A stretch of DNA of 64,000 nucleotides from NCBI GenBank assembly GCA_001179505.1, contig CDMY01000431.1, forward strand, positions 13,874 to 77,873, in the 5' to 3' direction. Source of the stretch: Vitrella brassicaformis CCMP3155. Lineage: Eukaryota > Protista > Chromerida. The position numbers and the translations under genes were made by a program. Below are positions 1 through 64,000 of the stretch, piece after piece. Position 1 is the stretch's first letter, and each line of letters opens with the position of its first letter. The notes below the pieces were generated by a model. That model searched no databases. It saw only the letters and a program-made list of their open reading frames with translations, and was not told where the DNA came from.

Positions 1-229
1 AGATGAGGGCCTGCAAACCAACAAGGGAGAGAATGTGATCACATCCACTGGCCAACGGAGACTCACCTGTGTCGGTTCGGCCGACGACTGCCCTTGTTGT
101 CGGCGTCATCAGCAGCTGCCGCAGCCGACGGCAGCCTGCATGACAGCCAGGAGAAGTAAGCAAGTCTGTGGTGGGCCTCGCTGTGCCGACCTCTGCAGTG
201 TGTCTATGTCTTCGCCGTCGGCACCAGTT

Positions 230-3200
230 TCCTCTACGTCGCTACCAGCGTCATGCTCAACACCCTCCTCAGCCACCGACTCAACACGCCTACAAGAGCC
301 CCCAACGACACGATAAGATCCATGCACCATAAGCGGCCCCCCACCGATGTGTGCGTGAGGGGTCCTCATGTCGGCCTCTCTGTGCCTTACTTGGGGCACT
401 TGACGAGTGGCGGAGGGCCCCGGTGACACGACGGACGATCCACACTCGACGAGGAGGGAAGCACACTGACACGAAATGAGACAACGAAACACATCAACAC
501 CATTCATTGTGCCCAGCCATCGATCCCCTTCTCTGTGTCTGTCTGCTTACGGCTGTTGTGACCCATGTGCCAGAGGGGGGAATGACTCATCGGCACCGCT
601 CGCCGGTCTGTGTGCAGGTGGCAGGGGCCGAGGGGGTGGGGGCGGGTGAGAGGGACTCGACGACACAAACGGTCGCCGCTTGGCCGACTCGCGCGGCTCC
701 ACAGCCGACGGCAGCGGGGTAGTGGAAGGGGCCGCCCGAGACGACAACGACAGGCATGGTGCAGCAGCCGGGAGGCCCAGCCCCCTCCCTATGCCCAACT
801 TGCTGCTTGCCGATGGACCCGGCAGGCGCTTCTCCCGCGGCGTCTGGTCGGCCGTCGACACACAGCTGGGGCGAGAGAGCAGAAGACGATCAGCCGAGGG
901 CTGCTCTGTCGTCTTGTGCTTGGGTGTGGGGGGATGGAAGGGCGAGAAGGGGGAACGAGTCGACGCTTTGGTGTGGGCAGCTCTCTGGGTCCTGATGGGG
1001 GCCGTCTTCTGCTGTTTGTGGTGGGTTGTCTGCTTCTGCCTTTCGATGGCGCGGCTGGCGAAGGTCGACCCCACCAGCAGGGCGTCGCCGTCCTCATCTT
1101 GATCATCGGCTGCCCCACTGCTGTCTGCCTGGTCGTCTTCGCCGCCCGGCGGGCAGCTGGTGGAGGTGGAGGTGGCTGTTGCGCTCGCCTGCCTCTTGCC
1201 CCCCCGCTTGCCCTTCTTCTTGCCACCCGTCTTCTCCTTAGCCGCCGCCCTCTCCTTGTTGGCCGCCTCCTCCTCTTTGATGAGGGCCGCCATCTTCGCG
1301 TCGGCCTCCCTCTGCTGCCACGCCAATTCGGCCTCTGTGGGCACCTCCTTGGCGTGTCGTGTGGCCTGCCGCCTCTTGTGCCTGTCGCGGTGCTCCTTCA
1401 GTTTCTGCAGCCGCTCCTGCGCCTCGATGATGGCGGGGCGCGGCTCGCGAATGGGCAGCTGCTTGGGCAGCGCCGTGCGCTCCGCCAACACCAGCTGGCG
1501 GCAACGACGCTGATGCTCTGTAGCAGTGGGCATGAGGGCGATGTCAGCGCCCGACTGGAGCAGCACACGGATGGTGGTCTTGAGGTTGGAGATCCGGATG
1601 GTGGCCCGGTCCCTCTCGGCCTGCTCCGTGTTGTCGTCCTGCAGCTGTTGGATGTCGTCATCGAGCTCTGTGGCAGCGGTGGCGAGGGGTGTGAGAGTGG
1701 GGTCATTCGGCAGGCCTCTGTTGACGTCAGCAGCGGTGAGGCGGCGACAGAGAGAGGCAGCCAAACGGTGGGAGCCGCCGATGGCCGCGCAGTGTAATGG
1801 CGTCCGTCCGAAGGTGTCCACGGCCGTGATGTCGGCCCCGTTGGCCACCATCAAGTCGATGTAGCTCTCGATGAACTGCTGAGACCAGACGGGAGGTCTC
1901 ACGGCCGCCACATGGACCAGATTGATGCCACCCGGGTCCCGCTCGGTTGCGAGTGTGGGGTCTCGCTGGATGAGCTGCCGGTAGAAGGACAGCAGGATGG
2001 CCTCGCTGTCCTCAGTCGGCTGATCCGTCGGCAGTGTGGGCGGCAGCAGCATCACCAAGCGCCCCCGCAGCTGAATGCCTGGAACAGACAGACAGACAGA
2101 CAGACGTCCATCATGGTGTGTGTTCCTTGTCGTGAGTGCTGTGAATGGGTGTGTACCTGGCTGGCCCATCAGGAGCTCGAATGCGGCCCGGTTGCACGAG
2201 GCGATGGCCACTCGGATGGGCGTATGATGACCCGCCCCATTGATGTCGGCGCCGTTGTCGATCAGGACCTGGATGACGGCGAGCTGAAGGCCGGGTGTCT
2301 CCCACATGGGCATGGCGACGGGAGTGCAACCACCATTGACGTCGTATGCCCAGATGGACGGCACGCTGTTGTCCGTGAGGTTGTCAATGCACAGCGACAG
2401 CAGGGAATAGGCTAAATAGGCACCCGTGGTGCCCGCCACCCGCAGCAGTGGCTCCACATTGGGGTCGGCTCCATTCGGCTGAATCAGGTCCGTCACCTGC
2501 TGTGCGTCAGTGACGGTGCGGCGGAGGATGCACTTGGACACCATCAAGCTGGCGTCACTGGTGCCAGGAGGGACGGTGACGCCATTCCCACAGCTCCTCC
2601 AGCCAGGTGATCGCGGCACACCTGTGGTTGGCACAACGGGCAGATTATTAACGATGAGCTCTGGAAAGGCGATTCTGATTTGTGTAGCGGTGGGTCTGTC
2701 GGTCGGCGTCTACCTCTGTTCAGTCGAGTCCGGCCTTGTCCGCTGCGCTGCTGCCCGCCAGCACCCCCACCGACGCCGACACCGAGACCCCCACCAACAC
2801 GGCTAACACCTGCACAAGCACACACACACGAGCAGTCATAACCGTGCTGCTTGCTATATCTCACAGCTCGTCGCTCACCCTCGTCAATGCCATCATTGCG
2901 ATTGTCTTTGTTCTCTATGTGCCGGCCGGCACCGGTGGTCTCCTCCTCGGCTACATCGTCTGCAAAGGAACACACACATTGACACACACGATGCTGTGAG
3001 TGATGTGGTGCATCTGTCTGAGCTGAGTGTACCTTCATCGCCATCGCCACCGTCGGCCGGGCCAGCAGCGGCCATGTCGGTGTCGGGACGACCAGACGAC
3101 ATCGCTCTCACTCACTCAGACAGACAGACAGACAGCTGCACCAGGGACCACACACACAGAGATGGGCCTGCAGGCATCTGATGCATTTGTTGTGTGCATC

Positions 3201-3740
3201 AGTGCTAGCCGACAGCCAGCCACAGACGCTCACTCAATCAACCAGTCCGCCCGTCGACAAGGCAGACCTGAAGACCACAAACACACACACGGACAGCAAA
3301 CAGAATGAGCCAATCGTCGCATCTTCCCACTCACCGTCGCAACACCGTCGGACGAGAAGCCGCTACCTGGCGCGATGATCTCTTGGGCAGCAGGGCTGTG
3401 CACACTCGATAAGATGGAAAGGCCGCTAATTCCGCTGATGGATAGGTGGGCACACGAGAAGCCGCTGCAGCGATGGGCAGACGGACTCGTCCGCTGAGCA
3501 GGGCCTCACTGTGCCTCCACTGACGCACCAAGAGGGCTCGCAAGAGGGCCTATAGGAAGCGATTCGTGTCTGTTTCTTCTGCCTCTCTCTCAGGCTCGCA
3601 CCGATCGGCTCGCGAGTTTTCTTCACAGGAGGGGGAGCCCTTCTGATGGGCTCACAGGGTTCGTCAGGAGTCAAGCATTCGGCCGCAGTGAGCCCCAATC
3701 ACTTTGGATGAATTGCTCTTGATGAATGAGCAGCTCACTT
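230..3740 (-). repeat. Tandem segmental duplication, unit A (ankyrin gene plus flanks); paralogous to 6510-9900
   Basis: gctaccagcgtcatgctcaacaccctcctcagccaccgac occurs at ~241 and ~6522 (offset ~6.3 kb); homology continues through the ankyrin gene and upstream spacer (3580-3740 vs 9770-9900). Confidence 0.9.
547..3075 (-). CDS. Ankyrin-repeat protein, copy 1 (multi-exon; K/E-rich and Pro/Ser-rich C-terminus)
   Basis: Ankyrin motifs LIDNGADINGAGHHTPIRVAI and VANGADITAVDTFGRTPLHCAAIGG in ORF 547..2634; ATG at 3075 (MAAAGPADGGDGDE) joined in frame through GT-AG introns; internal 78-bp intron at 2079-2156. Confidence 0.85.
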
Positions 3741-4199
3741 GGCTCCCGGAGTGTGTGTGCTGTCTGTCTGTGTCCTGATTCTGTCTGTCACACTGTCACG
3801 ACCATTGCAGTAGTGAACGATACAGAGTAGTCATCACTTTACACGCGGTACATGTATTCATCAGCCATTCCGTCCATCAGAAAAGCCTGTAAGCACCAGT
3901 TACGCCACACATCACCAGACACTGTCATGGATGGCAGGCAGTCGGGAGCGGCACACATCGCAATGACACTACGCCAGCAGACGGGGGGCGAGGAAAAACC
4001 CATTTGGCTGTCTGTGTGTCTGTCTGTCTGTCTCACCCTTCTGTCTGCTTGACAGTTGAGGACACCCTTCATCGATCTCTCTGTCCGCAATGGTGACCTA
4101 CACTCTCTGGATAGCATCGATCTCATGGGATGGAAGAGCCACTCAGTCAAAAAGCTGTCTCTCTCCCTCCCCCAGTCCGCTACACACTCTCCTGTCCTC

Positions 4200-4292
4200 T
4201 CCCGCCCTCTCCCACATCGATGTCTGTTGGCAGGCTGGTAGGGACGTCATGTGATGGGCTGATCGGCCCACTGCCGCACACGGTGCACAAAC
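4200..4292 (-). pseudogene. Remnant of the 3' end of the RING gene at 33952-34528
   Basis: Reverse complement reads gtgcggcagtgggccgatcagcccatca...cctacca.cctgccaacagacatcgatgtggg, matching 34496-34565; homology stops abruptly at ~4292. Confidence 0.7.
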
Positions 4293-4475
4293 GAATCTCA
4301 CGTCAATCGTGACTTATATGAACATGTAATGGAATGCAGTGTAATGCGAAGCTCCTCCCGCTGGCTGGCCATATATAGTGAGTCGGCACGTCAACAGCTG
4401 GGCTGGCTGGCATCGTCCACCACCTGTACAACAAACACAGCCCGCCATTCCCCTCTGCCTGTCTGTCTGACCTAC

Positions 4476-6378
4476 TCAATTGTCCGTCTGCACATGCGCT
4501 GTGATGGTCTTCTCGGCGACACTGCGGCACGCAGGGCATTGCAGCACAGAGTGGCACTTGACGTCATCGGGCACCGGCTTGCCCGCCCCCTCCGGCCGCG
4601 CCTTCTCTGCCTTGGCACTCTCGTGTCTGCCCTTCCACTGCTGCCAGCATTCGGCACACAGGCACAGGTGGCGACACGGATCAAACAGCACTGTGGGCGA
4701 GTTGTGGTTGCAGATGACGCAGATGGGACGAGGCGGGAGAGGCGGTGCTGCAGCAGCCGATGCGGCCGCCGCTTCCCTGTCCTCCAGCCGACCCTCCATC
4801 TTGTTGGCCTCCTTGCCGAGTGCCCGCAGTGCCACCTTGGCCTTCGCGATGTCGCGCTTGAAGGCCTCCACATCTTCAGGTGACCGCAGGGATGACAGCC
4901 GGTACTCCGTCAGGCTGCATACACCCAACAAGACGACGACGGCACCAACAAGGGTGCATGGGCGCCTGAAATCGTTTGCGCGTGTGTGTACCATGTGCGA
5001 GCTATCTGCAGCAGGCGGTCGTGCTCTTGCTGGAGTGTTGGTATGGTGGTCGCCTCGGCTGCCGCAGTCGCCTCCGTCACTGTCGAGATGTCCGCCTCCA
5101 GCCTGCAGGGCAGCGAAGGGGCAGCATCCATCAACAGACTCCATCACTCGTTTGTACGTGTGTGTGCTTACTGCCGCAGCTTGGCCTTGGTGCTCTCCAG
5201 CATCTCACGAAGCTGCCCTTCCGATGACAGCGAGTCGATCTCGTCGGCTATCTCGTCAGCTATCTCGTCAACACGCGAAGACCTGAATAAGTGTCGATCA
5301 ATCGCTTGTGTGGGCATGCACGTGTGTGTGTGTGTGTGTGTGTTGTCGTTACTCACCTTTGAATGCGATCATCGTTGCAGGCTACATAAAATGGCGCAGA
5401 TGGGGACGGCAGACGGGCAAACAGGGACCCGCTGCCGTTGCCGGCACGTGTGTGGCTATCGCTGGTGCGGGAGGTCTCACACGCACTGCTGTAGAGTTGG
5501 TCGAGCCGCTCGTCTTCGCGCGTGACCCTCTCGCCGAACTCACACACCTCCGCTGCCGTGGTCAGGGCCATCAGCGCATCGCGAGTCAACCTGAAGGACC
5601 ACATGAATCGATTAACGAAGATGATTCAAAGCGATGCATTTGTATGTATCTTTGTACGTGTCTGTTTGCTCTTGTGTGGCTTCTGTGAGTGCCCCTATGG
5701 CCGCGTTGAGCTCATTGGTCCGCTCCATGATGCTCGAGTGCCGCTCCAGCGCCTCCCCATAGCGTCGCTCCATGCTGCAGACAAATGGAGTGAACGCACA
5801 CATGACGCAGCCAACCCTCCGCCCATCCATCCATCCATCCATCCCTTGCTGACCTCTGTTGATCCTGCATAGCCTTGCACACTGCATCCCTCAGAGAGCC
5901 GAGCGATGCTGCTGCTGCCGCCGCCGATGCGCCACTGGCGTAGCCAACAGACCAAAGTGACGAAGAGGGCGGCATGGGTGGCGGGGGCATCATGGTGGCG
6001 GTGGTGGCGTCGTGCAGCGATGCAGCGATGGCCATCTGTGTCTGCGCATCATGCTCCTCCTCGTCCTCACTGCACACCCAACTAATGACACTTGTGCCGT
6101 GGTGCAGATGCCTGTCTAGGGCATGTAACGGACCTGTCGTCTCCATCTTGGTGTGGTGGATGGTGCTTGTCGGCTGCCGGTATGAGAGCCGGCCCAGCTC
6201 CGACCGATGCGGCCACCGCGCTACTGACCGAAGACGAGTGCAACACCGCCCGCACGCCACTGCCGGCCGGCCCAGCCGTGCCGCTGCCGTCGCGCTGCAG
6301 AGGCTTGGTGAGAGGCCGGAGAGGCTCAGCACCGGAGGAACGAGAAGAGGGCCGCGTGGTGTCCGCAGACTCGGACAT
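4476..6378 (-). CDS. RING-HC (IAP/C3HC4_3-type) E3 ligase with putative N-terminal UIM and coiled coil, 7 exons
   Basis: C-terminal CVICNHNSPTVLFDPCRHLCLCAEC...LQCPAC; UIM-like EDEEEHDAQTQMAIAASLHD at ~6010-6072; all six GT-AG junctions I traced are phase 2 and keep the frame from ATG 6378 to stop 4476. Confidence 0.8.
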
Positions 6379-6509
6379 TGGCCTGTAAATCAGGAGAGGA
6401 TGCCGTCGGTATAAGTGAGGGTTGACAGCGGGGCGTTAGTGTGAATGCGTGAGCTTCGCTGTGTTGACCTCTCCTGCTGTGTGTCTGTGTCTTCGCCGTC
6501 AGCACCAGT

Positions 6510-9500
6510 TTCCTCTACGTCGCTACCAGCGTCATGCTCAACACCCTCCTCAGCCACCGACTCAACACGCCTACAAGAGCCCCCAACGACACGATAAGAT
6601 CCATGCACCATGACCCTCCACCGATGTGTGTGCGTCAGGGGTCCTCATGTCGGCCTGTCTGTTCCTTTACTTGGGACACCTGACGAGTGGCGGAGGGCCC
6701 CGGTGACACGACGGACGATACCCACTCGACGACGGCGGTAACAGGTCGTCACTGACACAAAATGAGACAACGAAACACGCCATTCATTGTGCCCATCCAT
6801 CTATCCCCTTCTCTGTGTCTGTCTGCTTACAGCTGCTGTGGCGCATACGCCAGAGGGGGGAATGACTCATCGGCACCGCTCGCCGGTCTGTGTGCAGGTG
6901 GCAGGGGCCGAGAGGGTGGGGGCGGGTGAGAGGGACTCGACGACACAAACGGTCGCCGCATGGCCGACTTGTGCAGCTCCTCAGCTGACGGCAGACGAAG
7001 AGGGGAAGGGACCGGCCGAGCCGACAGGGATGGTGCAGCAGCCGGGAGGCCCAGCCCGCTGTCTCTGCCCAACTTGCTGCCTGCCGATGGGCCCGGCAGG
7101 CGCTCCTCGCGAGGCGTCTGGTCGGCCGTCGACACACCGCTGGGGTGAGAGAGCAGCAGACGATCAGCCGAGGGCTGCTCAGTCGTCTTGTGCTTGGCTG
7201 TCGGGGGCTGGAAGGGCGAGAAGGGGGAACGAGTCGACTCTTTGGGATGGGCAGCTCTCTGGGTCTTGTTGGTGGCCTTCTTCTGCTTGGCGTTCGTGGC
7301 CTGCGCATGGCTTTCGATGGCGTGGCTGCCGAAGGCCGACCCCAAAAGTAGGGCGTCGCCGTCCTCATCTTGATCATCGGCTGCCCCACTGGTGTCCGCC
7401 TGATCGTCTTCGTCGCCCGGCGGGCTGCTCGTGGAGGTGGGGGCCGCTGTTGCGGACGCCTGCCTCTTGCCCCCCTTCTTGCCCTTCTTCTTGCCCGCCT
7501 TCGCCTTAGCCGCTGCCCTCTCCTTGTTGGCCTCCTCCTCTTTGATGAGTGCCGCCATCCTGGCGTCGGCCTCCCTCTGCTGCCGCGCCAACTCGGCCTC
7601 TGTTGGGGCCTCCTTGGCCTGTCGTGTGGCCTGCCGCCCCTTGCGCCTGTCGCGGTGCTCCTTCATCTTCTGCAGCCGCTCCTGCGCTTCGACGGTGGAG
7701 GGGCGCGGCTCGCGAATGGGCAGCTGCTTGGGCAGCGCCATGAGCTCCGCCAACACCAGCTTGCGGCAATGGCGGTCCTCCTCTGTGGCAGTGGGCATGA
7801 GGGCGATATCAGCACCCGCCTGGAGGAGCACACGGATGGTGGTCCTGACGTGGGGGATCCGGATGGTGAGCCGATCCTTCGCTGCCTGCCCCGTGTTGTT
7901 GTCACGCAGCCGCTGGGTGAACTCATCGAGCTGTCGGGCAGCGTAGGTGAGGACTGTGTTGGTGGGCTCATTTGGCTGCCCTCTGTTGATGTCGGCAGCA
8001 GTGAGACGGCGGCAGAAAGACGCGGCGACACGATGGGAGCCCCAGAAAGCCGCGTGGTGCAGCGGCGTCCGTTCCTCAGAGTCCACGGCCGTGATGTCGG
8101 CCCCGTTGGCCACCAGCAGGTCGATGTAGTCCTCGATGAACTGCTGAGACCAGACTGGAGGGCTCGAGGCCGCGTCATGCAGCAGGTTGCTGCCACTGTC
8201 GGCATCGGTCTCAGTTGCGAGTGTGGGGTCTCGCTGGATGAGCTGCCGGTAGAAGGACAGCAGGATGCGCTCGTGAGCCTCAGTCGGCTGGTCCGTCGGC
8301 AATGGGAGCGGCAGCTGCATCACAAGGAGCCCCGGCAGGTGGAGCCCTGCAATAGACAGACAGACAGACAGACAGAGAGAGAGAGAGAGAGAAGGCGTCC
8401 ACCATGGTGTGTTTCGTGTGTCGTGAGTGCTGTGAATGGGTGCGCACCTGGCTGGCTCATCAGGAGGTCGAAGGCGGCCCGGTTACACGAGGCGATGGCC
8501 ACCACGATGGGCCTATGGTCACCCTCACCCCCATTGATGTCGGCGCCTCCCTGGATCAGGCTTCGCATGACGGCGAGCTGGAGTCCGGGTGTCTGCCACA
8601 TCGGCATGGCGACGGGACAGTCGCCCTCGCCGCCGGCTGCCCAGATGGACGGCACGCTGTTGTGAGTGAGGTTGTTGATGCACAGCGCCAGCAGCGGATA
8701 GGCCAGGTAGTCATCCGTAGTGCCTTCCACCCGCAGCTGTGGCTCCACATTGGGGTCGGCCCCCTGCTGGTGGATCAGGTCCGGCACATGCTCTTCGTCA
8801 GTGACGGTGCGGCGGAGGATGTGCCGACACAGCCGAATGCTGGCGTCGGCGGTGTCAATAGGGAAGGCGAGGTCGATGCCGTTCTCCAAGCTCTTCCAGC
8901 CAAGTCGTAACGGCGGACCTGCGGCTGGCACAGACAATCCGGCAAAAGACACACATACAAGATTATTCACGATGAGCTCTGGAAAGGCGATTCTGCTTTG
9001 TGTAGCGGTGTCCCTGTGTCGATCGGCGGTTTCATCTGTTCGGTCGAGTCCGGCCCTGTCCGCTGCGCTGCTGCCCGCCAGCACCCTCACCGACGTCGAC
9101 ACCGAGACCCCCACCAACACGGCTAACACCTGCACACACACAACGACAGAGCAGTCATGACCGTGCTGCTTACTATATCCCACAGCTCGTCGCTCACCCT
9201 CGTCAATGCCACCATTGCGATTGCCTTTGTTCTCTATCTGCCGGCCACCACCGGTGGTCTCCTCCTCGGCTACATCGTCTGCAGAGGAACACACACATCC
9301 ACACACACGATGCTGTGAGTGATGTGCTGCATCTGTCCGAGCTGAGTGTACCTTCATCGCCATCGTCACCGTCGGCCATACCAGAGGCCATGTCGGTGTC
9401 GGGACGACCAGACGACATCGCTCTCACTTACACAGACAGACCAACAGCTGCACCATAGACCACACAGACGGCTAAGGGCCTGCAGGCATCTGATGCATTT

Positions 9501-9900
9501 GTTGTGTGCATCAATCAGTGCTTGCCTATCACAAGTAGGAGTCGACAGCCAGCCGCACACACACTCAATCAACCACTCCGCCCGTCGACAAGGCAGACCT
9601 GAAGACCGCCAACACACACAGACACACAGACAGCAAACAGATCATCGGTGTGCTTATGAGTGATCCAATGGCCGCATCGTCACTTACCGTTGGGCGAGAA
9701 GCCGCTACAGCTACGTTGCTGGATAATCCATCGGGCCACGAATCGTGTCGGTTCTCGCCTCTCTTAGGCTCGCACCGATCGGCTCGGAGGTCGTGGGCGA
9801 AGGAGCCATTCTGTGGGCTCACGAGCCTCGTAACGTGCCAATCATTCGGCCGCAGTGAGCCCCGCTTGCTTTGGATGAATCGTTTTGGCGGATGAGCAGC
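6510..9900 (-). repeat. Tandem segmental duplication, unit B
   Basis: Direct paralog of 230-3740 (see above). Confidence 0.9.
6827..9391 (-). CDS. Ankyrin-repeat protein, copy 2
   Basis: LVANGADITAVDSEERTPLHHAAFWGSH; same exon structure as copy 1; ATG at 9391 (MASGMADGDDGDEG). Confidence 0.85.
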
Positions 9901-10301
9901 TCGCACTGTACCATGTTGTGATTGACAGACTCCTATGTGCCCGCGATGTTTGTGTCTGGCTGCGTGAATCGATAAAGAGTGGTCACTACGTCACACACGG
10001 GTGCGATCACATGAGCACACACACAGTGCAACAAAAGCATAAGACATTTCACACACTCATCATCCTTTCCCGCCCTGCCGCTCTTAGAGCTCACTGACAG
10101 CAGTCGACAGGCACACACCAAACAAACATGGCTCACGTCATCCTCGCTCAACAGAGCAGCACACACACGACGGCCACACACACGACGGCATCGCTTTCTC
10201 GCGATCGATCTCTACACTGTCAGCTGACTGCCCCTCTGAGAAACACACACACAGGCTCTCCCTCTCCCCTCCCCCCGCCCCCCTAGCCCACACAGCCTCT
10301 C

Positions 10302-12319
10302 TCAAAAGGTCGCCATCTTGCCTAGCAATCCCCCCGCCGCCCCAGTCACCACAACAGGGGCCACCAACCGCACCAGCAGCGCCGCCAGGACGACCCCCAC
10401 CGCCCAGATGCGCCTTCTCGTGGCGTTGTCCCGCCGCAGCATCTCACTGTACTTGATGTCGGCTCGCGTCAGCGATGTCATCACAGAGGGGCTGAAGGCG
10501 AACGGGAACAGGCGGCTGAGCAGCCGCTTGATCAGCAGGTCCGCGAAGAGTTTGAGTTTGTAAGCGGCCGGGGTCCATTCCCTGGCGACGTTTTTGTAGC
10601 GATGTGACAGGACGGCCAGCGCACGACAGTCGGGCTGGCGCTCCTTCGTGAAGCGCGGCAAAGCCTCTCGCCAATCGTCGTTCGTCGCGTCGAGGATGGT
10701 GCTGAGGATCTGCACATCTTCGAGAGAGGAGCTCACACCCTGGCCAATGTCCTGATTGCATCACACACATCCACACACACACATCAATGTGCCCACATGG
10801 ATGTGTTGTCTTATTACTGCAGGGAAGGAGTGGATGGCGTCGCCCATCAGCAGCACCCGGCTGCCGTGATGGCACGTCGATGCGTAACGGGGCAGTGAAA
10901 ACCGGCCAATCTTGCGCTTTGCAAACAGCTCGGCCTCGGCCATCGGCACGATCTCGCGAAGATTCCTCACAAACGGCAGATTACCCTCAAGACACCGAAG
11001 CACCTCCTCTCCGGTGTTGCAGCCCAGAATGGGGTGGTCCTTTGTGCAGAGCACCAGCACCACTCGCTCTTGGTTGGCCGGCCCTCCAAAAGATGTCAGT
11101 CGGAAGGGAAGCTTCCGATTGCGGAGCGCAGAGAGGAGGATGATCACAGTGGAGGGCAGAAAGCGGAGCTTCTCGCGAGGGCCCGGCTGACTGGAGGGCT
11201 GATAGTCGACGGTGAGGTCAGATGGCAGGCAGAGCATCTTGTAGCGGACGTCGTTGACCCCGGCAAGGCTGCTGATGTTGGACAGGCAGTGGATGCGAAA
11301 GGTCTTGTCGAGGCGCTTCATCGACTCGACGACCTTTGAGTTGACGCCGTCACAGCCGATCACCAGGTCCGCGTCGATCATCTTTTCCTTCCCACTGCGA
11401 GTGTCGCGGTAGATGACGCGCACACACTCGCTGCTGGGCTTGTCCACGGTGGCCACTTCAGCCCCGAGGACAACGTGGATGGCGTCGGAGAGGCCGCTGT
11501 CGGAGTGGATGTGGTCGTATAGCATCCTCACGAGGGACTGGCGCTTGAGGGCCGTCACGTTGGAAGGCTTGGTGGCCACCAGAAAGGGAGACCAGTCGGA
11601 TGGCTTCAGTGTCGTCACATTGGACATGTACTCTGATGGATGGATGGACACATACAGAGGCAGGCAGGCAGGCAGGCTGGTAGGTAAGTGTGTTGTGCCG
11701 CGTGTCTGGCATGAGTCGCTCATTCACTGACCAGGTACGCCTTCTCTGTCCATCCTGTCTACGTCAACGCCAATCGAGCTGAGGGCATTCCTCCCTCGAG
11801 GGAACACCCCCAACACGTACGTGCGGTCCTTCTCTGCGGACAGCGGCAAGGAAAGAAGGAAAAGATGATAGACTCCGATCTGGTTATCTGATCTGGCGTG
11901 GACAACGATCGTGTGTGCCTGCCTCATCATCCAGCCTACCTGCCAAATACTCCGCCTCATCCATCCTCTCCAGCACAGTGATGTCCCTGATCAACGCAAC
12001 AAGCGCACACACAGTCCAAGTGTGCAAGTGCGTGCGTGTGTGTGTGGGTATACCGATAGCCTCTTCTCGCGAGCATGATGGCCGTTGCAAGGCCTGTTGG
12101 TCCGCCACCGGAGATCACTATCCGCTCAGGGTGTGGACGAGAGGGAATGAGTTGCTGCTGCTGCTGCTGCTGCTGAGTGGCCGTGAAGGCAGCTGGTGCC
12201 TGATGAGTTCGCGTCAGCCATGGACGCGCAGAGTGTGACCGATGCAGCCGAAAGCCACATGCACAGTAAGACAGCACGAGGAAGAACGAGAGATGACAGA
12301 TGAGATCATTGCATGCCAT
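10302..12319 (-). CDS. FAD-dependent monooxygenase, kynurenine 3-monooxygenase-like, 5 exons
   Basis: Rossmann motif IVISGGGPTGLATAIMLARRGY; DG motif ADLVIGCDGVNSKV; GD motif VLLMGDAIHSFPA|DIGQGVSSSLEDV across a splice junction; C-terminal hydrophobic helix. Confidence 0.85.
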
Positions 12320-13019
12320 GCCGTTTGAAGCAATAGGGAAGACCGTGCCGCGTCCTCCTGAAGACAGATCTCTTAAACTCCTGAAGGCAGATTTCAGCTG
12401 TTTGCTCTCAGCCTCTGCGAGCTTAGCCTGCGAGCAGTTTTTTCTTGTACGTGATATCCGCCGTGTGTTAACGCGTGAGCAGACAGATCTGCAGTGAGAA
12501 AAGGCCAGAAGGCTGAGTCAGATCCCCAGTTGACCATCCCCGCCGAGTGTCACTGGGCCCCACGAAGAGAGAGACGCTCGCCCGGTCCAAGCAGGGCAGC
12601 CCGTTCCCCACACACAAATCATGGGCAACCTGACGAGCGTGCCCTGCATCCCCATCGCCAAGGACGCCGTACCATTCACTGCATGTACGCACACACAAAC
12701 AGCAGTGCACTGCAGTGCATCGCTCATGGGGGCGTGCGAGGGCCTGTCTGTCTTCCTGTGATGCAGGGAGTGTTGAGTGTGTGGAGGAGCTGGTGGGTTA
12801 TGTGGCTGACAACGAGGAGGGCTCCTTCAGACTCACCAAGTGGAGGATGCTCTCCGTCCTCGGCAGCCAACACCTTGTGGATGTCAACAAGTGAAAGGCT
12901 TCCTGCCACTCAATGGCTCTCTCTCTCTCTCTGTCTCTCTCCGTGCGCGTCTGTTCAGTTTGTTTACCTTGTATGAGCCAGGGTGTGTGTCTGGTGCCGT
13001 CAACGGCCTATCCGTGGCG

Positions 13020-16000
13020 ACCGGCCTGCTGCTCACCAACCGGCACATGTCGGTGGCAGAGCGCACCCGACGGTGCCTCGCAATGTTTGACTGGAACAAC
13101 CGGTCCGCATCAGGGAGAGACGCTTTCATGAACGCCAGCACGTGTGTGTCTCTGCATGTGACATGCGATCAGGGGAGGTCTGGACGCGATGGATTTGGCT
13201 ATGCTGATCCGGACGGCGTCCCAGGCGGTGACGGCCCTCACACAGGGGTGTCTGCATGAGGTGACAGACGAGCAGGTGGCCAGGTGGTGCGCACTGGCTG
13301 TGCCCGACAGCCAACTCCCAATGCCCATCAGGCAGGCAGTTGTGCATTCAGTAGCCACACCCCTTCGCTCATTCACTCGGAACAGCCTTTGCCGATTCTC
13401 TGTCTGCGTTGCGTATGCAGTGGTCTTGAGGAGTGGGCAGCCGAGAATGAGGACATCTGCATGTTCTTTGGAAAGTTGGCATTCTCACAGCAGGTACGGT
13501 GCCTACCCACGGGGATTGGGTGTGTGAGCCCTTCCGCTATTTTGCCTGTCCATATGTCTGTGTAGGATGCGGAGGCCATCACGCTGGCCTCTCGCCAGGC
13601 CGAAGAAGATCGGTTAGTACCATGATGCTTAATGTGCTGTCGCTCAGATTCCATCTCTTTCGTGTGTCCTCATCTGTGTGCAGCGCAGCACAGGAAGCCG
13701 CGGCGGCAGCAGCAATAGAGGAGGAGCAGATACAGGTATCCAAAGAGCCAAAAGGCGTACTGAGCGTCGACCCACACACAGCCCATGTGTGTGTCTGTAC
13801 ATGTCTAGGAGCCCCCCGATGCACACAAGGAGGGCACTCGGCTGCGTGAAGTCCAGCAGCAGCCACACATGGCCGAGGAGGGGCAGGGGATCGTCCCTGC
13901 TGATGCAGAGGGAGAAGAAGTGGCGGCGAGCCATGACTATCTGGAAGGCATGTACCGCATCAAGCTTGATGCCGACAAGCTGAGGGCATCACTCGAGGCA
14001 GCCAACCAAGATGAGAAAGAGAGACATGAGGTGAGATCAGCTGCTCTCTTCACCCACACACACATCCATCCATCCATCCACTCTCATCCGTGTGCGTGTT
14101 TGTGTGTGCAGGTCGAGAGCCGCATATCGGCGTTTAGAGACGCCCTCGCATCCATGAGAGCCACACTATCCTCGCACCAGCAGGCCCTGCCCACTCTGCC
14201 GGCAGAGACACTGCCCACCCTGCACACACTCACATCTCTCCATGCCTTTCTGCTGCCAATCATGGACTCCGCCCTCACACACGACCTCTCATCTGTGCCA
14301 AATGAGAGCGAAGGTGGTCATCAGGGCGTAAGTGTGGCTGTGGGACACGTGGTTGGCGTGGCGAGGGAGATGCGCGTGCTCCGGTGCGTGTGCGCCGCGG
14401 CCAAGAAGGCCTATGGGAAAGTGCAGTCGGCCATCTATGACGGTCGGTGAGCTGACAGGAACACAGAGATGAGGGCATTACCTGTAGTGTCTTTCGTGTG
14501 TGTTGTATCCCTCAGCGAGTGCGCTCAAGTCAGCCGAGGACGCACTCGGGTCGTTCCTCACCTCCCACCCCCCTCACACAGAAGTAGTAGATGAGGGCAG
14601 TAGGGATGACACTGATAGCGATGTGCGGGGGGCCCTGAGCAGCAGACTGACCCGCCTGCACACACTCAAGATGAGGACACTGCAGCAGCTCTACCTGCTC
14701 ACCACGGTGAGAGAGATATGACTAGGTATGTGCAGCGATCCATTCGGCGTCTCGTGTGGCTGTGGTGTGGTTGACAGCATCATGAATCCCCAAGAGAAGA
14801 GTTGAAGAGGTTAGTCACCTGTCTCTGTCTGTGTCTCTGCGCAGTCAAGAGGCACTCACTGTGTACACGCGCTTTCCTCTTTTTCTGCAGGTCTCTGTGT
14901 CGCGTGCAGTGCGCTATCGATCAGTGTGCCCACCTTATGAAGGACGACCAGGGCCTCAATCCCGATAAGAAGCAGGCCGTTTCGCGCACTCACAGCGAGG
15001 CACAGACACTGCAACAGAAGACGCAAAATAAGGCACGTTTGCAAGAGAGAGAGAGAGAGAAACATACACTGCGCCGCCTGTTGTTTGCAGATGAGCTCTT
15101 TGTGTGACATTGTGGGTGCCTTGGGGGACTACTTCGATGAAGAAGACGAGATATGGAGCGATCCCGACCCAGACAGTGTCACAATCCGGCTCAAACAGAG
15201 GCTTGCCGACATCAGGAAGCAGGAAGAGTGAGCAGAAGCACACAGTGGAGCCAATATGCACGTCAACCTGTGTGGCTGTGGATGGCTGTTGTGCGTGTAG
15301 GTGTTTTCGCTCTCTCTTGCCCGAGATTGTATCGTCCGAGTCGGATCCACAGATGGTGCATGAGGAGCTCAAGAGGAAATACGGTAGTCAAATAGCGAGA
15401 CAGAGACATGGGATGGAGATCGTTCTGTCTGTGTGTGTGCGTGTGTGCATCTAGATGACCTGTGTGCGCGTCGTGTGACGGCCGACATCCACTCGCACAT
15501 CCATGAGCACGACGCCAAGGCACTCCACACATACCTCACGTACGACAAATCAGACAGACACACACGGACATATGTGCCCTGATATGACGCAGTGCGTGTG
15601 AGGGTGCCGTGTTGGCGACCGAGGCGCTGTCGGCCGTCACCTCATCCCTCGCCGCGTGTACGTGTGTTGCAATGAAGAGGGCAACGAAGGTCTGTCTGTA
15701 TTTCGTGTGTGGGCCTTCAGCGTCGCCGTTGGACGTGGAGATGGCACGTCTCGATGCTGCACAGTGGATAGACACGTACACACGCCCACCGCAAGTCACA
15801 TTCATGACAGACAGACACAGACGTCGTGTCTCTCTCTTTCTATCAGTCCGGCCATATCTGAGATGGCCACACTTCACGAGACGCCAGACTACCGCGGTTT
15901 CAGTGCCGTTCCCTTCTCAAGTGTATGTCACACTCCCGTGGACACATGTGCGTGTTGCGACTTTGAATGCATCTCTTCGTCTGTCCGTCCATCAGGCATT

Positions 16001-18337
16001 TCCCCGCCGTGTGTTGGAGGTCGCCCGCTCACTGTGGCGAGAGGTGGAGCAGCACGGGCGGGGATGCACATGGATACAACAGCAGTCCACACCATCACCA
16101 TCACCGCCAGTACCACCACCACCACCAGCAGAAGCGACCCCAGAAGACACAGACGGCACAGAGCAGCAGCAGCCACAGCAGGCCGCTGATGAGAGTGTAC
16201 AGCAAGATGAAGAGGGAGCAGCACAGCCACCACAGGGACCACAAGCACACGAGGAGGGTGAGATTGAGGGTGGTGGTGAGGAAGAGCCAGTGCATGATGA
16301 GCCGGCAGCTGAGGTGGAGCCGCCGGTGCATGAGCCCGTCGATGTGGGCGAGATGGACATGGCCAGGGTGTTTGAGGAAATGACCAGACGACTCATGCTG
16401 ACTGCAGTGGATGACACTGAGGCTACACACGACGGCAATGAGATGCCGTTCAAAAGGTGAGCTGGGCGAGAAAAGCTCTTACATGGCTTGTGTGGACCAA
16501 TGAACGCCGTGTGCGTGTGTCGGCCAGTGCGTGGCGATTGTCATGCCGGGCTGTGATGGAGCAGCTGTGCGCGGATACCCCCGATGCTGCTACGATCCTC
16601 AACACACTCGAAGACGACACACAAGCTGACGACACACAGCAGGTAGCACACTTATTCCTGTCTCATCTTCAATCTCTGCCTGTCTTTGTGATGGCGGGCA
16701 GGGCGTTGTCGACTCCATCACAAACCGCGCAGCGGAGGCAAGAGGCAAGGCCACCCTGCGAGCGGCAGTCCAGCACATCATAGGCGATGCCGCCACATTC
16801 CAACAGGTAGGTAGCACACCAATGACAGAGAGACAACTGGCGTGTCCTCGTGTCTGCAGGGCATGTCGTCGATAGAGAAGTTTGTGGAGGACTTCTATCT
16901 GCTGTCTCTCCGCTTCACACCCACCGCACCCATACACCCATACCTCTCAGCCACACACAGCAACGCAGACGGCATCGTCGGCACCCCTTCGGGAGTGAGT
17001 GGTGAGAATGGGGGTGCGGTGGATATGGTGAAGGACCCTGCTGTGTCGCTTGCCAAGTGTGCCGGTCAGAAAATAATGTGGAAAGAAAGAAAGAAAGTGA
17101 GTCTGCCTTTATGCTAAATGAACGGATGCAGGCATGTATGCGGGAGTGGAGTGTGTGAGGGAGTGCCATGGCAAAGGTGCGCTGGCACCATACGCGAGAC
17201 ACACGCATGAATGGATGGATGGATTGGTTGGCCACGTATTCCTTTGCTCTCTCAGACGTGGCGGATGTGCCCACACGCAGACGACTGAGGGATATGCAAA
17301 GCGTGAGCAACGAAGCTGCGTTAATGCCTCTGTCTATCTGTCTGTCTGTCTGTCTGTCTGCAGGAGTACATGTGCATCATGCGTGTCATGGAGCATCACC
17401 TGACCACCACAGAGATCGCCTTCGTCACCAACACCGCCAAGCACAACACAGGCGACGCAAAAACCATCAACACGGAAACGTAACACAGAAAGACAGAAAA
17501 GAAGTCTAGAAGCGTGCAAAATCCTGTCCTCTGCCTTTGTCAGCATCTGCAGCATAGTTGAACAATTGGAGTCGATCATCGAGCAGCTGTTTGCCCCCGA
17601 CACCCATCACCTGATCAGCGCTCTCTCTGCTGACACGGCGATCGCTGAACATGATGGCGGATGGGCCAGAGTCATCAGTGCCGTGGCGGGCGGCATGGCC
17701 GTGGAGGGCGAAAAGGGAGGAGGAGAAAACAACAACAACACAGGAGACACAGACGTCACGCTGGGCAAAGTGATCACTGACGAAACGTCCATTCAAGTGA
17801 GATGGAGAGGGACGGGAGCACACAGATGGCTGGATGAATGTGTGTGTCGTGCCTTTGTTCTCCTCACAGTCGATGGCAGACGGCCTCCCTTCTTCGCGTG
17901 GCACAGTGGCTGATTTCTCCCTCTGGTACATGCGCACCCTCGCACACAGCAGGGGCATCGACGACAGCCAAGTCATGGCGGCGAACGATGCACTCGCCAA
18001 ACACGCATCTGCCACGCGAATATGGGTGGGTACATGAGCTGCTCCAGCCACCCTTGATGGATGGATGGATTGGTTCATCAGGTGGCGTCGCACATTCGTG
18101 CCGACGTCCTGGGCGAGATACTCAGAAGGAACGCCAACACAGAAACGGTGCAGAAAGGAACAGGAATCATGTGTCCATGTGGATCTCCTTGGCCCTCGAC
18201 AGATAAGGCGTGCGGCCATGAAGAGGGCCTCCTTGCGGTGGCTGGATCGGTTTGCCAATACGCAGATATTCGAAGCCACTGTGAGACACACACAGACACA
18301 GAGAGAGGCAAATGACAGTGAGTGTGCATGGGGATGG

Positions 18338-18368
<31 letters not shown>

Positions 18369-19000
18369 CAGCGATGGTCGATCGCCGAGTATCGCTGCGC
18401 GGCCGTCGACACGCAGCTGACATTCATCCAGCCCCTCAGCGCACTCACATTCAACGAGATCGAACAAGTGAGTCAGTCGGACTGTCCGCCCACTCATCCA
18501 CTTGTCCACATCCATCTGCACGTACATAGGACGAGTTGTCGAGGCGTGAGCAGGTCCTCACAGACGAGCTCGAGTCGCTCACCAAAAAGGCTGGCGACCT
18601 CACCGATCCAAACGGACACCGGCAGCGGGCATACAGGAGCGAAGAGGAGGACGGTCTGCGGGAGGGCGTCGCGCTGTGGCAGTCGCTCAAATTCCCATAC
18701 GTACGTGCGGCGTCAGGACACGAGACACACGTGTGTGTTGGGCCTCAACCGATGTGCGCAGGACGGTTGCCCTGTGGACGTGCTGGCGATGCAGCTGAGG
18801 GGCTGGCAGCCCATCGACACACGAGACCGGCCCTTGCAGCAGCACATGATTGGCATACCCACTGCAGTGATGCTCACCGATAACATGCGGTCAGTCAAAG
18901 GGATACACATGTCGAAAGCAGTGAGTGTGTGTGGTTTGTCTGGTGTGTGTGTGTGTGTGTGTGCAGGAAAATGGCTGAGGTGTGTGGGGGGCTGAGTGCG
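13020..19000 (+). CDS. Large multi-exon gene of unknown function (approximate limits)
   Basis: Series of GT-AG-bounded, protein-like exons (MDLAMLIRTASQAVTALTQG; YLEGMYRIKLDADKLRASLE; ESIIEQLFAPDTHHLISAL; DELSRREQVLTDELESL) separated by microsatellite introns; no domain recognised; may be more than one gene. Confidence 0.5.
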
Positions 19001-19185
19001 GTCAGATGGCTGAAGACGGCTCTCCTTCCACCAGCAGCACAAGACACTGCCCCGTGATCGATGATATGTCACTCGATGTGTGTGTGTGTTGGGGTAAAAA
19101 CATATGTGTCGCCATGCTTCTTGCGTGCAGTACGTATCTCTCTTTGGCGGGATGTATACGTGTGTACGTCTCTACATGTATCCGT

Positions 19186-19255
19186 CCAGCCAGCCAGTCA
19201 TTCATTCATTCAACAAATGAAACATGGGCAATTTAGGCGAGATCACAACCGAAAG
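19186..19255 (+). repeat. Short dispersed repeat, direct copy at 23454-23516
   Basis: cagccagccagtcattc..caacaaatgaa..atgggcaatt.aggcga..caaccgaaag shared at both sites. Confidence 0.75.
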
Positions 19256-20266
19256 GCCACCCGCTGTCCATCCATCCATCCATCCATCTCGTTTGTTTAT
19301 CGACAGGCCACTGGCGTCACGTCAACGCACCCAGACAGACAGACAGACAGACAGACAGAGGCAAGCAGAAGGAGGCGATCGACCCATCCATCCGTCTTCG
19401 TCGGCTGCACCTCGGCAGCCACTGATGAGTGCCATCAGTAAGTTCCGCTGCGAAGCTTTCGACACCCCTACGGCACACTGAGGGCAGGTAAGCATCAGCA
19501 AGAGGGCAGACAACCTCTCTACCCATCATGGACGCACTGTGAATCTTCCTTCGTTCCTGCCTGCCTCGTCGGGTCATCCGGTCCGCCGCCAAGAATCAAA
19601 TCATGACACTCCACCGCCTTGCCGTGTCAGACTGGACCAAGAGAGACAAGACAGGCAGGCGTCTGCGTTTGCGTGTGCAATGAGACAGAGACGCAATCGA
19701 TCGCAGATGGCACCACTGATAGGAGAGAGACGGACCCTAAGGCAGCTGAGCTAGACCAGACAGACAGACCGGTGAGTGAGTTGAAACTTGTAAGTATCGA
19801 CAGGGGGCTGTAAGGGTATCCACAGGGATAAAGCCGGGACCACACGCACGTGCTAGTCAGACCATATTGTACAGTAATGCATCACAGACACCACGCAGGC
19901 ACGCAGGCACGCAGGCACGCAGACAGCTAATTCATCCATCCATCCATCCATCTATCCACTGTCTGTCTGTCTGTCTCTCTGTCTGTCTGTGTGCGGGAAA
20001 ACGGCAGACAGAGATGTTCGCCGATCTGTCCATCATGCAGGCAGACAGACACGCATTCAGCCCAGTCACCCCCTTTAAGCAAAAATGTTGCCGTGGGAGG
20101 CAGCCACACACACACACACACACGGGGACAAAGAGAGCGATAACACTCATCCATCCATCCATCCCTCCGAAAAGAAAGCAGAAGTCGACGGGCTACGACG
20201 CGACGACGGGAAGCTACCATCTCATTTGTCTATCCATCCGGGCGATCCATCTGTCTGTCTGTCTGT

Positions 20267-23159
<2,893 letters not shown>

Positions 23160-23284
23160 GATGCTCAAAGATGCCCACAGATACGCAAAGATGCACAGCT
23201 ACCCCTGCACAGCACCGCTGATTCGTACCGATAGCCAAAGACTACACGTGTGAATCGGAGAGAGAGGCTGCGTTGGTGATGCCA

Positions 23285-23420
23285 TCCCCACCACGTCGGG
23301 ATAGATTCGATCCCCGCCACGTCACGACCGCGGCCAAACCCTACACTCCAAACCCTACTAGTAGAACCGTGCATATTAGGTTTAAAACCCAAACCAGTTG
23401 CCCAAACCCAACCCTAATGG
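23285..23420. promoter_or_regulatory. Divergent promoter region of BiP and the RING gene, with UPRE-like and telobox-like motifs
   Basis: CCACGTCG at 23291 and CCACGTCA at 23317 (TGACGTGG on the BiP strand); AAACCCTA at 23336 and 23350, AACCCTAA at 23410. Function is inferred. Confidence 0.4.
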
Positions 23421-23589
23421 CTGAGGATACAATGTTTTTGGCGGCTGGTCCATCCAGCCAGCCAGCCAGTCATTCAACAAATGAAGCGATGGGCAATTAA
23501 GGCGAACAACCGAAAGACCTCGGCAAGATTAATATTTCTCGACGAGAGACAAGGCCTCCCCTTTCTTGTTTTCTTCCCCCAAAAGATCG

Positions 23590-25376
23590 ATGTCCGGCCC
23601 ATCTCAACCCCTCCCGCCTCCTGTTGATCGCTTTATCCTGGTTGCTAAAGATGGATTAATATTTCCCCGAGGGTTCCCCCTATGGACGTTCGAATGGCTG
23701 CGCTGCCGGGTATGTGTTCAAGATCTCTCAGTCCATTCTTTACTCCCCGCTGCACGTACGTGCCGCCGCCGGCGTACCCTCCAGGGCCGCGCGGCTTCCC
23801 TCAGACCTGCCGCCACGGCCGCAGCACCGTCTGCACGGCCTCGCTTCACCAGGTACATAGAATGTTGCATTGTGTGGGCGTTTGTGCTGACAGGACGTGT
23901 ACGTGGGCCTCCCATCATCGGCAATGCGGCGGTAGGAGAGCTCACGGAGAGGACTATAAGAGTGGGCACACGTGGCTGTGTGCGTGTGTGGCGTGACGTG
24001 TACAGTCGACCACCCTGGCCTCCGGCGGACAGGCGAGGTGAACAGATGCACACGAGCGAAGGGAGTCAAACCTCACGTGTACTGTTGTCCGATGAATTTA
24101 TTCATGCAGCAGCCGGCCGCTCAGCCCGCGCCACACACACCACAGCCACAGCCACAGACACAAGGTCAGCTCAGCTGCAAAGAAAGAGATAGTTCGGATG
24201 TATGTCGATATGATATGCAGTCAGTGTGCTTTTCGTGTTTGCAGACCGCGGCAGGCCGACGCCGGGGTGCGAACGAAGGAGACCTGGCAGCACATGGATC
24301 GGTAAGAAGCAGCATTCCCCCCCTCATTTATCCCGTCGGCCTTGGTGAAGCATCAGGTCATGGACATCACCGACCTGATTCGGTTTACCGGCTCCTCCGG
24401 GCTCTGCGTGGTGGAGAGAATCATCCACGAGTGCATCAAGAACGACAATGAGACCAAGGTGCTGAGTGTCAAGTGCCACCAGCCGGGTAAGCACGACAGA
24501 CGACATTTGAAGGCTGCCAGGTGCATGATCCACCGACACCCATTCTCTCCTCCTGTGTCGTGTGCAGGGCGGTCCGGCAACCTGGTGGCGCTCTGGGAGA
24601 TCATGACCAGCACTAATGCGGACTGGACGCCATCGCTGGCCTTCCCCCGACTCTTGCCAAGGCTGCAGATAAAATGGGTCGGACATGAGAGGGGTGCAGG
24701 GAGGAATGACGGTTGCGTGGATGTTTTGTGTGTGTGTGTGTGTGTGTGTACGCATGTCTATGGGCAGTCATGGCCCCCCTTAAAATGACCGACACACCTG
24801 CACACCTTTCGTCTCGTGTCGCTTCATATGCTCTTATTCTTTCAGGCTGCAGGAGCGCCTGGAGACGGCGGAGGAGATGGCGTTGCAGGCGGCAGCGGCA
24901 CGGCAGGAGGAGAGAAGAGGCCGAGCGCTGCATCATCTGCTGCCAGGGCGACGGAGACCCAGATTCACCCCTGCGTGAGGCCACAAACTAACAAACGTGT
25001 AACAGACAAACCAATACCGGCTTCGTGATGTCCGTGTGTGCAGGGCCACTTTGGCCTCTGCAGCCCCTGCTACCTGCGGCTGCTGGACCACGCAACGGAG
25101 ACCCAGCAGCCGCCGAAATGCCCCATCTGCCGCAGCCGCATTGCATTCCGCACTGTCGGGAGCCTGCCTTGCTCCCCGATATCATGTGCTGGCGTGTATG
25201 TGGGTTGTGTCATGGATGTTGTGTGAGTCTTGCAGGGCACGCACACGCCCACTGCCACACCAGCAACATCTTCAAGCGAATGTTCCGGCCGCACGTCGAC
25301 TGAGGCGTCGGATGCGGACGAGGACGCCATCAACCACATCGCCCACATTGGGTACGACCCCCAGTACGAGTCGTGA
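23590..25376 (+). CDS. Multi-exon RING-finger gene whose first CxxC knuckle is out of frame (possible pseudogene)
   Basis: IHPC|GHFGLCSPC...PKCPICRSRI spliced in phase 0; CIICC occurs only in another frame at 24929-24943; 5' exons uncertain. Confidence 0.6.
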
Positions 25377-25523
25377 CCCCCATCGCCAAGGGAATTCTCA
25401 AGGGAGACTTCAAAGAGTCAGTGAGGAGGGACGATCGAGCATGGGCACACACACACACACCTACCTACACCTGTAGTGTCCGTGATGTGCAGGTGACGAG
25501 ATATCGGTTGCGGTCAAGAACGA

Positions 25524-25678
25524 CCCAATCGGCCTCTCTCTCTGTAGCCGGCCAGCTGTTTTAAGTGTGTGTGTGTGTGTGTTGGTTGATACCTGGGCTA
25601 CCGCATCGACACACACACACACACACACACACGGGCAGCCACTCTCTTTCTCTCTTTCTCTCTGTCTTGCGCTCTCCG
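25524..25678 (+). repeat. Dispersed repeat of ~155 bp, direct copy at 61413-61563
   Basis: cccaatcggcctctctc..gtagccggccagctgtttaagtgtgt..ttggttgata...gcagccact..cttgcgctct shared. Confidence 0.8.
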
Positions 25679-26394
25679 TTTGAGGAGGGATTGTGTTGTG
25701 TTGTGGGTGGGGGGGGTGCGTGGGTGAGTCTGGTCTTTTGTTATGCGTGCAGCGGAGACATGCACGCAGTAACACCTATCAGTGGATGTATGAGGTGTTT
25801 TCGGGTGGAAGGAAGAGAGAATGAAACGAACGATCGCTGTCTACGTTTTATATCTGTCTGACAGGTTTGCACCTTCCCCATGCATGAATACTTTCCCTCT
25901 GCCCGTGTCTCAGGAACAGCCAACACACGCAATACTACAGAACAAGCACATACGGCCCACCCGCCCGCCAGCCTACGGCAGCTTCCCAACACAGAGAACT
26001 CACAGCCACCAAACAATCACTCACGAGCAGAAAACACAGTGGCGCCATAGCCCACCCACAGGAGCTGCTATGACACACACAGGTGTGTCTCTGCTCGTCC
26101 ATGTCTAGTTGCAAATCCACTGGAGCCACAGACAGACAGACAGACAGCCCTTCCACTGCGGAAGACACATCACGCCGCCACCGCCATAACGGTCAGTCAG
26201 TCAGTCAGTCAGTCAGTCAACTCTACTCTCTCTCTCTCCTCAGCTTGCCTGCGCCGCCGTGCCATGCACACAGCCACCAAGCCATCGGCAGACAACATGG
26301 ACATGCACATCCGGGGGGCAGACAGCGGACAGCGTTTCAAAAACCAAAGAAAAAGCACTCACTATCTATCTATCACAGGTGGGAGAGCAGATCT

Positions 26395-26943
26395 TCATGC
26401 GTTCAGCCAGCGAACGGCGACGACAATCGGGACAAGCGCCCCAAACATCGTCAGCGACGGGCAACAAGATCTCTCACTCCATGTCCAAATGTCTGTCCAT
26501 TCTTTACTTAAGCTTTTGCAGGGCGTCCGCTGCCGCACCTGCCGCCGCGCCAATAACATGGGCCAGCGCACCAAGACCCAAGCAAAGGCCACCAAAACCC
26601 ACAGCGGCTCCATCCGCTCCACCGCTTCAAGGGTCTTGGTCAGCTTGGCCTCGATGGCCGCCTCCTTCTGCAGGGCATCCGCCAGTGCCTTGTTGCTCTC
26701 CACCAGCTGTGCCTGGAGCAGACCCATCTTGGTCTGCATGACCGTGTTGCTGTCCTGCAGCAGCTGGATGGTCGCTACGTGCTTCTCATCTCGCGAATCC
26801 GCCTGCAGCCTCTCGACAGCCGCCAGTCGCCTCTCGATGACAGCTTGCCACCTCTCCTGATTGAGTTCCCTCTCGGCATTGAGGAGCTGGTCAGTAGTCT
26901 CATCAAGCGACAACACGGCGGGAGCTGAGGACGACATCGACAT
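26395..26943 (-). CDS. Small coiled-coil protein with a C-terminal hydrophobic segment, unknown function
   Basis: 182-aa ORF with ATG; heptad-rich (LLNAERELNQERWQAVIERRL...) followed by PLWVLVAFAWVLVRW. Confidence 0.5.
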   Translation of the reverse strand: MSMSSSAPAVLSLDETTDQLLNAERELNQERWQAVIERRLAAVERLQADSRDEKHVATIQLLQDSNTVMQTKMGLLQAQLVESNKALADALQKEAAIEAKLTKTLEAVERMEPLWVLVAFAWVLVRWPMLLARRQVRQRTPCKSLSKEWTDIWTWSERSCCPSLTMFGALVPIVVAVRWLNA

Positions 26944-27539
26944 CCATGCAAGCCAACAACCCCAAACCCGGCCTCAGTCAGTGAGCAGTTTTCTCTGTTG
27001 CCGCCCTGTGCGGGTACCTTGTGCGGATGAAGCTGTGGCCTCTCTGTCCATCGCGCAGTCACCGCGAGCGAGATGGATGGCAGATCTGCGTGGGAACCCA
27101 CCGAAACAACAACGGACATGACGACGATTGACTGACTGCTGTCGGTTGGTGTGGTGTGGATACTCACCCTCCCTTTGTCACAGCCTTTGGTTGGTTGGTT
27201 GGTTATTGACAAAGGGTGTTCGGTGAAACCGCTGCTGATTGGCGCTCGGTCGAACGCAAAGGACATGGCGACGAGGAGCTGGCGCTCATCTCCCTGTGAT
27301 GCTGGGTACGTGAATTTGCCAAGAACAACGGAAATTGGTCGTCAATCGATGGTCATCGGTGGTGACAAAGCTGACACACATACGGTCCACAGCTGACACA
27401 CATACGGTCCACAGCCACAGCAGGCACGCTGGCCCAGTTCATCGAGGTGCTCGTTCAATCAATGTCTTTGCAGGCACGCAACAGTCACAACACAGTCACA
27501 ACACAGCTGCAGTGGCCATGCCATTCCTCTCTGAGTCAA

Positions 27540-30079
27540 TCAATGCCTCAGTATCAGCTGCAGGTCGATTCTCAGCAGAATGGCGGCCGGCAGATCACAC
27601 GCTTCACAGCTGCTGCCATCCCATGCAAAGCACCGAACACACAGACACAGACAGACAGACAGACAGACAGACAGAGGATGTCTTGCCGCAGCCGAGGTGA
27701 GTGAGGCGCTCACCGTGATGTGCAGACGAGCATGAGGTTGGGCGCCATGAACTCATCCAACAGACCCGCAAACACAGCCAGCAGGTCACGTGTCAGCTGA
27801 CACGCACAAACAACACAACAGCAGCCGATGGCGTCTCTCTCTCTATCCATGCACGTGGACGCCTGTGTGCCCGTTGTGTTGTGCTCACCCTGTTGTGTGT
27901 GTGTTTGGTGCCGAATATCTCCTCTATGTCGTCGATGAAGAGCACTGAGGGATGGCTGGCGTAGGCCAACTCGAACCGCTCACGAAGCAACGACTGCACA
28001 CACACACACATGGACACACAGACATTTTGTGTGCCACTTGCCCGGCCACGTACATGCCCCTCCACCGACTTACCTGTGAGAGGCCCACGATGCCGTGGAC
28101 TGTGTTGGGGATGGTCAAGGAAAAGACACTCACTCCGCCGAGAGATGACAGCGCCCTGCACACGCCCATCCATCCATCAATTGTCGCTTCATTTCTCCCA
28201 CATGAGCGAGCACCTTCCCAGCGTCGATTTGCCGCTCCCTGAGGGCCCCAGCAGCAGCACCGATGAGCACTCAGACTCACCTGCACAAACCAAAAAGGGG
28301 AGTGCAGATCCACACCTAACAAGTGTGACGGCTAGCGTGAGTGCAGCTGGCGTACTTGGTGCGGCTTCGGCGTCCTCATATCGCTCTGCACGCTCAAACA
28401 GCCGCCGCAATCGCTCACACGGCCCCTGAAAAAGAAACACACCGCCACCAACAGGACGACCACTTAGAAGACAATCTGTTCGTGTGTGTGTTTTATGTGT
28501 GTGTCGGGTCTCATTCATCTCGCTGACCTGAAGGTGCGGCCTCAGTGCGTCGGGCGATATCACATAAGGCTGATTGGCGCCTTTGGCCAGCACACTCAGT
28601 GCATTCGACACGACGCCGGGCTCTCCGGATGACGGCGCACTGGCAATCTCACTGCACAAGCGGTACACACCTGCACACACGTGTGCAGTGCACATATTTA
28701 GTCGACATGATGTGTGTGGGTCACTCGGCCACTCCCTCACTGACTGACCTGTCCAGCTGCGGCCGGCCGTCCGCTGTGCCGCCTCTCTGGTCAGCTGCTC
28801 ATCCTCCATTCCCCACCGGGCCAACAGATGCCTGCAGAAACGAACACAGAGGAGGGAGAGAGCATCATGTTGACATACACACACAGTCAGTGGCTGTGTG
28901 TGCGCGTGCGCCATGCCATTCATCCGGCTCTCGTACCTGATCCACTGCATCCTCTGTCTGAATGAGGGAGGCTCCAAGGGAAGCACCACATCAAACATAT
29001 CACCTGCACAGCCACAAGCAGCATCTGACGATGGTGCATAGGATTGCATCCTCGCTGACACCACAGCGTGCCGCACGCACCTATTGCCCTGCTGGGCCTG
29101 TCCCTCAGGAGCGCGACAACAAGACACCCACCGACCTCCCTCATCAGCCGCAGAGCACACCTCATGTCGTGGAACATCTGCAGCGACTCGTCGCCCTCAG
29201 AAATGAGCGCATCTATTCCACTAACACCCTCCGCAGCACCAGGTGTGTGCTGCTGTGGCTCATCGATGTCAGCCTCATGGTCATCATCTGACAGATCTGG
29301 GCTGTCGGGTGAACCGACGTGTGTGTGGGCGACATCGTCAGTGACACCACTGGCCTGCAATCGCGGGAGAAATGAAGAGTGTGTGTGTGTGTGTCTGTGT
29401 GTGTGCTGATGACCATAGGGAGGCAGTCCAGGTGAGAAATGACAATCAGTCTGCGGACTGCAGATGAGCTGTATGGAGCACCAAGAATGGCCTGCACACA
29501 CACGCAAGACAGACGCCCATGACACTCAGCACTCACTCGTCCATCGCTGTGTGTGCATCCCGTCCGCTGCTTACCGCGTAGCGGCGGCGAAGGGCCTCAG
29601 CGGGGCCAAAACCTGACACACATCAGTGAGTGAATGAACGAGTGAGGCAGTCGCACACGCGCGACAAACAGGCGCCCCCATTGTTGCCAATTTTTGCGGC
29701 TGACCTCTGCAAATGGCAGCGGCGTCAATCATATGCAGCTCGAACACACCACGACCACCGGCAGCAGACTGCTCGTGCAGCCTGTCGAGATACGCCGCCA
29801 GCCAATCCACACACAGAGCACCATTCTCACCTGCACCAAGGAGAAGCCAGACAGACAGACCATCCATTCATCTGATCTGCCGCGCCCGCGTGTGATCTGT
29901 CACCGCCCACCTTCGGTAGCACAGTGAATGGCGAGGGCAGCCACAGAGATCTCCATCTGGCCGTGCCTTTCCTCCTCACGAGCGCCCTGCGTGCAGCACA
30001 TGAGTCGCCTGTTGATGAGTCTTTGGGTCAGATCCAGGCTGAACGGCAACCCAACGGACTCGCCGAAGGGCTCAACCAT
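27540..30079 (-). CDS. Divergent two-module AAA+ ATPase (CDC48/PEX/AFG2-like architecture)
   Basis: Second module: VLLLGPSGSGKSTL (Walker A), PSVLFIDDIEEIF (Walker B), LLAVFAGLLDEFMAPNLMLVCTSR (sensor-1 region); first module retains only GDMFDVVLPLEPPSFRQRMQWIR; ATG at 30079, stop at 27540. Confidence 0.7.
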
Positions 30080-30609
30080 TAGCCCTGACGACGAAGGTGC
30101 GCAGATGCGAGCGAGAGAGGGAGAAGGGACGGCTGGGAGAAGGGAACAATTTGTGTAGAGGCTCGCGCCAGTGGAGGCACTGTGAAGACCTGTTGGGCGG
30201 ACGAGTCCGCTTGTCCATCCCTCAGCCGCTTCTCGTTTGCAACTGATCCATCAACGGCCTTCAAGTTGCTGCCCGGCGGATCATCGCGGTACGTAGCGGC
30301 CTCTCGTCCGACGGTGAGTGGGAAGATGCGGCGATTGGATCACTCACAAGCACACCGATCTGTTTGCTGTCTGTGTGTCTGTGTGTGTCTTCAGGTCTGC
30401 CTTGTCGACGGGCGGACTGATTGGTTGAGTGTGTGTGGACAGCTGGCTGCCGACTCATGCCTTTGATAGGCAAGCACTGATTGATGCACACAACAAATGC
30501 ACCAGGTGCCCGCCAATCTGTCTGTGTGTGTGTGTGGTCCATGGTGCAGCTGTCTGTCTGTGTGTTTGAGTGAATGAGAGCGATGTGGTCTGGTCGTCCC
30601 GACACCGAC

Positions 30610-33224
30610 ATGGCCGCTGCTGGCCCGGCGGACGGCGGCGATGGCGATGAAGGTACACTCAGCTCAGACAAATGCAGCACATCACACACGCAGCATCATT
30701 GGCAAAGGTCGTGTGTGTGTGTCTGTCCATTCCTCTGCAGGCCAACGCGGCGGCGGTGACGAGCGGCGGCCAGTGGATGTGGAGGAGCGCCAGGAGGGCC
30801 GTGCAAACGGTGGTGCGGTGAGCAATGTCGTCATGAGGCAGAGGAACAACGCCTCCATGACAGAGCCCTCTCAGATGCCATCGCCGGTAGGCCAACAAAC
30901 ACGAGCACCGCGACAGACAGACAGACACCTTCACCCACTCTCCCTTTCATATGTGTGTGTCATTGGCTGTCCCGCCGCGGCACACGGCAGGCCATCCATC
31001 TCACAGCCAGGGTGGCGGGTGGGCCACAAGCAGCAGCAGCATCAGCACCATCAGCAGTGGAGCAGGAATCCTCATCTAGCTATGCAGGTAGTCAATGGAT
31101 GCACCACAGCCAGCCTGACACAGCACGTCATCATCGTCTGGGTCGTGTGTGTGTGTGGGTGTGTGTGTGTGTGAAGGTGTTGGTGTTGTAAAGCGTGCCG
31201 GCTCCCCTCTGGAGCATCAGGAGCACGAGAGGCCCAAGGGAGACAGGCAAAGGGACCAACCTGCCGCCAACCTGCCCAGTGCCCAGCAGCCACAGGTGAT
31301 TGCATCCCTCCTCTGTCCTTACCACACTAAGACATGGCATGGCTGTGTTGTGAACTGTGTTGTGTATGGTGTGAACAGCGTCCCCCCGCTGCCAATCCTC
31401 CTGCTGCTAGTCTTGGTGTCCCTCCATCCACTGGTCCGACGCTGAGCGGCCATGGGCGTCGCCCACCGCAACCGCCCCGTCTCGGAGGGGGCGTCAGCAG
31501 TGGTGTTGGTGCTGAAGCTGGTGTTGCTGCCTCCGGTGGGCAGCAGGGCAGCGGGCAGGACCGACAGAACGGAGGTAGGTCAACAAATTACCCACCATCA
31601 ACACACATACCACCCTCCCCTGTGGACGCTATGCCACAGGTCCGACGCTACCCCCTGGCTGGAAGAGCTTGGAGAAGGGGGTGATCGACGTCGACTTCCC
31701 TCGTAGCACCAGTGACGCCAGCATTCGGCTGTCCAAGGCCATCATTCGCCGCACCATCACTGGCGCACAGCATCTGACGGGCATCATCCACCAGCAGGGA
31801 TCGGACCCCGACCTGAGGGCGGGGCTGTGGGTGGCGGGCACCACATCATGCTGGACCTATCCGCTCCTGTCGCTGTGCATCGACAACCTCACCAACAACA
31901 GCGTGCCGTCCATATGGGCAGCCGACGTCAATGGTGGTTACACTCCCGTCGCCTTGCCTTTGTGGGAGACCCCCGGCCTCCAGTTTGCCGTCATGAAGGC
32001 CCTCATCGAAAGCGGCGCCGACATCAATGCGGGCCATACGTGCTGGCCCATCCGGGTGGCCATCGCCTCATGCAATCGGCCCGCATTCGGCCTCTTGATG
32101 AGTCGGCCAGGTGCGCACCCATTCACAGCACTCACCACACCTAACACACAGCGTGATGTCTGTCTGTTCCAGGCATCCAGCTGCAGGGGCGTCAGGTGAT
32201 GCGGCTGCCGAGCAGATCGCCGACGGACCAGCCGACTGCGGCTCACGAGGCCATCCTGCTGTCCTTCTACCGGCAGCTCATCCAGCGTCACCCCACACTC
32301 GCAGCCGAGACCGATGCGGACAAAGGCAGCAATTCGGTGCATTGGGCCGCCATGAAGCCTTCCGTCTGGTCCCAGCAGTTCATCGAGGACTACATCGACA
32401 TGCTGGTGGCCAACGGGGCCGACATCACGGCTGTGGACAACTTTGGGCTGACGCCATTGCACCTCGCGGTCATCAGCGGCGCCCATTGTGTCGCTGCCTC
32501 TCTCTTCCGCCGCCTCACCCCTGCTGACATCAACAGAGGGAGACCGAATGACCCCACCTGCACACCCCTCACCGATGCTGCCCGATGGCTCGATGAGTCC
32601 ACCCAGCGGCTGCGGGACGACAATGTGGGCGAGGAGACGAAGGACGAATCCAGAAGACAGATCCCCAACCTGCAGAAGACCATCCGCACACTCCTCCAGG
32701 CCGGTGCCGACATCGCCCTGATGCCCACGGCCACAGAGCGGCACCGCCGTCGCCGCCAGCTCGTGTTGGCGGAGCGCACGGCGCTGCCCAACGAGCTGCC
32801 CATTCCCGAGCCGCGCCCCGCCACCATCGAGGCGCCCTTCCAGCCCCCCACAGCCAAGCACAAAACGACTGAGCAGCCCTCGGCTGACCGTCTGCTGCTC
32901 TCTAACCCCAGCTGTGTGTCGACGGCCGACCAGACGCCCCGCGAGGAGCCGCTGCCGGGCCCATCGGCAGGCAGCAAATTGGGCAGAGGGAGGGGGCTGG
33001 GCCTCCCGGCTGCTGCACCATCCCTGTCGTCTCGGGCGGCCCCTTCGGCTACCCCTCTGCCGTCAGCTGAGGAGCTGCACAAGTCGGCCATGCGGCGACC
33101 GTTTGTGTCGTCGAGTCCCTCTCACCCGCCCCCACGCCCTTCGCGCCTCCCACCTGCACACAGACCGGCGAGCGGTGCCGATGAGTCATTCCCGCATCCA
33201 GCGCATGAGCCACAGCATCCGTAA
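30610..33224 (+). CDS. Ankyrin-repeat protein, copy 3 (internal C-terminal deletion)
   Basis: MAAAGPADGGDGDE at 30610; LVANGADITAVDNFGLTPLHLAVISG; about 155 aa of the K/E-rich tail is missing at EPRPATIEA|PFQPP. Linkage of the 5' exons was not fully traced. Confidence 0.8.
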
Positions 33225-33913
33225 GCAGACAGACACAGAGAAGGGGATGGATTGGTTGGGCACAGTGAATGGTGTTGGTGTGTGTTGTCGTTTTATTTCG
33301 TGTCAGTGACGGCTCGTTTCTCTCGTCGTCGAGTGGGCATCGTCCGTCAGGACATCGGGGCCCTCTGGCACTCGTCAAGTGTCCCAGGCAAGGAACAGAC
33401 AGGCCGACATCAGGACACCTCACGCACACATCGGTGGGGGGTCGCTTATGGTGCGTGCGTCTTCTCAGGTCGTTTGGGGCTTCGTTAAGCCACGATGACG
33501 CCCGTCAGTCGCCATTCTACGGGCCCAGGTAGCGCACACGCTCAATCAACACACGCGGCACAGCCGCCATCGAATTGCCACGTCTGTTCTGTGGTGTGTC
33601 AGATCCGGGTTTCACGCCTGTACGTCCTCCAGTAGCTACGACCACTCCAGTGCACCACCAGCTCCAGCAGCAGCTGCATTTGCAACACCATCAGCACCAT
33701 ACGAAGAGCCACTAGGGTAGGCAGGCACACCCACACACCGGCGATGGGCTGCTCGTCACGTTATTGGCTTGCGACGCCGCGTGTGCTACCAGGTCATCGC
33801 ACCACCATGAGGGCGGACAGGGCGTCTCGGTGTCGGTACACCATGGTGCTGCTGCTCCTGCTAATGCTCTAAATGATAGGTGGGTGTCGATTGGTTGTCT
33901 CACTATCAGTGTC

Positions 33914-33950
<37 letters not shown>

Positions 33951-33951
33951 G

Positions 33952-34528
33952 ATGGCCGGCTCGTCGCGGGAGGCTGAGCTGCAGCGCGAGAACGAGGAGC
34001 TCAAGAGAAGGTACACGCATCCCATAACACAGCACATAAGAACGAAACGCAACGGTCTCGTCGGTCGGTCAGGCTTGCCGAGCTCACCATCGCCGCGCAG
34101 CAGCACCAGCCGTCATCGTCCAGCAGCTCCAGTGCCCCTCTCCCGCTACAGCCTTCCCCCAGCAGCAGCAGCCCCCGGGTGCGGCCCAGCCAGAGGGAGA
34201 TGGGCGTGAGTGTGCCATCTGCCTCGACGCGCCCCCATCGGTCATGTACATGCCCTGCAGACACCTGCGGCTGTGTCGCCAGTGCTATGACCACCGCTGC
34301 AGCAAGTGGCGGCGGGACCTCCACCAGGTGCGGGCCGAGAATGCGCGGCGGCGTCAGGAGAACGAGCGCATCAAGAGACAGAACGAGGGCCGCAGGAAGG
34401 AGAAGAGGATACCGTTGGTGGAGCTGCTAGACGACCCGGAGTACCTGTGTGAGCACTGCAAAAAGAGGGTGGAGTTCGCCGGGTCGCGCGATGAGGTGCG
34501 GCAGTGGGCCGATCAGCCCATCATGTGA
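33952..34528 (+). pseudogene. RING-HC gene with coiled-coil insert; frameshifted in a C5 run
   Basis: MAGSSREAELQRENEELKR|RLAELTIAAQ is one frame off from PQQQQPPGAAQPEGDGRECAICLDAPPSVMYMPCRHLRLCRQC...LCEHC; adding one C at 34156-34160 restores the frame. Confidence 0.7.
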
Positions 34529-35660
34529 CCTTCCTACCATCCTGCCAACAGACATCGATGTGGGAGAGGGCGGGAGGGAGGGAGGCAGTGTAGCGGACAG
34601 GGGGAGGGAGAGAGGGGAGGGAGAGAGACAGCTTTTTGACTGAGTGGCTCTTCCATGCCATGAGACCGATGCTATCCAGTGAGTGTAGGTCACCACTGCG
34701 GACACAGAGATCGATGAGGGGGTGTCCTCAACTGTCAAGCAGACAGAACGGTGAGACAGACAGACAGACACACAGACAGCCAAATGGGTTTTTCCTCTGC
34801 CCGTCTGCTGGCGTGTCATTGAGTGCCTCGAGTTCGTGTATGAGCAGAGACTGGTTGTTCGGTGTGTGCCGCTTTCTTGACTGCCTGCCGTCCATGACAG
34901 AGTCTGGTGATGCGGGGCGTAACTGGTGTGTATGTCCAGGTAAAGACCGTTTTTGATGTGTGGAATGGCTGATGAATACCGGGTGCGAAGTGATGACTAC
35001 TCTGTATGACATTTAGTTCCATATGGTGGGTCGTGACAGTTTGACACACACAATCAGGGAGCCAAGTGAGCGGGTCATTCATCAAGAGCAATTCATCCAA
35101 AGTGAGCAGGGCGCACTGCGGCCGAATGCTTCACTCCTGACGCGGCCTCTGAGCCCATGAGAAGGGCTCCTTCCCTCTCCTTTCTCGACCTGCGAGCTGA
35201 TCGATGCGAGCCTGAGAGATGGCAGCAGGACACGATTTTGTTTTCCCTCGATACGATGAGGCCCTGCTGACCCATAAGCGGGGCGGATCCATCGTTATCG
35301 AGTGTGCACGGCCCTGCTGCGCAACAGATCATCGCGGCACGTAGCGGCCTCTCGTCCGACGGTGAGTGGGAAGATGCGGCGATTGGATCACTCATAAGCA
35401 CACCGATGAGCTGACAGTGTTTGCTGTCTGTGTGTCTGTGTGTGTCGGTGGTCTTCAGGTCTGCCTTGTCGACGGGCTGACTGATTGGTTGAGTGTGTGT
35501 GTGCGGCTGGCCGTCGACTCATACGTTTGATAGGCAAGCACTGGTTGATGCACACAACAAATGCATCAGATGCCTGCAGGCCCATCTGTCTGTGTGTGGT
35601 CCGTGGTGCAGCTGTCTGTCTGAGTGAGGGAGAGTGATGTCTTGTCGTCCCGACACCGAC

Positions 35661-38323
35661 ATGGCCTCCCCTGCTATGGCGGACGGTGGCGATGGCGATG
35701 AAGGTACACTCAGCTCAGACAAATGCAGCACAGCACACACACAGCACCGTCGTGTTTGTGGATGTGTGCAGATGGGGAGTGCGCAGGTCCTGAGGAGGGC
35801 GGTGGTGCGGTGACCAATGTCGTCATGAGGCAGAGGAGCAACGCCTCCACGACAGAGCCCTCTCAGATGCCATCGCCGGTAGGCCAACAAACAAGAGCAC
35901 CGCGACGGACAGACAGACACCTTCACCCACTCTCCCTTTCGTATGTGTGTGTCATTGGCTGTCCCGCCGCGGCACACGGCAGGCCATCCATCTCACGGCC
36001 AGGGTGGCGGGTGGGCCACAAGCAGCAGCAGCATCGGCAGCAGGGGAGCAGGAACCCTCATCTAGCTGTGCAGGTAGTCAATGAAGGCACAACAGCCAGC
36101 CTGACGCAGGACGCCATCATGGTCTGGGGCGTGTGTGTGTGTGTGTGTGTGAAGGTGTAGGTGTTGTGAAGCGTGCCGGCTCTCCTCTGGAGCATCGGGA
36201 GCCTAAGAGGGCCAAGGGAGACGGCCAGACACACCAACCTGCCGCCAACCTGCCCAATGGCCAACAGTCACAGGTGATTGCATGCCTCCTCTGCCCCTTA
36301 CTCAGCACCACACTAAGAGATGGCATGGCTGTGTTGTGTTGTGTATGGTATGTGCAGCGTCCCCCCGCTCCCCATCCTGCTGCTGCTGGTGTTGGCGGCC
36401 ATGCCCATCGCCCACCGCCACCGCCCCGTGTCGGAAAGGGCGTCAGCAGCAGTGCTGCTGGGGATCTCGGTGTTGGTGCTGGTGTCGGTGCCTCTGGTGG
36501 GCAGGGCAGCCGGCAGGTTCGACAGGATAGAGGTCGGTCAACAAGTCACCCACCACCAACACACATATACCACCCTCCCCTATGGACGCTGTGCCACAGG
36601 TCCGTCGCTACCACCTGGCTGGAAGAGCTACGGGAACGGCGTCGACGTCCGCCTCCCTCTTGGCACCAGCGACGCCAGCAGACGGCTGTCCAAGGCCATC
36701 ATCCGCCGCACCGTCACTCACCCACAGCAGGTGACGGACATGATCCAGCGGCAGGGGGCCGAGCCCAATGTGATGCCACTGCTGCGGGTGGAGGGCACCA
36801 CGAGCGGCTATTTCCCTTATCCGCTGTTGTCGCTGTGCGTTGACAACCTCACTGACAACCGCCTGCCGTCCATCTGGGCAGCCGACGACGGGGGCGGTGG
36901 CACTCCCGTCGCCATGCCGACGTGGAAGACGCCCTCCCTGCAGCTCGCCGTCATGCGAAGCCTGATCCAGGGAGGCGCCGACGTCAATCGGGATGAGGGT
37001 GACCATAGGCCCATCGTGGTGGCCATCGCCTCGTGCAATCCGGCCGCATTCGACCTCCTGATGAGTCGGCCAGGTGCACACCCATTCACAGCACTCACCA
37101 TACGGAACATACATCATGATGTCTGTCTGTCTGTTCCAGGCATCCAGCTGCAGGGGCGTCGCGTGGCGTTTCTGCCGCGCACATTGCCGACGGATCAGCC
37201 GAGTGAGGCTCACGAGGCCACGCTGCTGTCCTTCTACCGGCAGCCTGTCGACCAGCGTGACCCCACACTCGCGACCGAGCGGGGCCCGGGTGACGGCAAT
37301 CCGCTCCATCGGGCAGCCGCGTCCTATCCCGTCTGGTCCCAGCAGTTCATCGAGGACTACATCGACCTGCTGGTGGCCAACGGGGCCGACATCACGGCCG
37401 TGAGCAGCAGTGGATCGACGCCATTGCGCTTCGCGGCCATCACCGGCTCTCACTGTGTCGCTGCGTCTCTCTGTCGCCGTCTTCCCGCTGCCGACATCAA
37501 CAGAGGGACCCAAAATAACCCCGCCTGCACGCCCCTCACCCTCGCTGCCATATCGCTTGATGACGACACACAGCGGCTGCGAGACGACAACACGGAGCAG
37601 GCCGAGAGGGATCGGGTCACCATCCGGATCTCCAACCTCAAGACCACCATCCGTGTGCTGCTCCAGGTGGGCGCTGACATCGCCCTCATGCCCACGGCCA
37701 CGGAGGAGGACCGCCGTGGTCGCCAGCTGGTGCTGCCCGAGTACGCGACAGTCCTCAACAACCTGCCCAATGATGTCATGGCTGCCATCAACGCCGCCCT
37801 CGCCCCTCAGCGGTCGCTCGCGGCCTTGCTCGCCCCCCGGCTGGCCGTCGGCCCGCAGGAGGCCCCCATCTTCGCCTGGCGCATCGCATCGTACCTCTTC
37901 GACATGGACGCCGCCACCCAGACCATCACCGAGGCCATCGGCGTGCGGCACTCCGCTATGGCCCATCGTGTGCGTGCGTCTGTCGAGCATTTCGTCCGGT
38001 CGGCAGTGTACGAGGCCAGCAGCAACAGGGAGGTGGTGGGCGGGATGGCCGATGTGGGCGGCGAGACGGTGCGGGTGCCGCTGCAGTGCTTCGCCATCAA
38101 TGCCGGACAGCAGGGGAGCGGGCAGCACCGGCAGCTGGGTGTGCGTGAGGTGGTTCACAGGGCTCGGCTGGACGAGGCGGCCCAGCATGGCGTCGCGGGG
38201 CTGGTCAAGGGCTTCAACGAGTACCTGGGCAATGACGACTGCCAGTTCCAGTGGCAGCAGCTGGGGTGCGTCGAGAGGGGCCGGGACGGCATAGCGACCT
38301 TCAGACCGCTGCAGCTGACGTGA
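35661..38323 (+). CDS. Ankyrin-repeat protein, copy 4, with a different globular-looking C-terminal domain
   Basis: ORF 36320..38323; LVANGADITAVSSSGSTPLRFAAITG; C-terminus EYATVLNNLPNDVMAAINAALAPQRSLAALL...GVREVVHRARLDEA; ATG at 35661; 66-bp intron at 37074-37139. Confidence 0.85.
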
Positions 38324-39129
38324 TATGGGCGAGCGGGGCACGTCGATTTGTGGATGGATGGATGGATGAGGGGGAGGGGCAGACGGGCGGGCAGGCTTTG
38401 ATGTGTGCATGACTAGATTGCTGTCGCTGCCTCACTGGCTGCTTCCTTTGTGTGGGTGGACGGAGAAAGGGGAGGCAGACAGGCCAGCAGATGGACAGCC
38501 CGGCACTGGTCGGTGTGAGTCATTCTCATGTGTTCACTCAGTGGCACTCAACATCCAGTCGGGTGTCACCGACGCGAATGCCGTGGTAGATGCTCACCTG
38601 CTGCCAGCCTGCCTGCCTGCCCGCCTGTGGAAGGTGGAGATGGCGGCAGGATGTTGTGAGGTGCGTTTAGTGGTGTTGACTGAATGAGTTCACCTGTTGG
38701 TCGTGCTGGTACATGGCTGTGTGCAGTGGATGACCGAACTACTGAATGACATTGCATGATGGTCTCGATTGGTCGACACGCACAAGACAGCGGCTACTCG
38801 TTTCGCTATGCGTCAAATGCCTTTCTCTCTCGAGGATGAGAGAGACGGCACACACCCTCGTGCACGGCACAGGCAGGCAGAAGCGCTCCACCACACAGCC
38901 ATCCAAAGAGATATATAGATGTGGCGAGTGAGTCAATAAAGCAGCCAAAGGCAGTCACACATCGGCCTCAGCATCACATCAAAATCGGCCAGCAGCGGAT
39001 CTTACCGCACCAGATGAACCCACACCCACACCCATCAGAGCCAACGTAGACCGACTGACACCCATCAGAGCCAAGCCAGCCATTCGGTCACACATCAGCA
39101 GCAGCAGCTGTGTCTCGAAGAAACGGATC

Positions 39130-40330
39130 GCCTTCAGAGATGATGACAGCCAGCACCCAGGGGATACCCTCCTGACGACACACACACATACACACACAGG
39201 GGGCAGGCAGGGCGACATTCCCTCATGGTGACAGAGGGACATGTATCGCTGCTCACCCACCAGCCATTGACTGAGGGATCCATCGGCTGCACCTCAACTG
39301 CGCCACCGTCACCTGCCGAAGCCACGACACACACTCACACACGCGAATGAATTTGATGGATGTGGGGGCATCTGTGGTTTGTGTGGCTGCCTTTATCCAC
39401 ACCGACGGTGTCAGTATCATCGCCGCTGCCATCGTCTGAATCTGCACATGCCGCACACAAACAGAGAAGGCCACTGTCGTTATCTCGCAGCGCTTGAGCA
39501 TCATCTTGTACTGCGCACACACCCACACACACACTGTGCATCTCTGCTTCTGCAAATCGCAGCTGCAGACGCACCCACAAGTGCGTTGTGTGTGCACCTG
39601 ATTGATCGTGGGAGTCCCTAGTCGTCCTGCGGCACTCGTTGCACCTGATTGGTCATGCAGTCTTCTCTTGCTCCATGGCCAACTGCCCGTACGTCTCTCG
39701 GTGGCCGCCGAAGCGGCCAAATATGCGTTAACACACAGACGAGAAGAGACACGATGAAGTTCCTTTAGGGCCTTCCTTTCTCCCTCACCTACGCAGCGGC
39801 GGGCTGCCGGGGGCAGGCGTGGATGAAGTAGGTGCATCGGAGATATAAGAGGGAGACAGTGATCCATCTGCACACACACACACGAGACACATACGCACGA
39901 CCTGATCAGTATAGAATACTTCGACAGCTCACCTTCGATGTGCAATTGGCGGGACAATACAGTGCAGTTCAAAGTTGTCATCGGCCGATCTGCACACCAC
40001 CCATCCCCGGAGAGAGAACACAAGACAAGTATCCCTTGTGTGTGTGCGTGTGTGTGTGTGTGTGTGCTGTTGGTCTGGCTATGGCTTGTGACGGTGCCGT
40101 CAACAAGCGACGTACTGTTCTCCAACACACATAAACACACGAGATGACGTTGGTCGCCTTAGTATTCCCCTCTGGTTCGCCATGATGTTGTCCTTTTCAG
40201 CATGCCGCAACTTCATCTCCAACAGCACATTCATCTGTGCGTCAGACATCCCCTTGCTCTTCCGCGTGTTGTCAGCCTCGAGGTCACGCTGACATGGAAG
40301 ACACAGCTGCTGCGAGAATGAGAACAAGAA
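39130..40330 (-). CDS. Possible multi-exon gene, unknown function
   Basis: Protein-like segments ([26 protein letters not shown]; [20 protein letters not shown]) between microsatellite introns; structure not resolved. Confidence 0.25.
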
Positions 40331-40339
40331 GCCGATCGA

Positions 40340-41085
40340 ATATAAAATGTAGGCAGCAATTGAAGGCCTGCAGACAGACACACAGACAGACAGACAGACA
40401 GACAGGAAAGAAATCAGTCGGTCTGTTTGCACTCGCCCCACACGTTGGCGTTCGTCCACGAGGTAAGTATCCGTGTGGAGGGGGCCGCACGTGCTGGGGC
40501 GCCGTGCATGTCAGGTGGCGTCGCACCTTGAGCAGGTTTGCAGCGTCCATCGTGCCTTCTCTGGCGGCTCCTGCGCCCACGATTGTGTGAATCTCGTCGA
40601 TGAACATGACAATCATCCCTTCGGCCTCCTCCACCTCCTTCAGGACCGTCTCGAGCCTCTTCTCAAACTCTCCTCGGAGCTCGGCACCTGATCGATGCGG
40701 TGCGATGCGATGCCTCCAATGAATGGCGGCAATGAATGGATGGATGGCGATGTGAGCGGCTGGCTGGCTGGACGGCTGACCTTCAATCATGGCGCCCATG
40801 TCGAGAGCTACAAGTCTCCTGTTCTTCAGGGAGTCTGGCACGTCACCCGACACAAAGTCGCCTCGGAACTCGGGCGAGGGGACGCACGGGCTCTCCTCCG
40901 GGCGGGACGAAAGGGGGGAAGCGGACACCGACGACGCCGGGAGGATGGGGCTGGAAGGCGAGGCTGAATGTCCTCATCATCCTCGTGTGAGTGCCGGCGA
41001 GCGGGGAGGTCACTCGCGCGGCGCCAGTGGATCGACACACACGATCGGCGTTTGGCCTCCTTCTCGAGCCTGCATCCACACAATT
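40340..41085 (-). repeat. Partial third copy of the 41.4-43.2 kb repeat, interrupted by a ClpB fragment
   Basis: 40340-40503 resembles 41378-41430 plus 41833-41898 (middle deleted); 40877-41040 matches 41918-42105. Confidence 0.8.
40527..40860 (-). pseudogene. clpB: ClpB/Hsp101 NBD1 gene fragment (two exons, one intron)
   Basis: [23 protein letters not shown]|[54 protein letters not shown]; intron 40688-40780 is GT-AG, phase 1; no Walker A or other ClpB exons nearby. Confidence 0.88.
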
Positions 41086-41462
41086 AGGAAACGACAGGCA
41101 GTTTGACGCAGTACTTCTCCGTGCGTGTCTTGATTGAAGAAACGGTGCGCGCTGTAATCAAAGGGGCGCAGACAGACAATGCCGTGTGGATAATACATGT
41201 AAGAAGGTTGGCGGCTTTTACTGACTTGCGGGCCCTTGGCCCGTGGCGTTGGGCAGCAGGCGTTGACGAGGTTTCCGCCTCCTCCACCTGCTTACAATTT
41301 GACAACAACAAATTGAGCTCAATGCCTACCTGTCTGTGCGCCTCCGTGCACAAGAATCGAAAGAAGAGACTTCAGAATATAAAATGTAGACAACGATTTC
41401 CAGGCCCGACTGCCTGCAGACAGACAGGTATCTCAGTACATGTCTCTGTCCTCTTTTGAGAC

Positions 41463-43237
41463 ACAGACGACCGTCAGACGTCAACACACGCATTCCGGCG
41501 CTTGTTTTGTTTGCAAGCGCCTCCTTCTGTACTTGTCAAGTGCTGTTGGCGGCGGCAAGGGGCGTAGCTTGCTTATAGGCGGCGGCCCGAGAGCAGGCGG
41601 TGCAGGTGGCTGGACGAATGCGTGCTGTTCCTGCATTGAAAGAACAACAAAGGACCAATTGATTCATGATCTTTTCTTCATTTCCTTCCGCCCACCCGTC
41701 CGCGGAGATTCACGTAAGCGGGACCAGGCCCAGTCTGCAAGGGGAGGGGGGGAGGGGTGAAATGCATCTTCCATGCTCATCATAGATCAACAGGTCTTTC
41801 TCTCTGACCCCCGCAGATGGATATCCGTGCCTCGTTGGCGTTCGCCCACGAGGGGGAGGGGAGTTTGCGAGTGGCGGGGGCCGCACAGACTGGGGCGCCT
41901 GAGTGCCGTAGGGGGGGAGGGGACGCACGGGCTCTCCTCCGGGCGGGACGAAAGAGGGGAAGCCAACACGGACGACGCCGGGGGGTCGCACGGGTCCCTG
42001 AGGAGTGGGGTACGCGTGGAAGGCGGGGCTGAATGTCGTCATCATCCTCGTGTGAGTGCCGGCAAGCGGGGAGGTCACTCGCGCGGCGCCAGTGGATCGA
42101 CACAAGCAAAATGCATTATGACCGAACACATGGCCAAATGCACACGTGTGTGAAGAGATCGATGAAAGCACTGTCGTTGAAACCGTTTTTCAGCGGTACG
42201 TTGACCGAATAACCAAGGCCAGGACCCTCACCAATGTCCTGACACGCACACACGAACACACACGCACTCGTTGACGTGTGTGTTCATTTCTCTGTTGTCT
42301 GCGTGTGTGACACACACATGCACCTGTTAGTGCAGAAGAAGGCTTTCGCGACCCCCATCGCCATGGTGTTTGTCAGCCAGTACGCAGTCGTTCAGGTGGC
42401 AAAATCCTGCATGCACACAAACAGAGGGCGAGACCACGCTGGTGGAATTGCTGGTGGCTCAGCCTGTCTGTCTGCGTACATACCAAACGGTCCGTCTTTC
42501 TCCCTGTGGAGCCCTCCCAGCTAAAGGCAATGCGGGCCTTCTTGTGATTGAGGATTCGGGCGCTGTCTGAATACACACACGTGTGTTCTGAGGTCGCCCC
42601 TGCGGTATCCTATGGACGCTTCTGTCATTCGCTCCTCTAGCTCTTTCCAATTGGCTCTTTCTCTTTGCCTACCTTTGCTGTTCAAGGATGGGCGGCAGGA
42701 GCCCCATTCCCAAGCCATTGGCTGCTGACGTCGACCTCATCAGAGGAAAGTCACCATGATCCATATCGTTCAAGGGGCGCCAAGAAGATCTAGATTAAAT
42801 CTCCAAAGTCTCGCACACTCTCTCTATGGGCTCTCGCTGGGAATAGGCCGTGCCGATGACTCGTAGGTCCTCAAACGTCCATGAGGATCGCTGTGGCATC
42901 TGATGCTGACGCAGGAGAGGGGCCACCAATGTGGGGAAAGCTGGGCAGAAAGACGTGCAGAAAGAACGCGGAGTGGGCAAACACACAACCAGAAGTAAGA
43001 TACGAGGGAGAAGTGAGAGAAACTATGAGAACGGAGAAGAACTGGCACGACCCGATTTTTAAATCCTCGCGAGACGGGAGACGGCCAAGATCGAATCTCG
43101 CCGCGAGATTCTCGCCGCAAGCTTGAAAGGTCTTTCCGGCTCTGATGCTTCCAGGGCAGTGGACATCTCTACTGTTCTGCCAGGTAGATAAAGCCACCCA
43201 GGAAGGCTGCCGTCATTGCGTGTGTCACCAACCAACG
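41463..43237 (-). repeat. Long inverted repeat, left copy (at least 1.7 kb), possibly a non-autonomous gene-capturing element
   Basis: Reverse complement of 62298-64000: 41463 pairs with 64000; homology ends at ...gtcaccaaccaacg (43237 / 62298). Confidence 0.92.
42146..42566 (-). pseudogene. Class I histone deacetylase (Rpd3/HDAC1-3 type) fragment, three exons
   Basis: Exon 42566-42484 (D)SARILNHKKARIAFSW plus frameshifted GGLH; exon 42406-42324 GFCHLNDCVLADKHHGDGVAKAFFCTNR; exon 42238-42146 DIGEGPGLGYSVNVPLKNGFNDSAFIDLFTH; GT-AG introns kept. Confidence 0.85.
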
Positions 43238-43289
43238 TATAGATCCCCTAGCTCGCACGGCAAGGGGATTCCGGTCAAAAGAAGCGAAG

Positions 43290-43937
43290 ATGGCCGATAT
43301 GTGGCCTCGCGAGAAGTACCTCATATGGTTTCGGTGGTCGGACTCCTCGCTGTCCACCAACTGTGTGCTGCGCGGCCTCAAGACGGTAGCTGACTTGAAG
43401 GGGGTGTTGGTGAAGGAACACGCGGTGAGGAGGGGGACAGGAGAGGCGCCCAACACCCAACGCGCACACCAACGTCTGTCTTCATGTCGTCATTTGTGCC
43501 TGCAGCATCTCTACAAGATCACGAGCGAGATCGTCTTGTTCGGCCGTGCCGGTGAGCCGTCCACCGATGCCGACGACCACAAGACTCTCGACGAGTTCTT
43601 CGGCGAGCTCGGCAGAACAGAAGAGCAGCCGATTGTCATGAGGAAGCCACCGACGGTGCCCAAACTCTCGACAAGTGACTGTCTGTGAGGCCGAGAGAGG
43701 GAGACAGAGGCAGGCCGGTGGCCGGTGTATGTCTCACTCGCTGTGTGTGTCGTCCACAGAGCTCCCCGTTACTCCTCCGGAAGTCACAGGTGAGGGAGTG
43801 AGGGAGTGAGGTGACGGTGCGTTGCTTTCTATCTGGCTTCTCATTCATATGCAGTCATTGGCACAGTCGAGGAGCAGTGGAAAAGGCGGCAGCAAGCGAA
43901 AGACCCGATACCTGCGGCATTCTTTGTTCAAGACTGA
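43290..43937 (+). CDS. Small multi-exon protein with a putative ubiquitin-like fold (3' exons uncertain)
   Basis: MADMWPREKYLIWFRW...LKTVADLKGVLVKEHA|HLYKITSEIVLFG...KTLDEFFGELGRTEEQPIVMRKP; the pattern resembles beta-grasp header domains (inference). Confidence 0.45.
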
Positions 43938-44519
43938 CAACTGGCTGCTCGTTACCCCGGCCGTGCGATCTGCCTGTGCTCGATGCGAACCGTTCCTGCG
44001 ATGTACATATTCATGATGTACACTAACACACCGACTTGCCTACGTGGTCGTCAAGGCGTGTATTGTTATGTGCCTGTCGCATGTCACACAGTCAATACTT
44101 CCTGTGTGAAGCGTGATTGGTCATGGATCATATTTCTGCCCTTCATTACCCGCCCACTGCGTGCACAGATGAGGGAGGCGATTGATTTTCTGCCTGGTCT
44201 CCCTCTGTCGTGGCTAACTGACTTAACATCGTCTGTTCAGTCCCCCGTTTGTCTCGCAATGCACCAATACAACCTACTAGACACACATTCGCACACACAG
44301 AAAGAGCAGAGCAGGGTGCTTGACCGCCCAGCTGCACAGCACAGCACAAGACGGCCAAATAAAGCACGTCAGTCAGTCATCAGTGACCTTCGCTCACCGC
44401 CTCAGCTCTCGCTTCCAAGGAAGTCATTCACTCACCTGGTGGCGTCACTCAGACTCTTGCCGCCTTGCAGACAGAGGCAGTGGCCCGCCAGGTGATGGTC
44501 AATGATGCCTCTGTCTGGA

Positions 44520-44602
44520 CGACATATGAACAGGTGAGACATATGAACAGGACGACATATGAACAGGTGAGACACACCTGTGAGACACACCTGTGAGACA
44601 CA
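44520..44602. repeat. Short compound tandem repeats (gacatatgaacagg x3; gagacacacctgt x2-3)
   Basis: Directly visible. Confidence 0.8.
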
Positions 44603-44716
44603 ATCCACACGGATGCGTCTCTCATGATTATGCTAGCTGTGTGTGATCTTTGGTGTGCGTGTGTGTGCAGTCATGTGAGGATGAGCGAGGAAATGGGGCG
44701 GCTGGTGTGATGATGA

Positions 44717-44824
44717 ATGGATGGAGCGACTCATGTACGTTTTCTGTGCGGCATGGATGGAGCGACTCATGTACGTTTTCTGTGCGGCATGGATGGATGG
44801 ACTTATGTACGTTTTGTGTGCGGC
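44717..44824. repeat. 36-bp minisatellite, two exact copies and one degenerate
   Basis: Unit atggatggagcgactcatgtacgttttctgtgcggc at 44717 and 44753; no spacers. Confidence 0.9.
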
Positions 44825-45006
44825 GAATGAACAAACACCGATCCATCGAGCCCATGCATGCATGCCTACTACCAAAACAATGCATCTACACAACGCTTCT
44901 CTCAGCTAGCTACAGCTCTTGTGCGTCAGCGACATGATAGTGAGCACACTGCTTCAGAAATGACCTGAGGGAGACACACATGAGGAGGGAAACCCATTTT
45001 CCCCAC

Positions 45007-46612
45007 CTATGTGTGGGTTGTCGTCGTGTGTCTCAGCCCATCGTACGTGATGGTATCTGTGAAGTGTCTGGTGGCCTCTGCCTCGTTCATGCTCATCTGC
45101 ACTGTCGTCGATATCTCATAACCCACATAGTCACCCTCGCCACCACCAGCCGCAGACGAGGAGAACGACTCCTTCCTGTCCCCCTCACCCCCCTCCCCCT
45201 CTGTCAGTGTCTCGTGCTGGCGATCCTCGGTGGGTGTGTGGCTGCTGCTGCTCTCACGCCTCCTTTCCTCCTCCTTGTGTTGCTGCGGGGGTCTTGGCAG
45301 GCCGCCATTTGCGAGCGGGATCTCGGTACATCGGACAGTGGGCAGTGAGCGGAATCGCTCCCACTCATTTGTCTTGAGGAACAAGCGACTCAGACGGACC
45401 TGCGAGAAAGCGACGGCAAAGAGAGGGTCCGTGTCTCGCTCTCTATGCTGAGTGTGGTCACCCGAATGTGAGGCGTGAATGCAGTTCCGACACTCTCGAG
45501 GAGGTTCGGCCCCATAAAGCCGACCGATGGGCCGTGCGCGAACACCTTAGAAGTCCACTGGCCATTTGTCCCACCATTGCCGTCTCCCTCCTCTCGCCGA
45601 GGGGAGGTGTTAGGCGCACTTCCCTTTTCTGTTGTGTCTTTGGTCCATACGAGGGACTCTGGCGAGAGGCACTCGCCCATTTGCGTCTGGACGTCCGCCA
45701 GGATGGCCGCCAGCTCGGCGAAGACCGCACGCACAGGGCGGCCAGCACTGCACGGATGCATGGAGGCAGAATTGATGCAGATGCCTGTCACTTTCTTCTC
45801 TGTACCCGATGACTTTGATGACGAGATGGTCAGAGAAGTTGATGAGTGCTGCGGCTGTGGGCGTGTCGCCGGCGGACACCAGCACAGACCGATGACGGGG
45901 CCACCAGCGAGGGAGCGACTCCTGCAAGCGAGCGACCCATCCATGCACAGCTGGGGAGGACAATGAGTGTGCGCCGCACCTGTCGCTGATTCTCAAAGAG
46001 ATTGATGCCAAATTGGCCGGTGAGGAGAGACTGGTCTTCGGCAGACAGCGACTGATCGACACACACGCACAGACTTCGCCAGACAGTGCCTGTCTCTCTG
46101 ACTCACGCACCTCCACGAGCAGGTGTCTGGCGTCTTTGAATGCCGCGCATTTCTTCATCGCCGGCACCAAAGCTTTCTCCACCTCCCGCAGAGAAAGCAC
46201 CCCACGATTGGTCGTCCCTGCATCCATCGGACAGACACACGATGGGTGGATGGACAGACGCCATGATGCACATGTCTCCCTGACCAGAGAAAGAGCTGGT
46301 GGTGCATGTGGAAGTGAGAAACGGCGTCCCTTGCAGATTCCGCCGCACCGCCAGCTGCCACTCCGACTTGCCCAACCCAGGCGGGCACACAATCGGGCTG
46401 TCCATCTGGTGGCTCACAGACGCGTCCACCAATGCCTTGCTGCCGCTCTCGATGGGCGTGAAGACGGAGAGCGGCGGGAAGGTGGCCGCCTGTGCCCATG
46501 GTGGGTGGAGAAATGTGAGGATGGCGTGGGTGAGCGGCTTGAAGAGGGTGAAGGATTCCTCGTCACCGGCAGATGCCCCGCCTGTCATGCGTCGTGCATC
46601 CCTGACCGTGCA

Positions 46613-46648
<36 letters not shown>

Positions 46649-49600
46649 TGTCATAACCTGGCAGCTGAAATATCTCTCCTGCGAGAGCGATCTCGTTCAG
46701 AGTGAAGCCGGAATCGGTCCTGCACAACACGCATCGACAGACAGTCAGTGAGACGCCAGCAATGTCGATCGAGGAGAGCGTCACAGACACACACACTCAC
46801 TGTTTGCCTCTGAGTTGTGCGGTGATCTCATTGATGTCGCCGCCCTTGATCGTGAAGTCAAATGAGGGCACTGGCAGCTGACAAGAGGGAGAGGGAGACA
46901 ATTTGTGAGTGGGTGTGTGAGCAGTAGAGACAAACAGGTGGACCATGGCATCAGCGTCTGCGCCAGGGATGTGTGTGTCCTCTGTGGCCAGCTCTTCTTC
47001 TCTCTCAATCAGCTCCGACACCCCTCTGTTGAACTGCTCGACCACCTGTGCCTCGCTCATGCCCAGACTGCTGACCGTACGCACCCACACCAAACCTGCA
47101 CACAAGTCAACACACAGACCGATGGATGCACGTCTCTGCATCTTCCCTCTCCATGCTGCATTCTTACCAGAGTTGCCCAACTGTTTCAGTGGTTTCTTGC
47201 TCTCAACAAAGCGGAAAGCCAGGCGGTGCTCTGCGCACATCTTGGCCAGCTCACTTGTGTCCCTCCCCACCATACTCCGCCGACTTCTCTGCGACCGCAC
47301 TTCGCCACCGCTCTCCTGCTGCTGAGGATGCTGTGCTTGTGTATTGTCCATCATGGCCGGGCGCAGGTGGTCTTCCATCAGTTTGGGGATGACCAGACGA
47401 GCCGAGAGCTCTAGTGCGGTGCCGAGGCCTTCTGGGAGGGCGGTGAGGTAGCCGAGGCGATTGGAGTAGGCAAAGGCCATGTCTGTGTCGCTTGACTGGA
47501 AGGCCCGCAACACGTGGAAGAGGCGCTCTACGCAGCGGAGAGCGTTTCCCTCCGCGTCGCAAGAGGCGATGTCGAGGTGGTTGCGGGCGTTCATCACGCC
47601 GCCCCACAGACAGCTGCCACTCAGAAACGCACTACGACCTGACACACACACATACACACAGACACACATACACACAGACACACACACAGAGTTCGTTGCT
47701 GTGTGAATGCATGCGTGTGTTGTGTACCGACCAATGGGCCACTTTTGCTTGAAGCCGGCACACGAGTGGAACTCAGTCAGATTGGGATAGAAGCCCAGAG
47801 GGAACATCAGGTCGCGACCGAGCTGCAATCAGTAAGACAGTCAATCAATCAACAAATCAGTCGATCAATCGGTCAAGAAACATGCCCTCGTGTTTGTGTC
47901 TCAGACTGACTGACTTTGTCTTGTGGCGAGTCAGAGAAGCCGAAGACGGCTGGCGGGCCGACATACTGCGCATCAGGCTCAATGGCCGTACTCAGTTCTG
48001 CCGACGACTCAACCGCATGGAAGGTGGCACGCAGCTGACGCAGACACACGCACACGAGTGATGCACATCGTCTCCTTCCACCCTTTCCGCATTCCTCGCT
48101 GACTTTTGTTTCGATGTGTGTGAGCTGCTGCGGCAGTGCGCCCGGCACAAAGGGCTCATTTGCCACATTCCGTTGCACCTGATGTACACACACTTACGCT
48201 ACGCTTCTTTCTCCCTGTCTCTGTTCTGTATGCTTCTCGGATTACCTTGGCAACGATGAGCGGTACGTATGTTTGGCTGAGCGTCTGGATGAATCTGTCC
48301 TTCAGGGGAGCAGTGGGAGCATCAGAAGGACAGGTGGGAGACGCCAACACGAGATCGTCGTGCTGCAACGAAAGAAGGCACACCACACAACAGTCCCTCT
48401 CTCTTTCTCCGATTCTTAGGATGCGCGTGTGTTCAGACCTAATCGACGCACTCACTTGGAGCTCTTGTGGTTCTACTTTGTGGTATGCGGCGATGAGGGG
48501 ATCGAACAGCTCCTGATAGACGTCGTACGCAGCGGCCTCGCCCACCGACACGCCGCAGCTCGTCACGCCGTCCCACGAACTGACATTGGTAAAGTGAGAG
48601 AGTATACAGACATCTTTCTGTTTGAGTGTATGTTACGTGTCTCCGCTGGGGCAGAGGCAGCATGTGAGGAGGGCATCCAAAATGGGCCACTTGAACTCAA
48701 GCCGAGGCGCACCCTCCTCGCCCTGTTGGTCATCCTCCTGCATGCATATACACAGGCACACAACATGCATGTCTCTATGCATGCGTCGCGGCTTACGGTA
48801 ATCATTTTGTGTTGCAGCATCCTGAATGTCTCCAGCTGTGATGGCGTGAGGAGAGTGCTGTTCTGCTGTGTGATGTGGCTTAGCTGCAGCCCCGCCGCCA
48901 TGGCAGCGTCCACGTCAAACAAACCGTCACGTGACGGCAGTGAGATGTCCGTCTCGCGCCGCTGGTGCCGGAACGTCTCAATAGCCGCCGTCTCCCCACC
49001 GCCCCTCTCTTCTTCGTGGTCGAGGGCCATCTGCAGCAGCGGGGAGAGGTCGGCCCTCCATGTCTGCGTCATGGTTCACACACACAGCAATGAACACACC
49101 AAGACAGAAGAAGAAAGAGGAGAAAGGGGCGTTCAGACAATCAGCTCATTTACAGCGGCGAAAGGGCTGAGTAGCTCGTCCATGAGTATCTGGTCCACCC
49201 GTACCACCCCCTGCGCAGCCTCCAGCAGCTTGGTCAACGTCTCAACCTCATCCGCACCGAAACGCGACCGCCACACCAGCTCCACCACACCCTGTAGGCA
49301 CACACAGATGGATGAGTGGATGGATGGATGGACACTCAAATGTGCATGTAAGTGGCCTTCTCTCTTTCTCTCTGCGTGTGTGTACTTGCCTCTTCCAGTC
49401 GTGTGTATTTGCCAATCTTGAGGCCCCGCCCATCAGCCTCTTCACGCAGCCGCTGGTGGCCCGCCAGACACAGCCCCGGCAGCCGCAGCCCGACAGAACA
49501 CCTGACGAGAAACAGAGGCCAACAAGATGAATTCAGGAGTGCGTCCATTTGTGTACCGTAGAGAGTGTCCTGCGTTGCCCGGGTCGTAAGAGAGGAAGCC

Positions 49601-51350
49601 AAATGTGGAGTGGTAGCTATATGCCTGGCTCGCCACCTCAGAGCCCAATGTGCGCTGCAGCCATTCACCGACAGACAGACAGATGGCAATATAAGCACGC
49701 AAAGACGGACGGAGAGAGCTTCATACCGCGATGAGCTCCAGGATCTCTGCCACTTTGAGCAGGCCCTTCTGGAAGGCACTTGATGTGGGCGAGGTGACCC
49801 GCTTGACCACCTTGACATGATCGGTGGTGTTGACCCATATGGCGGTCTCCATGTCGTCTCCCAGCCACATGAGACGGCCCGTCGGCCACTCACGATTCAG
49901 ATCGATGCAGTCCAACATCTCAACCTGCATTGAATTCAGCACGACAGTGGGCGTGGCTGTGTTGTGTGTGTGGTTGGTCATCTTGCCTTGTGTGGGAAGA
50001 GGCCCAGCCGAGAGAGCCGGTGCTTCAAGTGGGGCTGCCGCTCTTCCAATGCTCTCACTGGCACATAGTCACCCTGACACCGCACACACAGTTGCACACA
50101 GAATGCCATTTCTCGCGCTCTTGTGCATATGTGTGTGTGTGTCTATCACCTGTACGCCCAGTGTGGAGGGCATCTTTTGAAACGCCTCTTCGATCGTCTC
50201 GCTGAGCTTCGCGCGCTGGGCGGCGGTGATCTTGGGGGTGAAGGGGTAGCCTTTCACGTTCCTGAGTAATTGAGACACAGTGGGAAAAGACAGAGACATG
50301 GAGGGGGGTCGGTGTGTGTTTGTGCATACCTTGATGCTCGCATGCGGGCAAACACAAATCGTTTTGAGTCGAGTGTTGCCAGGGGAAGCCTTTCGAAGCT
50401 TTCTGAACGCGCAATGCTGTGCTGATATACACGTGTGCATGGACGAGTGGATCGATGTACGCGATGTCGATACACATATCTTATCTCTCCCTCTTTCTTA
50501 CCGCAGCAAGGTCCGTGTGCAGCTGCAGAGACCTGTGGACATGCTGCGATGCCATCAGCTCGGAGAATATATCACTGAAGACATCGTAGCACTCGGTGTC
50601 CCACGCAATCAAACCTAAGGAGGAGAAAGACAAAACAAAAAGCATTCACTCCGAATCTGTCCCGCGCTTTGTTGGTCCTGGTGTGTTGTCCACCGATGAG
50701 GGACTCAGGGTGCTCGATGCCCAGCCGCAGGCAATCCCGCAATGTCGTCCCGCCTGGCGTCTGCTGCACCGTCGTGTTATAAAGCTGACCAGACACACAT
50801 ACAGTCGCGATTTCTTGCCTCTCTCTGTGGAATTATCCATTCGTGTGTACGTCTCTGGTGAGAGTGCCTTTGATGGCGGCCTTCGACTCATCCGGCAAAG
50901 GCATATCCTCCATCTGCGGCGCGCTGGCGCCTTCCTTCTCCTCGTCCCTCTCGTCATCGCGCCGCTGCCGATCTTTGGCTGACAAGACCGACAGCCCGGC
51001 CGCCTTGAGCTCGGATGGCGTGCACCGCTCAGAGAGATACTGCAGCTGTCAGAGAGAGAGAGAGGTAGAGGGAGAGAGGGATGCTTATGTGTGTGCACGT
51101 GGGAGATGGCTGGAATCATCTAAGCTTACGATGAAGACTTTTGGGTTTGGTGATCTCCGCTGGACGACGTTGTTGAGGAGCTGTCCGAAGAGTCGCTCCA
51201 GGTTGTGCTGCTCAATGTACTTTTTGGCCTCCAGCTGGGCACGTGTCACCCTGACACAACCCAGACAACAAGACAGCAGCGGGACACTCGTCGCATAACA
51301 TGTCACGGATGAAACATGCAGTGACATTGCTCTGACCTTCTGGACGACAT
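45007..51350 (-). CDS. Three-domain ATP:guanido phosphotransferase (arginine/creatine kinase-like) pseudoenzyme with N-terminal RIIa/Dpy-30-like domain
   Basis: ATG 51350 MSSR|RVTRAQLEAKKYIEQHNLERLFGQLLNNVVQRRSPNPKVFI. D1: TPGGTTLRDCLRLGIEHPES, RNVKGYPF, EWPTGR..WVNTTDH, FGFLSYDPGNAGHSL. D2: CGVSVGEAAAYDVYQELFDPLIAAYH, KWPIGR, VMNARNHL, LGYLTALPEGLGTAL, LGMSEAQVVEQFNRGVSELI. D3: GFTLNEI, FTLFKPL, VRRNLQGTPF, WWPRHR, INFSDHL, MSMNEAEA. 3' end approximate. Confidence 0.85.
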
Positions 51351-51630
51351 TTTGCCTCTGTATGCGTCAACGATGGTCGCAAAACACTAGAAAGAAATCC
51401 CCGGAAACTGGGGGGCTCTGGGGGCCAAAACAGTGGTGTTCCTTCGTTGAGCTCCCGAGCAAGGAGGGCGACGTGTTGTGCAATCATCATGCCTGGCAGC
51501 AAAGGAGGCTCGAAAGCGTAAGCACAAAAGGCGCCTTGTCCGTCACTTCCTTTCAACTGCTTCCTGTCGTCGGTCTGCAGTGACAGAGGAGGGTTTTTCG
51601 ATGTCAAGAGCTCTGAAACGTCGGCGGCCT

Positions 51631-51679
<49 letters not shown>

Positions 51680-51699
51680 TACACATGTGCGTGTGTGCG

Positions 51700-52133
51700 T
51701 TCAGGTGGCGCCAGACTCTCAAGAAGGAACACAGGTGAGCTTACCAGGACGCATTGACGGATCCATGGGTGTCGGTGATCTCTTTCTCTTCCGCTGGCTC
51801 ATCAACGCAGGATAGTGGCCAAGAGGATCCACGAGGAGATCCAGACAGCCGAGAAGGACGGAGAGGACCTCTACGACAAACACAACGGCTTCTTCATGCG
51901 CTACAGACCCGTATGTACGCCACAAGAATGTGTACACACCCGCATCTCTCTCCCCTCTCGTCTTCCTCCAGGACGGATGGCAGCCACCCCAGGAGCTGCT
52001 GTTCACCATCGACAAGCTTCGAGACACGACTGAGGAGGACCTCAAGACAAAGAAATTCACCGCCCATCCGCCCTACAAGCGTCACCAAGAGGGCCTGAAG
52101 ACTCGCTTTACCGTGCTGTCGAGCCAGCAGGTC
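51700..52133 (+). CDS. Partial multi-exon gene of unknown function, divergent from the kinase-like gene and running into the gap
   Basis: Exons IVAKRIHEEIQTAEKDGEDLYDKHNGFFMRYRP and DGWQPPQELLFTIDKLRDTTEEDLKTKKF...SSQQ bounded by AG/GT. Confidence 0.5.
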
Positions 52134-52297
52134 AGGAGAGCCGTCAGACATCACCACACCAGGCATGCAGCGCATCAGTTCAGACCTTACACCTGGGTAC
52201 ATGTGTGTCAGATCGGCTGGCGGCCGCCATTGGACAGGCCTGACTTGGGGTTTGGGAGAAAGGGACTCACTTTCTGCTGATCAATGGGGGCGGGAGG

Positions 52298-52597
52298 NNN
52301 NNNNNNNNNNNNNNNNNNNNNNNNNNNNNNNNNNNNNNNNNNNNNNNNNNNNNNNNNNNNNNNNNNNNNNNNNNNNNNNNNNNNNNNNNNNNNNNNNNNN
52401 NNNNNNNNNNNNNNNNNNNNNNNNNNNNNNNNNNNNNNNNNNNNNNNNNNNNNNNNNNNNNNNNNNNNNNNNNNNNNNNNNNNNNNNNNNNNNNNNNNNN
52501 NNNNNNNNNNNNNNNNNNNNNNNNNNNNNNNNNNNNNNNNNNNNNNNNNNNNNNNNNNNNNNNNNNNNNNNNNNNNNNNNNNNNNNNNNNNNNNNNN
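52298..52597. other. Assembly gap (300 N)
   Basis: Run of N flanked by G-rich sequence. Confidence 1.
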
Positions 52598-53055
52598 GGA
52601 GGGGGGGGGGGGGGATGGGGGGACGCTTATGACCACAGACAGATTTGTTGAATGTCCGGCGCAATGTGAATCATCAACTGATCAATCGCAGTATCTCTCC
52701 TCCGCTTGGTTGATGTCACGTCATGTCTCTGAATGTGTGTGTCTCTATACATCCATCTATCCATAAAGGCAATTGGCAGCCAGCCAGACGGACGCACATC
52801 AGTACGGGAAAAACATAAGGAAGACATCCGTGTGCCCACATCAAGACGAGAAAAGAAATATGACGAAAGTCAAGCGTATCCAGCCAGCCAGCCAGACAGC
52901 CAACCAGACAGCCAGACATCCAAACTAAAGGGCACCGCTTTTTCAGGACGGCAAAGCACACGCCGGCACACTCATGGATGTGTGTGAGTGTATATCGATA
53001 TTGCGTGCGGGCCTGTCCATCCATCCATCGCATCTATCGTATGTAGGTAAGCTGG

Positions 53056-54240
53056 CTACAAATCCCCTTTGTAGACTGTTGTTGCTTTGTTCATGGCTTT
53101 GATCATGTCTTTGATTGCGTCGGGGTCGACGTAACAATGCATCCCGGACAGGTCGTATGTCCCCGTGATGATGGCGTCGCCAATGGAGATGCCAAAAAAC
53201 TGCGCCGCTGACGGGAGACAGGCAGACACACAGGCAGCACAAAGAGACGAGTGGATACCTGTGCGCGGCATTGTCCCTCTCTCCTTCTGTCAACCTTCAA
53301 GTGTGGGGGCCTTCCGGCACTGAATGACAGGATGGACACGCACATACGACAGGACCGTACACACACATGACAGGACCGTACACATGATGGACACACGTCG
53401 GCTTGCTTACGATTTCGTCGGCAATGCCCTTGCTGAAGCAGAGGCCGGCATGGGGCTTGAGTTCCTGACGCCGTGCCGTTCCTTTAAAGTAGTAGGTTTT
53501 CCAAGCACGCCCCGTCTTCTCGGCCACGCACACGTGGGTGACCTGGCCGTCCTCTGCGAGTGGGCAGCCGCCCACCCTGTAGTCCCACGCTTTCGTCATG
53601 TAGACTGTGCAAGTGATATCCCTGCCTGCATGACGCCAGCCAGAAGGAAAAACACAGATAGATGGACGGATGGATGGATGGATGGAGAAATGGGTGGATG
53701 GTCCTGAGATGCGCACCATTACTAGGCTGACGTGCGAGGGCGCTGTCGAGGGATTCAACGGCAGCGACGCTGATCTCGTGGGCGGCGGTGGAGAGTTGGT
53801 GGGCGTGGTCGAGCTGCTGCTGGATGAACGCTAACTCTGCAATGCCATACACACAAATGCATTCATTGATTGTGTTGTGTTGCTCTCGCGTACTTACCCT
53901 GGGAAGCCGCTTCCGTGCTGTCGGTCTTATCAGCCGACTTGAGGGCCAGAAAGCGCGTCGGCGACACTGCATGCAGCCATCATCCACACACATCAGCTGC
54001 ATCGCATGGTGTTGTGTTGTCGGTTGCTAACGTACCATCAGCAGCGCTTTGTGTGTTGGAGGGAATCGCTGCGGCCATGAGACCGACAGCCAGCAGCGCC
54101 ATACACAGCACCAACGGCATCTTCTTACGAGCAGACACCACCGTCGGACTCCCTTATCGTTGCCTGCGGGCGAAACAACAAGGAACACATCTCGCCTTTT
54201 TGAGCTGCGAGCTGTCGATCTGGGGCAAGGTGAATTTCTG
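53056..54240 (-). CDS. Multi-exon gene of unknown function (5' end uncertain)
   Basis: Exons IAELAFIQQQLDHAHQLS; GRDITCTVYMTKAWDYRVGGCPL...WKTYYFKG; AQFFGISIGDAIITGTYDLSGMHCYVDPDAIKDMIK-stop. Confidence 0.5.
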
Positions 54241-54263
54241 GGGCTAAAAGACCGCTTTCTCAA

Positions 54264-54375
54264 CCAAAAAGATGGCTTCTTGCCCAAAAAGATGACTCGC
54301 CATTGCAAAAAGATAGATCATCCATCCAAAAAGACAGTTCTTGACCAAAAAAGAACAGCTTCTTGACCAACAAAC
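54264..54375 (+). repeat. Degenerate ~20.5-bp tandem repeat with phased A-tracts
   Basis: CAAAAAG cores with A-tracts starting at 54266, 54286, 54307, 54328 and 54347. Confidence 0.75.
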
Positions 54376-54941
54376 CAAGGAGCCAAGTTGCTGCCGAAAG
54401 ATGGCCTTCTCATGCAGCCTGACAGCATTCTGAGGCACAATGCATTGACAGCCTTTTGACCAGCCTGACAGCTGCTCGGCCACAATCACACCTTTGCAAA
54501 TTAGAATGACGAGTGTTTGACCATGAAGCCAACTTCTGCCCACGCAACATCATTGTCGCACAAACACAAACACAAACACACACACACATATCCATACCCA
54601 GGGGCATCACTTATGTGCACTCTACATGTCAAGGACTCATGATCCATGACGGGCTCGGGTTACATTTGGCATGGATGGAAGGATGGATGGATGGATGGAA
54701 GCCCATTGGAAAAATGGATGTTGGCTTCTTGCTTGGGGACGCACACCTTACTTTCGTTTCGCGTGTCTCGTGACAGTTCACAAATCATTCAGGCGACAAT
54801 CGGCCGATGAATGAAAAAACTGTCAATCACTGCGCTACATGCACACATACGAGTCACTGTCTGTCTCTCTCCGCTCTACTCGCTCGCACCTCATAGAGAG
54901 GTGTGCCACCAAACCCCCCACCCACCTCATACTGATTGTGT

Positions 54942-55432
54942 CTAGTCGTCAACACCATCCCAGTCCTCCCCGAAAGCATCACCAGGGTACTCATCTCCGT
55001 GCGCCTCGATGTAATCTTCCTCATCCCACAACCGCCGAATCTCTTCCTGGCGCTCCTGCTCGTACTCTTCCTGGCGCTCCTGCTCCTGGCGCTCTTGCTC
55101 GTCCTGTGCCTGCTGCTGCTCGATGTAGTCGTCCATCTCGTTGCGTGCGGTCGCCTGGTATGCCTCGTGACCTTCTTCGGGCGGATCGTCATAGTTGTCT
55201 TCACCCCACTGCCCACCCTCTTGCCAGCTGCCGTCGTCGGCTGCGTCGCCAAATGGGTCATCCTGGTCGTGCCAGTCGCCCTCGACATAGCCATCGTCCC
55301 ACCCCTGATACAGACAGACAGACAGACAGATACGCATAGATGTGTGTGAGTGGGTGGTTTTGGGTACCTCCTCAGGAGCATCCTCGTGTAAACCTGACCC
55401 TCCAGCGACCACCTGGGCTTTGGCGGCCTACA

Positions 55433-55468
<36 letters not shown>

Positions 55469-58120
55469 CACACACACAGAGATACACATGTGTGTGTGTG
55501 TGTTCAGGTCATGTGTGTGCGTACCTGCCCATGGTCCTGAGCTTTCTCCTCCTCATCGTATTGGTCTTGTTCATCGTCATGCCCCTCATACCCTTCATTG
55601 AAGGGATCTCCATCCTGCACACACGACACACACACTCACGGGTCAAGCATGTGTGGACGGTGGATGGTGCTAATAGCTACTGACTGACTGACTGACGTCA
55701 TAGTAGTTGTCGTCGCCCCAGTCCATCGAGTCCTCCTCACCCATACTGAAGTCATCGATGTCCTGACACCCCACCCCACAGACAGACACCGACGGATGCA
55801 CACCTGTCTGTCTGTCTGTCTGTAGGGTGGCCTACCTGTTACGCATACATGCAGTGGTGCCAGACGGTGTACTGCCTACGTACTAGGTCGTCGCTGTCCT
55901 CATCGAAACCATCGTCGTCGATGTCATCGTCATCGAATTCACTGTCAGTGTCGAAGCCTTCGGGGGGCTGCAACGGGCCGTCTGCACACACACACGCAGA
56001 GAGAGGGAGGGAGATGTACACTGTGTGAAGGGGGGAGGGGGAAAGTACACACACACTGCCTCTCTCTCTCCCTCTGTGTGTGTGTGTGCGTGTGTGTGTG
56101 CCTGTGTGTGCTGACCGATTTGTGGGTCGTCCGTGTTTGTCAGCTGCGTCAGGTCGAAGCGGAAGTCGCTCGGCTCGTAGCCCAGGACGATGCGCACACG
56201 CTCGCCCGGCGAGTGGAGGCCAAACGCAGGATACAGGAGGCGGTCGTGGGGATGGCTGTCGGCCGCCTGAAGAGTGAAGGCATCACACCACACCAGGCAC
56301 CCGTGTCTATGGGCTATGTCTGCTGGGGCTGGCTACATTGAGCTGGACGCATCGGACATTCTGGAAGCCGACACCTGACACACAACACAGACAGACAGGG
56401 AGACAGACAGGGTACTGGTTTGTGTCGATTGTGTGTGGGCGTCACGTCTAACAGGCGTGTGTGGGCACCGCACCGAGGATTTCTCCGTTTTTGGTGAAAA
56501 AGATCTTCCTCTGTCTCCTGAGCAGACCGCAGCCGATCACCGTACCCGACGGCCACCTGTGGATGCAGTGCCACATCCATCCATCAGACGCAGAGAGAGA
56601 TGAATGGGTAAGCAAGCATTCTTACGGATGGTTCTCGTCCCAGCCAATGCCGTGGCCTGCACACACACCCCACACACACACATACACACACACACATACC
56701 TCCGTCTGTCCGTCCGTCCCTCCCTCCCTCCCTCCCTCCGTGTGTGTGTGTGTGCGCGTGTCTGCACCAGCGTCGTGGAAGAGTTTGCCGTCGTCTCCGT
56801 GATAACCGTAGCTAAACGCGTCCCATCCCACCTGCCTGCAAACCAACAAACAAGACAAGGCTGTGTCTCTCCATCCATCCATCTACGAGTTGGCGTCGCG
56901 TCCAGACCTTGCAGTGTTATAGTCAGGCGGCACCACCCCGACAGAGATTCTGCACTGCTGGCCCGCATCCACAATCTCCACCTCAAAGTAGCACACGTTG
57001 GCGGTAACCGGCCAGGGGTCACTCGTGTGCAGCACCGCTACCGGCAGACCACCGCCTGCCGGCCTGCTCACACACACACACACACACGCACGCACACACA
57101 CACAGAGAGAAAGAGAGAGAGATGCACGGAGAATAGTTGTGTGTGCCTTGTGTGTGGGACGTACCTGTTGGCCGGAGGGATGTAGTCGTACTCGAAGGGG
57201 CCGTGAGATCGCAGAGTGGCTGGCAACCTTCACACATCGACACACAGGGAGAGAGGGAGCACACTCCCGTCCATGTGTGTGTGTGTGTGTGGAGATCGCC
57301 TGCCTACGTGCTGTGCATGGTGTGTGGACGCCCCTCGACTATCATGCGCTTGTAGATGGCCTTCCGGCTGCTGCTGGCAGGGAACTACACACACACACAC
57401 GCACACACACACAGAGAGAGAGAGAGAGATGTATCTAAACCCACACAGACACACCCACACAGACGCACGTTGCGAGGACCTGTGTGTCTGCCTGGAACGG
57501 AAACTTCCTATTGCACAGAGGGTTCCACACGACATTATGCTCAGACATTGCCTTGAACGAACTTGACACCTAACACACACACACACACACACACGAACAA
57601 ACAAAGAAACCGATCCGATCCACGCCTGGCTTATCCATCCATCCATCCATCCATGCCGCATCTTTCATTCTCATTTGCCCCCCACCATGGCGCATTTCGC
57701 CAATGTCCGATCGCCGCACATCTGCAGTGAAAGCATTCACATAATAGATAGGCAAAGGCTGCCGCGTGTGTCAGTCATGTCAGTCAGATGTGTGTGAGCA
57801 AGCCTTCGCAGCAGCTGACTGACCTTGAACACATCGCTCCAGACGGCGTGCTCGTCACTTGCACCACCACCAGCAGCACTCTCACTGTCACCGACAGCCA
57901 TTGGCTGTGCTACGGCGGCCCCGTCAGACGCACCGGCACCACCAGCAGCGGCGGCGGGTGGGCCATTGGCAGCAGCGGGAGCGTCCTCCATTGGTTGGTC
58001 GTGTGTCGTCACGGTGTCGCTCATCGGTCCATCACCCCAACAGACAGTCGCCTGATGGAACGAAACACCAGGACACACATCCATCGGATTGAATGCATCA
58101 GAGTGCTGCTGGTGCCACAT
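54942..58120 (-). CDS. SPRY-domain protein (RanBP9/10/Ssh4-like) with a long acidic, Trp/Gly-rich tail; 5' end uncertain
   Basis: VCYFEVEIVDAGQQCRISVG; FSYGYHGDDGKLFH; GTVIGCG..RKIFFTKNGEILG; LYPAFGLHSPGERVRIVLG; tail GWDDGYVEGDWHDQDDPF...DWDGVDD-stop. Confidence 0.85.
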
Positions 58121-58619
58121 TCAGTACCTGTGTTGTCACAGCAATCAACTTGCGTCCGAGCAACGCAGCATAACAGAACCTGGTGAGCACGAAAAGAAAT
58201 ACATACAGTCGTGTGTCCGAGTGGATGCGTGTGAGGCCGTCAGGGGTGATGCCTACCTGCGCGTGCTTCCTTCAGTTCACTGCGAGATTAGCTCGCAGCC
58301 CTCTGCGAGCTCCGCCTTTTTTCCTGACTTCGTGAGCCATCTCCTGGCCTACGCTGGGCACGCTCCTGACCGGCCGTGCCACTTACGCCAGACGATAGCC
58401 ATAGGTGGTAATTTTCCCGCACACACGAGCTGCGAGAGGTATGTGGGCAGGCCAGCAGGCAGCAAGGACACACAGGGCGCCACAGTGTGTGTGTGTGGTG
58501 TGTGGTGTGTGGTGTGTGGTGTGTGGTGTGTGTGCAGGTTGGAGGCGAGGGATGCGTTGATTTGGGCGGCGCACCACCGCACAGACGCCACGCAACTCAC
58601 TCTCTCCCCCAGACCCGGG

Positions 58620-60453
58620 ATGATGTCTGCTGTCCTCAATAGCACCGACGGCACAAAGGGTGAGCGCTCCTGCAGACAGACAGACAGACAGACAGGCGAG
58701 GAGAGAGAGGGGCGCAGCTGCCCACACCCACACATCCATCTGTGTGTGTGTGCGTGTGTGCAGGTTGTGTTGAGAGGGAGGATGCCGCCACCAGCGGGTG
58801 CCATGACGAGTTCGACGACAACTTCGAGCCTGGTCTGTTCCTCTGCCGCGACTACGTGTGCTATGAGTTCTCATTCGACCAGTACGGCGTCAAGCAGCGG
58901 CTCATGTCCCTACCATCCAAACAGACGGACTACGACCTCACGTCAGCAGAGCAGCATACACACAGACAGACAGACAGACAGGCACAAGGACAGAGCGCTG
59001 TCTGATGTTTCTGATTGGTATTCTGATTGTTTCTTTCTGCTGTCTGTCTGGTGGTGTGAGTGCAGGGGCCAGATAATATGGCCCGCCTCGCACACGATGT
59101 GCTATATGATACTGGCCGTAAGGGTGCACTCACTGCACAGACGACACCACACGAAACGCAGCCAACCTCCACACATGGATGGATGGATGGCCGCTCCCTG
59201 CCTGTCTGTGTCTGTCCGTGTGTGCAGAATAGCCATCTGTTCAACTCGAGGAGGGTGCTGGAGCTGGGTGCCGGGGCGGGGCTGCCCGGCCTGTTGGCCA
59301 CACGATTCGCTAAAGAGGTAGGCATGAGCGAATGAGTGGATGATGGACAAACCTATGAGAGTGTGTGTGTGTGTGTCAGGTTGTGCTGACTGACGGTCAG
59401 GAGGAGATCATTCCCCTGCTCAACCTCAATGCAACCACATACGCCTACACAGGTGGGTAGGTGTGTGGGGGGTGGTTGAGTGGTCGCACTGCCCTCATCC
59501 TTGTTTATGTGTCTCTCTCTCCGTGTGTGTGTGTGTGCAGAGCAGCGGACAGAGAGGGGCAGCTCGACCGGCTCGCCATCAAGGTCGACGTCATCGGCCG
59601 CACCACGTGAGCACACAGACACGCGCACACTCAGAGAGAGAGAGAGAGAGACAAAGATGACTTGACCATCTTAAGGCAGGCCATCCATCCATCCATCCAT
59701 GTGTGTGTCGATTGCCTGACTGACAGGCCCCCCCTGCGCCGTGCACGTGCTGCCGCTGCAGTGGGGCTACAAGACTGCCGTCAAGGCGGTCAGGCCGCTG
59801 CAGCCCAAAAGCTTCGATGTCGTCATGGGCTCTGACATTGTCTTCTGGTCAGTGACTGAGTAGACGGACAGACAGACAGACAGACAGGGATGGCAAACGA
59901 GCTGTGGTGCGCTGTGTGGCTTTTGAAGGCCCGAAGCGATCCGTCCGTTGCTCGAGACTATAGAATACTTCCTCAGCGCAAATGTACCCAACACACACTC
60001 ACACAGAGAGAGAGAGAGAGAGTGACTGACCTGTAGATGTGGTGTGTGTGTGCGTGTGTGTGTGTGTATCAGGGTGTGGCGATCATCTCGTACATCAACC
60101 GGTGCGACCTGGTCCACCGGCAGTTCTTTGACATGCTCGCCGACTTCGGCTTCATCGCCGAACACGTCTGCATGTCCACATTCCTACCGGAGCACTTCCC
60201 CGTCTCCCCACACGCATACCTTCTCAAGGTACCCCACCCACCCACACACAGAGAGAGAGGGCGTCTTACACCATCGTGAGTCCCCACAAGCGATTGTGTG
60301 TGTGTGTAGATAACTCGGCGTGTGGGCGTGTCCCCTCGTCCGAAGATCGGCAAGAAGGGCTCGTTGAAGCAGAACCGGTCGATCGACGGCATCGCCAGCT
60401 ATGCCAACAGGCAGATCTCTAACAGCGGCAGACACAGAATGGGACTCGAGTGA
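58620..60453 (+). CDS. Seven-beta-strand protein methyltransferase, METTL21/EEF2KMT (Methyltransf_16) family
   Basis: DYDLT|GQIIWPAS; RVLELGAGAGLPGL (motif I); VVLTDGQEEIIPLL; FDVVMGSDIVFW (motif II, DxxY-like); last exon 60310-60453 in frame. Confidence 0.88.
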
Positions 60454-60579
60454 CTGGAGTGACGGAATGGGTGGTCACGGCATGAGGATAGATGTATTTA
60501 TAGGGTAAACTGGCTGGGGGGCTGGGTCGGGTCGATATATGGGGAGAGGGGGACCCCTCACGCGGGTGTGGTGTGGGGT

Positions 60580-60730
60580 GGTGGACTCACTCACGTGTGA
60601 GTGTATATTCTGTCTGTCTGTCTGTCTGTCTGAGCGTCTGTCTGTCTGTGTCTTGGTGGTGGACTCACTCACGTGTGAGTGTATATTCTGTCTGTCTGTC
60701 TGTCTGAGCGTCTGTCTGTCTGTCTGTGTC
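60580..60730. repeat. ~78-bp tandem duplication containing a GTCT microsatellite and the hairpin cactcac-gt-gtgagtg
   Basis: ggactcactcacgtgtgagtgtatattctgtctg at 60583 and 60661. Confidence 0.85.
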
Positions 60731-60958
60731 TTCCTTCTGTCTGTCTTGTTGTAAAGAAAGGAGGCCCCTCCCCCCTCCCCCTCCGGTGCACACTGTGTAT
60801 GTGTGTTGTGTTTAACTAACCACACATTATGATGCCCACCCCACCCCACCCCACTCAGCGTAGCGCTGACTGACTGACTGGCCTAAACTGTGCTGTCGGT
60901 GTGCCCTCTCCCTCTCCCTCTCTCCCTGTCTGTTCGTCTTTCTGTCTGTCCGTCTTTT

Positions 60959-60989
<31 letters not shown>

Positions 60990-61412
60990 GTGTCTGCATC
61001 ATGACACACGTGTGTATGATTTTTCTTCCACACACACCCCACCCCACTCCACCCCCTCCCCCACCCACCCACATCGATGTCCGTACAACGGCGAGCCAGC
61101 CAAGCCAAGCATCAAGGAGCCCACACACACACAAGACGTGTGTGCCTTCCTGGTGTTTGTTTGTCTGCCTGTCTGCACACGTGTGTGTGCATATGTGCGT
61201 GTGTGGGCGGGCGAGGCGAGGCGAAGCGGGGCGGGGCGAGGCGATTGCAGGGAGGGAGGGACGATGTAAGGCACTGGGGCGGTTTGATTTTTCTCTGCCT
61301 GTCTGTCTGCCTTGCCGTCTGTCTGTCTGTCTGTGTGATGTGACATGCCCTCCATGGCATGGAGGTGTGCGTGGTCTGCGTCTGCAAACTCACACGCAGA
61401 TCAGAGAGGGGG

Positions 61413-61563
61413 CCCAATCGGCCTCTCTCACCGTAGCCGGCCAGCTGTTTAAGTGTGTCTGTGTGTGTTGGTTGATATCTTGGCTGCCGCGTCGACACAC
61501 ACACATGAAGGCAGCCACTTCTCACTTTCTCTCTCTCTCTCTCTCTCTCTTGCGCTCTTCGTT
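61413..61563 (+). repeat. Dispersed repeat, copy of 25524-25678
   Basis: See the 25524 entry. Confidence 0.8.
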
Positions 61564-62297
61564 TTCTGACCACACACGCCGATCGATCGCTTTGGCACCG
61601 ACCGCTTCTCTGATGCCCGCACGCACGTCCATCGCACACCATGCCATACCATGCCACTCCACTCCACTTCATAGCACATCACAAGACCTCACACAGACAC
61701 GCGTTAGCGAGTTTCATTCATATGGACCGTTGGCTGGTTGTTTTCTCTGTCTGTCTGTCTGTCTGGGTGGGTCTTTCTCGTCCGTCCCTGCATCCATCCG
61801 CCCCCTTTCCAAACCATTTTAACCCACAGAAAGAGAGAGAAAGGAGAACCCGCACACGTGCACGATGGTCTTTTTTTCAGAGTGTGTGTGACGTGCCATT
61901 CTTTCGCGCCAAGACACGCACGCACACAGGTGTAGACATGTGTGTGTATGAGACGTGTGCCTGTGGGGGTCGATTGCCGGCTTTTTGTGATCCTGAGAGG
62001 GAGGGCGGGAGGGAGGGGAAAAGACCACAGGGAAGTTTTGCGTAAGATTGTGTGTGTGTGTGTGTGTGGTGGCCTATTGGCAGGCAGGCAACTGTGTATG
62101 TGTGTGTTGGTGTGCTGATGGTGATGTGTGTGTGTCAAAGCTGCGTGTGGTGACTGGTTGGCTGAGTGATCGACCGACCGACTTGGGACACACTGTTGGG
62201 TGACTGTTGGGTGGGGGGTGTGTGTGTGTGGACTTGTTGGCATGTCTGCGGCAACATTCATGAGTCTAATGTGATCAGGGTGTTAATTCTTTTGTGT

Positions 62298-64000
62298 CGT
62301 TGGTTGGTGACACACGCAATGACGGCAGCCTTCCTGGGTGGCTTTATCTACCTGGCAGAACAGTAGAGATGTCCACTGCCCTGGAAGCATCAGAGCCGGA
62401 AAGACCTTTCAAGCTTGCGGCGAGAATCTCGCGGCGAGATTCGATCTTGGCCGTCTCTCGTCTCGCGAGGATTTAAACATCGGGTCGTGCCAGTTCTTCT
62501 CCTGTTCTCATAGTTTCTCTCACTTCTCCCTCGTATCTTACTTCTGGTGGTGTGTTTGCCCACTCCGCGTTCTTTCTGCCCTGGGCCAGCTTTCCCCACA
62601 TTGATGGCCCCTCTCCTGCGTCAGCATCAGATGCCACAGCGATCCTCATGGACGTTTGAGGACCTACGAGTCATCGGCTCGGCCTATTCCCAGCGAGAGC
62701 CCATAGAGAGAGTGTGCGAGGCTTTCGAGATTTAATCTTCTTGGCGCCCCTTGAACGATATGGATCATGGTGACTTTCCTCTGATGAGGTCGACGTCTGC
62801 AGCCAATGGCTTGGGAATGGGGCTCCTGCCGCCCATCCTTGAACAGCAAAGGTAAGCAAAGAGAAAGAGCCAATTGGAAACAGCTACAGGAGCGAATGAC
62901 AGAAGCGTCCATAGGATACGGTAACTGCAGGGGCGACCTCAGAACACACGTCGCCCCGAATGCTCAATCACAAGAAGGCCCGCATTGCCTTTCGCTGGGA
63001 GGGCTCCACAGGGGGAAAGACGGAGTGTTTGGTATGTACGCAGTACAGACAGGCTGAGCCACCAGCAATTCCACCAGCGTGGTCTCGCCCTCTGTTTGTG
63101 TGCATGCAGCTGGCTGACATACACCATGGCGATGGGGGTCGCGGAGGCCTTCTTCCGCACTAACAGATGCATGTGTGTGTCACACACGCAGACAACAGAG
63201 AAATGAACACACGCGTCAACGAGTGCGTGTGTGTTCGTGTGTGCGTGTCAGGACATTGGTGAGGATCCTGGCTTTGGTCATTCGGTCAACGTACCGCTGA
63301 AAAACGGTTTCAACGACAGTGCCTTCATCGATCTCTTCACACACGTGTGCATTTGGCCATGTGTTAGGTCATAATGCATTTTGCTTGTGTCGATCCACTG
63401 GCGCCGCGCGAGTGACCTCCCCGCTCGCCGGCACTCACACGAGGATGATGAGGACATTCAGCCCCGCCTTCCAGCCCCATCCTCCCGGCGTCGTCGGTGT
63501 CCGCTTCCCCCCTTTCGTCCCGCCCGGAGGAGAGCCCGTGCGTCCCCTCCCCCCCTACGGCATCCAGGCGCCCCAGCCTGTGCGGCTCCCGCCACACTAC
63601 GCCCCTCTGCCGCGTGGACGGACGCCAACGAGGCACGGATATCCATCTGCGGGGGTCAGAGAGAAAGACCTGTTGATCTATGATGAGCATGGAAGATGCA
63701 TTTCACCCCTCCCCCCCTCCCCTTGCAGACTGGGCCTGGTCCCGCTTACGTGAATCTCCGCGGACGGGTGGGCGGAAGGAAATGAACAAAAGATCATGAA
63801 TTAATTGGTCCTTTGTTGTTCTTTCAATGCAGGAACAGCACGCATTCGTCCCGCCACCTGCACCGCCTGCTCTCGGGCCGCCGCCTATAAGCAAGCTACG
63901 CCCCTTGCCGCCGCCAACAGCACTTGACAAGTACAGAAGGAGGCGCTTGCAAACAAAACAAGCGCCGGAATGCGTGTGTTGACGTCTGACGGTCGTCTGT
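62298..64000 (+). repeat. Long inverted repeat, right copy (continues past the window end)
   Basis: Reverse complement of 41463-43237 with small indels. Confidence 0.92.
62953..63344 (+). pseudogene. Class I HDAC fragment, second copy
   Basis: LNHKKARIAFRW plus shifted GGLHRGK; LADIHHGDG(+1 G)VAEAFFRTN; exon 63252-63344 DIGEDPGFGHSVNVPLKNGFNDSAFIDLFTH; GFCHLND is deleted. Confidence 0.83.

Follow-up and report, generated by a model that had tools for sequence, protein, structure and literature searches.

The HDAC-like peptides encoded in the window, that is, the whole analysed stretch of 64,000 nucleotides of Vitrella brassicaformis DNA, probably derive from a non-functional, non-processed pseudogene fragment, which was later duplicated as part of a larger DNA segment and which lies within a patchwork of other copied pieces. 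One strand carries what is left of three exons from a class I (HDAC1/RPD3-type) deacetylase gene, with the introns retained, and these remnants belong to a stretch of about 1.8 kb that is present in two copies, at 41463–43237 and 62298–64000.

According to the sequence of events that is favoured here, the fragment, whose closest living relative is the gene on scaffold C607, would have arisen as a genomic-DNA copy of three successive class I HDAC exons with the introns kept; deletions and a frameshift would then have destroyed the catalytic motifs and the reading frame of the piece. Later, a segment of at least 1.78 kb carrying the dead piece would have been duplicated on the same scaffold, presumably by ordinary segmental duplication, and the two copies would since have drifted apart by 3.7% and nine indels. 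The surrounding patchwork is presumably the work of successive insertions or template switches and not of a single identifiable transposon. A duplicated HDAC fragment is in itself ordinary; the genome-wide process is what deserves study.

Anatomy of the HDAC fragment and its closest intact relative

In the left arm, the HDAC peptides follow one another on the minus strand in the order SARILNHKKARIAFSW; GFCHLNDCVLA; HHGDG(+1 frameshift)VAKAFF; DIGEGPGLGYSVNVPL, and they are distributed over the following features:

42484..42566, minus strand: remnant of HDAC exon K (SARILNHKKARIAFSW...); a 7-nt deletion common to both copies destroys the GGLHH catalytic motif
42407..42483, minus strand: retained intron (gtatgt...gcag), positioned as in the HDAC gene of C607
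42308..42406, minus strand: remnant of HDAC exon K+1 (GFCHLNDCVLA / HHGDG / VAKAFFCTNRCMCVS), with three lesions common to both copies: about 54 nt deleted, the frame shifted by +1, and 37 nt lost together with SFHKYGDYFPGT
42239..42307, minus strand: remnant of the following intron; donor site deleted, acceptor cag kept
42146..42238, minus strand: remnant of HDAC exon K+2 (DIGEGPGLGYSVNVPLKNGFNDSAFIDLFTH), the best-preserved piece, with profile and homology matches
63252..63344, plus strand: right-copy remnant of HDAC exon K+2, whose protein is 91% identical to that of the left copy

The nearest intact HDAC gene is located on scaffold C607 (locus L009), with about 63% protein identity and 71–77% DNA identity. 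In the local database, the fragment matches this gene in four HSPs in order (grouped E 1.4e-20) with conserved intron positions, and the C607 exon in turn matches human HDAC2/HDAC1 with E 1e-31. An earlier reading made from the sequence only had proposed that class I HDAC peptides occur here in the correct order, that the introns are kept, and that part of such a gene was copied at the DNA level; alignment to the intact C607 locus, with which the exons are collinear and the intron positions agree, bears out all three points.

When the HDAC model was searched exon by exon, the DIGEG exon reached Hist_deacetyl (PF00850) with 21.2 bits and E 2.1e-4, under the 27.9-bit cut-off, and the remaining HDAC pieces, searched singly, gave no match to this HMM. 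That is to say, the expectation of the sequence-only reading that the translated pieces hit this model holds for one exon, below the cut-off, and fails for the others. The same exon appeared in the profile scan of the genome with E 0.12 and 0.46, and it matches PDB chains of the HDAC family with E 7.6e-6 and the C607 exon with E 3.8e-12. The fragment spans about HMM positions 95–220, corresponding to about 40% of the catalytic domain (about 300 residues in full), and tblastx against the C607 gene found no more HDAC exons upstream (42.5–45 kb) or downstream (39–42.15 kb). A cut-off HMM score, intact motifs in one frame and a full-length domain, as belong to a functional class I HDAC, are all missing; collinearity with consecutive parent exons, conserved introns and disabling lesions, as belong to a non-processed pseudogene fragment, are all present.

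Comparison with the C607 gene identified four lesions common to both copies: the 7-nt deletion in GGLHH; the deletion of about 54 nt, which removes ALEFLKYHHRVVYVDID and with it the DIDI part of D-x-D-x-HHGDG; the +1 nt insertion at HHGDG/GV; and the 37-nt deletion, which removes SFHKYGDYFPGT (FHKYG..FPGT) plus the splice donor. Because these four lesions are shared, the HDAC piece was already dead at the time of the duplication. Each copy suffered further losses afterwards, and the right one carries private deletions of 26 nt and 15 nt; the statement that each copy has lesions of its own is correct. The peptide GFCHLNDCVL of the sequence-only reading stands for the left copy only, since GFCHLNDCV falls in the 26-nt deletion of the right copy. 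Similarly, the TVSFHKYG..FPGTG region is indeed absent, but it was not a separate intervening exon, being lost through the 37-nt deletion within the same exon. The fragment is to be regarded as a defunct gene remnant in which no trace of function is seen; it presumably does nothing today and should be annotated neither as a deacetylase nor as a captured regulator.

Two copies and their scaffold context

The two arms and the gap between them are arranged on scaffold C431 as follows:

41463..43237, no strand assigned: left repeat copy; its left limit is set solely by the run-off of the right copy at the scaffold end
52298..52597, no strand assigned: 300-N scaffold gap separating the arms
62298..64000, no strand assigned: right repeat copy, inverted in the scaffold and cut by the C431 end (window position 64000 is the end of C431)

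A repeat search in the window gave collinear inverted blocks of 92–100% identity between both arms, and blastn of 41463–43237 against 64000–62298 gave 92% over 1783 columns. When the two copies were aligned globally, 1632 matches, 63 mismatches and nine indels (3, 24, 26, 1, 15, 6, 6, 6 and 1 nt) were counted, corresponding to 96.3% identity at aligned bases. The genome-wide copy number, which the sequence-only reading had left to be established, is two, both on C431, in the 72.7 Mb of the published V. brassicaformis assembly (72,700,666 bp, 1064 scaffolds; PMC4501334).

The visible repeat boundary (43237 / 62298) is razor sharp, and each arm joins different unique DNA there inside assembled contigs, the left arm reading ...CACCAACCAACG/TATAG and the right arm ...CACCAACCAACG/ACACA. 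This is the one end of the repeat unit that can be seen; the scaffold stops short of the outer end, where terminal features of a mobile element could be located. Since position 41463 mirrors the scaffold end, it is no true repeat end, and the real end, which had first been placed at this position, lies further out. In the same way, the relative orientation of the arms depends on the scaffold join, because the 300-N gap separates them; of the description as two inverted copies, the two copies are confirmed by the alignments, and the inversion itself rests on scaffolding.

It is quite improbable that the duplication as a whole, or at least the inversion, is an artefact of assembly or scaffolding. 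The right arm does stop exactly at the scaffold end, the arm-bearing contigs are separated by the 300-N gap, the assembly was scaffolded from short reads (PMC4501334), and the arm borders a multi-copy repeat (Z, described below), which is a typical site for assemblers to break and which probably explains the scaffold break at the mirror position. However, a read set that was collapsed or duplicated would give near-identity, whereas the two copies differ by 63 substitutions and nine mostly multi-base indels, and distinct unique DNA lies beyond each arm across a sharp boundary inside assembled contigs. The organism is moreover a clonal culture, and its vegetative cells are considered haploid. 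Orientation and distance are thus doubtful, but the existence of two copies is not.

A one-way patchwork of gene pieces and repeats

The HDAC fragment is one tile of a 4.5-kb intergenic patchwork (38.8–43.2 kb), which consists of HslU-like, HDAC and ClpB gene pieces plus truncated copies from three families of dispersed non-coding repeats. Besides the HDAC remnants, the following tiles were recognised:

42801..43137, minus strand: HslU/ClpX-like 5′ region and start of exon 1; full copy on C130, 76–79% DNA identity; reads MPQRSSWTFEDLRVIGTAYSQ... and then a stop
41833..42104, no strand assigned: segment A'B'; three copies, on this scaffold only; an ORF across A'B' is open in both arms
41145..41460, no strand assigned: Z, truncated member of a dispersed non-coding repeat family; 78–89% to at least five loci; abuts the left repeat copy
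41049..41148, minus strand: HslU-like end of intron 1 and start of exon 2; 90% to C130 (same gene as the piece at 42801..43137)
40872..41039, no strand assigned: A3, third partial copy of segment A; 98.8% to the right arm, 83% to the left arm
40520..40853, minus strand: ClpB/Hsp104-type fragment, two exons and their intron; 78% over 334 nt to the C562 gene; inserted between A3 and B3
40443..40503, no strand assigned: B3, third partial copy of segment B; 76–78%
39543..40037, no strand assigned: Y, member of a dispersed non-coding repeat family; 74–82%; tandem copies on C283; this copy lacks the 21-nt motif described below, with a clean gap of about 24 nt
38845..39465, no strand assigned: X, from a third family of dispersed non-coding repeats; 68–70%

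All four recognisable gene pieces have one orientation, and the junctions are tight, with an overlap of 4 nt between Z and the HslU-like piece (41145–41148). Repeats X, Y and Z are regarded as non-coding because they are equally conserved in all reading frames and contain stop codons. The ORFs of L025, a locus of the Z family, contain no Pfam domains, and no RNA families were found at 38–64 kb. Segment A'B' was considered as the next HDAC exon and was rejected, having no Pfam hit, no tblastx hit and no other genomic source.

The same pieces could in principle be taken for a live divergent or chimeric gene, with an HslU-like promoter and first exon followed by the HDAC exons and then by the A'B' ORF, and this is highly improbable. 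They do stand on one strand in a gene-like 5′-to-3′ order, beginning with a copied 5′ region that bears an ATG, and the A'B' ORF, open in both arms, has in-frame indels and a pN/pS of 0.59. However, this pN/pS is not significantly below 1 (27 changes), the copied HslU-like exon 1 hits a stop after 34 codons, and the HDAC remnants are frameshifted and lack a splice donor and catalytic residues, with more frame-breaking deletions in the right copy; the Pfam match is limited to the weak DIGEG exon. A portion of the repeat could still be a live exon, which counts against the pseudogene reading.

With non-processed pseudogenes in segmental duplications, the fragment has in common that it is a genomic copy of a partial parent with introns, that it bears frameshifts and deletions, and that the dead piece was duplicated later; unlike them, it is situated in a dense one-way patchwork, which is atypical for a simple duplication. 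The patchworks produced by FoSTeS/MMBIR and NHEJ filler likewise consist of pieces of 100–600 bp from dispersed loci, set end to end with tight junctions, but their orientations are usually mixed, whereas the Vitrella pieces all face the same direction and the fragments go together with a specific motif. The same-direction orientation of all gene pieces is an observation against the duplicated-pseudogene reading, as random break repair should not yield it.

A 21-nt motif and possible carriers

The motif is 21 nt long (ATATAAAATGTAG-N-CA-N-CGAT), has an extended form of 21–23 nt ([AG][AG]ATATAAAATGTAG-N-CA-N-CGAT) and ends ...GCAGCGAT. It occurs 1002 times genome-wide, versus 0 for a control pattern, and two copies lie in the patchwork:

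41377..41397, plus strand: motif copy
40340..40360, plus strand: second motif copy

At least seven HDAC fragments, from four parent genes, are present in the V. brassicaformis genome and are reported here as new. All of the independent ones that are readable (5/5) lie upstream of the motif, 9–750 nt away and in one relative orientation, while the background of strand-positions with a motif within 750 nt is 2.2%, giving P of about 5e-9. At the eight loci with complete HDAC genes, no motif was found. The repeats of families Y and Z stop exactly at the motif, and their far ends vary. Two HDAC-fragment copies that derive from the C289 gene, one on C982 and one on C158, have nothing in common but the fragment and the motif. 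Because the patchwork has one orientation and the motif lies beside every readable isolated HDAC fragment, a systematic fragment-spreading process may be at work.

As to the nature of the motif, the evidence for a TATA promoter or a 3′-end signal conflicts. It was also considered as a relic of a spliced leader (SL), and this was dropped, there being no GT donor after the motif and no short-period SL arrays; no literature report of a spliced leader in chromerids was found, and the motif bears only a loose resemblance to the dinoflagellate SL. A coding peptide was dropped as well, since the variable positions are unlike wobble positions.

It is rather unlikely that an unclassified mobile or amplifying family captured the HDAC fragment, with the motif as the junction and the two arms as insertions or copies of a cargo-bearing unit; this could happen through transduction or end-bypass, of the kind seen in Helitrons and LINE 3′ transduction, or through RT template switching on unspliced RNAs. 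The abundance of the motif, its place beside 5/5 fragments and its absence from complete HDAC loci, the limits of Y and Z, the C982/C158 pair and the co-orientation of the gene pieces all favour such a carrier, and the 5/5 association in particular hints at a systematic one and counts against the duplicated-pseudogene reading. Helitron Rep genes, present at nine or more loci in the genome, and the 18 kb annotated as Helitron in V. brassicaformis (PMC4501334) also favour a carrier; the Rep genes and the outer end of the unit, which is out of sight, likewise count against the duplicated-pseudogene reading.

On the other hand, the unit has two copies, both on one scaffold, and the fragments lie at variable distances from the motif, anywhere between 9 and 750 nt. 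The motif may itself be a gene-end or regulatory signal; its copy at 25833 lies about 600 nt past the last exon of a real gene. Neither TIRs nor TC/CTRR ends, which the sequence-only reading had suggested looking for, are present at the visible boundary; the patchwork and the repeat unit are likewise not enclosed by a pair of TIRs, the inverted repeats being the two arms and microsatellites only; and no TC...CTRR, hairpin or TIR was found at the motif, nor any poly-A after it. Among the loci read, none has a transposase or RT gene linked to the motif. None of the Rep genes is on scaffold C431, and among the matches listed for X, Y and Z none coincides with a Rep locus. The MULE transposase domain (PF10551) has 0 matches in the genome, of which the assembly is incomplete.

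Helitrons are characterised by a 5′-TC, a 3′-CTRR with a subterminal GC-rich hairpin and insertion at A^T, and Pack-MULEs by a target-site duplication of 9–11 bp. Maize Helitron capture resembles the Vitrella patchwork in that several fragments with introns, taken from unlinked genes, are lined up in the same direction, and the genome does encode Rep, but the visible boundary has no TC or hairpin-CTRR ends, the copies number two and no Rep/Hel gene is nearby. Pack-MULE transduplication also captures gene fragments with introns at the DNA level; unlike it, the patchwork has no long flanking TIRs and the genome no MULE transposase domain. For LINE-1 3′ transduction and RT template switching, the conserved end beside host sequence and the fixed orientation are similar, and the variable far ends of Y and Z resemble 5′ truncation; the differences are that no poly-A or motif-linked RT was seen, and that the retained introns would need an unspliced or antisense RNA template.

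The Pack-MULE or Helitron capture put forward in the sequence-only reading is thus not demonstrated, because there are two copies, no TIR or TC/CTRR at the visible end, no MULE transposase and no Rep on the scaffold, and because the inversion is scaffold-dependent. That reading had itself named just two copies of a duplicated HDAC pseudogene as the outcome that would speak against it, and this is essentially what was observed. Small RNAs against the parental HDAC, also suggested, are argued against by the divergence of the fragments, which is 25–35% from any parent.

The duplicated fragment is a well-dissected example of a feature seemingly common in the V. brassicaformis genome, namely short DNA-level copies of gene pieces accumulating in same-direction patchworks beside the highly conserved motif. 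There is a modest chance that a genome-wide, orientation-preserving process copies short, intron-containing parts of ordinary genes next to the motif, whether by a transducing carrier without Helitron, MULE or LINE hallmarks or as an RNA-templated patchwork, and that the HDAC repeat is one of its products. If such a specific mechanism exists, exons would be shuffled and gene fragments spread by a new route in alveolates, a group in which no photosynthetic organisms are closer to the apicomplexan parasites than the chromerids, and the mechanism would explain much unclassified repeat DNA, perhaps part of the 13 Mb of "unclassified repeats" in V. brassicaformis (PMC4501334). Either way, gene predictions in patchwork regions can be chimeric.

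Structure and copy number of the repeat unit

The genome searched comprised 72,700,666 bp in 1064 scaffolds, as published for the Vitrella brassicaformis CCMP3155 assembly (PMC4501334). A unit carrying remnants of histone deacetylase (HDAC) exons is present in the window as two arms:

41463-43237: left arm
62298-64000: right arm

The repeat search gave these intervals as a collinear series of inverted blocks, blastn placed both arms in a single alignment of 1783 columns, and their global alignment contains 1632 identities, 63 substitutions (96.3% identity) and nine indels (3, 24, 26, 1, 15, 6, 6, 6 and 1 nt). At the inner boundary the break is razor sharp: the final 138 nt are identical and the flanks beyond are unrelated, the shared end CACCAACCAACG being followed by TATAG in the left arm and by ACACA in the right. 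The window covers positions 13874-77873 of scaffold C431 (77,873 bp); its position 64000 is the end of the scaffold, where the right arm runs off, and the outer boundary of the unit is beyond view. Position 41463, which the sequence-only reading took as the left limit of the repeat, merely mirrors the scaffold end that cuts the right arm.

Between the arms there is a 300-N gap (52298-52597), and because of it the inverted orientation and the 19-kb spacing rest on a mate-pair scaffold join. That is to say, the two copies first noticed are borne out by the alignment, while their orientation depends on that join. A second copy that is an assembly artefact is unlikely in view of the divergence of the arms, whose differences, in amount and kind, are true divergence and not sequencing noise. 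The genome-wide check of copy number returned exactly two copies of the unit, namely the arms themselves. In addition, the spacer contains a member (54196-54590) of a dispersed repeat family of about 390 bp with at least eight copies (71-89%), and a 1.3-kb segment (56048-57356) with 80% identity to C347:193976-195284 on another scaffold.

HDAC remnants, their parent and their lesions

Three exon remnants were located in the left arm:

42566-42484, minus: HDAC exon remnant 1, beginning SARILNHKKARIAFSW
42406-42308, minus: HDAC exon remnant 2, with GFCHLNDCVLA, HHGDG and VAKAFFCTNRCMCVS
42238-42146, minus: HDAC exon remnant 3 (DIGEG exon), DIGEGPGLGYSVNVPLKNGFNDSAFIDLFTH

Remnants 1 and 2 flank a 77-nt intron whose ends are gt...ag, and an intron remnant lies between remnants 2 and 3. 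The parent search took in every genome locus matching the Hist_deacetyl model, among which the gene on scaffold C607 (L009) is collinear with the remnants and nearest to them (57-66% protein identity per piece, 71-77% DNA identity), and its exon–intron map has introns positioned as in the remnants. The earlier claim of HDAC peptides in proper order with introns kept was thus correct. The central exon of the C607 gene matches human HDAC2 and HDAC1 (E 1e-31), so that the parent enzyme is of class I, RPD3/HDAC1-type. In the C607 gene, a run of N (L009 4379-4677) lies inside the intron between the exons equivalent to the fragment, and the assembly does not give the true size of that intron.

The remnants were searched singly, exon by exon; only the DIGEG exon picks up the Pfam model by itself (E 2.1e-4, short of the cut-off), and it is the sole piece matching HDAC-family chains in the PDB (E 7.6e-6). 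No additional HDAC exons were found within several kb on either side of the remnants.

Lesions were read from the alignment of both arms with the C607 exons, and four are common to both arms:

Shared lesion 1: 7-nt deletion in the GGLHH motif
Shared lesion 2: deletion of about 54 nt, removing ALEFLKYHHRVVYVDID
Shared lesion 3: one extra base after HHGDG
Shared lesion 4: 37-nt deletion, removing SFHKYGDYFPGT together with the splice donor

The last of these explains what had been read as a missing exon; it is an internal deletion within the same exon as the neighbouring peptides. Each copy had also been said to have lesions of its own, and the right arm alone has lost a further 26 nt, covering GFCHLNDCV, and 15 nt that held the first remnant's acceptor. 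Divergence is about 25-29% between the fragment and its nearest parent, and 3.7% between the arms. Because four lesions are shared, the sequence of events was copying from an HDAC gene, decay, and then duplication of the already dead piece. We consider it fairly probable that the HDAC remnants represent a non-processed pseudogene fragment in decay, which was already dead when duplicated and most likely has no function.

The surrounding patchwork and mobile-element hallmarks

The HDAC remnants are part of a patchwork that occupies the whole interval from the end of an ankyrin gene (~38.3 kb) to the start of a plus-strand ORF (43290):

43137-42801, minus: HslU/ClpX-like 5′ region and first 34 codons, 76-79% to the full copy on C130
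About 220 nt: unique DNA between the HslU/ClpX-like 5′ piece and the HDAC remnants
42104-41833: segment A'B', after the HDAC remnants on the minus strand
About 370 nt: unique DNA between A'B' and the family Z member
41460-41145: truncated member of family Z, dispersed non-coding repeat
41148-41049, minus: same HslU-like gene, end of intron 1 into start of exon 2, 90%
41039-40872: third copy of A
40853-40520, minus: ClpB/Hsp104-type fragment, two exons and an intron, 78% over 334 nt to a gene on C562
40503-40443: third copy of B
40037-39543: member of family Y, dispersed non-coding repeat
39465-38845: member of family X, dispersed non-coding repeat

The HslU/ClpX-like piece matches HslU (E 4.6e-6), the ClpB/Hsp104-type fragment is placed exactly between the third copies of A and B, and all four recognisable gene pieces have the same direction. 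Families X, Y and Z are equally conserved in every reading frame and contain stop codons. The third copy of A has 98.8% identity to the right arm and 83% to the left, and that of B about 77% to both; this unevenness suggests patchy gene conversion among the A/B copies. No source of A'B' was found elsewhere in the genome beyond this scaffold's own copies.

Segment A'B' is traversed by a proline-rich ORF of about 150 codons that has no interruption in either arm (41713-42171, minus; 63325-63750, plus), and the ORF's two indels (24 and 3 nt) are in-frame, as a live chimeric gene made of the HDAC-bearing pieces would have it; such a gene is nevertheless unlikely, the pN/pS of 0.59, from 27 changes, not being significant. 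The ORF has no Pfam match. Beside the patchwork, the ORF 43290-43688 (plus; MADMWPREKYLIWF...) begins 53 bp past the inner boundary of the left arm, shows a weak Peptidase_C78 (UFM1-protease-like) match (E 0.05), and has related DNA on C810 and C444. It is probably exon 1 of a genuine gene, in head-to-head arrangement with the HslU-like 5′ region copied here.

No terminal inverted repeats were found flanking the unit or the patchwork, Helitron TC/CTRR ends are absent at the visible (inner) boundary, the unit's other end lying beyond the scaffold, and RNA family matches were none. The genome-wide scan for a MULE transposase domain gave no match, and Helitron Rep domains (PF14214) occur at at least nine loci, none on this scaffold: C366:90944, C200:166527, C571:49721, C227:657-659k, C326:93.4k, C219:56-58k, C347:154.7k, C239:22.3k and C314:17.8k. 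Since some of these are in long open frames (up to 804 aa), Helitrons may be, or may recently have been, active here; the genome paper puts Helitrons at 18 kb and unclassified repeats at about 13 Mb (PMC4501334). As the unit has two copies, both on this scaffold, and shows no hallmark of a mobile element, its capture by a Pack-MULE or Helitron, as first proposed, is unsupported, and what is found is essentially the alternative named with that proposal, just two copies of a duplicated HDAC pseudogene.

HDAC fragments elsewhere and a dispersed motif

Isolated HDAC fragments number at least seven in the genome and derive from four parent genes:

From the C607 gene: the two arms in the window
From the C289 gene: C982:159.8k (L011), C982:99.3k and C158:70.9k (L013), 81-83%
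From the C499 gene: C499:280.9k (L015), 65%, at a distance of 5 kb from that gene
From the C596 gene: C464:43.9k (L017), 66%

The five outside the window are 90-520 nt long and intron-containing, and come from the three other parents. All detected fragments include the domain's central part around HHGDG, a pattern that detection bias may explain.

During repeat comparison, a motif of 21-23 nt came up, [AG][AG]ATATAAAATGTAG-N-CA-N-CGAT, with 1002 occurrences genome-wide (up to one mismatch) versus 0 for the reversed control, and three copies in the window against none expected:

41377-41397, plus: motif copy
40340-40360, plus: motif copy
25833-25853, minus: motif copy

It is frequently found in same-direction arrays with a spacing of 0.6-5 kb and unrelated DNA on both sides, and Helitron TC/CTRR ends are absent at it as well. 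Its reverse complement stands 9-750 nt downstream of all five independent readable HDAC fragments in one relative orientation (four were read outside the window, each just upstream of it), and the ClpB fragment of the window has the same arrangement. Against a background of 2.2% of strand-positions with such a placement (~204 kb of loci selected without regard to the motif), five out of five gives P of about 5e-9. The motif was found in none of the eight loci with complete HDAC genes, and the HDAC piece and the motif are all that the C982 and C158 fragments have in common. From its presence near the fragments and absence at the complete genes, the motif behaves like a junction beside which gene fragments accumulate. 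These statistics lend support to some undescribed carrier spreading gene fragments in this genome, a reading which we nonetheless regard as rather unlikely.

The motif could be a mobile-DNA junction, a gene-end signal or a promoter element. In families Y and Z, the likeness between copies ends exactly at its last base, the far ends being variable. The evidence on a 3′-end signal versus a gene start conflicts: the copy at 25833-25853 is about 600 nt past the final exon of a real gene, as expected of a 3′-end signal, whereas across from the motif family Z has small exons, bounded by canonical splice sites and directed away from it, as at a gene start. Two further readings of the motif, as a spliced-leader relic and as a coding peptide, were weighed and set aside. 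When the window's Y copy (39990-40040) is compared with three other Y-family loci (L030-L032), the motif proves to be cleanly missing, in a gap of ~24 nt with both sides aligned, and so behaves like a small insertion or deletion unit.

Follow-up and report, generated by a model that had tools for sequence, protein, structure and literature searches.

Phosphagen kinases are textbook energy-buffer enzymes, and a gene on the minus strand of the window (a stretch of 64,000 nucleotides of contig CDMY01000431.1 from the chromerid Vitrella brassicaformis CCMP3155) raises the question of what their fold may be used for in a protein that carries three kinase-like domains, each devoid of the key catalytic residues, behind a small N-terminal docking motif. 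The answer favored here, to which we give a probability of roughly 55%, is that the product of this gene derives from a multi-domain phosphagen kinase and is itself docked and non-catalytic.

Gene structure, expression and domain composition

The coding span (45007..51350, minus strand) comprises 29 exons with 1,432 codons plus the stop. The list of open reading frames alone gave exon fragments, and the model was built by hand and then compared with contigs from public RNA runs. It runs from an ATG at 51350-51348 to a stop at 45009-45007 with the frame open across all junctions, and its introns measure 55-98 nt, 26 of them having GT-AG and two GC-AG borders. Spliced contigs are found in run X5, including one of 4,423 nt, and also in run X1, and the 15 RNA joints listed all coincide with introns of the hand model, GT-AG in every case except one GC-AG. 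For exons 3, 9, 13, 20, 21, 24, 27 and 28 the record coordinates of the X5 contig equal the cumulative mRNA coordinates minus 17, a constant offset which implies that the unlisted joints also fit in net length; over exons 3-29 the contig agrees with the model in net exon length. The sequence is identical among the other RNA runs, where no differing letters were seen. The sequence-only reading had followed a frame that stays open over the splice junctions and had proposed that the spliced mRNA be confirmed, and model and RNA contigs do agree on that single frame, the gene being expressed and correctly spliced.

Concerning the two GC-AG introns, intron 8 (49925..49986, minus strand) corresponds to the joint 49923>49986 in both X1 and X5, which reads GC..AG after a shift of 1 nt that falls within the ambiguity stated for the joint, and intron 11 (49292..49389, minus strand) is placed by net length only, the records of exons 9 and 13 fixing the summed length of exons 10-12. 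At the 5' end, a putative exon 1 of 14 nt (51337..51350, minus strand), with the start codon and the donor GTCAGA, was read from the sequence, and an in-frame stop lies 13 codons upstream of it. The RNA contig begins at 51247, so that exon 1 and the start codon are outside its coverage; alternatively, translation would start at an in-frame ATG at 51327 if intron 1 is retained. At the other end, the 3' untranslated region extends approximately over 44866..45006 (minus strand) up to the limit of the RNA contig, a position obtained by arithmetic from the 4,423-nt contig and the last exon rather than from a mapped end. For the kinase 'STRVR...GYPF' segment, a stretch across exon 6 in another frame (ISTALRVQKASKGFPW) was considered as the equivalent and rejected, because the frame that joins the next exon reads FVFARMRASR/NVKGYPF and keeps the open reading frame intact.

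Behind the N-terminal motif, the product contains a first phosphagen-kinase-like domain with N and C lobes (D1; residues ~85-457, 49154..50928), a second one (D2; residues ~520-963, 46944..48877) and a third one (D3; residues 964-1432, 45010..46877), all on the minus strand. Against a local profile of 17 canonical phosphagen-kinase domains they score 179.6, 110.1 and 33.4 bits, respectively, whereas the shuffled sequences employed as control reach maxima of 0.9-4.1 bits. The Pfam family ATP-gua_Ptrans (PF00217), a search recommended by the sequence-only reading, matches the D2 exon at 3.2e-14 and the D1 exon (exon 9) at 4.2e-5, and the best PDB matches of the D1 and D2 exons are a two-domain arginine kinase (4rf6, 5e-9) and a two-domain taurocyamine kinase (4wo8, 4.7e-14), respectively. 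The three contiguous kinase-like domains in one gene that had been proposed from the letters are thereby upheld. D3 is recognisable in its N-terminal part, with 35.7 bits over residues 964-1240 against -2.2 bits over residues 1241-1432; its exon 24 gives a weak match to the Pfam N-domain (E = 0.075), the exon-by-exon Pfam search being otherwise essentially blank for this domain. The C-terminal half of D3, statistically undetectable by profile, is presumed to be kinase-like by its position and the order of its motifs. D2 also contains a polar insertion of ~70 residues (47169..47384, minus strand), left unaligned by hmmalign, in place of the flexible 309-319 loop region.

A candidate docking motif and the dinoflagellate relatives

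Residues 9-51 (51028..51240, minus strand) carry a candidate four-helix docking and dimerisation motif of the Dpy-30/RIIa type, which is split by intron 2 (51046-51129) and aligns without gaps with the motif of 17 multi-domain relatives. Both the signature P-x-N/D-P-x-x-F-x-x-x-Y/F-L and the amphipathic helix before it are present, the spliced sequence reading ...SPNPKVFILQYL.... Pfam returned no match for exon 2 or for the reading frame 51085-51327, which contains it together with a portion of intron 1, and exon 2 by itself had no match in the PDB either; the motif escaped these single-exon searches because intron 2 divides it. The motif of the window scores 24.4 bits, with a shuffle maximum of 6.4, against a family HMM from which the window had been left out, and the family profile of the motif matches radial-spoke FAP385 (1.5e-7) and DPY30 (8e-7), with further matches to AK8, PKA RI-alpha, central-apparatus (flagellar) enolase and EFCAB10. 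The motif of the window also aligns with that of P0031, P0110 and P0113, three relatives that carry a precomputed PF05186 (Dpy-30) match. Membership of the Dpy-30/RIIa docking superfamily, suggested earlier, is supported through the family profile, the direct searches with single exons remaining blank.

The relatives form a dinoflagellate family (Polykrikos, Symbiodinium) in which a C2-like domain and a Dpy-30 motif are followed by 2-4 kinase-like domains, its named members being the Polykrikos kofoidii transcripts P0006, P0021 and P0024 and the Symbiodinium natans 'unnamed protein product' P0109. Residues 7-457 of the model, that is, the docking motif and D1, align collinearly with residues ~111-570 of P0018, P0084, P0015, P0014 and P0016; this collinearity with the dinoflagellate family, as judged from the alignments, is new here. 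The Vitrella protein and its relatives share the same docking motif and then tandem kinase-like units in the same order, most domains being degenerate, at an identity of 25-35%. They differ in that the relatives possess an extra N-terminal C2-like domain of ~100 residues, which was not found in the window, and in that Glu225 or Cys271 usually persists in one or more of their domains, whereas the Vitrella protein keeps neither in any. Upstream on the minus strand no tblastn or motif match to a C2-like exon was obtained, a result made somewhat less certain by a 300-N assembly gap (52298-52597) and by a 5' end that is unconfirmed. An exhaustive search of 1.84 billion representatives with the D2 exon as query, a poor bait, returned no close orthologue, the relatives reaching at most 34% identity. 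In the literature searched, no description was found of a docked or inactive phosphagen kinase, of a phosphagen-kinase fold with a Dpy-30/RIIa tag or of the dinoflagellate family. The statement that no such protein had been described in alveolates holds as far as the papers searched are concerned, but homologous architectures do exist, uncharacterised, in dinoflagellate data.

Radial-spoke docking of DPY-30-domain proteins has been documented (PMC12399478, PMC3494852, PMC8339350), and the logic that these systems share is that a small dimerisation domain ties a nucleotide-metabolism fold to an amphipathic helix, e.g. that of RSP3 (PMC3494852, PMC12399478). The Vitrella motif would likewise dimerise and clamp the amphipathic helix of an AKAP-like scaffold. 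Docking of this type is a feature of the axonemal FAP385/AK8 N-terminus, AK7, NME5/RSP23, RSP2 and central-apparatus enolase, which are the very chains matched by the motif profile, and the most likely site for the Vitrella protein would be the axoneme of the zoospore flagellum (radial spoke or central apparatus), because the nucleotide-metabolism proteins among those bearing the tag (AK7, AK8/FAP385, NME5/RSP23 and enolase) dock there. The Vitrella cargo differs from these docked proteins in being a phosphagen-kinase fold, and a catalytically degenerate one. Axonemal docking is proposed by analogy; a flagellar role is plausible, and by analogy the protein may also be expressed at the zoospore stage and have a sensor function.

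Dpy-30/RIIa domains also act outside cilia, as in COMPASS and in PKA anchoring. An unlikely but still serious alternative is that the scaffold to which the motif attaches the protein is a non-flagellar one, either an AKAP-like protein of the cytosol, cortex or membrane or a Dpy-30-binding nuclear complex, with the dead domains serving there as adaptors. The matches of the family profile do include Dpy-30 and the docking domains of PKA RI/RII, and the C2-like N-terminal domain of the relatives (PF00168 on P0112) hints at an association with membranes or Ca2+; however, the best match, FAP385, and among the next ones AK8, enolase and EFCAB10 are axonemal chains, the organisms of the named relatives are flagellated, and the ancestral enzyme class is a classic flagellar energy shuttle.

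Loss of catalytic residues and retention of the fold

In the catalytic center, the guanidinium group is hydrogen-bonded by Glu225, Glu314 and Cys271, and the phosphoryl group by Arg126, 229, 309 and 330 and by Asn274 (PMC11075012); the roles of Arg124/126/229/280 and of Ser122/His185/His284 have also been described (PMC12467219). In the Vitrella protein, the NEEDH motif is replaced by NTTDH in D1 (49817..49831; Glu224 and Glu225 become Thr and the following Arg229 becomes Lys), by NARNH in D2 (47577..47591) and by NFSDH in D3 (45826..45840; Arg229 becomes Val), all on the minus strand, as the sequence-only reading had it and as position and alignment now confirm. Its further observation that no equivalent of the reactive-Cys motif contains a Cys proved equally correct. 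In D1 (49565..49603, minus strand) Cys271 is substituted by Asp, with Pro272 and Asn274 kept and Arg280 kept just downstream, and in D2 (47418..47456, minus strand) Cys271 is changed to Leu, Asn274 to Gly and Arg280 to Glu. The presumed equivalent in D3 (45483..45524, minus strand) is one residue longer and was placed by hand alignment, from position only and with no profile support.

Glu225 and Cys271 are consequently absent from all three domains, and D2 and D3 have lost most other ligand-binding residues too, in agreement with the original claim that the catalytic signatures are lacking. D1 keeps four of the six phosphate-binding arginines R124, R126, R229, R280, R309 and R330 (namely R124, R126, R280 and R330), and D2 and D3 keep none of the six where they are alignable; neither of these two domains has R126, E225, R229, C271 or R280. 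D1 retains N274, D226 and H227 as well, and has lost the three adenine-contact residues (S122, H185 and H284) and ~4 residues of the 309-319 loop. Among 26 non-catalytic columns that are invariant in canonical domains, 22 are kept in D1, 13 in D2 and 15 in D3, as against two, none and none, respectively, of six invariant catalytic columns (Fisher p 0.014-0.03 for each domain). Non-catalytic conserved positions are far better kept than catalytic ones. Pseudoenzyme status is well supported at the level of sequence, and D1 may still bind phosphate or a nucleotide, a residual binding that is possible because R124, R126, R280, R330 and N274 are kept.

The better preservation of D1 invites the view that at least one domain, most likely this one, is still an enzyme with weak or altered chemistry (acting on another guanidino or a non-guanidino acceptor, or phosphatase-like), which would make the protein a docked, active enzyme of energy metabolism. 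Arginine kinases with a single substitution of Glu225 or Cys271 are impaired rather than dead and show measurable residual activity, and D1 combines the retained ligand-binding residues with 22/26 of the other invariant positions. This view is improbable nonetheless: Glu224, Glu225 and Cys271 are missing together in D1, Arg229 is a Lys, the adenine contacts are gone and the loop is shortened, and D2 and D3 are without essentially all catalytic residues.

The same kind of degeneration is found in the dinoflagellate family, where 15 of the 17 docked relatives are without any domain having a complete catalytic core, the animal controls showing 5/5 in every domain, and where degenerate domains persist across many lineages in position-specific clades. 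In the domain tree, the branches of the window domains measure 3.2-5.0 against a median of 0.73, which could also reflect relaxed constraint. In the tree D1 groups with the canonical kinases, its branch being very long, and a grouping with the dinoflagellate family is not rejected by the AU test (p 0.39); because of these long branches, phylogeny is uninformative for the domains of the window. That the gene, although expressed, is a relic without function in neutral decay is very improbable, since its extremely long branches, the failure to find a close orthologue with the D2 exon and the unrecognisable C half of D3 have to be set against a 1,432-codon frame that is uninterrupted over 28 introns, all spliced correctly (by our own estimate, a random sequence of this composition would have no stop with a chance of ~1e-23), losses that concentrate on catalytic columns, and the persistence of such domains in dinoflagellates.

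A proposed non-catalytic role for a tethered kinase fold

The favored reading, a docked and non-catalytic derivative, is best appreciated by comparison with known multi-domain kinases. The creatine kinase of sea-urchin sperm flagella, which works in the context of the flagellar energy shuttle, has three phosphagen-kinase units in one polypeptide like the Vitrella protein. All domains of the sea-urchin enzyme keep the catalytic motifs, and its membrane anchor is an N-terminal myristoylation; in contrast, the Vitrella protein has no intact domain and starts with MSSRR, without a Gly2, carrying the Dpy-30/RIIa motif instead. The two-domain arginine kinase of Anthopleura (4rf6) and the two-domain taurocyamine kinase (4wo8) also consist of tandem units of the same fold, but NEEDH and the reactive Cys are present in each of their two domains and they have no docking domain, unlike the Vitrella protein. 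Instead of buffering ATP, the three dead kinase bodies would act as a module with a structural or regulatory task. The Vitrella protein would belong to an uncharacterised family, common to chromerids and dinoflagellates, of docked proteins whose tandem kinase-like domains are as a rule degenerate; within this family it would be a member that evolves fast and is without the C2-like domain. More tentatively, and with the odds against it, chromerids and dinoflagellates may share undescribed Dpy-30/RIIa-anchored tandem pseudo-phosphagen kinases acting as structural or energy-state-sensing subunits of the axoneme.

No description of a pseudoenzyme branch among the phosphagen kinases came to light in the literature that could be searched. 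If the reading holds, the Vitrella gene and its dinoflagellate relatives would represent a whole family in which the fold has been kept and tethered and the chemistry lost. At the level of annotation, one source names the relatives P0011, P0040 and P0111 'creatine kinase', and automatic names of this sort probably misstate the function, which is a caution of practical use. The family would also bring a new class of cargo into the Dpy-30/RIIa docking system, by which nucleotide metabolism is organised on axonemes, and would offer a concrete candidate density for cryo-EM and proteomic studies of alveolate flagella. Furthermore, it would serve as a natural experiment on the use of a kinase fold after catalysis is lost and, if axonemal docking is true, the Vitrella protein would exemplify a kinase fold retained for a purely non-catalytic flagellar role.

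Gene model and transcripts

The minus-strand gene at 51350..45007 is shown to encode an expressed, intact and tethered triple kinase-fold protein, from which the residues needed for phosphagen chemistry are absent. Six-frame reading and DNA inspection revealed short coding blocks with introns of 55-98 nt between them, in sequence with a GC content of ~56%. Exons were joined by hand, giving a model of 29 exons and 1,432 codons that runs on the minus strand from an ATG at 51350-51348 to a stop codon at 45009-45007 with zero internal stops, and whose introns are GT-AG in 26 of 28 cases and GC-AG in two. Six public sequencing runs contain the stretch, four of which (X1, X3, X5 and X6) were compared over 45360-51359 (6,000 letters). 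X5 provided a single intron-skipping contig of 4,423 nt and X1 shorter spliced contigs; X3 and X6 correspond to unspliced genomic pieces. All the joints listed from the RNA contigs (15/15) match introns of the hand model; the sequence-only reading had described the frame as open across the splice junctions that it followed. The plus strand has CT..AC at the joint ends, hence GT..AG in the direction of the gene, and the joint 49923>49986 becomes GC..AG with a one-base shift inside its stated ambiguity, confirming the minus-strand GC-AG intron at 49925-49986. The second GC-AG intron of this one gene, at 49292-49389 on the minus strand, is supported by net length. Contig coordinates in X5 equal cumulative mRNA coordinates minus 17 for exons 3, 9, 13, 20, 21, 24, 27 and 28, and eight further introns therefore fit in net length. 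Since this contig begins at 51247, three bases inside exon 2, both the start codon and the whole of exon 1 (14 nt) are predictions; an in-frame ATG at 51327 would be an alternative start with which only the first residues would differ.

Several local features accompany this structure. The introns at 46878-46943 (66 nt), 47096-47167 (72 nt) and 48035-48103 (69 nt) have lengths that are multiples of three and lack an in-frame stop, so that retention of any of them would add residues and leave the frame intact; all three are spliced out in the RNA contigs. Read off by one frame, exon 6 (50332-50430, minus strand) gives ISTALRVQKASKGFPW, which resembles the kinase segment 'ISTRVRCGRSLQGYPF'. The mRNA frame differs, giving FVFARMRASR and then NVKGYPF across intron 6, and the off-frame likeness is probably due to chance, a pitfall for hand annotation. 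Just past the end of the mRNA contig (~44866), a 36-bp unit is repeated three times (94% matches) at 44717-44824, and more short tandem arrays lie at 44517-44602.

The N-terminal docking motif

A RIIa/Dpy-30-like docking domain had been proposed for this protein, and the proposal is sustained transitively, through its relatives. The motif (residues 9-51, minus strand) was not seen in single-exon Pfam and PDB searches because intron 2 splits it. In 17 relatives it stands directly before the first kinase-like unit and aligns without gaps to exon 2 of the window. The profile of that alignment matches radial-spoke FAP385 (7jtk, 1.5e-7) and human DPY30 (3g36, 8e-7), as well as AK8, PKA RI-alpha, flagellar central-apparatus enolase, EFCAB10, NME5 and AK7. 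When the profile was built without the window, the spliced N-terminus scored 24.4 bits vs at most 6.4 for 1,000 shuffles, and a precomputed Pfam Dpy-30 call exists on three relatives. In radial spokes, DPY-30-domain proteins dock on RSP3 (PMC3494852, PMC12399478, PMC8339350). By analogy, the N-terminal motif would dimerise and dock on an amphipathic helix, and the likeliest site would be the zoospore flagellum. The rival reading of a non-flagellar anchor has PKA RI-alpha and DPY30 among the profile matches on its side, and on the other stand FAP385 and the central-apparatus enolase.

Kinase-like domains and their active sites

Pfam searches with single exons returned ATP-gua_Ptrans for D2 (3.2e-14) and D1 (4.2e-5), with weak N-lobe matches, and the closest solved relatives in exon searches both have two domains, taurocyamine kinase 4wo8 and arginine kinase 4rf6. 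Against a local profile of 17 canonical domains taken from search matches, the joined model scored 179.6 bits in D1 (residues ~85-457), 110.1 in D2 (~520-963) and 33.4 in D3 (964-1432), vs maxima of 0.9-4.1 for shuffled controls. All of the D3 signal lies in the first 277 residues of that domain (35.7 bits); the remaining 192 show no homology signal against this profile (-2.2 bits), so the third Cys motif proposed is a positional assignment, backed only by motif order in the hand alignment. Motif coordinates were correct to within one or two bases.

In arginine kinase, Glu225, Glu314 and Cys271 both hold the guanidinium and polarise it, and Arg126, 229, 309 and 330 together with Asn274 hold the phosphoryl group (PMC11075012); the nucleotide is bound by Arg124/126/229/280 and Ser122/His185/His284 (PMC12467219), and a mobile loop contains Arg309 and Glu314 (PMC11492440). 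All domains were aligned to the profile and columns were read in Limulus arginine kinase numbering. D1 retains R124, R126, P272, N274, R280 and R330; E224 and E225 are substituted by T, R229 by K and C271 by D, S122, H185 and H284 are lost, and the 309-319 loop is ~4 residues shorter. The rival reading that D1 has residual or altered activity can draw on the retained arginines and N274; the substitutions, the losses and the shorter loop stand against it. D2 and D3 lack R126, E225, R229, C271 and R280 altogether, and D2 carries a polar insertion of ~70 residues at the expected position of the catalytic loop. Glu225, the NEED Glu already read as lost from the sequence, and Cys271 are thus absent from every domain in the profile alignment, the D3 Cys motif being positional. 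Animal multi-domain kinases keep 5/5 core residues in every domain of the same alignment, so the procedure invents no losses. Non-catalytic invariant columns are retained at 22/26, 13/26 and 15/26 in D1, D2 and D3, vs 2/6, 0/6 and 0/6 for catalytic ones (Fisher p 0.014-0.03 each, with a canonical set picked for having the catalytic motifs). Judged from the alignment, the losses are selective and concentrated on catalytic columns; neutral decay, a further rival reading, would have to accommodate this pattern and the intact, spliced frame, with the very long branches of all three domains and the unrecognisable C-terminal half of D3 on its side.

Family history and possible role

An exhaustive database search with the D2 exon retrieved many proteins that are 1,000-2,100 residues long and have 2-4 kinase-like units. 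Sources of the relatives are dinoflagellate transcriptomes (Polykrikos kofoidii), MMETSP and environmental sequence sets, with one annotated genome entry, a Symbiodinium natans 'unnamed protein product'. In the docked relatives a conserved C2-like domain of ~100 residues (PF00168 on one relative) comes first, the docking motif second and the kinase-like units last; residues 7-457 of the window protein are collinear with the segment comprising docking motif and D1. A C2-like exon was not found upstream of the Vitrella gene, where an assembly gap of 300 N (52298-52597), with ~950 bp between it and the predicted start codon, leaves some doubt and could conceal a further 5' exon, for example for such a domain. 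R126, E225, R229, C271 and R280 are all kept in only 3 of the 51 domains of 17 docked relatives, 15 of which are devoid of any intact domain. From the position-specific clades that the relatives' domains form in the domain tree, it follows that their degenerate tandem organisation is old. D1, D2 and D3 lie on very long branches, D1 grouping with canonical kinases, and its placement with the docked family is not rejected (AU test, p 0.39). On sequence grounds, the Vitrella protein is the extreme case in this docked family, with neither Glu225 nor Cys271 in any domain.

Its layout resembles the three-domain flagellar creatine kinase of sea urchin and its tethering logic that of AK7, AK8 and NME5, from all of which it differs because its cargo is a degenerate phosphagen-kinase fold; in the literature search, no paper turned up that describes a phosphagen kinase as docked or as inactive. 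The N-terminal module varies among other multi-domain kinase-like proteins, with a PH domain in the database matches P0002 and P0008 (Mallomonas) and, read by eye, a candidate EF-hand-like N-terminus in P0101. Therefore, protists seem to pair a tandem, partly degenerate kinase body with several targeting domains. If the Vitrella protein docks in the flagellum, its dead domains may work there in scaffolding or in ligand sensing.
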